From Malacoraja senta (Eukaryota), in assembly GCA_038087875.1 (NCBI GenBank), contig CM075989.1, positions 4,092,001 through 4,156,000 of the forward strand: a stretch of DNA of 64,000 bases. The letters are read 5' to 3'. This document shows, piece by piece, positions 1 through 64,000 of the stretch (position 1 is its first letter; each line of letters opens with the position of its first letter). A program made the translations under genes and the position numbers. Below the pieces are notes generated by a model. It was not told the origin of the DNA and did no database searches. It worked only from the letters and a program-made list of their open reading frames with translations.

Positions 1-253
1 ATAATTAGTCCAGTAAGTGAGGGCATAAGAGTTCAGCTTGCACCCACCACAGGATGTAAGCCATTCACAATCGGTCTGTGCCAAGCTTGAATCATTTTTC
101 ATTCTGAATTCCAGACGTTGGGCCAAATGAGCGATCTCGGAGCTTCCATTTTTACCGTTTATGTTGCAGGAAAACCACACACCATTGTGGGTGAACTGTG
201 CTGTTACTTTCCCGAAGTTGTCTTTTGTAGTCCAAAGATCTCTTGTTCTGTAC

Positions 254-318
254 TTATTTTCTTTTGTTAAGGGAACCATTTGTTTTTTCAATGATTTGGT
301 AAATATCTAATGCCTCTC
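254..318 (-). CDS. POLG: POLG terminal coding exon (human exon 23 equivalent)
   Basis: Acceptor tttttctcccgcag|GA, then EALDIYQIIEKTNGSLNKRK* (TAA at 256-254). Matches the human C-terminus EALDIYQIIELTKGSL; phase fits exon 22. Confidence 0.95.
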
Positions 319-908
319 CTGCGGGAGAAAAACCCCATAAATTATACAAAGTATGTAAAATGTGGAAAATGAAGTTATTTAATCTTGACTTGTTCTTTTC
401 CAAATTACTGAGTAGCCTTTAAATGAACGTGTCTAGATGTGGATAAAGTAGATTTGTGCTCATCAATTGTCATTCATTTGACAGCACACTGAATGGTTTT
501 GTGAAGCAATCTAATAATTTTTTTAAAGTATAAGTTTGCTACTCAAGCCCAAGGAAAACAAAGATATTTCCTGTGCTAACGGCACCGCTATATTCTGTGG
601 ACATAGTTCCACACAAGTTTGGGTTTCGTTTATTGTCATGTGTACTGAGGTACAATGAAAAGCTTTGGTTACGTGCTAACCAGTCAGAGGAAATAAATAT
701 ACATGATTACAATCAATCCATCCATTGTGTACAGATATACGATAAAGGAAATAACGTGAATAACATTTAGTGCAAGATAAAACCAGTAAAGTCTGATCAA
801 AGATAGTCATTTAAGAAGGAACTGCAGATGCTGGAAAATCAAAGATAAACAAAAGTGCTGGAGAAACTCAGCGGGTGCAGCAGCATCTATGGAGCGAAGG
901 AAATAGGT

Positions 909-936
909 AACGTTTCGGGCCGAAACCCTTCTTCAG
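909..936 (-). ncRNA. Hammerhead ribozyme core (PLE type) in POLG last intron, sense orientation
   Basis: Minus strand reads CUGAAGA-A-GGGU(UUCG)GCCC-GAAA-C-GUU. It lies in insert 809-935, flanked by a 14-bp duplication GATCAAAGATAGTC (795-808, 936-949). Confidence 0.65.
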
Positions 937-3722
937 ATCAAAGATAGTCTACGGGTCTCCAATGAGGTAGAAAGTAGTTCGGGACTGCTCTAGTTGTTGG
1001 TATTAGCAACCCATTTCCCTCAACCGGCTGTCTTGCTTCCAACATGGACTGGCTTTGTATATGGAAGGATGGGATTCATTCTGACATACGCACCCCTATT
1101 AGGCGAAGAGCCTTTGGACACACAGGCATTGATAACCCTGACTGCTGCTTCTATTGTTGGCAGCGAGAGGTGAAATACAGCAACACTTAACACAGTGAAT
1201 ACTCGAGACCTTCAACTGATGAAGTGAGTGGGCAAAGGACAAGGGGCATCCTTGCTGAGTTATTCTGTGCAATTTCTGTGCAAAATAAAATCACCCAACA
1301 GTAATCAGCAACAATCTTGTTTGATAATGCGTTCTCTATCTCAGATTCCCTCTGCAGCACTCCAGTTTTAAATGCTTTAAGATGTAATCACCCATTACAA
1401 AAAACTATCCATCCTGGGGAACCAGGGGGGGGGGGGGGTTACGATTGGACTTGGATATAGTCTGTACCAATCTACTGCTCGAGAGGTTGACAAAAATCCT
1501 GACAAAATCTGAGCTTGCTGGGTGGCATTGCTAAATGGGCCATTTGCCAGGACTCCGAACTTTATACGATTCTTTTTTTTTTTTTGCACAGATGGTGCCA
1601 AAAAACACAGATGTATATTTTGCAAGGTTCAAATGATAATGACTAAAGTGCTGCCACTTAATCTTTTAAAGCAAAGAGTAAAAGCTGCTAATTAATTAAC
1701 ATCTGGTACTGCACAGCTCTCACAAGCCCCTCTGTCAATTATGTTGTACATTGTAGACCAGAGGAACTGCAGGCCTCGCACCAGCGAGCCCATTTGTTTG
1801 TTTAGTCTGTGGATGTGCATCATATTCAACCAAGAGTTGAAGGGATGAAAGTATTCAATTTAAATACTCAAATTAGCTAAATATATTTAGAGTAAAATGT
1901 TGCTGAGTTAGTTCAACCATAGAAATATATATATATTTTTTTAAGACTTCAGTCTATAGGTCATTTCCATGTTCTTAATTGTTTTATTCCTCCCATTTGT
2001 CACTGAGATTTTCTCTTCAGAGAAGTACAGTTGTCTCCCTCCTTCATGATCACCTTCCAATGATAACTTATCCACGTCACAATTAGCCATTCATTGGCAC
2101 AAAATGGCCCTTTCATGTCTTGCGTTTCTAAATTTGTATCATGGCTTTGCCTCCCCCCTGCCACATTGCAAGATTTGGACCTTTTCAGGCAGTGAATGTC
2201 TGATCCATTCTGTCAACTGCGTTTTTACATTCCTGTGTTTTTACATTCAGGTATATTTCTTCACGAAAACTTTAATGTCCCAGGATTAATAAACATTAAA
2301 ACAAAGCGGCTTTTCGGCCCCTTGCACCGGCTCTGCCGTTCAACATAATTGTGGCTGTTCTTCTACTTCAATGCCATTTTACTTCAATATATTATGAACA
2401 AACAATCTGTCTTTGATCTACTCAGCAACAGCCCTCTTGGGAGGAGAATTATAAAGATCGATTACCTCTCGGTGAAAAAAAATCTTATTGCAGCCCTGAA
2501 TAGTCAATTGGTTATTTTAAGATCACGATCCTAGATTCTAACCATCCCAGCCAGGAAAATATTGGATATAAATAGTCGAGGACAGAATGCTGTCTGCGTC
2601 AATTTGCCACATTATCTTCCACCAAGATGCAAGAATTATTGGATTTGTTAAGACCATTAAACCAGAAATAATAGCAATTCCACAATAAACTACCACCATG
2701 GCCGGTAAGTGCCAGAAAATGGGGTTCTCTCACATAAACACCCAACTCCTGACTACAAACTCTGCTGCTTGAGTCCAGCAGACTACAAGCTAGTTAGATT
2801 CCCAGTGCTTAGGGAAAAGAATGGGATATTCACCTTATCCATGGTGATTCACCTTACAGCCCAGTGGTATGAATATTGATTTCTCTAACTTCAAGTAACC
2901 TCTCTCTCTATCCCTCCCCCACCCAAGTTGCACCAGCTTCTTGTTTTCACCCAACATACAGCTAACAATGGCCTGTTTCCTTTATCATCGTTACTTTTTT
3001 AAACATTTCATTCTTTATCTCTGTACATCGTCTATATCTCTCGTTTCCCTATATCTCTCGTTTCACTAGTCTGAAGAAAGGGTCTCGACCCAAAACGTCA
3101 CCATTCCCTCGCTCCAGAAATGCCGCCTGACCCGCTGAGTTACTCCAGCTTTTTGTGTCCCCCTTGTGATTTACCTCTATAAAGGTTCCCCCTCCCACAG
3201 ACCAGCCTTATATCCAACCTTCCAGACCCAGTAACATCCTCATAAATTGAAAAAATACATTATTAAGAAGTTTTTAAAATTAGTCCCATGGAGACAATGT
3301 TGGTAAACACAAACAAACAAGCATACCCTCTGATTCGTTTTACTGAGCCAGGAACATGCTGCACCAAGTGTTATTGGGTGTTCACAGCTGTTAAAATGGA
3401 CATTTTCAGATTTAAAAAAAAAATAAACTTAGAAATAGCAATACTCCACACTCGGCTTAGTTTAACTTGGAAAATGTCTCCTCAAGCATAAGTAGCAACA
3501 ATATATCCCACTCAATGAAACGAAAAGCATCCAAATACCAATTAAAAACTGATCGTATTAAGTTAGATTAATATATTGAGTTTGATACCAGCATTCCTCT
3601 CTGCCTTCCTGAACATTTACCTTCCAACTTTCTGGCATCCATTCATTCTCATCTCAAGCCATTTGTTCAGTTAAAAGTGATTTATATTTTGTCGCATTAC
3701 ACAACTCACACTGTCAACCTCG

Positions 3723-4025
3723 CAGCATGGTGGCGCAGTGGTAGAGTTGCTGCCTTATGGTGTCAGAGACCCGGGTTGGATCCTAACTACAGGTGCTGTC
3801 TGTACGGAATTTGTACGTTCTCCCCGTGACCTGCATGCGTTTTCACCGGTGCTCCAGTTTCGTCCCACACTCGAAAGACGTCCAGGTTTGTAGGTTAATT
3901 AGCATTAGTAAAATTGTAAATTGTCCCTTGTTTGTTGGATAGTGCGAGTGTACGAGGTGATCGCTGGTCGGCACGGACTCGGTGGGCCGAAGGGACTGTT
4001 TCCGCGCTGCATCTCTAAACTAAAC
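3723..4025 (+). mobile_element. HE1-like tRNA-derived SINE (representative copy)
   Basis: A-box TGGCGCAGTGG, degenerate B-box GGTTGGATCC, (CTAAA)n tail. Other copies near 8755, 12270, 20560, 26570(-), 31250, 36545(-), 41310, 42440, 46955(-), 52985(-), 56270 and 60340. Confidence 0.88.
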
Positions 4026-4029
4026 TCAC

Positions 4030-4190
4030 CTGGTGGGATCCCATAACGTGTCTGCAGCCCGGCAGTATTAGATGGAGTCTGGCAATCCATCATCACTTCT
4101 TTCCTCAGGCAATGATCGATGTCCACCGTGCTAAAGAATGCCACGGACTGTGGCAGGTCCTGCATCTCAAGCTTGTGGGCAAACATGCAG
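4030..4190 (-). CDS. POLG: POLG exon 22
   Basis: [41 protein letters not shown]...YGIPP. Acceptor ttccag, donor gtgagt, 161 nt. Confidence 0.97.
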
Positions 4191-5385
4191 CTGGAAATTT
4201 GGAAAATTGTGATTCACTATTAGTACGGGTCACTTTACAATATTCCATTAAATACATATTAGAGCGTTTTAAAATTTCTTCTTGTCAAACATTAAAATGA
4301 TTTTATCTGCCTAAACCTCCCACTTGTTTTCCTGGCTTGATGGTGCTAATTCTTGAAATACCTTTAAATGGAAACAAAGCATTCTCTGATTATTATTCAT
4401 ATTCAGTATAAAAAGTAATAGCAACAGAAGGTAACAGAGGGGTAATTCCCAATAATCCGTTGCAATTTGCACATTCTTGGATTTATGCATGTGGTTGGGA
4501 GAGGCATTTAAAACACAAAAATAGACATGTGTTGCTCAGCTCAACACTGGCGCTCTCTATCCCTCCCAAGTCGTACCAGCTTCAAAGTCGTCTTGTTGAG
4601 TCTCATTGTAACTCGTTTTCACCTGGCCCACAGCCAACAATGGCCTGTTTCCTTTATCATCATTACTTTTTTGCCTATCTTTCATTCATTTGTTCTATAT
4701 TACCATCCATCTCTCTCGTTTCCCCTGACTCAGCCTGAAGAAGGGTATCGACCCGAAACGCCACCTATTCCTTTTCTCAGAGATGCTGTCTGACCCACTG
4801 AGTTACACCAGCTTTTTGTGTCTACCTTCGGTTGAAACCAGCATCCGCAGTTCCTTCCTACACAACACTGGAGTTGTTTGTGAAATAATCATCAAAGACA
4901 CCACCCTGGTCACGCTTCCATTTCTCTCCGACCATCAGCAAGAAAGTATAGGAGTCTGAAAACCACGACCACTAGATTCAAGAACAGCTTCTTCCCAACA
5001 AGAAGAGTTTTGACCCAAAACGTCACCTATTCCTTTTCTCCAGAGATGCTGCCTGACCCGCTGAGTTACTTCAGCATTTTGTGTCTATCTTCCCGATAAC
5101 CATCAGGCTCTTGAGCACGATACTAACCTTAATTATGAACTGTGTTTGATACTTCAGGGCTTTTTTTGCACATGTATTGTGGTTATTAATTTATTGAACT
5201 TTTTCAATTATATATTTGCGTATATTGCGTGTACAGGTCCTGTTATGCTGCTGCAAGTAAGACTGTTATTGTGTTGTAGCTACGTGGTAGGTGCATACAG
5301 GTGAGGGGGAGGGGTGTTTGCTTGGTAAAGTGACAGACTAAACACTTGACTTTCTAAAAGTGAAAGTAACAACAAAAGCTCATAC

Positions 5386-5594
5386 CGTGTGAGGAGGTTA
5401 GTAATCTGCAATGCCAGTGCAGCTCGATATCTGTCCTCACTATTCACTAAGTAACGGACCTCATCGTGAATACTGATGCTGAATCTGCCATCAATGTTGA
5501 ATTCCTCAAGGAGCCACTTCATGGACACCAACATCAGATGTAGGTAATCAACAGCTGAACTCTGCACCACCCAATTCACACGGCTGGTCATGAA
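5386..5594 (-). CDS. POLG: POLG exon 21 (polymerase motif [10 protein letters not shown])
   Basis: [23 protein letters not shown]...[11 protein letters not shown]...ITNLLTR. Acceptor ccacag, donor gtatga, 209 nt. Confidence 0.98.
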
Positions 5595-6721
5595 CTGTGG
5601 AGAGGAAGGAAGGTTCAATGTTAAAGTGGTCAGAACTAATTCCAAATGTACGCCATGAGCATGAATTAGATTACTTTGGCTTTATCTAATTCTCTAGTCA
5701 GCCAGAGTAAAAATAATTGGATACGGTGATGATGCTGCCAAGAGAGATTTCATTTACAATTTATATGTAATTATCGCCTATTAGGAACACTAGAACAGGA
5801 ATGCATTTTCCAAGTTTGACATGCCTTGTGCGCAAGGTCAATATCCCCCTACACCACACCACATCTGTATGAGTTGTCACAGTTATGGGTAGTCCAAGGT
5901 ACCCACAAGTATCACGCTGAACTGCCGGCCTCAATGGCAGGAATTGGTCTTGATCTTGATTGAGGTTTTGTTCAGTACTACGGGAGTCATTAGTTCTTTC
6001 ATTAGTCAAACTTCAAAACCTCTGAAGAAGGGTCTCAACTCAAAACGTCACCCACTCCTCTCCAGAGATGCCGCCTGTCCTGCTGAGTTACTCCAGCATT
6101 TTGTGTCTATCTTCGGTTTAAACCAGCATCTGCAGTGCCTTCCTACTCATTAGTTCTTTTATTATTTGTCCCTTTTTTTTGCGCTTTTTGATTGGTCTTA
6201 CTAAAAAGGTCATGGCCCAATTTGTGAGTACGGTTTGCTATCAGATTGCACATCATTGTTTACCTTTCATTATCGGATGTGGTTACGTTGCAGACCCGAC
6301 TGACATTAGATGTTGGTGTGTGGTTGGTGGGCCGTAACCAACCATTTTGCAGCATCCATTCCCATAAGGCTGCTGTTCACTTTTCAGGTGGGACCCCTCT
6401 TCAGACTATCTGAAGAAGTGTCCCGACCCAAAACGTCACCCATCCTTTTTCTCCAGAGATGCTGCCTGACCCGTTGAGTTACTGCAGTACTTTGGGTCTG
6501 TTCCCTGGGAAGCGCCAAGTCTATAACACACAGCATCATCAAGGATGCAAGGAATAGGAGACAGGAAGCCGGGATGGTAATATTAAGGTGATTCCTTATT
6601 TGGGTTTTAAAGAATGGAGAATGGGAGCAGTTAAATACAAAAATAATATTTCTGCTTATTCTCAAGATTTCACCATCGTCACCTCTAGGAATGTAAACCA
6701 GATGAAAAAGGTCAGCCATAC

Positions 6722-6890
6722 CTCATGTCCAACTGCACCTGGCTCGAGAGCTCTGCTAATGCAGCAGTCCAGTACAGGGGTGCGGGGACGGGGTGACGTA
6801 GCGATACATTCCAGTTTGTTGAACATTTCGGACTCTGTACCTCCATCCCAGACACGCTGCTTCACAACGTTCCATTTAGCACCATTGGAC
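6722..6890 (-). CDS. POLG: POLG exon 20
   Basis: [56 protein letters not shown]. Acceptor gtgtag, donor gtatgg, 169 nt. Confidence 0.97.
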
Positions 6891-7703
6891 CTACACAGTT
6901 AGAGTTTTAAAAATCATCTTTTAGAACCGTTCAACAGTTAAAACAATTTTTCCATATAAATTCATGAGTTTGAGGAGCAGAATAAGGCCATTCGGCCCTT
7001 CAAGTCTACTCTGCCATTCAATCAAACGGCCTGTTTCCGTTCTGTATGACGGATGCATTAATCAACTGTGTGTGGTTATAGACCAAATCACTAGTCCCCT
7101 CAGCCTTTCCTATCCATGTACGACCTTTGATCGGACTTTACTGCTTTTATCTTGCACTAAACGTTATTCCCTTTATCATGTATTTGCACACTGAATGGCT
7201 CCATTGTAATCATGCATTGTCTTTCCGCTGACTGGTTAGCACGCAACGAAAGCTTTTCACTGTACACATGACAATAAAATAAACTCAAGTAAACTAAAAA
7301 AGGCCAAACCTAAGATCAGCAAATTTGGCTTTGAACAGCAACAGGCACTCATAACCTGACAGTATTGAAACCTCAAGTCACAGTAAAACACAAAGTGCTA
7401 CAGTAACTGCAGAGGGTCAGGCAGCATCTGTGGAAGGAATTGACAGATGGTGTTTCAGGTTGTACAGATCTCCATCCCACCATTCAATGGTGGCTACCTG
7501 CTGACTCGGGTTATGTTCCCTCCAGTCACAGCCTTTACAGCTATAGAACCAAGCTCAGAGCTAAAGGCCATCTCACAATCCTCCAACTCTATCAAGTCAG
7601 AAAACCGTGGACTCAAGTGCCACTCCACAATCTGAGTACAAGTACGAATATTTCGGTACGTTACCGAGTGAGGTGCTGCTTCTGGACGAAATGTGAAGGA
7701 AGG

Positions 7704-7911
7704 AACTGCAGATGCTGGTTTACACCGTAGACACAAAATGCTGGAGTAACTCAGCGGGACAGGCAGCTTCTCTGGCGAGAAGGAATGGGTGGCATTCTTC
7801 AGACTCAGACCCGAAACGTCACCCATTCCTTCTCTCCAGAGATGCTGCCTGTCCCGCTGAGTTACTCCAGCATTTAGTGTCTACCTTCGATTTAAACCAG
7901 CATCTGCAGTT
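7704..7911. repeat. Second fold-back pLTR pair in POLG intron 19
   Basis: aactgcagatgctggttta (7704) ... taaaccagcatctgcagtt (7911), with complementary internal arms. Confidence 0.9.
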
Positions 7912-8519
7912 TATGTCAATCTTCAGACAAAACGTTATGGTTTGGGCACTTTGAGAATATTTTGAATCCATTTTGTTTGGGATGGTATCACCACTCAGGC
8001 TTTGCTGGACCCAAGCTCATTTGAAGATGTAGCAGGGATTCCAGCACACTCCTGACTTGCGCCTTGCAGATGGAAAGGCTTTCATTGTCAGGGGGGAAGT
8101 CATTCACTGAAGCATCCTCAGCTGCTAACCTGCTCTTGTAAGCAAGTGTGTTATTGATCTCAGTCACTGTAGGGACTGCCTTGCTGGCTCAATGTTTGGA
8201 CTTTAATTGGAATTTCAATTCCTGCTGCAAAGCTGGATAATCCTTGCTTGTGGCTTCATCATCATTGTCTTCTGTTGGAGAGCAAATAAAGGGCATAGAT
8301 GAATCCTAGAAGCAGCACTTCCCTGTCGTTGATCAATACACTACTGTCAATCAGGCTACAGTGCCTTCTGCAAATCTATTGAAAGTCATCATCTACTGAA
8401 AGGTTCAAATGGCATCGACTGAATTCATTAGAAATGTTGTAGACAGCTTGTAAAATGTATTCATCTCGAGTTATTTTACCTTGTTACATGGGTGAGGAAT
8501 TTCACAAAAGCACACTGAC

Positions 8520-8642
8520 CTTTTTGCAGCCTCCCGTTGGATTTTCTTGGCATCAGCGGCAGAGACGGTTCCGTTTTCCGCCCTCTCCACAGAGACCCCC
8601 ATTTCCCTCACCAGCCACTCCCCATCTTCTGAGAGCACACAC
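8520..8642 (-). CDS. POLG: POLG exon 19 (not in ORF track)
   Basis: Manual translation gives CVLSEDGEWLVREMGVSVERAENGTVSAADAKKIQREAAK (human [20 protein letters not shown]...). Acceptor aactag, donor gtcagt, 123 nt, phase 2/2. Confidence 0.93.
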
Positions 8643-9060
8643 CTAGTTCAAGTCAAAACCACGGATCAACTCCGGCTCCATCACTTCCGTTTATACTTTC
8701 AAAAAATTACAGTAGGAAGTAACAAAATCACAATAACTCCTTGGCCAGGGCGAAAACAGTGGTGCAGCAGGGTAGTGCTGCTGCCTGCCTCACGGAGGCA
8801 GAGACCCAGGTTCAATCCTGACTCAGGTGCTGTCTGAACAAAATTTGAACATCCCCCCCTGTGTTTCTTCCGGGTGCTCCAGTTACCTCCCACGTCCCAG
8901 AGATGTGTGGGTTTGTAGGTTTCTGCAAATTACCCCTCGTGTGTAGGGAGTTGATGAGAATGATATAGAATTCTAGTGTGCACGGGTGATTGATGATCGG
9001 GGTAGACTTACTTGGTGGTCAAAGGACCTGATTTCATGCTATAATCCAATCAATCAATTA

Positions 9061-9738
9061 AGGGCCTGTCCCACTTACGTGTCCATGGCACGCAAATTAC
9101 GCGACCTTGTGGTCGCGTTGAGGCGCATGGGCATCGTATGGCCACGCGGGGCTGGTCCAACTGAGAAGCGCGGAGGGGGTATGTAGTTGTGCGCGACATC
9201 GCGCGGGGCTCCGAAATTTTTGTAGCGAACGAAATCTTCGCGGAACTGTCGGCCAAAGTGGGTCAGGCCCAAGACCCTGGCGCAACGCAACGTCTCACCC
9301 CCAACTGCAGCAGAAGCAGCAAACGAACGCCGAACTCGGCCTGGGGCTCACGGCTGTTGCGGATCCGGATCCGCCCCCACTTCTACTCCCAGAGCGGGGC
9401 CAAGAAAATTGAAGATAGACACAAAATGCTGGAGTAACTCAGCGGGACCGGCAGCATCTCTGGAGAAAAGCAAGGGATGACGTTTCGGGTCAAGACCCTT
9501 CTTTTCAGACTGAAGAAGAGTCTCGACACGAAACGTCACCCATTGCTTCTCTCCAGAGATGATGCCAGTCCCGCTGAGTTACTCCAGCTTTGTGTCCGTC
9601 TTCAAATGACTTCACGCGCTCCAGACGGCTGTGCGTACGCATGAAATCGCGCGCGACCTTCGCGGGACCGTCGCGGCTCAACGCGACCATGAGGTTGCGT
9701 AATTTGTGTGCCAATGACACGTAAGTGGGACAGGCCCT
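9061..9738. mobile_element. PIF/Harbinger-type MITE
   Basis: 23-bp perfect TIR AGGGCCTGTCCCACTTACGTGTC; TTA target duplication on both sides; CpG-rich; hosts the 9409-9605 fold-back. Confidence 0.88.
9409..9605. repeat. Fold-back pair of Penelope pLTR/hammerhead fragments (arms about 100 bp)
   Basis: ttgaagatagacacaaaatgctggagtaactcagcggg... and its reverse complement, centred on cagactg (9506-9512). Confidence 0.9.
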
Positions 9739-10815
9739 TTAGGCTCTTCATTTTGGCTGTACCTTGAACTAGTCAGAGTCATAATCAGGCCCTTCAGCCC
9801 AATCTGCCCACACCAGCCAACGTTCCATCTTCACTAGTCCCACCTGCCTGCATTTAGCCCATACCCCTCTAAACCTGTCCTATCCATGTACCTGTCCAAA
9901 TGTTTCTTAAACGTTGCGATAATACCTGCCTCAACTACCTCCTCCGGTGCCTCATTCCATACACCCACCACCCTTTGAGTAGAAAAATTACCCCTCAGGT
10001 TCCTATAAAATTTATCCCCATCTCACCTTAAACCTATGTCGTCTGGACTTGATCATCTTTGCAGTTATTTGATCTTCCCCATCAGATTACTACTTGGGCT
10101 GAAAATTTCAGCAGACTTGTGGAAAATGAAGGCAACGTTAAGCGATTGCCTAAATTTTAAAATAAATATTTGAATTCTCAGATTGCAGAGTCTTTGTTAG
10201 CTGGCTATTGTGCTCATATGCTCTGAGGATACACCTCAGTGTGTATGAGGATCTGCATTGGAGGTCTGGACAAGCCATTGACATTGTTCATCTGGACCAG
10301 GACAGCATGTCCCAGATGCAGGATGGATTTAAACGTACAGGTCCCAGACGAGGATACACTATCATCTGATATAATCGTAGAGTCACAGTCATAGTGACAT
10401 ACTTGCATGGGAAACAAACCCTTCATCTCAACTAGCATACACCCACCAAGATGCCCCATTTCCACCAGCCTGCTTTTGGCCCATATTGATGAGAACCATG
10501 GCGTTAAGAACGTGGAGGGACGTGGTACATCGAGGTTAGTGTCCCTCGGGGCTGTGGTGGACGGGCAGCGTCGCGGAGATCACAGGGGACTTGGCATAGG
10601 AGGGCGGGGGGGGGGGGGGTGCCGAGAACAAGCGGGACCGGTGGAGGGGGAGAGGGGAGTAGCGAAGAAGAACAATATTTAAGAGTACTTTTGTAACTTT
10701 GGCGCTGCCTTGAATGTACCGTGTATGCGAAGACAAGGAATTTCACTGTACATTCAAGGTACATGTGAGAATAAAGTATCTCTGTCTGAGAGTAGGTGGC
10801 ACGTGTAGACCTGAC

Positions 10816-11062
10816 CTTCGTATGCCCTTCGTAGCCGCGTACAGCTGCCGCGCTTTCTCCTCCGTTTCCTGCGGTGTCAGCCGGTGGTTGAACTGCATGA
10901 GCAGCCGCTCGGCAAAGGGCTGCCCGGCACCATAGATACGGCCGTAATTGAAGATCTTGGCGTGTTCCCGGCTGATTCCCACCGTGGCTGCCGTCTTGCT
11001 GTGCAGGTCTGTACCATTGCTCTTCTTCCCCTGAAGAGTCATCCAGCCAAATGCCGTGCAGC
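10816..11062 (-). CDS. POLG: POLG exon 18 (polymerase motif [15 protein letters not shown])
   Basis: [61 protein letters not shown]. Acceptor ctttag, donor gtcagg, 247 nt. Confidence 0.98.
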
Positions 11063-11363
11063 CTAAAGGGAGAGATGGCCATCGTTTAGTTTAGAGATTA
11101 CAGCACAGAAAAGGCTCTTCAGTTCACTGAGTCTCCACTGACCATCGATCGCACATTCACACTAGTTTTGTTATCCCACTTTCTCACTCCCCATACACCA
11201 GGGCAATTTACAGAGGTCAATTAACCTTTGAACCCAAAGATAGACACAAAATGCTGGAGTAACTCAGCAGGTCAGGCAGCATCTCTGCAGAAAAAATGTA
11301 GGTGACGTTTCGGGTCAAGATCCTTCTTCCGACACAAACCTTCAAACCCACACATCTGTGGGA

Positions 11364-12230
11364 CTAGACTAAGTGGGACCCATTGGGTCACATGTTCACA
11401 CGGGGAGGGTTGGCAATATTCCACCTCTCCACCAATTCCAATATTGGTGGCCAGTGGAGGGGGGGCTTTCTGGAGCGCTAGTATGGTTGTTGTGGCCCGA
11501 AGGGACTGGTTTACAGCAGGGTAGTATGGACATTATGGGCCGAATGGATTCTTGGACTGGCAGCTCAGTCACTCAGGCCTGGTGGGCTGGCAGCTCAGTC
11601 ACTCAGGCCTGGTGGGCTGTCAGCTCAGTCACTCAGGCCTGGTGGGCTGGCAGCTCACAAACTCTGCCCAAAACAGGTGAGAGACTATGTGAGAGAGAAG
11701 GGGGAGAGGGTTAAGAATCAATTTAGACATTTTTCATTTTTTTCTGCAGATCACATCAATGAAAGAGAAAAGTCTATCCTGGCCTGGATCTCACAGGGAG
11801 CCAATGAAGGGAGGGAGAAAAATACTGGGGTGAGGTTTAATGCTTGCATGGGAAAACTTACTGATGGGCCGAAAGGACTCCCTGGGGTAGTACAGGCCTG
11901 ATGGGCCGAAGGGGCTCTTAGAAAAAAATCTGAGTGAAAGGCACTATTTCTGGACCTTTCCTGGCCTGGCATGGGCCTTTTGGGCCAAATCTCCTGGGCA
12001 AATACGGGCATTCTGGGCAAAAGGGACTGGTTTTCTTAGCTAATAGGGCCTTGTGGGCCAAAATTTGTGGTTTCAGACAGGCCAAACAACTCATTTCATT
12101 TCATTTTCATTTCAATTTTAAGCACAGTGCAGGCCAAACAACTCATTTCATTTCCATTTCAATTTCAAGCACAGTGCAGGCCAAACAACTCATTTCATTT
12201 CCATTTCCATTGCAGTTTCAACCACAGGGC
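11364..12230 (-). mobile_element. Non-autonomous Helitron-like element with internal minisatellites
   Basis: Minus-strand end: hairpin GACCC-AAT-GGGTC then ...TAGTCTAG|T. Internal 30-bp repeat (11556-11657) and about 50-bp repeat (12078-12225). Homologous to the element starting at 61738. 5-prime end uncertain. Confidence 0.65.
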
Positions 12231-12737
12231 AGTCCGTACAAGGGGCGACGCTGGAACAAACAGCACTGCACCACGAAGCTGGTAGAGCCACTGCCTCACA
12301 GCACCAGAGACCCGGGTTTGATCCCAAGTTCAGGTCATATCTGTGTGGAGTTTGCACGTTCTCCCTGTGACCGTAACCATACCACCAGTTTCCTCTGGGT
12401 GCTCCAGTTTCCTCCCACATCCAAATGACTTGCGGGTCCGTAGATTAACTGGCCGCTGTAAATTGCCAGTGGGGTGTAGGATCTAGATTCTAGGGGGTGA
12501 TGGGAATGTGGGGAGAATAAAACAGTATTAATAGGTGGTCAGCTCAAACGCGATGGGCTGAGGGGCCCGTTTCAGTGCTGTATCTCTTTCGAACAGCAAG
12601 CAACTTTCACACACTGGAAGGGTTGCCCTGCCCCATTATGTTGTTTGAACTAATCTTATAACTACAATTTTATACCTTCATTGAATTGTGAAGTAAAGCC
12701 AGTTTGCAATATGCATTTGGCCTTTCCCAATCAAGAA

Positions 12738-13750
12738 TCTGAAGAAGGGTCTCAACCCAAAACGTCACCTATCCAGGTTCTCCAGAGATGCTGCTTGACT
12801 TGCTGAGGTGTTCCAGACCAGAGCATCGGAGATGTCCTCATTCTTTAGGGGATAGAAGAGGGGGTTCCCCTCTTCTATTATAGATGAGGCTCTCACCAGG
12901 GTCTCCTCTATATCCTGCAGCTGCGCTCTTAATCCCCATCCCCCTACCCATAACAAGGCCAGAGTCCCACTTCCACCCCATCAGCCGTCGCACACAACAT
13001 ATAATCCTCCGACATTTTCGCCACCTCCAACGGGATCCCACCACTGGCCGCATCTTCCCATCTCCACCCTTCTGCTTTCCGCAGAGACTGTTCCTCCGTA
13101 TCTCCCTGGTCAATTCGTCCCTTCCCATCCAAACCACCCCCTCCCCAGGTACTTTCCCCTGCAACCGCAGGAAATGCTACACTTGTCGCTTTACCTCCCC
13201 CCTTGACTCCATCCAAGGACCCAAGCAGTATTTCCAGGTGAGGCAGAGGTTCACCTGCACCTCCTCCAACCTCATCTACTGCATCCGCTGTTCCAGGTGT
13301 CAACTTCTCTACATCGATGAGACCAAGCGCAGGCTTGGCGATTGCTTCGGCCAACATCTCCGCTCATTTCGCAATAACCGACCTGATCTCCCGGGTGGCT
13401 CAGCACTTCACCTCCCCCTCCCATTCCCACTCTGGCAATGGAGGAGGCCCAGGACAGCAAGGTCAGAGTGAGGGCCCAGCGCAAATTGGAGGAACAGCAC
13501 CTCATATTTCGCTTGGGTAGTTTACACCCCAGCGGTATGAACATTGACCTCTAATTTCAGATAGTCCTTGCTTTCTCCCTCCTTCCCCTTCCCAGCTCTC
13601 CCTCACCCTACTGTCTCCGCCTCTTCCTTTCTTTTTCCCGCACACCCCAGACATCAGTCTAAAGAAGGGTCTTGACCCGAAAAAGTCGCGTATTCCTTCT
13701 CTCCAGAGATGCTGCCTGGCCTGCTGAGTTACTCTAGTACTGTGTGTCTT
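12738..13750 (+). mobile_element. Penelope-like element fragment (GIY-YIG endonuclease) with pLTR copies on both sides
   Basis: PCNRRKCYTC...FTCTSSNLIYCIRCSRCQLLYIDETKRRLGD. Degenerate hammerhead/pLTR motifs near 12739 and 13659. Confidence 0.88.
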
Positions 13751-13791
13751 CTTCGTTCAAGTGTTTGGTTAACCTTTTTGTGTTAGGTTTT

Positions 13792-13991
13792 NNNNNNNNN
13801 NNNNNNNNNNNNNNNNNNNNNNNNNNNNNNNNNNNNNNNNNNNNNNNNNNNNNNNNNNNNNNNNNNNNNNNNNNNNNNNNNNNNNNNNNNNNNNNNNNNN
13901 NNNNNNNNNNNNNNNNNNNNNNNNNNNNNNNNNNNNNNNNNNNNNNNNNNNNNNNNNNNNNNNNNNNNNNNNNNNNNNNNNNNNNNNNNNN
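13792..13991. other. Assembly gap (200 N) at the position of the missing POLG exons 5-17
   Basis: Exactly 200 N, a placeholder-type length, between exon 18 and exon 4. Confidence 0.99.
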
Positions 13992-14114
13992 AAGCTTTTC
14001 ACTGTTACCTCGGTACACGTACACAATAATAAACCTATACCTAAAACGACATCTTTGAATCATTCCATTTGTGGTGATTAGCCTCAGTGGTCATTAATAT
14101 ATTAGTAGAAAGGG

Positions 14115-17100
14115 TAACATAGAAAATAGGTGCAGGAGTAGGCAATTTGGCCCTTTGAGCCAGCACGGCCATTCAATGTGATCATGGCTGATTATCCACA
14201 ATCAGTACCCCGTTCCTACCTTCTCCCCATATCCCTTGATTCCGCTAGCCCTAAGAGCTCTATCTAACTCTCTTTTGAATGCATCCAGTGAATCGGCCTC
14301 CACTGCCTTCTGAGGCAGAGAATTCCACAAATTCACAACTCTCTGTGTGAAATAGTTTTTCCACATCTCAGTTCTAATTGGCTACCTCTTATTCTTAAAC
14401 TGTTGTCCCTGGCTCTGGACTCCCCCAACATCAGGAACATGTTTCCTGCATTTAGCTTGTCCAATCCCTCAATAATTTTAAATGTTTCTATAAACGAGTT
14501 CCCCTCGCATCCTTCTAAAATCCAGTGAATACAAGCCCAGTCGCTCCATTCTCTCAGCATATGACAGTCCCGCCATCCCGGGAATTAACCTGGTGAACCT
14601 ACTCTGCACTCCCTCGATAGCAAGAATGTCCCTCCTCAAATTAGGAGACAAAAACTGCACACAATACTCCAGATGTGGTCTCACCAGGGCCCTGTATGAC
14701 TGCAGAAGGACCTCTTTGCTCCAAAACTCAAATCCTCTCGTTATGAAGGCCAACTTGCCATTAGCTTTCTTCACAGCCTGCTGCACCTGCATGCTTACAT
14801 TCAGTGACTGATGTACAAGGACACCCAGGTCTCGTTGTATTTTCCCTTTTCCTAACCTGACACCATTCAGGTAATAATCTGCTTTCCCGTTCTTGCCGCC
14901 AAAGTGAATAACCTCACATTTATCCACATTATACTGCATCTGCCATGCATCTGCCCACTCACCCAACTATCCAAGTCACCCTGCATTCTCATAGCATCCT
15001 CTTCATAGTTCACACTGCCACCCAGCTTTGTGTCATCTGCAAATTTGATAATATTACTTTTAATTCCTTCATCTAAATCATTAATATATATTGTAAATAG
15101 CTGCGTTCCCAGCACCGAGCCTTGCGGTACCCCGCTAGTCACTGCCTGCCATTCTGATAGGGATCCGTTAATCCCTACTCTTTGTTTCCTGTCTGCCAAC
15201 CAATTTTCTATCCATGTCAAATCCTACCCCAATACCATGTGCTCTAATTTTGCCCACTAAACTCCTATGTGGGACCTTATCAAAGGCTTTCTGAAAGTCC
15301 AGATGTACGACATCCACTGGCTCTCCCTTATCCATTTTACTTGTTACTGTTACATCCTCAAAAAATTCCTGAAGATTAGCCAGGCAAGATTTCCCCTTCA
15401 TAAATCCATGCTGACTCAGACCGATCCTGTTACTGCTATCCAAATGCGCCACTATTACATCTTTAATAATTGACTCCAGCATCTTCCCGACCACCGATGT
15501 CAGACTAACTGGTCTATAATTCCCTGTTTTCTCTCTCCCTCCTTTCTTAAAATGTGGGATAACATTAGCTACCCTCCAATCCACAGGAACTGATCCTGAA
15601 TCTATAGAACATTGGAAAATGATCACCAATGCGTCCACGATTTTTAGAGCCACCTCCTTAAGTACCCGGCATGCAGACCATCAGGCCCTGGGGATTTATT
15701 AGCCTTCAGTCCCATCAGTCTACCCAACACCATTTCCTGCCTAATGTGAATTTCCTTCAGTTCCTCCGTCACTATGGATTCTCTGTCCCCTAGTACTTCT
15801 GGCAGATTGGTTCTGGCTTCACTAAGGAAGACACAAACAAAGTACCTGTTCAACTCATCTGCCATTTCCTTGTTCCCCATAATAAATTCACCTGTTTCTG
15901 TCTTCAAGGGACACACATTTGTCTTAACTAATCTTTTCCTCTTAACATACCTAAAGAAGCTTTTACTGTCCTCCTTTATATTCTTGGCAAGCTTCCCTTT
16001 GTACTTCATCTTTTCTCCCCGTATTGCCTTTTTAGTTACCTTCTGTTGTTCTTTATATGTTTCCCAATCCTCTGGCTTCCTGATCATTTTTGCTATGTTG
16101 TACGACATCTCTTTTAGTTTTATACTGACCTTGACTTCCCTTGTCAGCCACGGTCACCTCTTACTCCCCTTAGAATCTTTCTTCCTCTTTGGAATGAAAT
16201 GATCCTGCATCTTCTGGATTATTCCCAGAAATTCCTGCCATTGCTGTTCCACCATCAGCCCTGCTAGGGTCCCTTTCCAACCAACTTTGGCCTGCTCCTC
16301 CTCATACCTCCATAGTCCCCTTTGTTCAACTGCAATACTAACACTTCTGATTTTACCTTCTCCCTCTCAAATTGCAGATTAAAACTTATCATATTTTATG
16401 GTCACTACCTCCTAATGGTTCCTTTACCTTGAGTTCCCTTATCAAATCCGGTTCATTACACAACACCAAATCCAGAATTGCCTTCTCCCTGGTAGGCTCC
16501 AGTACAAGCTGCTCCAAGAATCCATCTCAGAGGCACTCCACAAACTCCCTTTCTTGGGGGTCCTGTACCAACCTGATTTTCCCAGTCTACCTGCATGTTG
16601 AAATCTCCCATAACCACCGTAGCATTACCTTTGTTACATGCCAATTTTAACTCCTCATGCAACTTGCACCCTATATCCAGGCTACTGTTTGGGGGCCTGT
16701 GGATAACTCCCATGAGGGTCTTTTTACCCTTACCATTTCTCAGTTCTATCCACAATGACTCTACATCTTCTGATTCTATGTCACCCTCGCAAGGGACTGA
16801 ATTTCATTCTTTACCAACAGAGTTACCCCAGCCCCTCTGCCCATCTGTCTGTCTTTTCGATAGGACGTATAACCCTGAATATTCAATCCCCAGCTCCGAT
16901 TCTCTTGCAGCCATGTCTCTAATTCCCACAACATCATGCCTACCAATCTCTAACTGGGCCTCAAGCTTATCCACTTTATTTCTTATACTACGCACATTCA
17001 TATATAAATTTTAATTCGGTATTCACCTCCCCTCTCACGCTGGTTCCTATTTTACCTGATCTTTCTTATCTCTTCTTGAACTTTCCGTCCCATTAATCAG

Positions 17101-18410
17101 GTGTCTTTCGTAACTTTTCCTGTACTCTCTTCCCCTTTAACTCCATCCTTATACTTCCAATTTGTTGACCCTTCCCCCCCCCCCCCCCGCTATTTAGTTT
17201 AAACCCACCCATGGTGTAGTACTAGCAAACCTGCCTGCCAGAATGTTGGTCCCCCTCCAGTTAAGGTGCAACCCATCCCTTTTGTACAGGTCACACCTAT
17301 CCCAGAAGCGATCCCAGTGGTCTATAAATCTAAATCCGTGCTCCCTGCACCAGCTCCTCAGCCACACAATCAGATCCCCTATCTCCCTGTTCCTGCCCTC
17401 ACCAGCACGAGGTACTGGTAGCAAACCAGAGACAACCACCCTAGAAGTCCTGCTTTTCAGCCTTCTTCCTAACTCTCTAAACTCACATTGCAGAACCTCC
17501 TTCCTCTTTTTCCCGACATCTTTTGTGCCGACATGCACAACCACTTCTGGCCGCTCCCCTTCCCCCTTGAGGATGCCCAGTAATGGGTCCGAGACATCTT
17601 CGACCCTGGCACCAGGGAGGCAACACACCATCCTCGAGTCTCGCCTGTTACCACAGAATCTCCTGTCCGTATCTCTCACTATTGAGTCACCCGCCACTAT
17701 GGCGTTACCTGACGTGGATCTTGCCGGTTGAGCCTCAGCGCAAGGATTTGATTGAAAGACCTGTCCGCCGCTCGGACTGGAAGTGTCTTCCGTCCCGACA
17801 GCTTCCAAGAGGGTGTCCCTCTTGTTTGCAGCAGGTACAGCCACCGGGGTCTCCTCCACTCCACGCTTACTTCCCTTCCTCATCGCCACGCACCTTCGCT
17901 CTTCTTGTATCCTTGACGTAACAACCTCATTGTAGGCCCTGTCCAGGAAGCTCTCGTTTTCCCTGATGGTCCTGAGGTCATCCAGCTGCTGCTCCAGTTC
18001 CCTAACACGGTCCTTCAGGAGCTGCACCTGGACACAATTTCCACAGGTGTAGTTGTCAGAGGCACCAGCGGTGTCCCTGACTTCCCACATCCTGCAAGAG
18101 TCACACTGCAGCAACTTGCCTGTCATCATTTCAGTAGACCAATCCCAATTGGTTGTGCCTCTCACCTTCTCTACCTTTGAGCGTCGTCTCCTCGCCGAAG
18201 ACTCTCGAGCCAAAGACTCGCACTTTACTCACCAAAGCACTTCACCTTAACAAGGCCCACAGCTGCACTTATTTTTATCTGCTATCGAATCAACTACTTT
18301 AGGGCTAATTTGTAAATTTACTTGAACCTGTGCCTTTGGCGCTATTTTTAAATCTCCGTCCATCTGACTCACCTTCTTTCAGCCAATACTCGCTCTCGCT
18401 GCTTCTTGAC
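14115..18410 (-). mobile_element. Near-full-length CR1-clade LINE (HER1-like) in POLG intron 4
   Basis: ORF1 is intact. ORF2 survives as frameshifted pieces: APE (NVRSIRNK, MGDFN) and RT (KTGNYRPVSLTS, DFQKAFDKVPH, GVPQGSVLG, KFADDTKL). 3-prime end ...cctattttctatgtt near 14115. Confidence 0.93.
17194..18129 (-). CDS. CR1 ORF1: zinc finger/leucine zipper plus SGNH/GDSL esterase
   Basis: CxxC...CxxC followed by heptad LLKDRVRELEQQLDDL; esterase blocks AGDSIVR, CLPGARV, VHVGTKD, DGLHLN. Confidence 0.9.
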   Translation of the reverse strand: MMTGKLLQCDSCRMWEVRDTAGASDNYTCGNCVQVQLLKDRVRELEQQLDDLRTIRENESFLDRAYNEVVTSRIQEERRCVAMRKGSKRGVEETPVAVPAANKRDTLLEAVGTEDTSSPSGGQVFQSNPCAEAQPARSTSGNAIVAGDSIVRDTDRRFCGNRRDSRMVCCLPGARVEDVSDPLLGILKGEGERPEVVVHVGTKDVGKKRKEVLQCEFRELGRRLKSRTSRVVVSGLLPVPRAGEGRNREIGDLIVWLRSWCREHGFRFIDHWDRFWDRCDLYKRDGLHLNWRGTNILAGRFASTTPWVGLN

Positions 18411-18859
18411 CCCTGAACCCAGAACCAGGGGTCACAGTTTAAGAACAAGGGGTAGGCCATTTAGGATTGAGATGAGGAAAATCGTTTTCACCCAGAGAGT
18501 TGTGATTCTCTGTCACCGAAGGCAGTGGAGGTCAATTCACTGGATGTATTCAAGAGAGATATAGCGCTTGGGGCTAAAGGAATCAAAGGGTACGGGGAAA
18601 AAGCAGGAACGTGGTACTGAGTTTGGATGAACAGCCATGATCATATTGAATGATGGTGCTGGCTCGAAGGGCCAAATGGCCTACTTCTGCACCTATTTTC
18701 TATGTTTCTATGTTTTTATGTTAAGGGTCCGATCCGATTGCTGCTTTTGGTCGGACTCTAGTACTTCCCTTTGCCCTTCACTTTGTCCATTGCTTCATAT
18801 TCTCATGGTTTAAATTCCCTGCAAATTCGAGCCAGCTGAGTGTAGTTTGGAGAACTTAC

Positions 18860-19027
18860 CCCAGGACCTCTGAACTTGCCCTTGGTTCGTTTGATGTGCC
18901 GTTTTACTTCTTCCAGGCCACTCCTCTTTCCCTTTTTATTTGCCATCCAGAGACTGCGCTGGAATCCCGTCAGGCCAGAGATGGCCATGTGCAAGCTCAT
19001 CGTATCCAGAAACCTCAACTTGGTCCC
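18860..19027 (-). CDS. POLG: POLG exon 4
   Basis: GTKLRFLDTMSLHMAISGLTGFQRSLWMANKKGK...RGPG. Acceptor ctgcag, donor gtaagt, 168 nt. Confidence 0.97.
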
Positions 19028-19133
19028 CTGCAGACATACACAACACACAGTAAACGCTGACAGTATGGTGTCATAGAGTCGTACAGAATGGAAACAGGCC
19101 TATCAGCCTAACTAGGCCATGCTGACCAACATG

Positions 19134-19223
19134 CATGGGCGGAAATCCCGGCGGGGGGGGGGGGGTGATGGAGGGGGACATGTCCCCCCCCCCCCCATGT
19201 TTTGATGGCGATTTCCGCCCCAG
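19134..19223. mobile_element. 90-bp hAT-type MITE
   Basis: TIR CATGGGCGGAAATC / GATTTCCGCCCCAG; 8-bp TSD CCAACATG at 19126-19133 and 19224-19231. Confidence 0.8.
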
Positions 19224-20026
19224 CCAACATGTCCCATCTACAGGAGTCCCACTTACCTCCGTTAGGTCCATATCACTCATGTACCTGTCTAAATGTTTCT
19301 TAAATGTTGGGATAGTCCCAGCCTCAACTACCTCCTCCGACAGCTTGTTCCATACACCCACCACCGTTTGTGTGAAAATTTACCCTTCAGATTCATACAA
19401 AATCTTTCCCCTTCACCTTAAACCCATGCCCTCTGGTTCTCGATTCCTCTACTCTGGGCAAGAAACTCTGCGTCTCCATCCCTCTCCATTGTATGCAACT
19501 CTATCTTCCTGCGCTTCAGGGAATAGAGTCCACTGCTCCACCTCTCCCTATAACTCAGACCCTCGAGTCCTGGCAACATCCTGGTAAATTTTCCCTGCAC
19601 CCTTTCCAACTTGACAACATCTTTCCCAGAACTGAACACAATACTCTAAATGCGGTCTCACCAACATCTTATATAACTGCAATATGACCTCCCAACTTCT
19701 ATGCTCAATACTCTGATTAATGAAGGCCAATGTGCCAAAGATTTTCGACCACGCCATCTACCCGCAACGCCCTCTTCAAGGGACTATGTACCTGCACTCC
19801 GAGATCCCTCTGCTCTACAACACTTCCCAGAGCCCTACCACTCACTGTGTAGGTCTTGCCCATGTTAACCAGAGGGTGGGACATTAATCATGACTGACTC
19901 AGCCAGGAGTGACAAGGTGAGAAAAAAAGACACCACAAATTAAACCTATATAGTTGGTGTAAGGAAATCCCTGGAAATAAATAAAATGCTACGTTCAGTC
20001 ACATTAGGTGGAGGCCTCAAAGCAGA

Positions 20027-20149
20027 TTGCCCCACAGGTTGTGAAGTTGGAGAAGCTCAATGCTCTTCTGGATTGCCTCCTCCGAACACCCAGCCTCAAT
20101 ATCTCCAAAGATCTGCTTGTGGAGACAGGCGGACAGCATCTGGATATTT
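20027..20149 (-). pseudogene. 123-bp duplicated fragment of POLG exon 2 inside intron 3
   Basis: Ungapped match to 25954-26076 with 9 mismatches, same orientation. Reads [41 protein letters not shown], then LL*. Confidence 0.93.
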
Positions 20150-20302
20150 TAAAAGACGTTTGGACGGGTACACGTATAGGAAAGGTTCAGAGGGGCATGG
20201 GCCAAGCACAGGCCAATAGGACCAGCATAGATGGGGTACCTTGGTGACCATGGACATTGGCATCCTGTTTCCATGCTATACAAGTCTAATTGTCCAGCTC
20301 AC

Positions 20303-20498
20303 CTTCATTAAGTATTGCTCCTTCACTCTTGCTCTGTCGTAGCTGACATTGTGGCCGATCACTAGTCTCTCCAGCCATTCACCTCCCGATGGGCGGGTGA
20401 AGTTTGCAGACGTCTCCAGAGGAATTAGATCTGCCAGGACCAGGTGATTGGACCAAGTGTAACGCTTCTCAACGAGTCGCTTACTGCACCAAGAGTAC
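20303..20498 (-). CDS. POLG: POLG exon 3 (Exo II motif GHNVSYD)
   Basis: YSWCSKRLVEKRYTW...LVIGHNVSYDRARVKEQYLMK. Acceptor tctcag, donor gtgagc, 196 nt. Confidence 0.97.
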
Positions 20499-21511
20499 CT
20501 GAGAGACGAGGAACATTTGTACAGAATCCAATTGCAAGACAACACATGGTTTCTTTAAGGGATGGCATGGTGGCGCAGCGGTAGAGTTGCTGCATTATAG
20601 CGCCAAAGACCCGGGTTCGATCCTGACTACAGGTGCTGGCTGTATGGAGTTTGTACATACTCCCTGTGACCATGTGGGTTTTCTCTAGGTGCTCTGGTTT
20701 CCTCCTACACTCCAAAAAATGGACAGGTTTGTAGGTTAATTGGCTTCAGTAAAATTGTAGTTTGTCCCTCACACGTAGGATAGTGTTAGCGTGTGGGGAT
20801 CACTGGTTGGTGGGCCGAAGGGCCTGTTTCCATGCTGTATCTCTAAACTAAAGTTAACTAAACATTCCTAAACACATATTAGAACCAGAGGCTCATATGT
20901 TGATTTAAACCCAACACTTCTAGCAAATGCATTCTTCAAATATATTACTGAGCACTCAACGTTAGTAGTACATCTGCCCATCTTATTTCAATATGATCAG
21001 CTTCTCTTAGAGTGGCTATCCTGCACTTGCTAGATATAATGGGCCGAACAACCAGACAATGGATTCACCTTTATTCCACTGAACCTCAATTCCCAAAAAG
21101 CCCGTGATAAAAATGAAAATCTAATCTCAGTAAGGGCCTTAATGTAAAATCACTTGGTTTGGCCCCACCAGTTTTCCGATAGCACCAATTTACTGGGTTA
21201 AACTGTCTACACTGCTAACAATTGATTATTAGTGACAAGTAGCTCTAAGATGACAATAAAGCTGGAAGAGCTCTTCAATGTTTAGTTTTGTTTAATTTCA
21301 CTAATTTAGAGATACAGCATGGAAGTCCTTCAGCCCACGTCCATTCGGACCATGGACCACCCGCTCACACTACTTAAACATACAAACATAGAGAAATAGG
21401 TGCAGGAGGAGGCCATTCAACCCTTCGAACCATGGCTGATCATCCAAAATCAGTACCCCGTTCCTGCTTTTTCACCCATATCCCTTGATTCCATTAGCCC
21501 TAAGAGCTATA

Positions 21512-24413
21512 GAACAGGAAACTCAGCACCTGGAAACAAAGGGGAAGCCTCAATTGTGTCCGGAAACGTGGCCGACGGGCAGGACTTCAGGTCAGACTGA
21601 AGCGCAGGGGACTTCGACCCCTCTCCCTACTATCCTACTGGCCAACGTACAGTCCCTTGAAAATAAAGTGGAGGACTTAAGGGCAAGACTGCTTTATCAA
21701 AGGGAGCTGAGGGAATGCTCTGTGTTCTGTTTCACAGAGACATGGCTCACCCCCAGCTCCCCAGATTCAGCGGTCCAGCCTGAAGGGTTCTCCATCCATC
21801 GTATGGACCGTACACTGGCATCTGGGAAAGGGAGAGGAGGGGGCGTCTGCCTCATGGTCAACTCTGCGTGGTGCTCAGACGTGGCAGTCCTGCCCAACTC
21901 CTGCTCTCCACACCTCGAACATCTGGCGGTGAAGTGTCATCCCTTCTACCTTCCAAGGGAATTCACCTCCATCATCCTGACCGCGGTCTACATCCCACCC
22001 CAGGCAGACGTCCGTCTGGCACTGGGGGAGCTGCACGCCGTGGTCAACAAACACCAGACGTCTTACCCCGAGGCGTTTACCACCATAGCCAGGGACTTCA
22101 ATAAGGCAAACCTAAAGAAATCACTCCCTAACTTCCACCAACATGTCTCCTGCTGCACCAGAGGATCAAACACCCTCGACCACTGCTACACCACCATCAA
22201 GAATGCCTATCGCTCTATCCCTCGCCCTCACTTCGGTAAATCCGACCATACCGCGGTGCTGCTTCTTCCTGCCTACAGGCAGCAATTAAAGAGCGCACCC
22301 CCAGAGGTGAGGACAGTACAGAGCTGGTCGGGGGGGGGGGGCAGAGGAACAACTCCAGGACTGTTTGGAGTCTGTAGACTGGGCAATGTTCAAGGACTCG
22401 GCAACGGACCTGAACGAATACGCCACAGTCGTTACAGACTTCATTAAGAAGTGTGTGGAGGACTGCATCCCCACCAAAACCTTCCGAGCGTTTCCCAATC
22501 AGAAATCTTGGATGAACTTTGAGATCCGCACTCTTCTGAAGTCCAGACACCGGGCATTCATGTCTGATGATACAGTGGCCTACAAGGAGTCCAGATACGA
22601 CCTTGGTAAGGCCATCAAAAAGGCCAAAAGGGACTTCTGCTCCAAACTGGAGGAAGAGACTGATGTTCGGCGGCTGTGGCAGGGCCTGAATACAATCACC
22701 TCTTACAAGGCGAAATCAGGAGGCAGCTCGAATGTCGGCGAAACATCACTCCCTGATGAGCTCAATGCGTTTTACGCACGCTTTGATAGGGAGAACACCG
22801 ATGTGCCTTGCCGAGCCCCCATTCACTGTGATGGTATTTCAGTCTCAGTCACAGAGGCCGACGTCAAGAAATCCTTCAGAGGGGTGAACCCTCGAAAAGC
22901 GCCTGGACCTCATGGTATACCTGGTCGCGTTCTAAAAACCTGTGCGGACCAACTGGCTGGAGTTTTTACAGACAGTTTCAACCTCTCAGTTCTGAGGTCA
23001 GAGGTCCCCACCTGCTTCAAAAGGGCATCAATTATACCAGTGCCCAAGAAGAGTAAGGTGACGTGCCTCAATGACTATCGACCTGTGGCACTAACGCCTG
23101 TGGTGATGAAGTGCTTTGAGAGGTTGATCATGACGCAGATCAACTCCTACCTCGACAAAAACCTGGACCCACTGCAGTTCGCTTACCGCCACAACAGATC
23201 AACGGTGGATGCGATCTCGCTGGGCCTCCACTCCGCTCTGGACCACTTGGACAACAAAAACTCATATGTCAGGCTGTTATTCATCGATTACAGCTCGGCA
23301 TTTAACACAATCATCCCCTCCAAGCTGGTTACCAAACTCGCAGAACTGGGTCTCTGCGCATCCCTCTGCAATTGGATCCTCGACTTCCTCACTCTCAGAC
23401 CACAGTCTGTTCGTATTGGTGGAAATGTGTCAGACGATAACAATTAGCACGGGAGCACCTCAAGGCTGCATGCTCAGCCCCCTGCTGTACTCACTCTATA
23501 CTCATGACTGCGTAGCCGGACATAGTGCGAACTCCATCATCAAGTTCGCTGATGACACCACTGTTGTGGGACGTATCACTGATGGTGATGAGTCAGAGTA
23601 TAGAAGAGAGATCGAGCAACTGTCCATATGGTGCCAGCACAACAACCTGGCCCTCAACACCAGCAAAACCAAGGTACTGATTGTGGACTTTGGAAGGAGT
23701 AGGATGGGGACCCACAGTCCCGTTTATATCAACGGGTCGATGGTTGAAAGGGTCAAGAGCTTCAAATTCCTGGGCATGCACATCTCTGAAGATCTTTCCT
23801 GGTCCGAGAACAATGATGCCATTATTAAGAAAGCACATCAGCGCCTCTACTTCCTGAGAAGATTACGGAGAGTCGGTTTGTCAAGGAGGACTCTCTCTAA
23901 CTTCTACAGGTGCACAGTAGAGAGCATGCTGACCGGTTGCATCGTGGCTTGGTTCGGCAACTTGAGTGCCCTGGAGAGGAAAAGACTACAAAAAGTAGTA
24001 AACACTGCCCAGTCCATCATCGGCTCTGACCTCCGTTCCATCGAGGGGATCTACCACAGTCGCTGCCTCAAAAAGGCTGGCAGCATCATCAAGGACCCAC
24101 ACCATCCTGGCCACACACTCACCTCCCTACTACCTTCAGGTAGAAGGTACAGGAGCCTGAAGACTGTAACGACCAGGTTCAGGAACAGCTACCTCCCCAC
24201 AGCCATCAGGCTATTAAACCTGGCTCGGACATAACACTGAACTTTACTAGCCAATACTGTTATTTGCACGTTATCAGTATATTGACCATTGTGTATATAT
24301 TTATAGAATGCCTTGTAGTAAATGCCTACTATGTTCTGTTGTGCTCAAGCAAAGCAAGAATTCCATTGTCCTACCAGGGACACATGACAATAAACTCACT
24401 TGACTTGACTTGA
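21512..24413 (+). mobile_element. Rex1/Babar-like LINE, nearly complete ORF (two frameshifts), in POLG intron 2
   Basis: APE (ILLANVQSLENK, FTETWL, SDH) and RT (DYRPVALT, IDYSSAFNTI, GAPQG, KFADDT). Tail AATAAA-(CTTGA)n. CTATA duplicated at 21507-21511 and 24414-24418, splitting a CR1 3-prime fragment. Confidence 0.92.
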
Positions 24414-24723
24414 CTATATCTAACTCTCCGTTGAAAATGTCCAGTGAATTGGCCTCCACTGCCTTCTGTGGCAGAGAATTCCACAGATTCACAACTCTCT
24501 GGGTGAAAAGGTTTTTCCTTATCTCAGTCCTAAATGGCCAAATGGCCTACCCCTTATTCTTAAACTGTGACCCCTGGTTCTGGACGCCCCCAACATCGGG
24601 AAAATATTTCCTGCATCTAGCCTGTCCAATCCCTTAAGATTTTATAGCACCTGGAGGAAATCCATGCGGTCACACGGAGAACGTGCAAACTGTACATAGA
24701 CAGCCCCGTAGACAGGTTACTTA

Positions 24724-25221
24724 AGGGCCTGTCCCACGGGCATGCCAATCCATGCAGCAAGCGCGACCTAACCGCAAGCAGGGGCTGCGCGGGGGCCGCG
24801 CGGAGGTCAAGTGATCCCCGTACAGGGCCGGTCCCACCAGCATGCCGCTGCTGGCGGCAAGCGCTACCAAATCGGAAGCGGGGGCCGCGCGGAGGTCGAG
24901 TGACGTCAAGACGGTGCTTACGGCGGCGAGGCGGTGCGCACGGCCTCAATGCGGCTGCGTACGGCGTCGAGGCGGTGCGCATGGCCGTTGATGCGGCGCG
25001 CACGGCCTTGATGCGGCTGCGGGGCGGCAGGCCGTTGCCGCACGTAATTTTTGAAGTGTCAGTTTTTCGGAGCCCCGCGAGCGATGTCGGGACCAGCTCC
25101 ATACGGCTCCGGCGATCGAAGTGGGACCGGCCCCGCGATCTTCGCGCGGCCCCCGCACGGCTCCCGCTTGCGGTTAGGTCGCACTTGCCGCATGGAGTCG
25201 CATGCCCGTGGGACAGGCCCT
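24724..25221. mobile_element. PIF/Harbinger-type MITE
   Basis: TIR AGGGCCTGTCCCACGGGCATGC; TTA TSD at 24721-24723 and 25222-25224. Confidence 0.88.
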
Positions 25222-25638
25222 TTACCCTTACCCTTGCCGACCAAGATGCTGCATCTACACTGGTACCATCTGCCTGCGTTTGGCCCATATCCCTCTAAAT
25301 CTTAGTGTAGATCTTTCTCTAACTTCGTAGCCCTTGCTTTCCCTCTCTCTCCATTCCTTCCCCCTTCCCAGTACTCCTACCAGTCTTACTGTCTCCGACT
25401 ACATTTTATCTCTGTACCGCCCACTCCACTGACATTAGTCTGAAGGGTCTCGACCCGAAACATCACCTATTCCTCCTCTCCATAGATGCTGCCTGTCTCT
25501 CTGAGTTACTCCAGCATTTTGTGTCTATCTTCCCTCTAAATCTTTCCCATCCATGTACCTGTCCACGTGCTTGTTAATACTGGTTGGACAAAACTATTTT
25601 TTTATTTCCCGTTATGATATTTAAACCTGAACTCTTAC

Positions 25639-26228
25639 CAGGCAGTTGGTGACACAGCAACAGCCAATGTTGGGCACGGCCCCTCGGTGGTACACACCTC
25701 CACATCAAAAACGAGTGCCCTTTCCTCAGGGAAATCCACCGACGTTGCTTTACCGTCCGGGCTGTACTTTGTCCAACCGACCGCACAGGTCCACTCCATG
25801 GGCATCTCAGGGAGGTCACAGTGCAGCAACTCGTTGACTGCCTCCAAGTAAGGGAAACTTTGCTTCTGAGCGATTGTGCGGAAATGCTCGTCAATATTGT
25901 TGCCATACATCTTGGGCAGTTGCAATTCCACATCGGGAAGCATGGAGGTCTCGTTGCCCCACAGGTTGTGGAGTTGGAGATGCTCAATGCTCTTCTGGAT
26001 TGCCTCCTCCGAGTACTCAGCCTCAATATCTCCAAACACCTGCTTGTGGAGACCAGCGGACAGCATCTGGATATTTAGTGGATTCATTCGAGCCTGAGAC
26101 CCGGTACGATTGACGTCCTCCTTTGGCTTTGAGCTTGCAGTGGAGGTCTTGGCCCATCTTGATACGGTGACTGTCCATTTTGGGAGAAGTGAAGTAAGTG
26201 ATTTCCTCTTCAGTAACAGATGATTCAT
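25639..26228 (-). CDS. POLG: POLG first coding exon (exon 2): mitochondrial presequence plus Exo I motif FDVE
   Basis: ATG at 26228 (acaATGa) with an in-frame TGA just upstream. The N-terminus is basic, S/T-rich and free of acidic residues, with no polyQ. Continues NPLNIQMLS...ALVFDVEVC...[12 protein letters not shown]; donor gtaaga. Likely acceptor ccctttcccatcttactttcatggcag, so the exon starts at 26249. Confidence 0.96.
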
Positions 26229-26244
26229 TGTAGCCCTTGCTCAT
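26023..26244 (-). CDS. Putative overlapping upstream ORF (73 aa) in the -1 frame of POLG exon 2
   Basis: ATG (aatcATGa, A at -3) lies 16 nt upstream of the POLG ATG. Open for [10 protein letters not shown]...[17 protein letters not shown]. Translation is unproven. Confidence 0.45.
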
Positions 26245-29200
26245 GATTCCTGCCATGAAAGTAAGATGGGAAAGGGAGCAAAGCTTCACATCCTAACATT
26301 CTCATACAAGACATAAAAATAAATGATAAAATGAAAGCTGCGCTGGCATTGAGAATCGTAGAAATATATCGCACAGAATCAGATCACCTCACCCACACCA
26401 ACCATGAAACCTGTCCACACTCATCCCATTTGTCCGCATTAGGCCCATATCCCTCTTCGCCGTTTCTTATCCAAGTATCTATCCAAACACTTAGTTTAAT
26501 TGCCTGGCCCAGCTTTTTGTGTCTATCTTTTGTTTAAACTATCACCTGCAGTTCCTTCCTACACACCTAGTTTAGTTTAGAAATATAGTGTGGAAACAAG
26601 CCGTTCGACCCATCGCGTCCACGCCAACCAGCAATCTCCATACACTCGCACTATACTACACGTTACGGACAATTTTTACCAAATCGAATTAACCTACAAA
26701 CATGTATATCATTGGAATGTGGGAGGAAACCAGAGCGCCCAGGGGAAACCCACGGGGAGAACGTAAAACTCTGTATCGACAGCCTCATAGTCAGGATCGA
26801 ACCTGCGTCTCTGGCGCTGTAAGGCAGCAAATCCACCGCTGCACCATCCCACTTACTAAGCATAGAAATTGTATCTGCCTCCACCACCTCCTCTGACAGC
26901 TCGCTCTAGATATTCACCATCCTGTGTGAAAAACTTACCCTTCAGATACCCTTTAAATTTCTCCCCCTCACCTTAAACCTGTACCCTCCAGCTCTAGACT
27001 CCCATACCCTGCAGGAAATTCTATCTGTACCCCACAGAATATTATAAACCTCAAAAAGGCACTCCTCAGCCCCAAATTTCAATTGGAATAAACCCAGCCT
27101 GTCCATTCTCTCCTTATAACTACATCCTCTGTTCCAGGCAACATCATAGTGAATCTCATCTGCGTTCTCTCCATTGCTGCATCTTCACATATTGTATGTA
27201 GCAGAACTGGACTCAATACTCTTAAGTGAGGTATAGCAATATATTTTACAACTGCAACGTGACTTCCAATTCTTATACCCAATGCCTCAGCCTATTGTCA
27301 AGCAGGCAAAGCTTTTCCGCTATCCTATCTACATCTTGTTGCCACTGTCAGAGAGCTATGGACTTATACATCCCAAAATTTAAGGTGTTCCCAGGTGTTT
27401 CAATCCTGACGAATCCTGTTTTTTCCCATCCCCTGTCTCACCTCTTTATACTGACTATCTTCCTTAATCAGGAAGAGGTATCATCTACCTCCTGATGCAG
27501 GTCTTGGCCCAAAACAATGACCATCCCTTTCGGTGAGACACCCTTTGGTCTGCCTGAAACCTGTTGGCCTCCCAGCAGAGCGAGATGTCCATCGGGGAAT
27601 GTTGCCGACTGGCCCGCTCCAGACTGCAGGAGTACAGTGCTGAGGACGCGCTGAAGCTCGGTGCAGCCAACGCCAAGGCTTGGTGGGGGTGGACCACAGT
27701 CTATGATCTTGAGGGGTGGATATTGAGGGGCACGCTCAAGCAAGGATGGGATATCACCCCAGGGGGCCACGAGAGAGGCAATGGGTGATTTGTGTAAAGA
27801 AAAAGGGAGGTGTTAAGATTACTGAGTATGGCAGCAGCAATATTGACAAGCATACTCTGATGTTTTGCAAAGTTTTTGTTTCCAATCAGAATAAATTTTA
27901 TTTTTTAAATGAAAAAAAATTTCCCTTTGGTTCTACAGTTGCTGCCCGACCCGCTGAGTTCTTGTAGCAGTTTGGGATTATGTTTGCTCTAGATTCGAGC
28001 ATCCAGCACACTTGTGTGCAAAGATACTAGAGGAGCTAGTATCTTTGCTTGTGTGTTTCCAATGCTGCATTGAGCCTGGCTGTGCAAATGTACCCTCGCC
28101 TCTTCAATGCAACTACATACATCACTTCTCTTGGTTTCGGGAGCTGCAGGCGTACGAACGGCACCAACTAGACAGGATTGTGAAGACCGCAGCAGGATTA
28201 TTGGTGCTCCACTCCCTTTCCTGCTGGACATATACAGGAAGAGATGTATCAGCAGAGCCATCTCCATCATCAAAGACCCCTACCACCATCGCATCACATA
28301 TTCTCCATCCTGCCATCTGGGAAGAGGTACAGGAGCATAGGTGCAAAACCAGCAGGATGCTCCTCAGCTTCTTCCGCAGGTTATAAGACTGATAAACGGA
28401 CTTTGCCCCCTGCCAAAGTATCGTGCACCAACCTGGACACACTGCAGCAGAGCCACTGTCGTGCCGCTGCCGATCGGAACGCCTGTTGATGTTTAGTAGA
28501 GAGTAGAGTGTTAATTTGTTCATGATATATGTATTTTTACTTCTATTTATTTTTACTGCACACTGAATGGACACTGGTTGAGGACGTTTTTTTTTTGTTC
28601 CTCTGGTATGTGAATACTCAGGAAATGACAATAAAGATATACAATACAATACAATACTGTACCTGCATCCCACATCACTGCTCTGACAGTCAAATGTCAC
28701 CCATCCCGTGAGATACCAGCCGGGAATTAGGGGTTGCTTAGAGATTCATTGTATCATTACATGTTGCAATACCACCAGTTAATCATGCCCCACTTTATAA
28801 ACTTGGAGGCAGTTCTGAAACGTCTATTTAAAGTTTTGTGTAGTAGGGAACTGCAGATGCTGGTTTAAACTGAAGATAGACACAAAAAGCTGGAGTAACT
28901 CAGTGGGACAGGCAGCATCTCCTGGAGAAAAAGAAAAAAGACGTTAGGGGTCGAGCCTGAAGAAGGGTCTCGACTTGAAACCTTCTCTCCACAGATGCTG
29001 CCTGGCCCGCTGAGTTACTCCAGCTTTTGTGCCAATCTTTATAAAGTTTTGGTTTTGAATATTCAAGATTCAGCATTATTTTCACCGGTGTTCAATCTGT
29101 GGAATAAACCTTCATTGCACCGTGTACACAATTAGATACAACATACCCCCACCCAGTGCAGTGCGCTCCACTACCTACCTTTCAACAAGAGCAGGGCCAG

Positions 29201-29602
29201 ATGAACACATGCAGACTAGACTAGACTCCAAACACATTCATTCCTCCAATGCAGAGGAGGTGAGGACAAGCTGGGAGCTGCTAAATCGCGGCTGACCTCC
29301 ACCCACACCGCCACCTACAAACACGCGAATGTAAGAAGGAACTGCAGATCAAAGATACTCCCTTTGCTCCTCGAGTATCTTTGGTCTGAACGGGCGGGTG
29401 TGGACCACAGGGGGCTGTAGGTGGCGGTGCTGAGCGACGCCCGGACGGTCGTCAGGGACATTGTTAAGTTTAGTGTTAAAAAAAAAAGGCACGAAATAAA
29501 CACTGAAGTTCAAACACTGAATCCTTGGGAAAAACTGATTGATGGTTCAATACCCGGAGCAAGATAAATTATTATTCACAGAGATAAGGACAAATTCCAT
29601 AC

Positions 29603-29655
29603 CAGTGACCTATGGGTTCTTGAGTGCTTTTCTACGCGCCGCTGCCCCCTATTTG
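29603..29655 (-). promoter_or_regulatory. Candidate POLG non-coding exon 1 / TSS region, divergent from tRNA-Arg
   Basis: Donor-like CTG|gtatgg at 29603/29602; CpG-containing unique sequence 29280-29740; layout analogous to human POLG. The TSS cannot be fixed from sequence. Confidence 0.4.
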
Positions 29656-29661
29656 CTTGTC

Positions 29662-29733
29662 GGCCGCGTGGCTAATGGATAAGGCGTCTGACTTCGGATC
29701 AGAAGATTGCAGGTTCGAGTCCTGCCGCGGTCG
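29662..29733 (+). tRNA. tRNA-Arg-TCG: tRNA-Arg (anticodon TCG), 72 nt as assembled
   Basis: Acceptor stem GGCCGCG/CGCGGTC; anticodon arm TCTGA-CT TCG GA-TCAGA (TCG at 29694-29696); B box GGTTCGAGTCC. One C is missing from the D stem relative to the usual GTGGCCTAATGG. Confidence 0.95.
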
Positions 29734-29734
29734 C

Positions 29735-29738
29735 TTTT
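29735..29738 (+). terminator. Pol III terminator (TTTT) of tRNA-Arg
   Basis: T4 run immediately after the discriminator base. Confidence 0.75.
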
Positions 29739-29844
29739 GCCCCTCACCTATTTTGTCTTTCCATTACAATTAATTACAAATTTCCCTTTTCAACAAAACA
29801 GACATGTGACACACATGGGGAGTCTATTGGAAACCCTTGCGTTT

Positions 29845-32470
29845 AACAAGGAACTGCAGATGCTGGAAAATCGAAGGTACACAAAAATGCTGGAGAAACT
29901 CAGCGGGTGCAGCAGCATCTATGGAGCGAAGGAGATAGGCAACGTTCGGCCGAAACCCTTCTTCAGACTGATGGGGGGTGGGGGGAGGCGGGGAGAAGAA
30001 AGGAAAAAGGAGGAGGGGGAGCCCGGGGGCTGAGGGAGAGGTAGGAAGGGGAGGAGACAGCAAGGGTTAACGGAATTGTGAGAATTCAATGTTCATGCCC
30101 AGAGGATGCAGACTCCCCAAGTGGAATATGAGGTGCTGTTCCTCCAATTTCCGGTGTTGCTCACTCTGGCCATGGAGGAGGCCCAGTACAGAGAGGTCGG
30201 ATTCGGAATGGGAGGGGGAGTTGAAGTGCTGAGCCACCGGGAGGTCAGGTTGGTTAATGCGGACTGAGCGGAGATGTTCGGCGAAACGATCGCCAAGCCT
30301 ACGCTTGGTCTCACCGATATAGATCAGCTGACATCTAGAGCAGCGGATGCAATAGATGAGGTTGGAGGAGATGCAGGTGAACCTCTGTCGCACCTGGAAC
30401 GACTGCTTGGGTCCTTGAATGGAGTGGAGGGGGGGAGGTAAAGTGACAAGTGTAGCATCTCTTGCAGTTGTAAGGGAAAGTGCCCGGGGAAGGGGTGGAG
30501 CGGGAGGGAAGGGAAGAATTGACAAGGGAGTTACGGAGGGAGCGGTCTTAAAGCTCTTACCAATCTGTGTTTGATTTCTCCATTGTAGAGGAAACTAGGG
30601 AGGAGTTAGTTGAAGTGTGGGAATGGGAAGAGAAGTTAAGATGATTGGCAACCGGGAAATCCAGTAGGCCTTGGCCTGAGTGCGTGTTCAGCAAAATGGT
30701 CGCCCAGTTTACGCATGGTCTCGCCGATGTACAGGAGGCCATATTGGGAACTCCAGATGCAGTAGATGAGGTTAGAGGCGGCACACGTGAATCTCTGTCT
30801 CAACTGGAAGGACTGCTGGGATCCCTGGGACGGAGGCGAGCGAGGAGGTTATGGGACAGGTGTTACATCTCCTGTTGTTGCAAGGGAAAGTACCTGGGGA
30901 GGGGGTGGCTTGAGTTGGAAGGGATGAGTGAACCAAGCAGTTATGGAGGGAGCAATCTCTGCAAGAGGCGGAAATGGGTGGAGATGGGAAAGATATGATG
31001 AGTGGTGGAATCACGTTGAAGGAAACGGAAATGCTGGAGGATGTGGTATGGGATGCGGAGGTTGGTGGGGTGAAAGGTGGGGAGCAGTGGAACTTTATCC
31101 TTGTTCCATCGAGGGGAGGGGAAGCAAGAGCAGAACTATGGGACGCAGAGGAGATGTGGGTGAGGGATCTATCAATGATAAGAGTGGAACTATGTTTACA
31201 AAAGAAAGAAGGCATCTCAGATGTCCTCTAAGGGAAAGAATCATCTTGGGGCGGTACGGTGGCGCAGAGGTAGACATACTGCCTCACAGCGCCAGAGACC
31301 CGGGTTTGATCCTGACTACGGTGTTGTCTGTACGGAGTTTGTACGTTCTCCCCGTGATCTACATTGGTTTTCTCTGAGATCTTCGGTTTCCTCCCACACT
31401 CCAAAGACGTACAGATTTGTAGGTTAATTGGCTTGGTATAAATGTAAAATTAACCATAGGGTGTGTAGGATGGTGTTAGCGTGCGGGGATTGCTGGTCGG
31501 TGCGGACTCGGTGGGTCGAAGGGCCTGTTTCCGCGCTGTATCTCTAAACTAAACCAAACACGGTGTACTCAAAGGAATTGAGAGTAGGGGATAATGTCTT
31601 TGCCAGAGACAGGGTGGGAGGAAGTGTACCCCAGATAACTGTGAGATTCAGTAGGTTTATAGTAGACAGTCAGTAGTCTGTCCCCTTTGATGGACACACT
31701 GAGATCAAGACAGGTGGGGGGTGGGTATGGGGGTGGGGAGAGAGGTGTTAGAAATAGTCCAGGTGAATTTGAGGGCAGGGTGGAAGTTACTGGTGAATTT
31801 AATGAAATCCACAAGTTATGCATGGGTGCAGGTGGCAGCACCGATGCAGTTGTCGATGTAGCGGAGAAAGAGTTGGGGGATAGAGCCAGTGTAGGCCTGA
31901 AACGAGAACTGTTCGACATAACCAACAAAACGGCAGACATAGCTGGGGACCATGTGAGTGCCCATGGCTACACCTTTAACTAGGAGGAAGTGAGAGGAGT
32001 TATAGGAGTTGTTGAGGGTGTTGTCAAGTTCGGCCAGGTGGAGGAGAGTGTTAGTAGAGGGAAAGTGATTGGGTCTCTTGAAGGGCCTTGAGACCTTCCT
32101 GGTGGGGTGTGGAGGTGTAGAGGGACTGAGCATCCATGGTGAAGATGAGGTAATGGTGGCCTAGAAATTGAAAGTTGTTAAAGATTTGAAGGGCATGTGA
32201 TGTCTCTTGGACGTAGCTGGCGAGGGACTGGGCAAGAGGCAGATCGGATGGAATTGTGGTAGGTGGAGATGAGTTCTGTGGGGCAGGAGCAGGAAGAGAC
32301 GATGGGTTTGCCGGGGCAGTCATGTTTGTGGATTTTGAGGAGGAGATAGAAGTGGGCAGTGCGGGGTTGGGGAATGATCAGGTTGGAGGTTGTGGAGGGG
32401 AGATTGCCAGAGGCGATGAGATTACAAACAGTTCGGGAGATGATGGCCTAGTGTTTGTCTGTGTGGTCAT
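29845..32470 (-). mobile_element. Tandem Penelope-like fragments (pLTR + GIY-YIG; degenerate RT + GIY-YIG split by a SINE)
   Basis: GIY-YIG at 30067-30525 (NLIYCIRC...YIGETKRRLGDRFAEH). PLE RT motifs TMDAQSLYTS, GVAMGT and FLRYIDN at 31570-32320. Confidence 0.88.
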
Positions 32471-33449
32471 GGTCAAAAAGGTAGGTGTGAGTAGGAATCC
32501 GAGAGCTGTCACCTGGCCTCAGCATGGCACCTGGCCTTCAATGCTTGAATTACAGGGAGAGATTGGAACTTTTGTCTTTGGAACATAGGAGGCTGAGGGG
32601 TGACCTCATTGGGGTGCACAAGACCATGAGGAATAAAGTGATCACTCTGAGTCTTGTTCCCAGGGTAGAGGATTCTAAAACTAGTGCTTAAGGTGAGATA
32701 GGAGGCATATATAGGATGGATCTTGTGGCTAACCTTTTCACTAAGAAGGTAATCCATATCTGGAACGAGTTCCCATAGAAAACTATAGAAACTGATACAA
32801 TTGCGTCTTTTAAAAGGCAATTGGACAAATATATGGATAGGAATGGTTTAGAAGGCTATGGGCCAAATGGAGGCAAATGGGATAGCCCAAAATGCCAAGT
32901 ATGTTGGCAGGGACAAGGTGGGCCAAAGGATCTGTTTCTGTGTTGTATATATAGCTCCATGATTCTATGAAGACTGAAGCTGTTGTCTTTGATCATTGGT
33001 CATCCACTTTATTGCTGATAATAATCAAAATAACACTATAGCCACAGGTGGTTATATTTGGCCTTTAAATGAGATTCAGACCATATTTCTGTCTCATTAA
33101 TAAGTGCAAACACCTCTGTGACATTGACATCACCCAACCCTAGGTTTGCTTCAGTTTACACTCTGCTGAAATCCTCACCCATACAATGTTATGTTCAAGG
33201 CACTCCTTGCTGGCCTCTTTGTTCTATCTTCTAAACTTGGAGTTAGTTATATAAAGCCTATACTGCTTGTACCAGGCTCCCACCAATTCTTGCCTATCAT
33301 TCTCCTACAGTTGCAATTGCCTGGATAAACTTCTCTGTTTTACTACCTTTTCCTCTTTTAAAGCAATCTTTAGGATCTGTTTGATTAAGCTTTAGTCATT
33401 GGTCTCAAAACCTCCTCATGTATGTAATATGTTACGTGATAATACCCCT

Positions 33450-33803
33450 TTGCCTCAAAAAGGCTGGCAGTATCATCAAGGACCCACACCATCCTGGCCA
33501 CTCACTCATCTCCCTACTACCTTCAGGTAGAAGGTATAGGAGCCTGAAGACTGCAACGACCAGGTTCAGGAATAGCTACTTCCCCACAGCCATCAGGCTA
33601 TTAAACCTGGCCCGGACAAAACACTGAACTTTATTAGCCAATACTGTTATTTGCACTTTATCAGTATATTGATTCATGTGTGTATATATTTATAGAATGC
33701 CTTGTGGTCAATGCCTACTATGTTCTGTTGTGCTGAAGCAAAGCAAGAATTTCATTGTCCTATCAGGGACACATGACAATAAACTCACTTGAACTTGAAC
33801 TTG
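33450..33803 (+). mobile_element. Rex1 3-prime fragment
   Basis: CLKKAGSIIKDPHHPGH... nearly identical to 24064-24410; (TTGAAC)n tail. Confidence 0.88.
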
Positions 33804-36276
33804 AAGCTGCTGGAGATATTTAATTATGGTTCACTGGTGCAATGGTGGGTTTTTTTTGCCACATATGCAAAGTTCAAACACAGGGAGATTATTTCAGTTC
33901 AGTAGAGTGTTGCCATACCCAAGCACATCCTCAATTAACAAGTGTACAGAAATAATCCACTGATCCCACATGCAAGAGGCCCCATGTTTTGGCGCCATTT
34001 TCAAAGTCCAGTCCGCGCTCTAGTTGTTATAAGTGGAGCCTGTTCCAGCTGAGCCCCAGGCTGCTGCAGGGCCTCCAGCCATCGCCTTCCTTGGACATCT
34101 GGATCAACCAGCGAACTAATGTTCCTCACTTCGCCCGTCCACCTTTGTTCCCCGGCTAAGTGAGGAACTCCAAACTCCAAACAGACAACAGGGGGCATCT
34201 CCCACAGCCGACCGCGAGGGCGTGGTAGGCCAGACCCCAGTTCCCTCTCCTCTCCTTCTGGCCTCCTTCGCTGGTCATGTCCGTTGTCACCGGCTTCATT
34301 CTCTGGTCTTCAGGTGATGAGCAGGGGTTGACTCGGCAGCTCCCCCTGTAGGCCGCGCTCTGTCGAGTCCCACAAACAGGGGTCGGCCTAGCAGGCTCCA
34401 CCTACCAGGCCCTGTGTGAAAGATGCCATTAATTAAATGTTTTAGTAGTTATTATTGATCATAAATTATCTTCTGGCATCCAGAAGTGCAATTGGAATAG
34501 CTGACTTCTTCCAAGCCCAGGTGAAACTAACTTCACCACCCATGTTATTTTTTCAAACAAAGTGATCAAGAGACAGCTGATCAGCTGTATTCCTTGCTTC
34601 TTTTTTTTTAATTTCTCCATTCCCCCACTTAATATTAATAATTCAATCTGAAAGCAACCTTGCATAGACTCAAAATGCTAGATTAACTTAACGGGACAGG
34701 CAGCATCTCTGGAGAGAAGGAATGGGTGATGTTTCGGGTCGAGACCCTTCATAGACTGTATTAATAATAATAATAGATTTTATTTATATAGCGCTTTTCA
34801 GGACTCTTGTTCCTGTAAGCACCACATGGGTCATTTTTCAGTGAGTTTAGTATGTAGAGTCACAGGGTCATACAGCATGGAAACAGACCCTTCGGCCCAA
34901 CCTGCCCATGCCGACCAACATGCCCCATCCAAACTATTCCCACCTGCCTGTTATCCATATACCTGTCTAAATGTTTCTTCAATGTTGCGATAGTACCTGC
35001 CTCAACTACCTCCTCTGGCAGCTCGTTCCATACACCCACTACCCTTTGTGTAAAAAATGTTACCCCTCAGGTTCCCATTAAATCTTTCCCCCCCCCCCTC
35101 ACCTTACACCTATTTCCTCTGGTTCTCGATTCCCTTTCTCTGGGCAAAAGGCTCTGTGCGTTTACCTGATTTGTTCCTCATGATTTTGTACACTATTTCG
35201 AATCCTCATGATTTTTGAATATGATGCTATTCATCAAGTACAACACCACAGAAGTCTTATAACTCCACTTTATTTGTAAAGATGTACAGTATTTCAACTA
35301 GCAGCATGAAACATACCAGTCATTAGAAGAATATCCTGAAAGAGGAAATAGTCTGAAGTGAGACGGACAAAACTATGAACATTAATAGCCCATTATCGGT
35401 TATTTGCACTTTATCAGTTTATTTATTCATGTGTGTATATAGTTATATAATGATATATGGACACACTGATCTGTTTTGTAGTCAATGCCTACTATGTTCT
35501 ATTGTGCTGAAGCAAAGCAAGAATTTCATTGTCCTATCAGGGACACATGACAATAAACTCACTTGAACTTGAGTTCCATGTAGTAGATGCAACAGATCAT
35601 GCAGAATAGATAATAATCAGCAGAGGCAAAGTCAGTGTGAGAATGGGAAGGGGTGTTACAATGTTAGCAACTGGGAGATCCAGCAGGCCTTGGCGGACTG
35701 AATGCAAGTGTTGGACAAAATTATTGGAGAATAAAAAGAAAAAAGATCGCAGATGTTGGAGAAAAGAAATAAAATTGGAAAAAGCACAAAATGCTGGAGG
35801 AACTCAGCATGTGTGGAGGGAATGGACAGGTGATGCTTCAGTGTGTCGAAGGATTGCGATCTCATACATTGTCTGTGCACTCACTCCATAGATGCTGCCT
35901 GACCCGCTGAGTTTCTCCAGCACCTTGTGTTTTGCTGAAGATCCCAGCATCTGCAGTTCCTTGAGTCTTGAACTAAAATTAGAATATGCTGAAGAAACTG
36001 GGCAGATCAGGTAGTGGACCGACCGACCGAGGAGTAGTTCACGTTTTGATGGAAGACAACATTAGTAATCTGAAGAAGGGACTTCAAGCTGAAACATTAG
36101 TTTTGTTTCTCTTGCCACGGAAACTGCCTGACCTGCTGAATAGTTCCACTAAATAAGTTTGTTATTAATGAAGACATGAATTTAAAATGGAAAATGAACT
36201 TGTAAATGAACAGTAGTTCTATTTGAAAAGAAAAAAAAGCCTATCCAAAAATCAAGGTTGACTGGATTATTGGAAT

Positions 36277-36507
36277 CTAATTCCAGTTCCGTCTGGTAGG
36301 TGCATGAGAGAACAGAGTGTGAGAAGTCTGGGCTGCTCCATTCCATTTGCTTGTCTGATGTTCTAGGGATTGACGCAAGTGTTTTAACATTTTCAGAAGG
36401 TCCTTATTCTCTCTCAAGAGTGATTCTTTCTTCTGCAGTGCCACATTTTGCTCTCGCCTGGCTATCTCTCGTTCTCTTTCCATGGAGACCAACTCGTCTT
36501 CCAAATC
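36277..36507 (-). other. Orphan coiled-coil exon-like segment (gene unknown; may be a pseudogene relic)
   Basis: Acceptor-like ttacag|GAT, then DLEDELVSMEREREIARREQNVALQKKESLLRENKDLLKMLKHLRQSLEHQ...*. No repeat similarity recognised. Confidence 0.35.
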
Positions 36508-36732
36508 CTGTAACCTAAAGGTTATTATGTATCAGTATTTTCAAAGTTCAGTTTAGTTTAGAGAGACAGTGAGAAAACAGGCCCTTCGGCCCACCGAGAC
36601 CACGCCGACCAGCGATCCCCATACACTGGCACTATCCTACACGCAAGGGTCAATTCACAATTTTTTTTTTACCGAAGCCACTCATCCTACAAACCTGTAC
36701 ATCTTTGGAGTGTGGGAGGAAACCAGAGCACT

Positions 36733-37180
36733 GTCAAGTCAAGTCAAGTCACTTTTATTTCTATAGCACATTTATAGCACATAAGTGCTTTACATTGGTG
36801 GAGGTATTAACGTTATACAACGTTGGTTCATAGATTAAGTACATACATAAATACATACATATAGCCCTCCCTCAGAGGACGTCAAGAAAGGCTTGAGAGT
36901 AAAGATGAGTTTTAAGTCTCGACTTAAAGGAGTCGATGGAGGGGGCAGTTCTGATGGGAAGAGGGATGCTGTTCCACAGTCTAGGAGCTGCAACCGCAAA
37001 GGCGCGGTCGCCCCTGAGCTTATGCCTGGACCGCGGGATGGTCAGTAAGCCCAAGTCGGACGATCTGAGGGACCCGGAGGTGGTGTGGTGGGTAAGCAGT
37101 CTTTTGATGTAGGTGGGGGAAGCCCGTTAAGGGCTTTGTAGATATAAAGAAGGATCTTGAAATTTATTCGGAACCGCACA
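36733..37180 (-). mobile_element. L2-clade LINE 3-prime fragment nested in a SINE
   Basis: LPVRFRINFKILL...KALNGL and GDRAFAVAAPRLWNSIP...FKSRLKTHL; (TTGAC)n tail. Confidence 0.8.
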
Positions 37181-38068
37181 GGGAGCCACGGGGAGAAACC
37201 ATGCAGGTCCTGGGGAGAATGTACAAACTCCGTACAGACAGCACCCATAGTTAGGATCGAACCCGGGTCTCTGACTCTACTGCTGCGCCACCGTGCTGGT
37301 AAAGGAGCATTTTATTTCTCTGCCGCATCCTCTCATCTATACTTAGCCTCCTCATCTGTCCTCCATCAATCCAGTTTCTCCCTCTCTTTTCTATGGGCAC
37401 CATTACATGTTGGCATACGATTTAGCCGATGCCAGTCATCCTGCCCAGTGTCCATATGGACGATGAGGAGACAGTTTCACAGCATGGTGTCCCATGATAA
37501 AATTGGACCAGCAACGGCTGGCTGAGAAAGAAATCACACGACAAAGGGAATACTTTCTGCAGCCAGTGGGTAGTGATGAACTGCTTTTAGGGGAAGGGGA
37601 TGAATGTGGAGAAATGTGACCATTTAGGGCCAAGGTTTCTCTCTCAGGATTGGAGCAGTCTTGTGGCTGAATGTATGACACCAAAGAATCAGATCATAAG
37701 TTTATGTTATAGGAGCAGTATTTGCCTATTCTGCCCACCAAGTCTACTCCGCCATTTGATCATGGCTTATCTATCTTCCCCTCACAAACCACTGGGTGGC
37801 GCCACAACGGCTGCCTCGCCAACATTCTGTCTCGTCCTTTTCTTCTTTTGTTGTTTTATAGTATTTGTTAAATGTATGTTTTAGTGTTCTTTAGCTTTGT
37901 TTTCTGTGGAGGGTGGGGGGGGGGGGGGGGGGGTTGGGGGGAACTTTTTGAAATCTCCTACCTCGACGGAGATGCGATTTTTTTCCGTATCGTATCTCCG
38001 TCTGCACTGGGGCCTCTTGCTGGGGATCGACTTTGGGAGCTCCAACCGGGGGAGCCTGCGGGACTTAA

Positions 38069-38307
38069 AGTGCCTGTCCCACTTGGGCGTCATTTGCGCG
38101 TCATTTACGCGACATCATTTATGCGTCACGACGCACGCGTCATAACGAGCGGGTGACGCGTGCATGACGTGCATTACGCGCGCATAACGTGTGGTGATGT
38201 AGGCAGTGACGCACGGTGGCGTGCGGAGCCCCAGGATTTGGGGATTCTCAAAATCCTCGCACGCCACCTGCGGGACGCACAAATGACGCCCAAGTGGGAA
38301 AGGCCCT
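38069..38307. mobile_element. PIF/Harbinger-type MITE
   Basis: Near-perfect TIR AG(T/G)GCCT(G/T)TCCCACTTGGGCGTCATTTG; TAA TSD. Confidence 0.85.
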
Positions 38308-38889
38308 TAACATCGTGGAGCTGGCGATCCCTGTCGTGGATCGACCTCAGAACACCAACCGCGGGAGCCTGCGGACTTTAACATAGTGGAGCTCGTTAGA
38401 GACCGACTTTGGGAGCTCCAAGCTGTAGGAGCTACGACCAACCCGACTGCGGATGGTTCGACTGCCGCAACCGCGAGAGAATAAAGAGGGAAGAAGATTA
38501 GACTTTATTGCCTTCCTCACAGTGAGGAATGTGGGGAATCTGTTGTGGTTGATGTTTATATTAACTTTTATGAGGATGTGTGTCTTGTTGCTTTTATTAA
38601 TATGACTGTATGGTAAATCGAATTTCACTGTACCTTAATTGGTACACGTGACAATAAAATACTTTTGAACCTTTGAACCGCATTCTCCTGCCTTCTCCCC
38701 ATAACCCTCTGACACCCTTACTAATAAAGAATCTATGAATCTCTGCCTTAAATATATCCATTGACGGCCTCCACAGCTTCTGAGGCACATCTATGATCTG
38801 TGATCACTATAACGATTAATGATATTCTAATCAGTAAATGTCTTGAGCCGCCAACCTGTGGTCCTGTTGATTTGTCAGGTAACTGAGTG

Positions 38890-39690
38890 CAAATACTCTG
38901 CAGAAACCGTGCCCTCTGCAACTCCCTAGTTAACTTATCACTTCCCACCCAAACCACCCCCTTCCTACGTGCTTGCCCCAGCAACCGCAGGAGATCCAAC
39001 ACCTGTCCCTATACCTCCACCCTCGACTCTGTCCAAGGACCCCGACAGTCCTTTCAGGTGAGGCAGAGGTTCACTTGCTGCTCCAACCTCATCTACTGTA
39101 TCCGCTGTTCCAGGAATGGACTCCTATATATCGGCAAGACCAAGAGCAGGCTTGGTGATTGTTTCGCTGAACACCTCTGCTCAGTCCGCCTAAACCTACC
39201 TGATCTTCCGGTTGCTAAACACTTTAACTCCCCCTCCCATTCCTACTCTGACCTTTCTGTCCTGGGCCTCCTCCACTGTCAGAGTGAGGCGCAATACAAA
39301 TTGGAGAAACAGCACCTCATATTTTGCTTGGGCAGCTTACACCCCAGCGGTATGAAAATTGATTTCTCTAACTTCGTAACCCTTGCTTTCCCTCTCTCTC
39401 TCCGTCCCTCCCCCACCCTAGTTCCCCGACTAGTTTCACTGTCCTTCTGATTAATTTTACAGATTGTATGCCTCCTAGTCGCCTTCCCCCCACTATGAAC
39501 CATTCTATTGTTCCTTGATCATCGTCTGCTTTGATCTGTTATATTCACACCTTACCCTTCCAAATCTCAAGACCCCATATCCCCTGGCTCTCAGTCTGAA
39601 GAAGGGTCCTGACCCGAAATGTCACCCATTCCTTCTCTCCAGAGATGCTGAGTATCCAGCTAAGTTACTCCAGCATTTTGTGTCTTTCGG
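38890..39690 (+). mobile_element. Penelope-like GIY-YIG fragment with pLTR
   Basis: NLIYCIRC...LYIGKTKSRLGDCFAEH, followed by CTGAAGAAGGGTCCTGACCCGAAATGTC at 39596. Confidence 0.85.
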
Positions 39691-42600
39691 AGGCTTGGAT
39701 TACATCAGTGATGGGACAGGTTGCTGGAGAATCTGGGCGGCACAGTGGAACAGCGGTAGAGTTGCTGCCTTACAGCGCCAGAGGCTCAAATTCGATCATG
39801 ACTATGGGTGCTGTCTGTACGGAATTTCTACCAACATACCTTTTCTCCAGATATGCTGCCTGACCCGCTGAGTTACTCCAGCATTTTGTGTCTATTATTT
39901 TATTCATCATAATTTAAGTCTCTCCCACTGTTTCCTCGGTCCCAACGAAAACCGTACAAATTGAAGTGTAGATAAAAGTGGACATTAAATTCCTCATGCT
40001 GGACTGGAAGATGTGTGACTAAAACTGGTTTCTCTCTCTCATTTATTATATTGTTTACTGTGTACTATGTTTACGTATTCTGCTGTGCTGCTGCAAGTGA
40101 GAATTTCATTGTTCTATCTGGGACATATGACAATAAAACACTCTTGACTCACTGCTTCACCTGGTTGGACATGGTTCCTGGATGGTGGAGGTGAAGGATG
40201 AAAGACAGGTGTAATACCTCCTGCTGCCCAGTGGGTGTGCCATAAGATGTGGGGGTGGGTGGTGGGAGTGGACAAATGGGCCAGGAAATCACAAAGATAG
40301 GTGCTTTTGTTGTAACTCTCCTCTTCCCCGCAACTGTTTTCTCTGTTTACCAGTCTGATGAAGGGTCTCAAACCTGAAACATCAACTCACTTTTCCTTAT
40401 TAATATGCCATCATTATAATGTGACTTTAGTTTAGCCATGTTTATTATTGTCACATTATAGGTACAATGAAAAGCTTTTTTTTCTCTGCAGTAGCCCAGA
40501 GTAAATTGATCATATACTTAATTCAATAGAAAGTGACTATTAGAACATAGAACTCAATACATAAAAGCAACAGGTCTTACGGTCAACAAAGTCTGTGCCG
40601 AACATGATGCCAAGGCCATCACTTATTATTGAGGACTTTACCATCAATCTGGTTTTTAATCATTTACTCCCTTTATCCTATATCTGTACAACACGGACGG
40701 CCTGACTGCGACCATGCACAGTCCTGAAGGGTCTCGACCCAAAACGTTACTCATCCCTTCTCTCCAGAGATGCTGACTGTCCCACTGAGTTACTCCAGCA
40801 TTTGGTCTCCATCTGCGGTGTAAACCAGCATCTGAAGTTCCTTCCCAGACAGTCCCCTCCCTGACTGGACAGCACAAAAACAACCCCCCCCCCCCCAACT
40901 GCACCCCAGAGCATACAACAATAATAAACCAAACAAAACTAAATGATTGACCAAACTACTTTGGAACATTGCAAATGACTTATTTATGATTTAACACTAC
41001 TGTATCATTTGAAAATCAGCATGTTCATATTACCGCAGTAAGTACTCCCTCTTCATGTCTCCCAGGGTTCTTTTGAGGGTAAGTGCCTCTTCCATGTAAC
41101 CCTTCTGTAGCTCTTGTTCAACGGTTTGCATTTGTTTCCAGAGTCTGTGACTCTTCCCACCGTGATCCTGTTTCTCTGTGAACACAGACAAGTGTAATTT
41201 GTGGGATTGTCATTCAGCTAGTTCAACAGTGGAAAACTAGAGCCTGCTGTGGCTTTGGAAATACACAAACTATATAGCCAATTAGCACGAATGTGATAAG
41301 AAATAACACAGGGCGTCACAGTGGCGCAGCTGGTAGAGCTGCTGCCTTGCAGCACCAGAGACATGGGTTTGATCCTGACCTTGGGCGCTGTCTGTGTGGA
41401 GTTTGCATGTTCTTCCTGTGTGGGTTTACTCCGGGTTCTATGGTTTCCTCCCACATCCCAAAGACGTGCGGGTTTGTAGTTTAACTGGCCCCTGTAAATT
41501 GCCCCTGATGTGTAGGGAGTGGATGCGAAAGTGGAATAACATAGAACTAGAGAGATCGACGGTCGTTGGGGACTTGTTGGGCTGTGGGGCCTGCTGTTAT
41601 GATGTACCTCTAAAAACTAAAAAAAAAAAAAAAAACAGATGTCAGATTTAATATAGCACATTCAACTGTTGAAGAGTTGGAACAATGGAGACATGGCTAT
41701 CAGGCAAAACATTTATTATGTGCTGAGTTCCTTTGTTTAATCCTACCCTTGAAATTTACCTCTTTAGGAGTTTACCTGTCTCACTCATTGTAATTCTTGC
41801 AGCAATATTTATCGGTTCTAAGCACACATCGAGGCTTTGAGATCATCAACACTGATTCATTGGAAGTGTAGAGGGAGTGCAAGAGAAATAGAGCATCATT
41901 GTTTGTCTGAAATCCAACGACTCTTATTACAGTGATTAGGTGGATATTAAAATTCCCGGTAAATTATGCAGCAAAAGAGCAGGGAGATATTCTGTGTAAA
42001 ATGCCTCCCACAGCAAACAATCAAAAGCTGATTAACTTATCATTCACTTCATTGCTGTACGCAGCACCTTGCTGTGTGCAAAATGGCTCCCATATCCCCT
42101 TACATAATTCTATTCGCTAATTCATTATCTATTGGCCGTTTTGGGAGATATAGTGTTATGCATTTATACTAATAAAGTCAACAAGCTTGTCCTCCTTATT
42201 CCATGGGCTCCAAAAGGAACCATTTATACAAATCTCATCATCCTGTTTCAACTTTTCTATCTTAATGAGTATCACACATCATCTTCTAATTTAGATTTCA
42301 GAAATTTTCACCTCCTCACTTTCCCGTGGTTCATTTTCCTCTGTAATTTACAATCTAGAAAAGCCTGTGATGGTTCTTTTAGAAACCCAGCTGCTGGTGG
42401 ATAAGTCACCTGGGCTAGATTGACTACACCCCATGGTTCTGAGGTGGCGCATTGATGGAGTTGCCGCCTTACAGCGCCAGAGTCCCAGTTTCGATCCTGA
42501 CTGCGGGTGCTGTCTGTACGGAGTTTGCACGTTCTCCCCGTGACCTGTGTGGGTTTTCTCCGGGTGCTCTGGTTTCCTCCTACACTTTAAAGATGTGCAG

Positions 42601-42829
42601 GTTTGTAGGTTAATTGGCTTGGTAAAATTGTAAATTGTCCCTAGTGTGTGTAGGATGGTGTTAATGCACGGGGATCGCTGGGCTGAAGGGCCTGTTTCTG
42701 TGATGTATAATTAAGCTAAACTAAAGTAGCTTTGGAGATCACCCTGAAGTAGTACCGAGAAGTTTGGCAATTTTGATGGAATATCAGAGAGCTTGGATCA
42801 AATCCATAGGATTCCCAGATATGGAAAGG

Positions 42830-45400
42830 TCATAGTTGCTGGAGGAGGTGACAAAAACGATTGATGCAGGCAGGGCCATGGATGTCATGTACACAGACTT
42901 CAGTAAAGCATTGAACAAGATCCCTCATGGCAGGCTGATCCAAAGGATTAAAGCACAAGGAGTCCATGGTGACTTGGTAGATTCCATTCAACCTTGGCTT
43001 GGCCATAGATCATGGAAGGTAGTGGCAGAAGGATGTTATTATGACTGGAGGTGTTCTGCAAGAATAATGCCGAAATATCTGTTATTTATGAAGTACGTGA
43101 ATGATTTGGACGAAAATGTAGGAGGGCTGATTAGTAAATTTGCAGATGACATAAAAAGTGGGGGAATTGCTATTACTAAGGAGAAGGTGCTGGGGAGGTG
43201 AAAAGTCTGATGGTGGATAAGTCACCTGGACCAGATGAACCACATCCCAAGGTTCTGTAAGAGGTGGTTTTAGATATAGTAGAGGCAATTATAAAAGGAC
43301 TGGACAAGCTAGATGCCGGAAAAATGTTCCCAATGTTGGGCGAGTCCAGAACCAGGGGCCACAGTCTTAGAATGAAGGGGAGGGCATTTAAGACTGAGGT
43401 GAGAAAAAACTTTTTCACCCAGAGAGTTGTGAATTTATGGAATTCCCTGCCACAGAGGGCAGTGGAGGCCAAGTCACTGGATGGATTTAAGAGAGTTAGA
43501 TAGAGCTCTAGGGGCTAGTGGAGTCAAGGGATATGGGGAGAAGGCAGGCACGGGTTATTGATAGGGGACGATCAGCCATGATCACAATGAATGGCGGTGC
43601 TGGCTCGAAGGGCCAAATGGCCTCCTCCTGCACCTATTTTCTCTGTTTCTATGTTTCTGTTAGCGGTGATCTTTTAAGAATCACTGGGATTTAGGAGTGG
43701 TCCCATGGGATGGAAAAATTGCAAATGTTAAGGATGAAGTTTCTGAGTACTTAGAACCACTTGATAAAATAGGTCCAAGTCAGCATGGTTTTGTGAAGGG
43801 GAAATCTTGCCTGACAAATCTGTTGGAATGTTTTGAGGAAGTAAATGACAGTATAGACAAAGGATAGTCAACGGATATTGTTTACTTGGATTTTCAGATG
43901 GCCTTTAATGAAGTGGCACACGTGAGGCTGCTGAACAAAATGAGTGCTCATGGTATCAGAAGGAAGATACTAGCATTGATAGAAGATTGGCTGAATGGCA
44001 GAAGGCAAAGAGTGGGAATAAAAGGGGCTTTCTGTCTTGGCTGCTGGAGACTAATGATGTTCTGCAGCGGTCAGTGTTGGGTACGTTACTTTTCATGTTG
44101 TATATTAATGATTTGCATGATGGAATTTATAGCTTTGTGACCAGGCTTGCAGATGATATGAAAGTAGGTGGAGGGGCAGGTAGTTTAGAGGAAGCAGAGA
44201 CTCTGCAGAAGGACTTGGACAGGTTGAGAGAGTCAGCAGAGAAGTGGCAGATGGAATACAGCGTAGCAAAGTGCGGAGCCATGCATTTTGGTAGCAGGAA
44301 AAAATACTATTTTTTTAAAGGGGGACTCCAAAATCGGAGGTGCAAAGGCACTTAGGCGTGCTGGTGAAGGGTTCCCAAAAGGATAATTTGCAGGTTGAAT
44401 TGTTAGTAAGTAAGGTAATTGCAATGTTCGCATTCATTTCAAGAGGACTCAAATCTAAAAACAGGGATGTTACACCAAGGCTTTATAGGCATTGGTCAGA
44501 CGGCATTTGGTGTATTGTGAGGAATTTTGGGCTCCATATCTGAGGAGGGATGTGCTGGCATTGGGAAGGGTCCAGATGAGGTTTACAAGAATGATCCCAA
44601 TTATTGATTAGGTTAACATATGATGAGTGTTTGGCTCTGGGCCTGTACCCACTACAGTTTAGAAGAATGAAGGGGGGGGGGGGGGGATCTCATTGAAACT
44701 TAGGAAATAATGAAAGATTTATTTATTTATTTGTTCCGAACAAGTAAAGACATAAATAGGAATAAATAACAACAACAAAATCGAAATAGTCAAACATTGG
44801 ACATTCCAGGCAATATTTGCAAAGCAATGAAAAGCATAATGCAAAATTTAAATGTCCAACACTTTTTCTTTACAAGCTCGAAAAGGAGTGAGAAGAAGAA
44901 TAACTTATTTAATCTCACCCCTTCTCCCTAAACCCTTCTTCCATATTTAATAATTAATTAATTAATAATAATAATACCCCAGACAATTTTTAGAGATACA
45001 TACAGACATATATATACATACAACTGATATACACATACAAGTAATATGTATGAAGTAACCAAAAGACATAAATAAATAATAAAAGATCTGGATAGAGTGA
45101 ATGTGGAGGGAATGTTTCCACTAGTGGGAGAGTCTGGGGCACATATTTAGAATGCAGATGAGGAGGAATTTCTTTAGCCAGAGGGTGGTGAATCTGTGGA
45201 ATTCATTGCTACAGATGGCCGTACTGGAGGCCAAGGCATTGGGTATTTTTAAAGTGGAGATTGATAGATTCTTGAATAGTAAGGGAGTCAAAGGTTATGG
45301 GGAAAAGGCAGGAGAATGTAGTTGAGAGGGAAAAATAGATCAGCCATGATCGAATGGTGGAGCTGACTCAATGGGACAAAAGGGCCTAATTCTACTCCTT
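42830..45400 (+). mobile_element. Cluster of degenerate CR1 ORF2 fragments
   Basis: RT remnants DFSKALNKIPH, KFADD and GKSCLTNLLE, with CR1 3-prime UTRs. Confidence 0.85.
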
Positions 45401-47542
45401 TGTCTTATGATCTTGTGAAATGCACAGAGTCTCTTAACCAGAGTAGGGGAATCAAGAAACAAAGGACATGGGTATAGGGTGATGGGGAAAGATTTAATTG
45501 GAACCTAAGGGGCAACTTTTTTACAGAAGAGGTGGTGGATATGTGGAACAAGCTGATGGAGGAGGTAATTGAAGCAGGTACTATCACAACATTTAAGAAA
45601 CCTTTAGATGGATAGGATAAGTTTAAAGGGAGATGGGACATATTCGTCGGTGTGGGTAAGTTAGGCTGAAGGTCTTGTTTCCAAGCTGAATGATTCTCTG
45701 ACACTATGATTCAGTGGGTCAGGCAGCTTCTGTGGTGGAAAAGGATTGGGAATGTTTCGGGTTAGGACCTTTCTTCACACCTGAGAGTCTGAAGAAGGAT
45801 CCCAAACCAAAACGTTGCCTGTCCATTCCCTCCACAGAAGCTGCCCGAGTTCCTCCAGCACTTTCATCAGATTCCCTCAAGATTTCAATACCTGCAGTTC
45901 CTTTCGTCTCCATCAGATTTCTTTACCTCGTCTCTTTGTCAACGATGGTTATGTAAGGCTTTAGCCAACTGGACATACCTAGCCCGTCTCTTTCAGCAGC
46001 TCCGAGAATGGCTCCAGGACCTAACATCCTTCCTCCTCCAACAACGAGAGCAATTTGGACACTTTATATTCTTGACTGCCTTCTCTCTACGAGTTAAAGA
46101 GATCGAACATGTTGCAAATTTTAAGAAAGCAGCAAATAAAATTAGATGCGCAAAAAATGTGCTTTTTTACTTACTGTTCCTTGACTTAATGCTATCTAAT
46201 TTGTTCTCAACTTATTCAACATCTCAACTTATCTCAACTTAATTCTGTCTTTTTTGTTCTCAACTTTCTTCCCACTTTTGCATAAATCATCAATAATTGC
46301 TTGGGTAACATTCCATAAGTACCAGCAACTATCAAATGCCTTAACTAATTTATCGGTCTTGTCTGTGACTGCGCAGTTTGTTCTTACAGCAGACTTAATC
46401 TATTGTGAGCAGTTTTGGGCCCCATAATCTGAGGAAGGATGTGCTGGCGTTGGAGAGGGTCCAGTGGAGGTTTACGAGAATGATCCCGGGGGGACCTCAT
46501 TGAACTGGAGTTTAGAATGATGAGGGGGGACCTCATTGAAACCTACCGAATAGTGAAAGGCCTGGATAGAGTAGAATTGGAGAGGATGTTTCCACTAGTG
46601 GTAGAGTATAGGACCAGAGGGCAGAGGCTCGGAATAATTGTATGTACCTTTAGAAAAGAGATAGGGAGGAATATCTTTAGTCAGAGGATGATGAATCTGT
46701 GGAATTCATTGCAATAGATGTCTGAATTATTAGGTATTTTTAAGGCGGAGAATGCCAGATTTTTGATTAGTATGGGTGTCAAATGTTATGGGGAGAAGGC
46801 AGGAGAATGTGGTTGAGAGGAATAGGTAAAGGAGCCATGATGGAATGGCAGTCTAGACTCAATGAGCTAAATGGCTAATTCTGCTCCTATGAAATGAACA
46901 GATGAATCGAAAGAGGCGTCCAAGTGCCCAATCCCAGTCTCTACCAACACCATCTTTAGTTTTAGTTTTGAGATACAGCACGGAAACAGGCCCTTCGGTC
47001 CACTGAGTTAATGCCGACCAATGATCCCCGCACACCTACGCTATCCTCCACACACTAGGGACAACTCACATTTATACCAAGCCAATTAACCTGCAAACCT
47101 CCATGTCTTTGGAGTGTGGGAGGAAAATGGAGATCCAGGAGAAAGCACACGCAGGTCAGGGGGAGAACGTACAATCTCCGTACAGACAGCACCCATGGTC
47201 AGGATCGAACCGGGGTCTCTGACGCTGTTGGACAGCAACTCTACCGCTGTGCCACTGTGCCGTCCTTGTGTCATTTCATTGTCTTTGTATAGCGAGGACT
47301 ATTCCTGGCCCAGAGATCAGTTTTAACGGCAGCAACATTTTATTTCCTTCCGTACCTGGATTGTTCTGATTTGCTGGTCAGATAGGATCCCCTTTTCCCG
47401 GATAAGTCTGTAGAACACTGGTGAGAGTTGTAGCCATGTGACAATCAACAAAAAATTGGTCTGAATCGCATCTTTATAGAAATTTTCATTCCATGTATTT
47501 TCAAGATGGTTCCTGAAATCTGAAATTTAAACAGTTTAATTT

Positions 47543-47838
47543 AATAGTAAGATTAAACGATAACTTACCAGTTTGAAGTTTGATCTTTATTTTATGAGGA
47601 GTTACGTTGGTGATTACGTGAAGAAGACCCGTCAGGGCGCATGCGCGTCAATCTTCAAAGCAGCGGTATGATAACACAATATTTGAAGTAACATATTAAG
47701 ATGAGCAACATGAGAACTACCATATGACCTTTTTTATGAGGGAGGGATGGGCGTGGCAGGCACGTAATCACCAACGTAACTCCTCATAAAATAAAGATCA
47801 AACTTCAAACTGGTAAATTCTCGTTTAATCTTACTATT
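47543..47838. repeat. 78-bp inverted repeat (DIRS right terminus versus internal complementary region)
   Basis: 47543-47620 is the reverse complement of 47761-47838 with 2 mismatches; 140-nt spacer. Confidence 0.92.
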
Positions 47839-50800
47839 TTACTTCGGAGTCACGTGAGTGACTACGTGAAGGGTTCAAAGCTCTGTGATTTTATGTCGCA
47901 GATCCAAATCCCGGCTTCTCACTGCATTGATTGACTTTCGATGAGAAACAATCAATAATGCGTTAAACATGAAATTTGAATATCATGCAGTAACAATTGA
48001 TTTGAATAATCAAAACAAACAGTAACCCCTCTATCCCAGGGGAAAGTAAACAGGACTTAATACTGAATTTGCAAACAGCCTCTCTCCGATCGGCAACCGG
48101 CTGATGGTAATTTAAAAAAAAAATTCATTTGACCACCCGGCACCTGTAAGAATATGGCCGATGTGAACATCCATCACCCTAGCCGACGACCTTGCTGCTG
48201 CACTAGTGGAAAAAGATATATACACTTCAGTGTTAATATCTGCCTGAATCAACATTTGCTTTAAACCACCTTGAGATAGTCTGCACTGACATTCTCCTGT
48301 GTGGCTACATGTAACTGATAAACAATGCTGTTTCCACATTTCTTAAGGTCTTTGTAGATTCAATATATTGAAAATAAATGTGCCATTACCCATAAACATG
48401 GATCCGTAGGTTACGCTGAAACACAATTTTAACAAACCTGTGACACCTGGCCTGCTCTGTTTGAGCAGGACGCAAATATATAACATAACATTCTTTTCAG
48501 CAACTGCCATCCTGTCTAGCAGAAGCTTTTGCAAACTCTGCACTTGCTATGCTGAACCAATGCCATGAGCATAACCACTTTCATGATTAGTTTGGCAAAT
48601 TCAGAGACATGACAGGAACCTACTGTCGAAGCATCTTGAGGACCACACTTACATCCCAGATCGCCATATACCTGGGTTTAGGAGGTTTAGAGTTGAAATT
48701 CCTTTCGTCAATCCAGCTATGATATGATGAAACCCAATAGGATCTCTCCTGACCCCATCAAAACCATACGAGGACAAAGCATTTAAAGCTGTATTAATGG
48801 TGCTATAACTGAGTCCCTCATCATCGTAGAGTGTCAACAGGAACTCTAAAATATCCACAATACCTGCAGTACTATAGTCAATATTATTTTGTACACAATA
48901 TTGCTCCCATTTTTTTACATAAGTAATATACCCCTTTTGAGTACTCTTTCTCCAGGCTACAGTGAGCATGTCCACCGTTCACCCAGACAGTCCTTGCTCC
49001 AGGTATGGCCTTCTTAAAACCTGCAAATTAACAAGTCAATACGATCACATAACGGATGACTTTCCTGTGTTAGCAGATGCTCCAGTCAATTCCTACGCTT
49101 GGGAACCACCAAAAAGAGGTTGGATCCATAACTCTAACATCAAAGGGAAACCATGCTTGATTCGGCCAATTAGGTATTACAAGCACCCCCAATCCTGCTT
49201 GATTTCTTGCAGACTCCGACCTATTAGGCAAAATGGTAGGAAAAATATATAAAACATACCACCCCAATGTAACGACAAAGTATCAATTGCAACTGCCACC
49301 TGGTCTGGTTCCCATGAAACCTATTTAGGCTGCTGATGGTTGAACCTTGATGCAAAACAAATCGATATCTGGCATTCATATATAAGTACTATATTATTGA
49401 ACACCTCCTGGTTCAACCTCCAATCTATGTTGTCATGGAACTTTCGTGACTTGGCGTCTGCTACTATGTAGAATCTACCTGGTAGATAAATAGCTGAAAT
49501 ATCTTTTTCAATGCACCAGGCCCAAATGTGATTAGCCAATCTGTCACAAAATACCGACTTGATTCCACCGATATGATTAATATATATGCCACTTGCGTAG
49601 TATTGTCAATCTGAAACTGAACATGCAGATCACATTTGTTAGAGCAATAAGACTCTTAATAGTTAATTGCCCATGTCTGCAGAAGCGATGCCTCTTGCTC
49701 AGTCCATCTGCCACCACAGCTGAAACTCGTATCTGTGACACCCCACCCGAGTGCACTGATATTCATCTGCAAAATCATGGAAGGCTGGTCAAGCATTACC
49801 TTGCTATAACTCCTGGACACATGGTGAATCCACCATTGCAAATCAGAAATAGCCTTTACTGATAACTGCATAGGTCTATTATAATGACCCGAATGTATCC
49901 TTAATGCCTCAATTAGCTTGATACACCTGTCAATTAGCTCTACCCTTTTTTCCCTGGGCAGAGTCACTTAATTGAATCAATTGTGACCCAAATAATCAGG
50001 TGTTAATTTGGATTTCTCTGGATGAATAATGCCCAATCTTTGGCAACTACCACCTGTTACTTCAGCTGTTCTCTTGGATACCCCAGTAATCAAGATATCA
50101 TCGAGATAAGCCATGAGCACCTGACCCTGGCCTCTCAGCATGCCTATTATAGGTTTTAACAATTTTGTTGCCATAGTTGATCCATCCAGGTGAATTTCAA
50201 ATATCCTTATCCTGCAAATAAACAGACATTGAGTATAGCACATCTTTAAGCTCTATAGTCGCCATATAGCATCCTCTTGACCCAGTTGCTTGGCAGTGAC
50301 AATTCCATCTTACAATGTCTATACTATATCCCCCATCCTTTTTTGGCCTGGGAAAATATTAGACACAAATTTATGGGGTTGGTGAACCAACTTTACAATT
50401 ACACCTTTATCACATAAGCTTCCAAGCGCAGTCTGAACATCCATCTGTTCTGTTAATGAAAACTGAATAGTTCTCCCAAGAACATGCTGAATGTGCAAAT
50501 CACAATTTGGATTGAAATCCATTTGAAACCTTTGAATAACACTCTGTATAAACAAAGCTAAGGTAATTTGCTTCCAATCATCCCAGAAACAGATGTAATG
50601 TACCCCAGATTTAAGTTGTGTCACATTTGATATGTGCACCTGAGAACCAGGCCCACCTACCTCCTTGGTACCTGGTGGATGACGTTGTCCCCGGCTCCTG
50701 ACGGGAAAGCCGATGTTTGACCATGTTCCCGCTTCGTTTGTAGGGGTACTTTCTTTTTTGGAAACTTGCCGACTGCCGGTGGCTTGATCAAGCCCACCGT

Positions 50801-51540
50801 CTTTGCCTCGTCATTCATGTCCTTGACACACTTGGCAAGGTTCTCTCCGAAGAGTAGGTTGGCCGGCTGTATGTTGCTGGGCTGGAAAAATACTGCAATC
50901 TTGGAATTAATGGTGGGGCGAATGGCACTTTCCCTGAGACAATTTATCTCAAAAATGGGTGCTACAAAGCAACCCTAGTACCTCTTGATGCGTCTCTGAC
51001 ACATGCCCTCCATCCACCGTTCTCGCGAACGCCGTGATTCCTGAGCCAAGTAATTTCAGGATTCTCTGCAGCTTCATCTCCTGGGCACTGCACGCCCACG
51101 CCCATCTGGCTCCATATCACCCGGTTCACTGCTGGCACCTTCAGCAACTCGCAGTTACCCCGGTCTCTTGGTGATTCCAGACTCTGACTGGACAGCGAAT
51201 CGAAATGTCAGAGATGGGAAATCTGACAACGGCCATCTTCGCTTTCCCAGTGGCACTCCACACTCTGATGGGACAGCGAATCGTGCTGCCAGAGAATGGA
51301 CCTCTGACAACGGCCGTTCTTCGCTAGTCAACAAGTCTCCGTCAGAGTCGGGTCAGAACTGAGCTGACCCTCTGCAAGCACCTTTTTAATGAGGGTGCTA
51401 TCCAGCAGCCTCTATATCGTGAAGGCCAACTCTTCTCCCAGTGGCACTCCATACTCTGACGGGACAGCGAATCGTGCTGCCAGAGAATGGACCTCTGACA
51501 ACGGCCGTTCTTCGCTAAGTTCCAAGTCTCCGTCAGAACT
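47543..51540 (-). mobile_element. Degenerate DIRS1-like tyrosine-recombinase retrotransposon, 5-prime truncated
   Basis: Minus-strand order: gag-like, RT (MAYLDDILITG), RNase H (IWAWC...AIYLPG...ADAKSR), MT-like (YIFP...LVIPNWPNQAWF), YR N-terminus (WRKSTQKGY...LSYSTIN). Terminal/ICR inverted repeat at the 3-prime end. Confidence 0.88.
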
Positions 51541-52539
51541 TAGCTATCCACACCGACCATCGATCACCCGTTCACATTAGTTCTATCTTATCCCATTTTC
51601 TCACCCTCTACCTACGCGCTGGGGGCAATTTTCAGAGGCCAGTTAACCTACAAACTCGCACGTCTTTGGGAAATGAGAGGAAGCTGTAGCATCTGGAGGA
51701 AACCAATGTGGTCACAGAGAGAATGTGCAAACTACACAAAGACAGCACCTGAGGCCATGATTGAACCTGGGTCGCTGGCGCTATGAGGCAACAGCACTAC
51801 CACCTTGGCACGGTGCCATGTGCACTTTTTGTTCATCTAACCTGACCTTGAGGTGCTGTCCTTGGCCGTTTCAGAGAAGAAAAATCAAATGTGTCACCTT
51901 GTACAAACTTGAAAATTACTCTGTACTTATTGAGCTGTGTAATTGGAGTCGCTAAGGAATGACTGACTTCTTCTTCGTTGTTGGTTTGATCATTGCTGTG
52001 AAGGTAGAAAATTTGAAAGAACTCAGAAAATAATACTCAGCAGATTAGAAATGTACAAGTTTTCTCATTATACATCTTATTGTTTTAGTAGACGATAGAC
52101 ACAAAATGCTGGAGTAACTCAGAAGGACAGACAGCCTCTCTGGGAGAGAAGGAATGGGTGACTTTTTGGGTCGAGACCTTTCTTACCTAACCACACCATA
52201 TGGGCAGGGAAGGCACCAGAAATACAAACGGAAAAATACTGTAAAGTTATTATGTCAGGTAGAATCTGCGGAAAAAGAAACAAAGAATGTTTCAGGTTGA
52301 AGACCCTTTACCTCCAACTTGAAAATGTAACTCCTTCAAATGTTTCTCCTTCCCCAGACGCTGCCTCACCTGCTGAATGTTCCTGGCATTGTCTGTTTTT
52401 ATTCCAGATTCTGCAGCATCTGCTGTGCTTTTCATTTTTCAAGGAAGTCCCAGGTTGCATTCTCTGCCTCTGCTGACCCCGGCTATTAGTGGGTGCAGAA
52501 GGCTTATACTGCAAGTGATCATGAGGGGAATAGATCGAG

Positions 52540-52935
52540 CAGATGCACAGAATCTCTTGCCCAATGTCCAGCAGCAGATGGAGCTACGAGAAGAGACGGT
52601 TGCCCACGTCTTTGCAGAGTGTGGATTTGCGAAGAGAGTCTGGAGAAGGATGCAAGGTTCTTTGTCACGGTTTATCCCGAACAGCTCTGATCTACGGGCT
52701 GGTCCCGGGGACACATTCAGAGACGGATGTCATGTGCTGCAGGAAGATCATCAACTCGGTGAAAGACGCCCTTTGGTCTGCCTTAAACTTGTTGGCCTCC
52801 CAGCAGAGCGTGATGTCTGTCGGGGAATGGTGCTGACTGGCCCGCTCTAGACAGCAGGAGTACATGCTGAGGGATGCACTAAAGCTCTCTGCAGCCAACG
52901 CCAAGGCTCTGTGGGGAAGGACCACAGTCTAGGCT
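52540..52935 (+). mobile_element. Tx1/L1-clade LINE ORF2 C-terminal fragment (second copy about 27480-27910)
   Basis: ETVAHVFAECGFAKRVW zinc-knuckle-like motif; homologous copy near 27540-27700. Confidence 0.7.
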
Positions 52936-53726
52936 GATGTGTCCTCTCGTGATAATAGTCCAATGACCCCTGCTGTCATGTGCAGGTTTTAGTTTAGTCT
53001 AGTTCAGAGATAGAGCATGGAAACACTCAGGCCCTTTGGCCCACTGAGTCCATGCCTACCAGCGATCCATGTACACTAGCACTATCCTACACACACTAGG
53101 GACAATTCACAATTTTAACGAAGCTAATTAACCTACAGACCTGTGGAGTGTGGGAGGAAACCGGAGATCCTGGAGAAAACCCATGCATTCACGGGGAGAA
53201 CGTACAAACTCCATACAGATAGCACCCGTAGTCAGGATTGAACCCAGGTCTGTGGCGCTGTGAGGCAGCAACTCTACCAGCTGTACCACTGTGCCGCCCT
53301 ATTCTTGGTGAAGATGAGGAAGCTGGTGCAGGGAAAGAGATCCTTTAATGTATGCTTATTGTAACAGCAATAACACGGCCCTACAGTAAAACGTTCCACT
53401 CCATCCTTGAGACCCTGTAGTATTTGTGCAGGTCGAAAATCCTCTCTGAAAATATCAATGAAATGGGGGATGTTCCAGTTGGCTGTTCTGTGGCCATCTT
53501 TTAAATGCTAAGCAGGGATAAAGTCTTCCGTGATTATGGATGCATCATATCCTACCCTCATCTCATTTGATCTCCATGAATATTTACAGACAGTGGTTTT
53601 AAAACAGTGATACTGACCGGGAATCAGAGGATGCTGAGGACAAGTACAGACCCGCTCATAAGATCATGTGAAAGGAGCTGAATTAGGCCATTCGGCCCAC
53701 CGTCTCCTCCCCCATTTAATCATGGC

Positions 53727-54285
53727 TGAACTTTTGGTCCCCTAATTTGAGGAAGGACATTCTTGCTATTGAGGGAGTGCAGAGTAGGTTTACAAGGTTA
53801 ATTCCCGGGATGGCGGAACAGTCATATGCTGAGAGAATGGAGCGGCTGGGCTTGTACGCTCTGGAGTTTAGAAGGATGAGAGGGTATCTCATTGAAACAT
53901 ATAAGATTGTTAAGGGCTTGGATACGCTAGAGGCAGGAAACATGTTCCCGATGTTGGGGGAGTCCAGAACCAGGGGCCACAGTTTAAGAATAAGGAGTAA
54001 GCCATTTAGAACGGAGACGAGGAAACATTTTTTCTCACAGAGAGTGGTGAGTCTGGGGAATTCTCTGCCTCAGAAGAATTCTCTGCATCAGGTGGAGGCA
54101 GGTTCTCTGGATGCTTTCAAGAGAGAGCTAGATAGGGCTCTTAAAAATAGCGGAGTCAGGGGATATGGGGAGAAGGCAAGAACAGGGTACTGATTGGGGA
54201 TGATCAGCCATGATCACATTGAATGGCGGTGCTGCCTCGAAGGGCCAAATGGCCTACTCCTGCACCTATTTATTGTCTATTATCT
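53727..54285 (+). mobile_element. CR1 3-prime fragment
   Basis: RKDILAIEGVQSRFTRLIPGM...SRTRGHSLRI, followed by the CR1 3-prime UTR. Confidence 0.88.
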
Positions 54286-54479
54286 ATCTCTCCCTACTAA
54301 CCCCATTCGCTTGCCTTCTCCCCATAATCCCTGACACTAGTACGAGTCAATCATCTATATGTCTCTGCCTTAAAAATATCCATTGACGGCCTTCCCAGCC
54401 TTCGGTGGCAATGAATTCCACAGATTCCTGACGAAACGGTCCTCACCTGAACCCTCCTAAAGGGTCCTGACTAAAGCCC

Positions 54480-55900
54480 TCCTGCCTCTCACAGCGTTTT
54501 GGATCCGTATCGCACCCACACTGCCACTGAGAAGTGTTGGCGGCGGTGGGAAGCCGGAATTGATACAGGGAACGGTTTTAAAATTCCCGATTCACATTCA
54601 GCACATGTAATTGGATTTCAGTTGGAGAGCATCACATCTTGAATGGCAGCACAGTAGCAACAGCCCTGCTTTATTAAGCGGATGGTGACAGGCTAAGTCT
54701 CAAGTCTGTCTATCAGTGGGATTTTGCCTGGCACCAGTGTGACATTCTGTGCCTACTCTTAAGCGATGTACATGGCTTTTGTTTTTTTTTTTTTTTTTAA
54801 AGAAGGGGGAAAAATGATTTCGCAGCCCTGCTCTTAGTCTCCCGGCAACAGAAGGCGCCGGGGCTGAAAATGAAGTCACCACGCTGGCACAGTCTCTGCA
54901 TGGTAACCATGGCACCTGGTGTGCCCGCTGGTGGCATTGCAATCCCATACCACACATCGGGGCGACCCATTCAGCCGGCCTGCCAGTTATAAGATGCAAA
55001 CAAGGGAGGCTAGCCCTCAACCAAATCAATTCAATTAAGCATTAATGAACTGAAAGGCCCATGTGTGTCATGGGTTTCACCCAAACCAGGGGGGCTGCGC
55101 ACACTCACACACAAAGTAAAACAAAAATAAGAAAGCGCATTAAAATCGGACAAGATGAATTTCCTGCCTTTTGAATCCCATGTCAGCGTTAGGTAACGTG
55201 TTCATTTAATAATTTTTATCGCAAAGTTTGTGAGTTTGCTGCTGTCGGCTGTGTGATTCGTCCCGATCACAGCGGCAGTTTCAGGGGTAGAACAATAAGG
55301 TGGGTCTGGAGTCTGTGTGAAACTGTGCCTCTATTGTGGGTTTTACAGTACTTGGTGGCCGATCAACAGCTCTCTGTATGTCTACCCAGCCTCATTTGCA
55401 TGAAGCCATTCTCTGCTGAACAGACCCATTTGGCATTGTTTCAGCTCTGCCTCAAAGTCCCATGAAGCTGCCAGATGGGAGCTTTATTTCCAGACTTGCT
55501 TTCTCACGAGAATTTATAGGGGCATCACAGTGAGAGTTTTTTTTTTTTCCATATTGCAAATCGGGGTGATACAGAATTAAGGGAGCCCTCAGCCAATAGC
55601 CGCCACTTGGAGCACCTCATTTATACACAGTGCAAGTCCTTGCTTCCTGTCTTGCTATCACACCCCCTCCCAACAGACAAGGTGAGGGGGTCTCGGCTGA
55701 TTTTCAGCTGCAACGATCCTAGCCGGCTGATCATGGGCTGTGGGGTTATTCAACAACCTCAAACACGTCCCTCGATCCTAATTGTCCACATGCAGTGCAC
55801 TAACACACACGCTCATTAATAAGGGCATTTGGAGAGTCACCAGCTTTAGGAGCTCTGGTCAACCTCACCTGCCCCTGTCCACTTCTGAACCCTGGATAGT
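54480..55900. promoter_or_regulatory. Candidate conserved non-coding element / enhancer block
   Basis: About 1.4 kb with no recognisable repeat in a repeat-saturated region; clustered TAAT/ATTA and Sox-like AACAAT motifs. Confidence 0.35.
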
Positions 55901-56489
55901 TTCCCTCTTCCCATTCCCATGCCAGTTATAAAGAAATAAATTACACTTATGCGGGGGTCTTTCATGGCTTCAGTAAATCCCAAAGTGCTTCACACCTAAT
56001 TAAACACATTTGAATATTTGACATTGATGAAATACAAAGGCCAATTTTGACATGCCCAAGTCCCACAGATAGTGGTGAGGTAATAACCTGCCAACCTGTT
56101 TTAATGATGTTGGTTTTGCAGTGAGGATTCGTCGGGACCCTTGCCTTACACCCTGCTGGGGATCTTTTGACAGCTGAAACTGTGGTTTAATATTGCATCT
56201 GTAATGCAGCTCCACAGAAAATGCAGCTTTTTCCTGCGCACTGCGCCAGTAGAGCAGTTGGAATCTTGTGTTGCACGGTGGCGCAGCTGGTGGAACTGCT
56301 GCCTCGAATGCCAGGGCCCCGGGTTCAATCCCGACCTTGGGTGCTGTCTGTGTGGAGCTCACGCGCTGTCTCCGTGACCATGCGAGGGTTTCCTCCGGGT
56401 GCTCCGGTTTCCCCCCAGATGCCAAAGACGTGTGGCTTTGTAGGCCAATTAACCTCTGTAAATTGCCCCTCCTTTGTAGGGAGTGGGAT

Positions 56490-56620
56490 CTTCTTCTTCT
56501 TGCGTATGGCGTGCACAGCCTAAAGTTGTAGGACAACTTGTTCTATTTGATCTTATTTGATTGTGCATGCCAGGTTGATTGCATTCGTCGAAACAGGTGA
56601 AGGTTGCAATCTCCCACCCC
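56490..56620 (-). mobile_element. Short retroposon 3-prime end with (GAA)n tail inserted in a SINE
   Basis: 12-bp TSD AGGGAGTGGGAT at 56478-56489 and 56621-56632. Confidence 0.75.
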
Positions 56621-57399
56621 AGGGAGTGGGATAATACAGAATTAGTGTGAAAGGGTGACCAATGGACAGCATGGACTTGGTGGGCCAAAGGGCCTGTTTC
56701 CATGCTGTACCTTTCAATCAATTCAATCAATCAATAAGGTAGACGCAAAAAGCTGGAGTAACTCAGCGGGACAGGCAGCATCTCTGGAGAGAAGGAATGG
56801 GTGACGTTTCGGGTAGAGACCCTTCACTGAAAACAAAATATTCAGACTGAAGAAGGGTCTGAAGGTTACTTGGCTTGGTGTAAAGATGTAAATTGTCCCT
56901 AGCGTGTGTGTAGGATAGTGTTAATGTGCGGGGATTGCTGGTCGGTGCAGGCTCGGTGGGCCGAAGGGCCTGTTTCAGCGGTGTATCTCTAAACTAAACT
57001 AAACTAAAAAAAGAACATCATGTGGAACAAAATGTATTCCTCAAGGCATTAAAAAAACTGAGATGAATTACTTACTCTGGACTGCAAAAACTCCACGAAC
57101 CTGTGATCAAGGTGAGATCTGAACATCGGAATGGGCCATGTTTACATTACCAGTTGCTAGGAGACTGCTGAATTCTCCAGGCAGAGTAAGTATCTCAGCT
57201 TTATTTGTATCACCTTACTCACAACATACATCCAATGAATATTCTGTTTTCAATGTTGTCAGAAGTGCGCTTAGCAAAGAGACGGGCCAAGCAACTTGAG
57301 AAAGGGAAGGGCTTATCCACACCCCTATCTTTTCCTACTGGAAGTTTGGTAGATTACTGAGAAAGTCACCAGTCCATGATATGAAGAATAAAATAGTTT

Positions 57400-58185
57400 T
57401 CTTGCATCTAGCTTGTCCAGTCCTTTTATAATTTTATATGTTTCTATAAGATCCCCCTCATCCTTCTAAACTCCAGTGAATACAAGCCTAGTCTTTTCAA
57501 TCTTTCTTCATATGACAGCCCCGCCATCCCAGGGATCAATCTCGTGAACCTACGCTGCACTGCCTTAATCACAAGGATGTCCTTCCTCAAATTAGGAGAC
57601 CAAAACTGTACACAATACTCCAGATGTGGTCTCACCAGAGCCCTATACAACTGCAGAAGAACCTCTTTACTCCTATACTGAAATCCTCTTGTTATGAAGG
57701 CCAACATTCCATTAGCTTTCTTCACTGCCTGCCGTACCTGCACACCAACTTTCAGTGACTGGTGTACAAGGACACCCAGGTCTCGCTGTACCTCCCCCTT
57801 ACCTAACCTAACCCCATTGAGATAATAATCTGCCCCCTTGTTTTTGCCGCCAAAGTGGATAACCTCACATTTATCTATATTATATTGCATCTGCCACGCA
57901 TCTGCCCACACACTCAACCTGTCCAGTTCACCCTGCAATCTCCTAACATCGTCTTCACGGTTCACACTGCCACCCAGCTTTGTGTCATCCGCAAACTTGC
58001 TAGTGTTGCTCCTAATTCCCTCTTCCAAATCATTAATATATATGGTAAACAGTTGCGGCCCCAACACCGAGCCTTGCGGCACTCCACTCGCCACTGCCTG
58101 CCATTCTGAAAAGGACCCGTTCACTCCTACTCTTTGCTTCCTGTCTGCCAACCAATTTTCTATCCATGTCAACACCCTACCCCCT
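57400..58185 (-). mobile_element. CR1 RT fragment (open 243 aa)
   Basis: GVPQGSVLGPQLFTIYIND...KFADDTKLGG...RPHLEYCVQFWSP. Confidence 0.9.
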
Positions 58186-61100
58186 GGTGACAGAAATCCT
58201 TATCACGTTAGGAATGTACTTGGTATACATTAATAAGGACAGCACCTCATTTTTTGCTTGGGCAGCTTACAGTGCAGCGGTATGAACGTTGATTTCTCTA
58301 ATTCCAAGTAACTCCCGCATTCCTTCTTCCCCTCTCCCCCACCCTGGTCGTCCTGCTAGTTCCACTGTTCACATCCTTGTATCCTTTTCGTTAGCATATC
58401 TTTCCCAGCCAACAATGGACCATTATGGACTCCACCCTTCCCGAGGCCATCTGTTGCCGACCCTGTTTTGTTCTGGCCATTTCTCACCTCGATCTTTCAG
58501 TCCGAAGAAGGGTTACGACCCGAAACGTCACCTATGCTTTTTCTCCAGAGATTGCTGCCTGGCCTGCTGAGTTACTCCAGCATTTTGTGTCTATCTTTGG
58601 TATACATTAGTCTACATGGACCAAGATTTGTGAACTGGGATTAGGTGTGGGTTATGACCACTGTCTGCTATTATGTTCACTGTCCCTTTGATCTTCCAAA
58701 TAATTGTTTAACACATTGAAGGAACAGGCAAGAAGGACAGTTCACACCAGCCCAACGTTTAACGTGGAACAGTACAGCCCAGGAACAGGTCCTTCAGCCC
58801 ACAATGTCTGCACCGAACATGATGCCAAGATAAACTAATCTCCTCTGCTTGTACATGATCCAGATCCCTCCATTCCCTGCATATCCAAGTACCTATCTAA
58901 AAGCCACTTAAAACACCACTATTGTATCTACTTCCACCACCACCTCTGACAGTGTGTTCCAGGCACCACCACTCTCCATGTGAAAAACCTTGGGTCGCTC
59001 ATCTCCTTTAAACTGTACCCCTCTCGCCTTAAAGCTGTGCTCTTTGGTCTTTGACATTTTTACCCTGGGAAAAGGTTCCAACTGGCTACCCTATCTATAC
59101 CCCTCATAACTTTATATGTTGTGACCGGGTCTCCTCTCAACCTCCAGCGTTCCAGAGAAAACATTCTAAGTCTGTGCAACCTCTCCTTGTAGATAAGACC
59201 CTCTAATCCAGACACCATTCTGGAAACCGTCTTCTGCACCTTCTCCATAGCCCCCATATCCTTCCAGTAATGGGGCAGCTAGAAATGCATGCAATACTCC
59301 AAATGCAGCCTCACCAACGTCTTATACAGCTGCATCATGACTTTCTGTATTATATCCATTTAGAAAGAGCCTAAAATTCTTCCAAGAGTATTCAGATTTA
59401 GTTTCCATTTTGATTCTGGGGATTTTATTCCCCAAGGCTCTGCGTAAATATCCATTGCATTTACTGTCAATCTATAGGTATGATATATATCCCATTCCCA
59501 TAATGATTTTCCTGTCGTGGGTCTCCTCCATTGTCAGAGTGAGGACAGACGTAAATTGGAAGAACAGCACCTGATATTTCGCTTGGGTAGCTTACACCCC
59601 AGCAGCAGGATCTTGATTTCTTTAATGTCAAGTAACCCTTCCTCTACATCACTCTCCCACGGTAGTCATCCTGCTAGTTTCACTGTTCATATCCCTTTGT
59701 TATCACCTCCTTCACAACCAACAATGGACCATTGTGGGCTCCGTGGCTATCGATGCCGGCTCTGATTTGTTCTGTACCTTTTCCTACCTCTAGTTTCCCT
59801 CTTCCCTGACTCTCAGTCTGAAGAACAGTCTCGACCCGAAACGTCACCTATTCCTTTTCTCCAGAGATGCTGCCTGACCCGCTGAGTTACTCCAGAATCG
59901 TGTGTCTATCTTATAAGTATAAAACATTGCTTGTAGGAGATCTACATTTGGCTCACTATTTCTGTCACCTCTTGTAGCTCAACAATCCTCAATAATTCTG
60001 GATTCTTCAATTATGGCTTCACAAATGCCCCAGTTTTCGTCACATCACTACTGGTAGCCATGTCTTCAAAAGTTTGGACTGAGCTCTGAAATTTCTCCCT
60101 AATAAAGGGGTTGGCTTCTTGATCTTCCAATAACCATTACGCATGTTAATGATACACACCGATCTGTATGAGATTGATCTGTTGAATGTACGACTTGGAA
60201 AGTATTCCAATTTAAATTCCTGTTTAGAGACTTGCTGGGTTAAATGTCATTTTAAGATGTTCCTCCAAACCTGATAACATTATCAATCTTCAGATCATCT
60301 GTCCTAATGTACCCTTTTATATCTCTTTTATCATGTATCAGTGGCACTGTTGGTAGAGCTGCTGCCTCACAGCACCAGAGACCTGGGTTTGATCCTGACC
60401 TCAGGTGCTGTCTGTGTGTGGTTTGTACGTTCTCGCTGTGACTGTGTAAGTTTCCACCATGTGCTCCAGTTTCCTCCCACATCCCAAAGACATGTTTGAA
60501 GGTTAATTTGCACTCTGTAAATTGCCCCTAGTGTGTAGGGAGTGTACGAGGAAGTGGGATAACATAGAACTGGTGTGAATGGGTGATCGATGGTCGGCGT
60601 GGATTCGATGGGCCAAAGGGCCTGTTCCCATGTTAAATCTTTCAATCAACTCACTCAATCAGAATGGAGATCGTTGCCTATTTAATATAATGTTGTCATT
60701 CTCCTTTGGATGAATCATTTGCTTCAGATGCTTTAGGAATTATTCGGTGCCAATATATTGTGATAGAGCCTTACAGTACAGAAATAGGCCCTTCAGCCCA
60801 GCGAGTCCATGTTAAACATCAAGCACTTATTTACGCTGATCCTGTATTAATCTCATTTTATTCTCCCTGCATTCCAATCAATTTCCCAGACCCTAACACT
60901 TTCTTCCACTCGAAGGATAATTCACAATGTCCAATTAATCTACCAACCAGAGGAAACCCATGCAATCACAGAGAGAACATGCAAACTCCACACAGACAGC
61001 ACCCGAGGTCAGGATTGAATCCATATCACTGGCTGTACCCATTACACTGCCCATGATAAGGAGTAAAATTAGTATACTTAATATTATATAAGAGCTTACT

Positions 61101-61692
61101 TAAAGTTGCCCAGGTCTGAAACTCATCCATTCTCAACATCAATTGCAATGTTCTGGGTTGGGACCCTTCATCAGACTGTTGACCTGAACACATAGGTGAG
61201 GTGATGACCTATAAACACCGCCTGTCCATTCCTTCCACAGGTACTGCCTGAGCCACTGAGCTCCTCCAACAATTGGTGTTTTTGCTCAGGATTCCAGCAT
61301 CCGCAGTTCCATGAGTTTCCAGTGAAATCCTCAGCTGAATGGGGACAAAGACCTCACAAGTTCTATTGAATATACCTGGGACAGCTCCTGGATGTTAGCA
61401 GAGACCCACTCCACCCTCTTCACCAATTGCGTCTTGCATCCAACTATCCAATGATAGTCAAGAGTGCTTTATTGGCATATGTTCCAGTCAGAACAATTAC
61501 ATTCTCACTTGCAGCAGCGCAACAGAATATGTAAACACAGTCTCTGTGAACAATATAATAAAAGAGAAAACATATATATACATATGCACACACACCACAC
61601 ACACTGCAGATGCCGGATTAAACTGAAGATATACACAAAATGCTAGAGTAACTCAGCGGATCAGGCAGCATCTCTGGAGCGAAAGAATGAGT

Positions 61693-61720
61693 GACGTTTC
61701 GGGTCGAGACCCTTCTTCAG
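61693..61720 (-). ncRNA. Hammerhead ribozyme core, consensus copy
   Basis: Minus strand reads CUGAAGA-A-GGGUCUCGACCC-GAAA-C-GUC, with palindromic ACGU at helix III. Confidence 0.7.
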
Positions 61721-61737
61721 ATATATATATATATATA

Positions 61738-62580
61738 CTAGACTAAGTGGGACCCGTTGGGTCCCAGCATTACATGGGAGGGCAGGTCCCCCAACGCAAT
61801 ATTGCACCTCTCCACCAATTCCAATTGGGGGGGTGCTTTCTAGAGCGCTAGTATGGGTGTTGTGGACTGAAGGGACTGGTTTCCAGAGGGCTAGTATGGA
61901 CATTGTGGGCCGAATGGATTCTTGGGCTGGCGGCTCAGTCACTCAAGCCTGTTGTGCTGGCAGCTCACTCACTCACGGTTGGTGGGCTGGCAGTTGACTC
62001 ACGGCTATTCCTTGAAATTCCATTTCAAGCAGGGTGCAAGGCCACCAAATTTATGTGCAGTTTCTTACCACTTCAAGCAGGGTGCAAGGCCACCAAATTC
62101 AAGTGCAGTTTCATACCATTTCAAGCAGGGTGCAAGGCCACTAAAGACAGCGAGTCATGACCTCTCCATCTTGCAGAGGATCACGCCCACACTTCTGGGT
62201 TTTATAGTCCCTCCCCCCTCCCACCAGAAGGGGCGTGGCCTTCATGGCATGATTGACAGGAGAGAGAATCTCAACATTTTTTAACACTAATAACTATATT
62301 ATTTTTCATCGATGGGAAAAATCCTCAGCACCTGATGAGCGGAGGGGGACTCCGGGAAAGACGGCCAAAAATCACAGCCGTATGTGGTAGCGTTTTTTCT
62401 AAAATCAATATAAAGCGCAAACAGGATGTGGTCAAGATTAGACTTATAATTATTTAGAAGGCAAGGCAACTTTAATTAGGCAAGGCAACGTTAATTAGGC
62501 AAGGCAACTTTAATTAGGCAACACAGCTTTAGCATTTCCAAACCAAAGGCAACACAGCTTTAGCATTTCCAAACCAACGG
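61738..62580 (-). mobile_element. Non-autonomous Helitron-like element
   Basis: 3-prime terminus GGGACCC-AAC-GGGTCCC-ACTTAGTCTAG|T next to (TA)n. Possible TC 5-prime start near 62458. Internal repeats of about 48 bp and 19 bp. Confidence 0.7.
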
Positions 62581-64000
62581 GGATTTTTGAAGCCTTCCGT
62601 GAACAATCACAATCACAATCACAACCACAATCACAATAATACTTTATTAGCCAAGTATGGTTTGCAACATACGAGGAATTTCATTGCCAAGTCAGTCATA
62701 CAAATAAAAAGCAACGGAACACACAAAACACATTTGAACATAAACATCCATCACAGTGACTCCTCCACATTCCTCACTGTGATGGAAGGCAAATAAAAGT
62801 TCCATCTCTTCCCTTTGCTCTCCCGTGGTCGGGGGCCTCGAGCCCTCTGTTGACGGGGTGATCTTGCCTCCTGTAGCTGGCGGCGTTTTGGCCCTCCGCA
62901 TCGGGGCGATCAGTGCCTGCATCGGGGGGATGTCGGCTCCCTTGCGCCGGATGATTGAACCCCGTGTCGGGGCTGGTCGAGCCTCTGCGTCGATGGAGCT
63001 TCCCGACTCGGCCTCTCCCGAGACTGCGAGCTCCCGATGTAAAGTCCGCAGACCGCGGTTGGAGCGATCCCAGGCAAGGGATCAACTCCAATGTTAAGTC
63101 CACGCCCCGCGGAGGGACTCAATGTCAGTCTGTGGAGGCCTCCAGCTCCATCGATGGTAGGCTGCAGAGCGACCGGTGATACGATCCGGAAAGTAATCGC
63201 ATCTCCGGCAAGGTAAGAAACTGAAAAAAAAAGTTACCCTCGACCCCCTCCCCCTCCCCCCACATAAAACAAACCGGAGAACATTTACACGAACTTTTAA
63301 GACACACTAAAAATTAAAAAAAATAGATGAAAAAACGGACATACTGCTGGTGGGGCTGCCAATCATGCGACGCTTATTGCTGCAGTCTCATCATGACTTT
63401 CTGACTCGTTTACCCAATGTCATGACTGATGAAGGCAAGACCACCACACACCTTCTCTACCGCCAGTCTGAAGAAGGGTCTCGACCCGAAATGTCACCTA
63501 TTCCTTCGCTCCATAGATGCTGCCGCACCCGCTGAGTTTCTCCAGCATTTTTGTCTACCTCTACTTGTGCTGCCACTTTCAGGCAGCTGTAGGAATGAAT
63601 AATGGCTTTCTATCCACCTCTAATATAAAATTTTCACATCTTATGTACATTTCCTATCTGTCACATTTCTCGACAAATGATACAATCACATTTCTGAGCC
63701 AGGCTTCAAAGAAAAGTGCAAAGAAGTATCTTACAAACACATTTTTAGAGTTTTTCTTCACTGACCCTGAGATTCCCTTGAATCATTTTTAGTTAACTTG
63801 GCAGCAATTAAACTTTGCGGTTTTGTGGAAAGATCTACCTATTCATTGCAACCGGTTTCAAGGGATATTGCCCTGAGAATGAGCCTTCAAACCAACTGCA
63901 GGAGAGACTCTGAACATGAAGGATCCAGTGTTAATGCTTTGCCTCGGTCTGAAGAAGGAGCAGAGCCATTGTGGCAAAGTGTGGAAATGACATGAGCTGT

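Follow-up and report, generated by a model that had tools for sequence, protein, structure and literature searches.

The window analysed here, a stretch of 64,000 nucleotides from the skate Malacoraja senta, contains POLG on its minus strand. A 197-codon frame (26228-25635) carries PF18136, and its residues differ from those of relatives at 9 positions in Leucoraja, 13 in Amblyraja and 25 in Rhinoraja. The main ATG at 26228 aligned with the annotated methionine in all nine representatives of elasmobranch POLG clusters, and POLG mRNAs with annotation are available for many elasmobranchs. The window lacks POLG residues 331-886. This absence is read as an assembly gap, since 200 N occupy positions 13792-13991 and the one middle POLG exon tested is on a small separate contig (C5061, 4767-4886); a pseudogene reading of the missing residues was dropped for these reasons. 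Within the skate's own genome, POLG exon 2 has one full match and a short duplicate in an intron. The duplicate (20027-20149, minus strand, in the intron after POLG exon 3) is 123 nt long and repeats the central part of exon 2 (about codons 52-92) with 93% identity; it has a 2-base change with the length kept, and holds the end of the overlapping frame described below without its start. A gene for tRNA-Arg(TCG) (29662-29734, plus strand) immediately precedes the candidate POLG exon 1 and is read from the other strand. We take the same tRNA to be a neighbour of human POLG, which would make the linkage old.

The features around the POLG start are as follows.

26023..26244, minus strand: AUG-initiated overlapping upstream open reading frame of 73 codons in the -1 frame relative to POLG, closed by TGA at 26025-26023
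26226..26228, minus strand: POLG start codon, context GCTACA ATG AA
25639..26249, minus strand: POLG first coding exon, 21 nt of leader and 196 codons, PF18136; both borders from spliced contigs in four of four runs; donor GTAAGA at 25638
26250..26281, minus strand: polypyrimidine tract (pyrimidine fraction 0.74) and acceptor AG (26251-26250), where the contigs leave the genome; intronic in-frame ATG at 26256
29179..29420, minus strand: candidate non-coding exon 1 (tentative) with an arbitrary 5' end and the donor AAG/GTAGGT at 29179

The upstream AUG (uAUG; ATG 26244-26242) stands in the context GGAATC ATG AG and precedes the POLG ATG at 26228 by 16 nt, start to start. The first-pass annotation had described an AUG with A at -3, 16 nt upstream of the POLG AUG and open for 73 codons, and the sequence bears this out. 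The human POLGARF CUG lies 55 nt before the POLG AUG, counted by eye on a row of the Khan 2020 supplement (PMC7059407). Both offsets are 1 mod 3, and the skate YPDA and human HPDA (PMC7059407) are each read from the codons of POLG I-Q-M-L; the earlier assignment to the POLGARF (-1) frame was correct. The same PDA letters occur in platypus, birds and several fishes (PMC7059407), in agreement with the earlier caution that residues shared with POLGARF are forced by the POLG frame and do not show homology. The +1 frame is shut at POLG codon 1, on the AUGA of the POLG start, and a long overlap starting at this point therefore has to use the -1 frame. The skate frame and POLGARF have this frame in common by arithmetic, not by descent. 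After the first stop, at codon 74, eight further -1 stops follow in the first coding exon.

Whether the uAUG is exonic was judged from contigs of 4 of 20 runs (X1, X9, X12 and X16; organisms A, B, C and E). These are related organisms other than the window's own species, and no run is on record as RNA; the contigs are taken as spliced since their alignment leaves the genome at both exon borders. In each run one long contig (976, 3558, 4007 and 1630 nt) covers the exon, gapless over 25636-26251 in three runs and over 25636-26248 in the remaining one. Past the exon border the contigs continue with 27, 27, 39 and 56 other letters, and the adjoining intron bin (26260-26391) has depths of 0, 1, 0 and 0. 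Because the contigs leave the genome at this point and the intron bin is nearly devoid of depth, the acceptor is the AG at 26251-26250. The AGs ending at 26240 and 26236, either of which would remove the uAUG, are unused in these contigs, and a further in-frame ATG at 26256 is intronic, upstream of the acceptor used. The proposal that the uAUG lies downstream of the exon 2 acceptor thus agrees with its exonic position in the spliced contigs of all four related organisms. As for the junction between exons 1 and 2, which had been put forward as a check, the contigs fix its acceptor side; the joint to exon 1 was not among the matches listed. The contigs of X1 and X12 end 27 letters beyond their aligned part, as would be expected if the assembly graph branched at the exon 1 donor, and these ends are a hint of unspliced or alternative exon 1 forms.

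The composition of exon 1 bears directly on how ribosomes would reach the uAUG. The best upstream donor, at 29179, scores 8 of 9 and would add three AUGs to the leader, at 29241 (6 codons), 29237 (27 codons) and 29210 (18 codons). The frames from 29237 and 29210 would then run across the uAUG and terminate at the AUGA formed by the POLG start. The 27-codon upstream frame (29237-26225, minus strand, spliced) crosses the junction if exon 1 ends at 29179, and its stop overlaps the POLG start because POLG begins with ATG A. If one of the weaker donors, at 29297 or 29315, were used instead, no AUG would be gained and the leader would be free of earlier AUGs up to 29461. In the bin 29164-29295, the depth of run X9 was 39.8, similar to its exon depth of 33, and that of the other three runs was 0. 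Since three AUGs would come earlier in the leader if exon 1 ended at 29179, it is not established that scanning ribosomes meet the uAUG first.

On a mammalian reporter table (PMC4299517), the start context of the uAUG scores 90 (82-97) and that of the main AUG 100 (93-108); on the same table the first exon 1 AUG (29241) scores 92 and the other two 53 and 54. Because the context of the exonic uAUG is about as strong as that of the main AUG, POLG would depend on leaky scanning or on competition between the two starts. The earlier claim of dependence on leaky scanning is thus supported by the context scores, with competition as the other possible route. The uAUG would capture part of the scanning ribosomes and yield a 73-codon by-product peptide, and POLG would be left to those that escape it through leaky scanning or through competition from the main AUG, 16 nt downstream. 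In human reporters, changing the POLGARF CUG to AUG lowered POLG about 14-fold, at a position further upstream than that of the skate AUG (PMC10742948). Out-of-frame uAUGs inhibit less when nearer to the main AUG, and in evidence that comes mostly from yeast the competition was undetectable beyond about 17 nt (PMC9743702). The brake would accordingly be real but partial: the strong context argues for a large effect, and the 16-nt spacing lies at the edge of this range of about 17 nt. With about 385 nt between the -1 stop and the next junction, the transcript may also be exposed to some nonsense-mediated decay.

Predicted overlapping upstream open reading frames (oORFs) are a large class: coelacanth has 2,281 of them and zebrafish, where 81.69% of the 25,428 genes have a 5' UTR, has 7,041 (PMC7889888). 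Across 478 species, 14% of uAUGs start an oORF, and oORFs are depleted genome-wide (PMC7889888). Because of this depletion, one would expect a cost from a strong uAUG ahead of an essential gene, which hints at either selection or bypass. The skate frame resembles the class in having an AUG in the leader and an out-of-frame stop inside the coding sequence, so that no reinitiation is possible, and in its predicted repression through capture of scanning ribosomes, the peptide usually being neutral (PMC7889888, PMC9743702). The AUG position lies in the mature 5' leader in the contigs of all four related organisms and the stop falls out of frame inside the POLG coding sequence; the skate POLG frame is a new addition to this known class. 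Compared with typical oORFs it is somewhat long (in the upper few percent under the null models) and unusually close to the main AUG. If exon 1 ends at 29179, a 6-codon uORF would precede the overlapping inhibitory frame, a likeness to the ATF4-type layout, which consists of a short uORF followed by an overlapping uORF. A likeness of POLG to ATF4-type uORFs was pointed out in PMC10742948.

The nearest comparison is POLGARF, also called ORF-Y, of placental mammals (10.1101/2020.03.06.980391, PMC7059407, PMC10742948). Both frames lie in the same gene, the same exon and the same -1 frame and start shortly upstream of the POLG AUG, and in the mammalian system every ribosome that makes POLG passes the alternative start. 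We infer that the skate frame works like the human POLG leader in this respect, POLG-making ribosomes having to pass a -1 start. The differences are considerable: the skate has an AUG at 16 nt and POLGARF a CUG at 55 nt; the skate exon has a leader of only 21 nt; the skate frame has 73 codons against 260 and stops in the first coding exon, whereas POLGARF stops in the next, so that the skate frame ends long before the conserved C-terminal 64 residues of POLGARF (10.1101/2020.03.06.980391); and the four close relatives gave no clear sign of selection on the skate peptide. Human POLG is also throttled in the -1 frame (10.1101/2020.03.06.980391, PMC10742948). The published studies trace the start of mammalian POLGARF to the insertion of a MIR element some 160 million years ago (10.1101/2020.03.06.980391, PMC7059407). 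Among the 17 fish-grade rows of the Khan alignment, which run from coelacanth to lamprey, 13 have a -1 stop within NPL...QIF when counted by eye, and cartilaginous fish are absent from the portion examined (PMC7059407). Given this origin and these stops, the suggestion of an older brake related to POLGARF is unsupported. Four non-mammalian POLG models (P0016, P0048, P0092 and P0111) have in-frame N-terminal extensions, of 5 residues in the lungfish and 7-15 in the others, so vertebrates may often carry additional AUGs close to the POLG start. The 5-codon lungfish extension was dropped as a candidate homologue of the skate AUG, as it is in frame and had no DNA for comparison. A literature search found no report of a uORF in chondrichthyan POLG.

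Variation among the close relatives was used to look for constraint. Over the exon, the listed differences from the window numbered 17 of 18 in X1, 23 of 24 in X9, 24 of 28 in X12 and 18 of 21 in X16, each listed difference lying at least 32 letters from an alignment end. The unlisted ones (1, 1, 4 and 3) would hence fall within about 31 nt of either exon end, the region of the uAUG. The named skate proteins gave no closer placement, as none of them was an exact match to a run. On the listed differences, the -1 frame is open with its stop at codon 74 in all four runs, and there is neither an indel nor a new stop. The uAUG is likely to be conserved in the four organisms and is probably intact in X1 and in X9, each with high probability by a rough estimate in which the two are not independent. 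Even so, with 17 variable synonymous sites over about 121 in the POLG exon of the four runs, an intact uAUG in these four organisms says little, because a neutral triplet would survive in all of them about two times in three. In a search of metagenomes for shark or ray DNA, 195 candidates yielded 3 loci, whose identity of 38-53% made them too distant for use.

Within the overlap, 9 of the 11 listed variable sites change the -1 peptide, five of them at its second codon positions. Synonymous variation among these four close relatives was lower inside the overlap than outside (3 vs 14, P 0.048); without CpG-type sites the counts are 3 vs 8 (P 0.30). The 64 bases at 26157-26220, just after the start, have no listed difference in any of the four runs. 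This invariance fits either a constrained overlap or constraint on POLG itself, because these codons start what is presumably the targeting peptide. At matched divergence, N-terminal POLG identity was 0.61 among elasmobranchs and 0.58 among teleosts, against 0.47 for reptiles and 0.40 for frogs, in sets hand-picked from the hits (14 elasmobranch, 19 teleost, 9 reptile and 14 frog proteins).

The peptide itself looks unconstrained from its pattern of changes. No relatives of the 73-residue peptide were found among proteins of 40-128 aa, nor among the 11 candidates of 129-2000 aa. A phmmer search against 1.84 billion representatives returned 2 hits; both were tandem-repeat proteins with repeated matches to a short DLHCK/DLFRC-like stretch and were rejected as chance. 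An atlas search gave no usable hit. A Pfam search of the -1 frame product, in a 77-aa form, gave no family. These blanks do not show novelty. The earlier idea of a possible microprotein is not supported as far as selection is concerned, given the 9 of 11 peptide-changing sites and the lack of any relative found.

The -1 frame is only marginally more open than chance. Among junctions one synonymous choice away from a stop, none of 12 in the overlap and 27 of 117 in the other POLG coding stretches of the window carry one (P 0.043; Fisher 0.052), and this count is the better calibrated test. Over the first 70 codons, 3-4 such stops per species would be expected. Cruder nulls for the open length gave P = 0.016 with synonymous-codon resampling and 0.029 with a geometric model. 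Of the nine POLG control stretches one, the polymerase-domain exon at 11063-10806 (minus strand), has 77 stop-free -1 junctions, compared with 67 in the overlap. Depletion of -1 stops, which had been proposed as a test across species, was seen in the window at p about 0.04-0.05; all open-frame tests are post hoc, and the control exon stays open for longer. Many vertebrates are without stops in an alternative frame of this POLG exon (Loughran et al., 10.1101/2020.03.06.980391).

Taking these results together, we think it probable that the skate frame is an ordinary AUG-started, out-of-frame overlapping uORF, which likely damps POLG by leaky scanning and is not homologous to POLGARF. A more ambitious explanation is that selection has maintained the uAUG and the open -1 frame across cartilaginous fishes as a brake that holds POLG dosage down, the sequence of the peptide being irrelevant. 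The marginal depletion of -1 stops agrees with it, as do the differences listed in four of four runs, free of indels and new stops, the 64 invariant bases, and the throttling of human POLG in the same frame (PMC10742948). N-terminal identity in elasmobranchs is also above that of frogs (0.40) and reptiles (0.47), but it is like that of teleosts, and most fish-grade rows of the Khan alignment carry -1 stops (PMC7059407). Furthermore, the four organisms are so close that survival of a neutral ATG is the likelier outcome, the synonymous deficit is gone after CpG control, and an exon elsewhere in POLG stays open for longer. We regard such a clade-wide brake as rather unlikely, and give no better standing to its being the convergent counterpart of the mammalian layout of uORF and POLGARF. 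The full proposition appears doubtful: a conserved -1 frame with an AUG start that arose in cartilaginous fishes separately from mammals and throttles synthesis of the mitochondrial DNA polymerase.

It is also conceivable that the uAUG matters little, either because it is largely bypassed behind a long exon 1 with a 6-codon uORF and two weak AUGs, or because it is private or recent and absent from relatives. The donor at 29179, whose three earlier AUGs begin with one in strong context (92), and the depth of run X9 in the bin 29164-29295 favour bypass, but three of the four runs have no depth there, and with donors at 29297 or 29315 the leader would hold no earlier AUG as far as 29461. Moreover, subunits reinitiating after the 6-codon uORF would meet two AUGs only 16 nt apart, too close for clean ATF4-like skipping. 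A private AUG would suit two observations. Eleven listed exon sites set the window apart from all four runs, so that a change private to it could plausibly have arisen close to the exon end, and the unlisted differences seem to lie in that region. This explanation as a whole, bypassed or private, is in our view unlikely. True dual coding, in which the 73-residue peptide would be a functional microprotein related to or anticipating POLGARF, is the least credible and we consider it very improbable. It can point to the POLGARF frame, the strong start, the stop at codon 74 unchanged in all four runs, and the PDA and (N/H)E...EE matches to human POLGARF (PMC7059407). These matches, however, follow of necessity from the POLG codons and are also found in birds, platypus and fish without POLGARF (PMC7059407); the conserved C-terminal part of POLGARF is beyond the reach of 73 codons (10.1101/2020.03.06.980391); and most changes in the overlap are non-synonymous in a peptide with neither a Pfam family nor a relative.

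If the skate frame is the ordinary overlapping uORF that we favour, it is one more predicted member of that class, notable for sitting on POLG in the frame of POLGARF. If the brake proves to be conserved and independent of that in mammals, this frame of the exon would have opened on two separate occasions in vertebrate evolution, with the skate as a natural 'CUG-to-AUG' version of POLGARF, and this would suggest that control of dosage preceded the POLGARF protein. Conservation of the AUG across sharks and rays would mean repeated evolution of a translational brake on POLG. In that case, ribosome diversion rather than a protein may have been the original function, which may explain why POLGARF became fixed.
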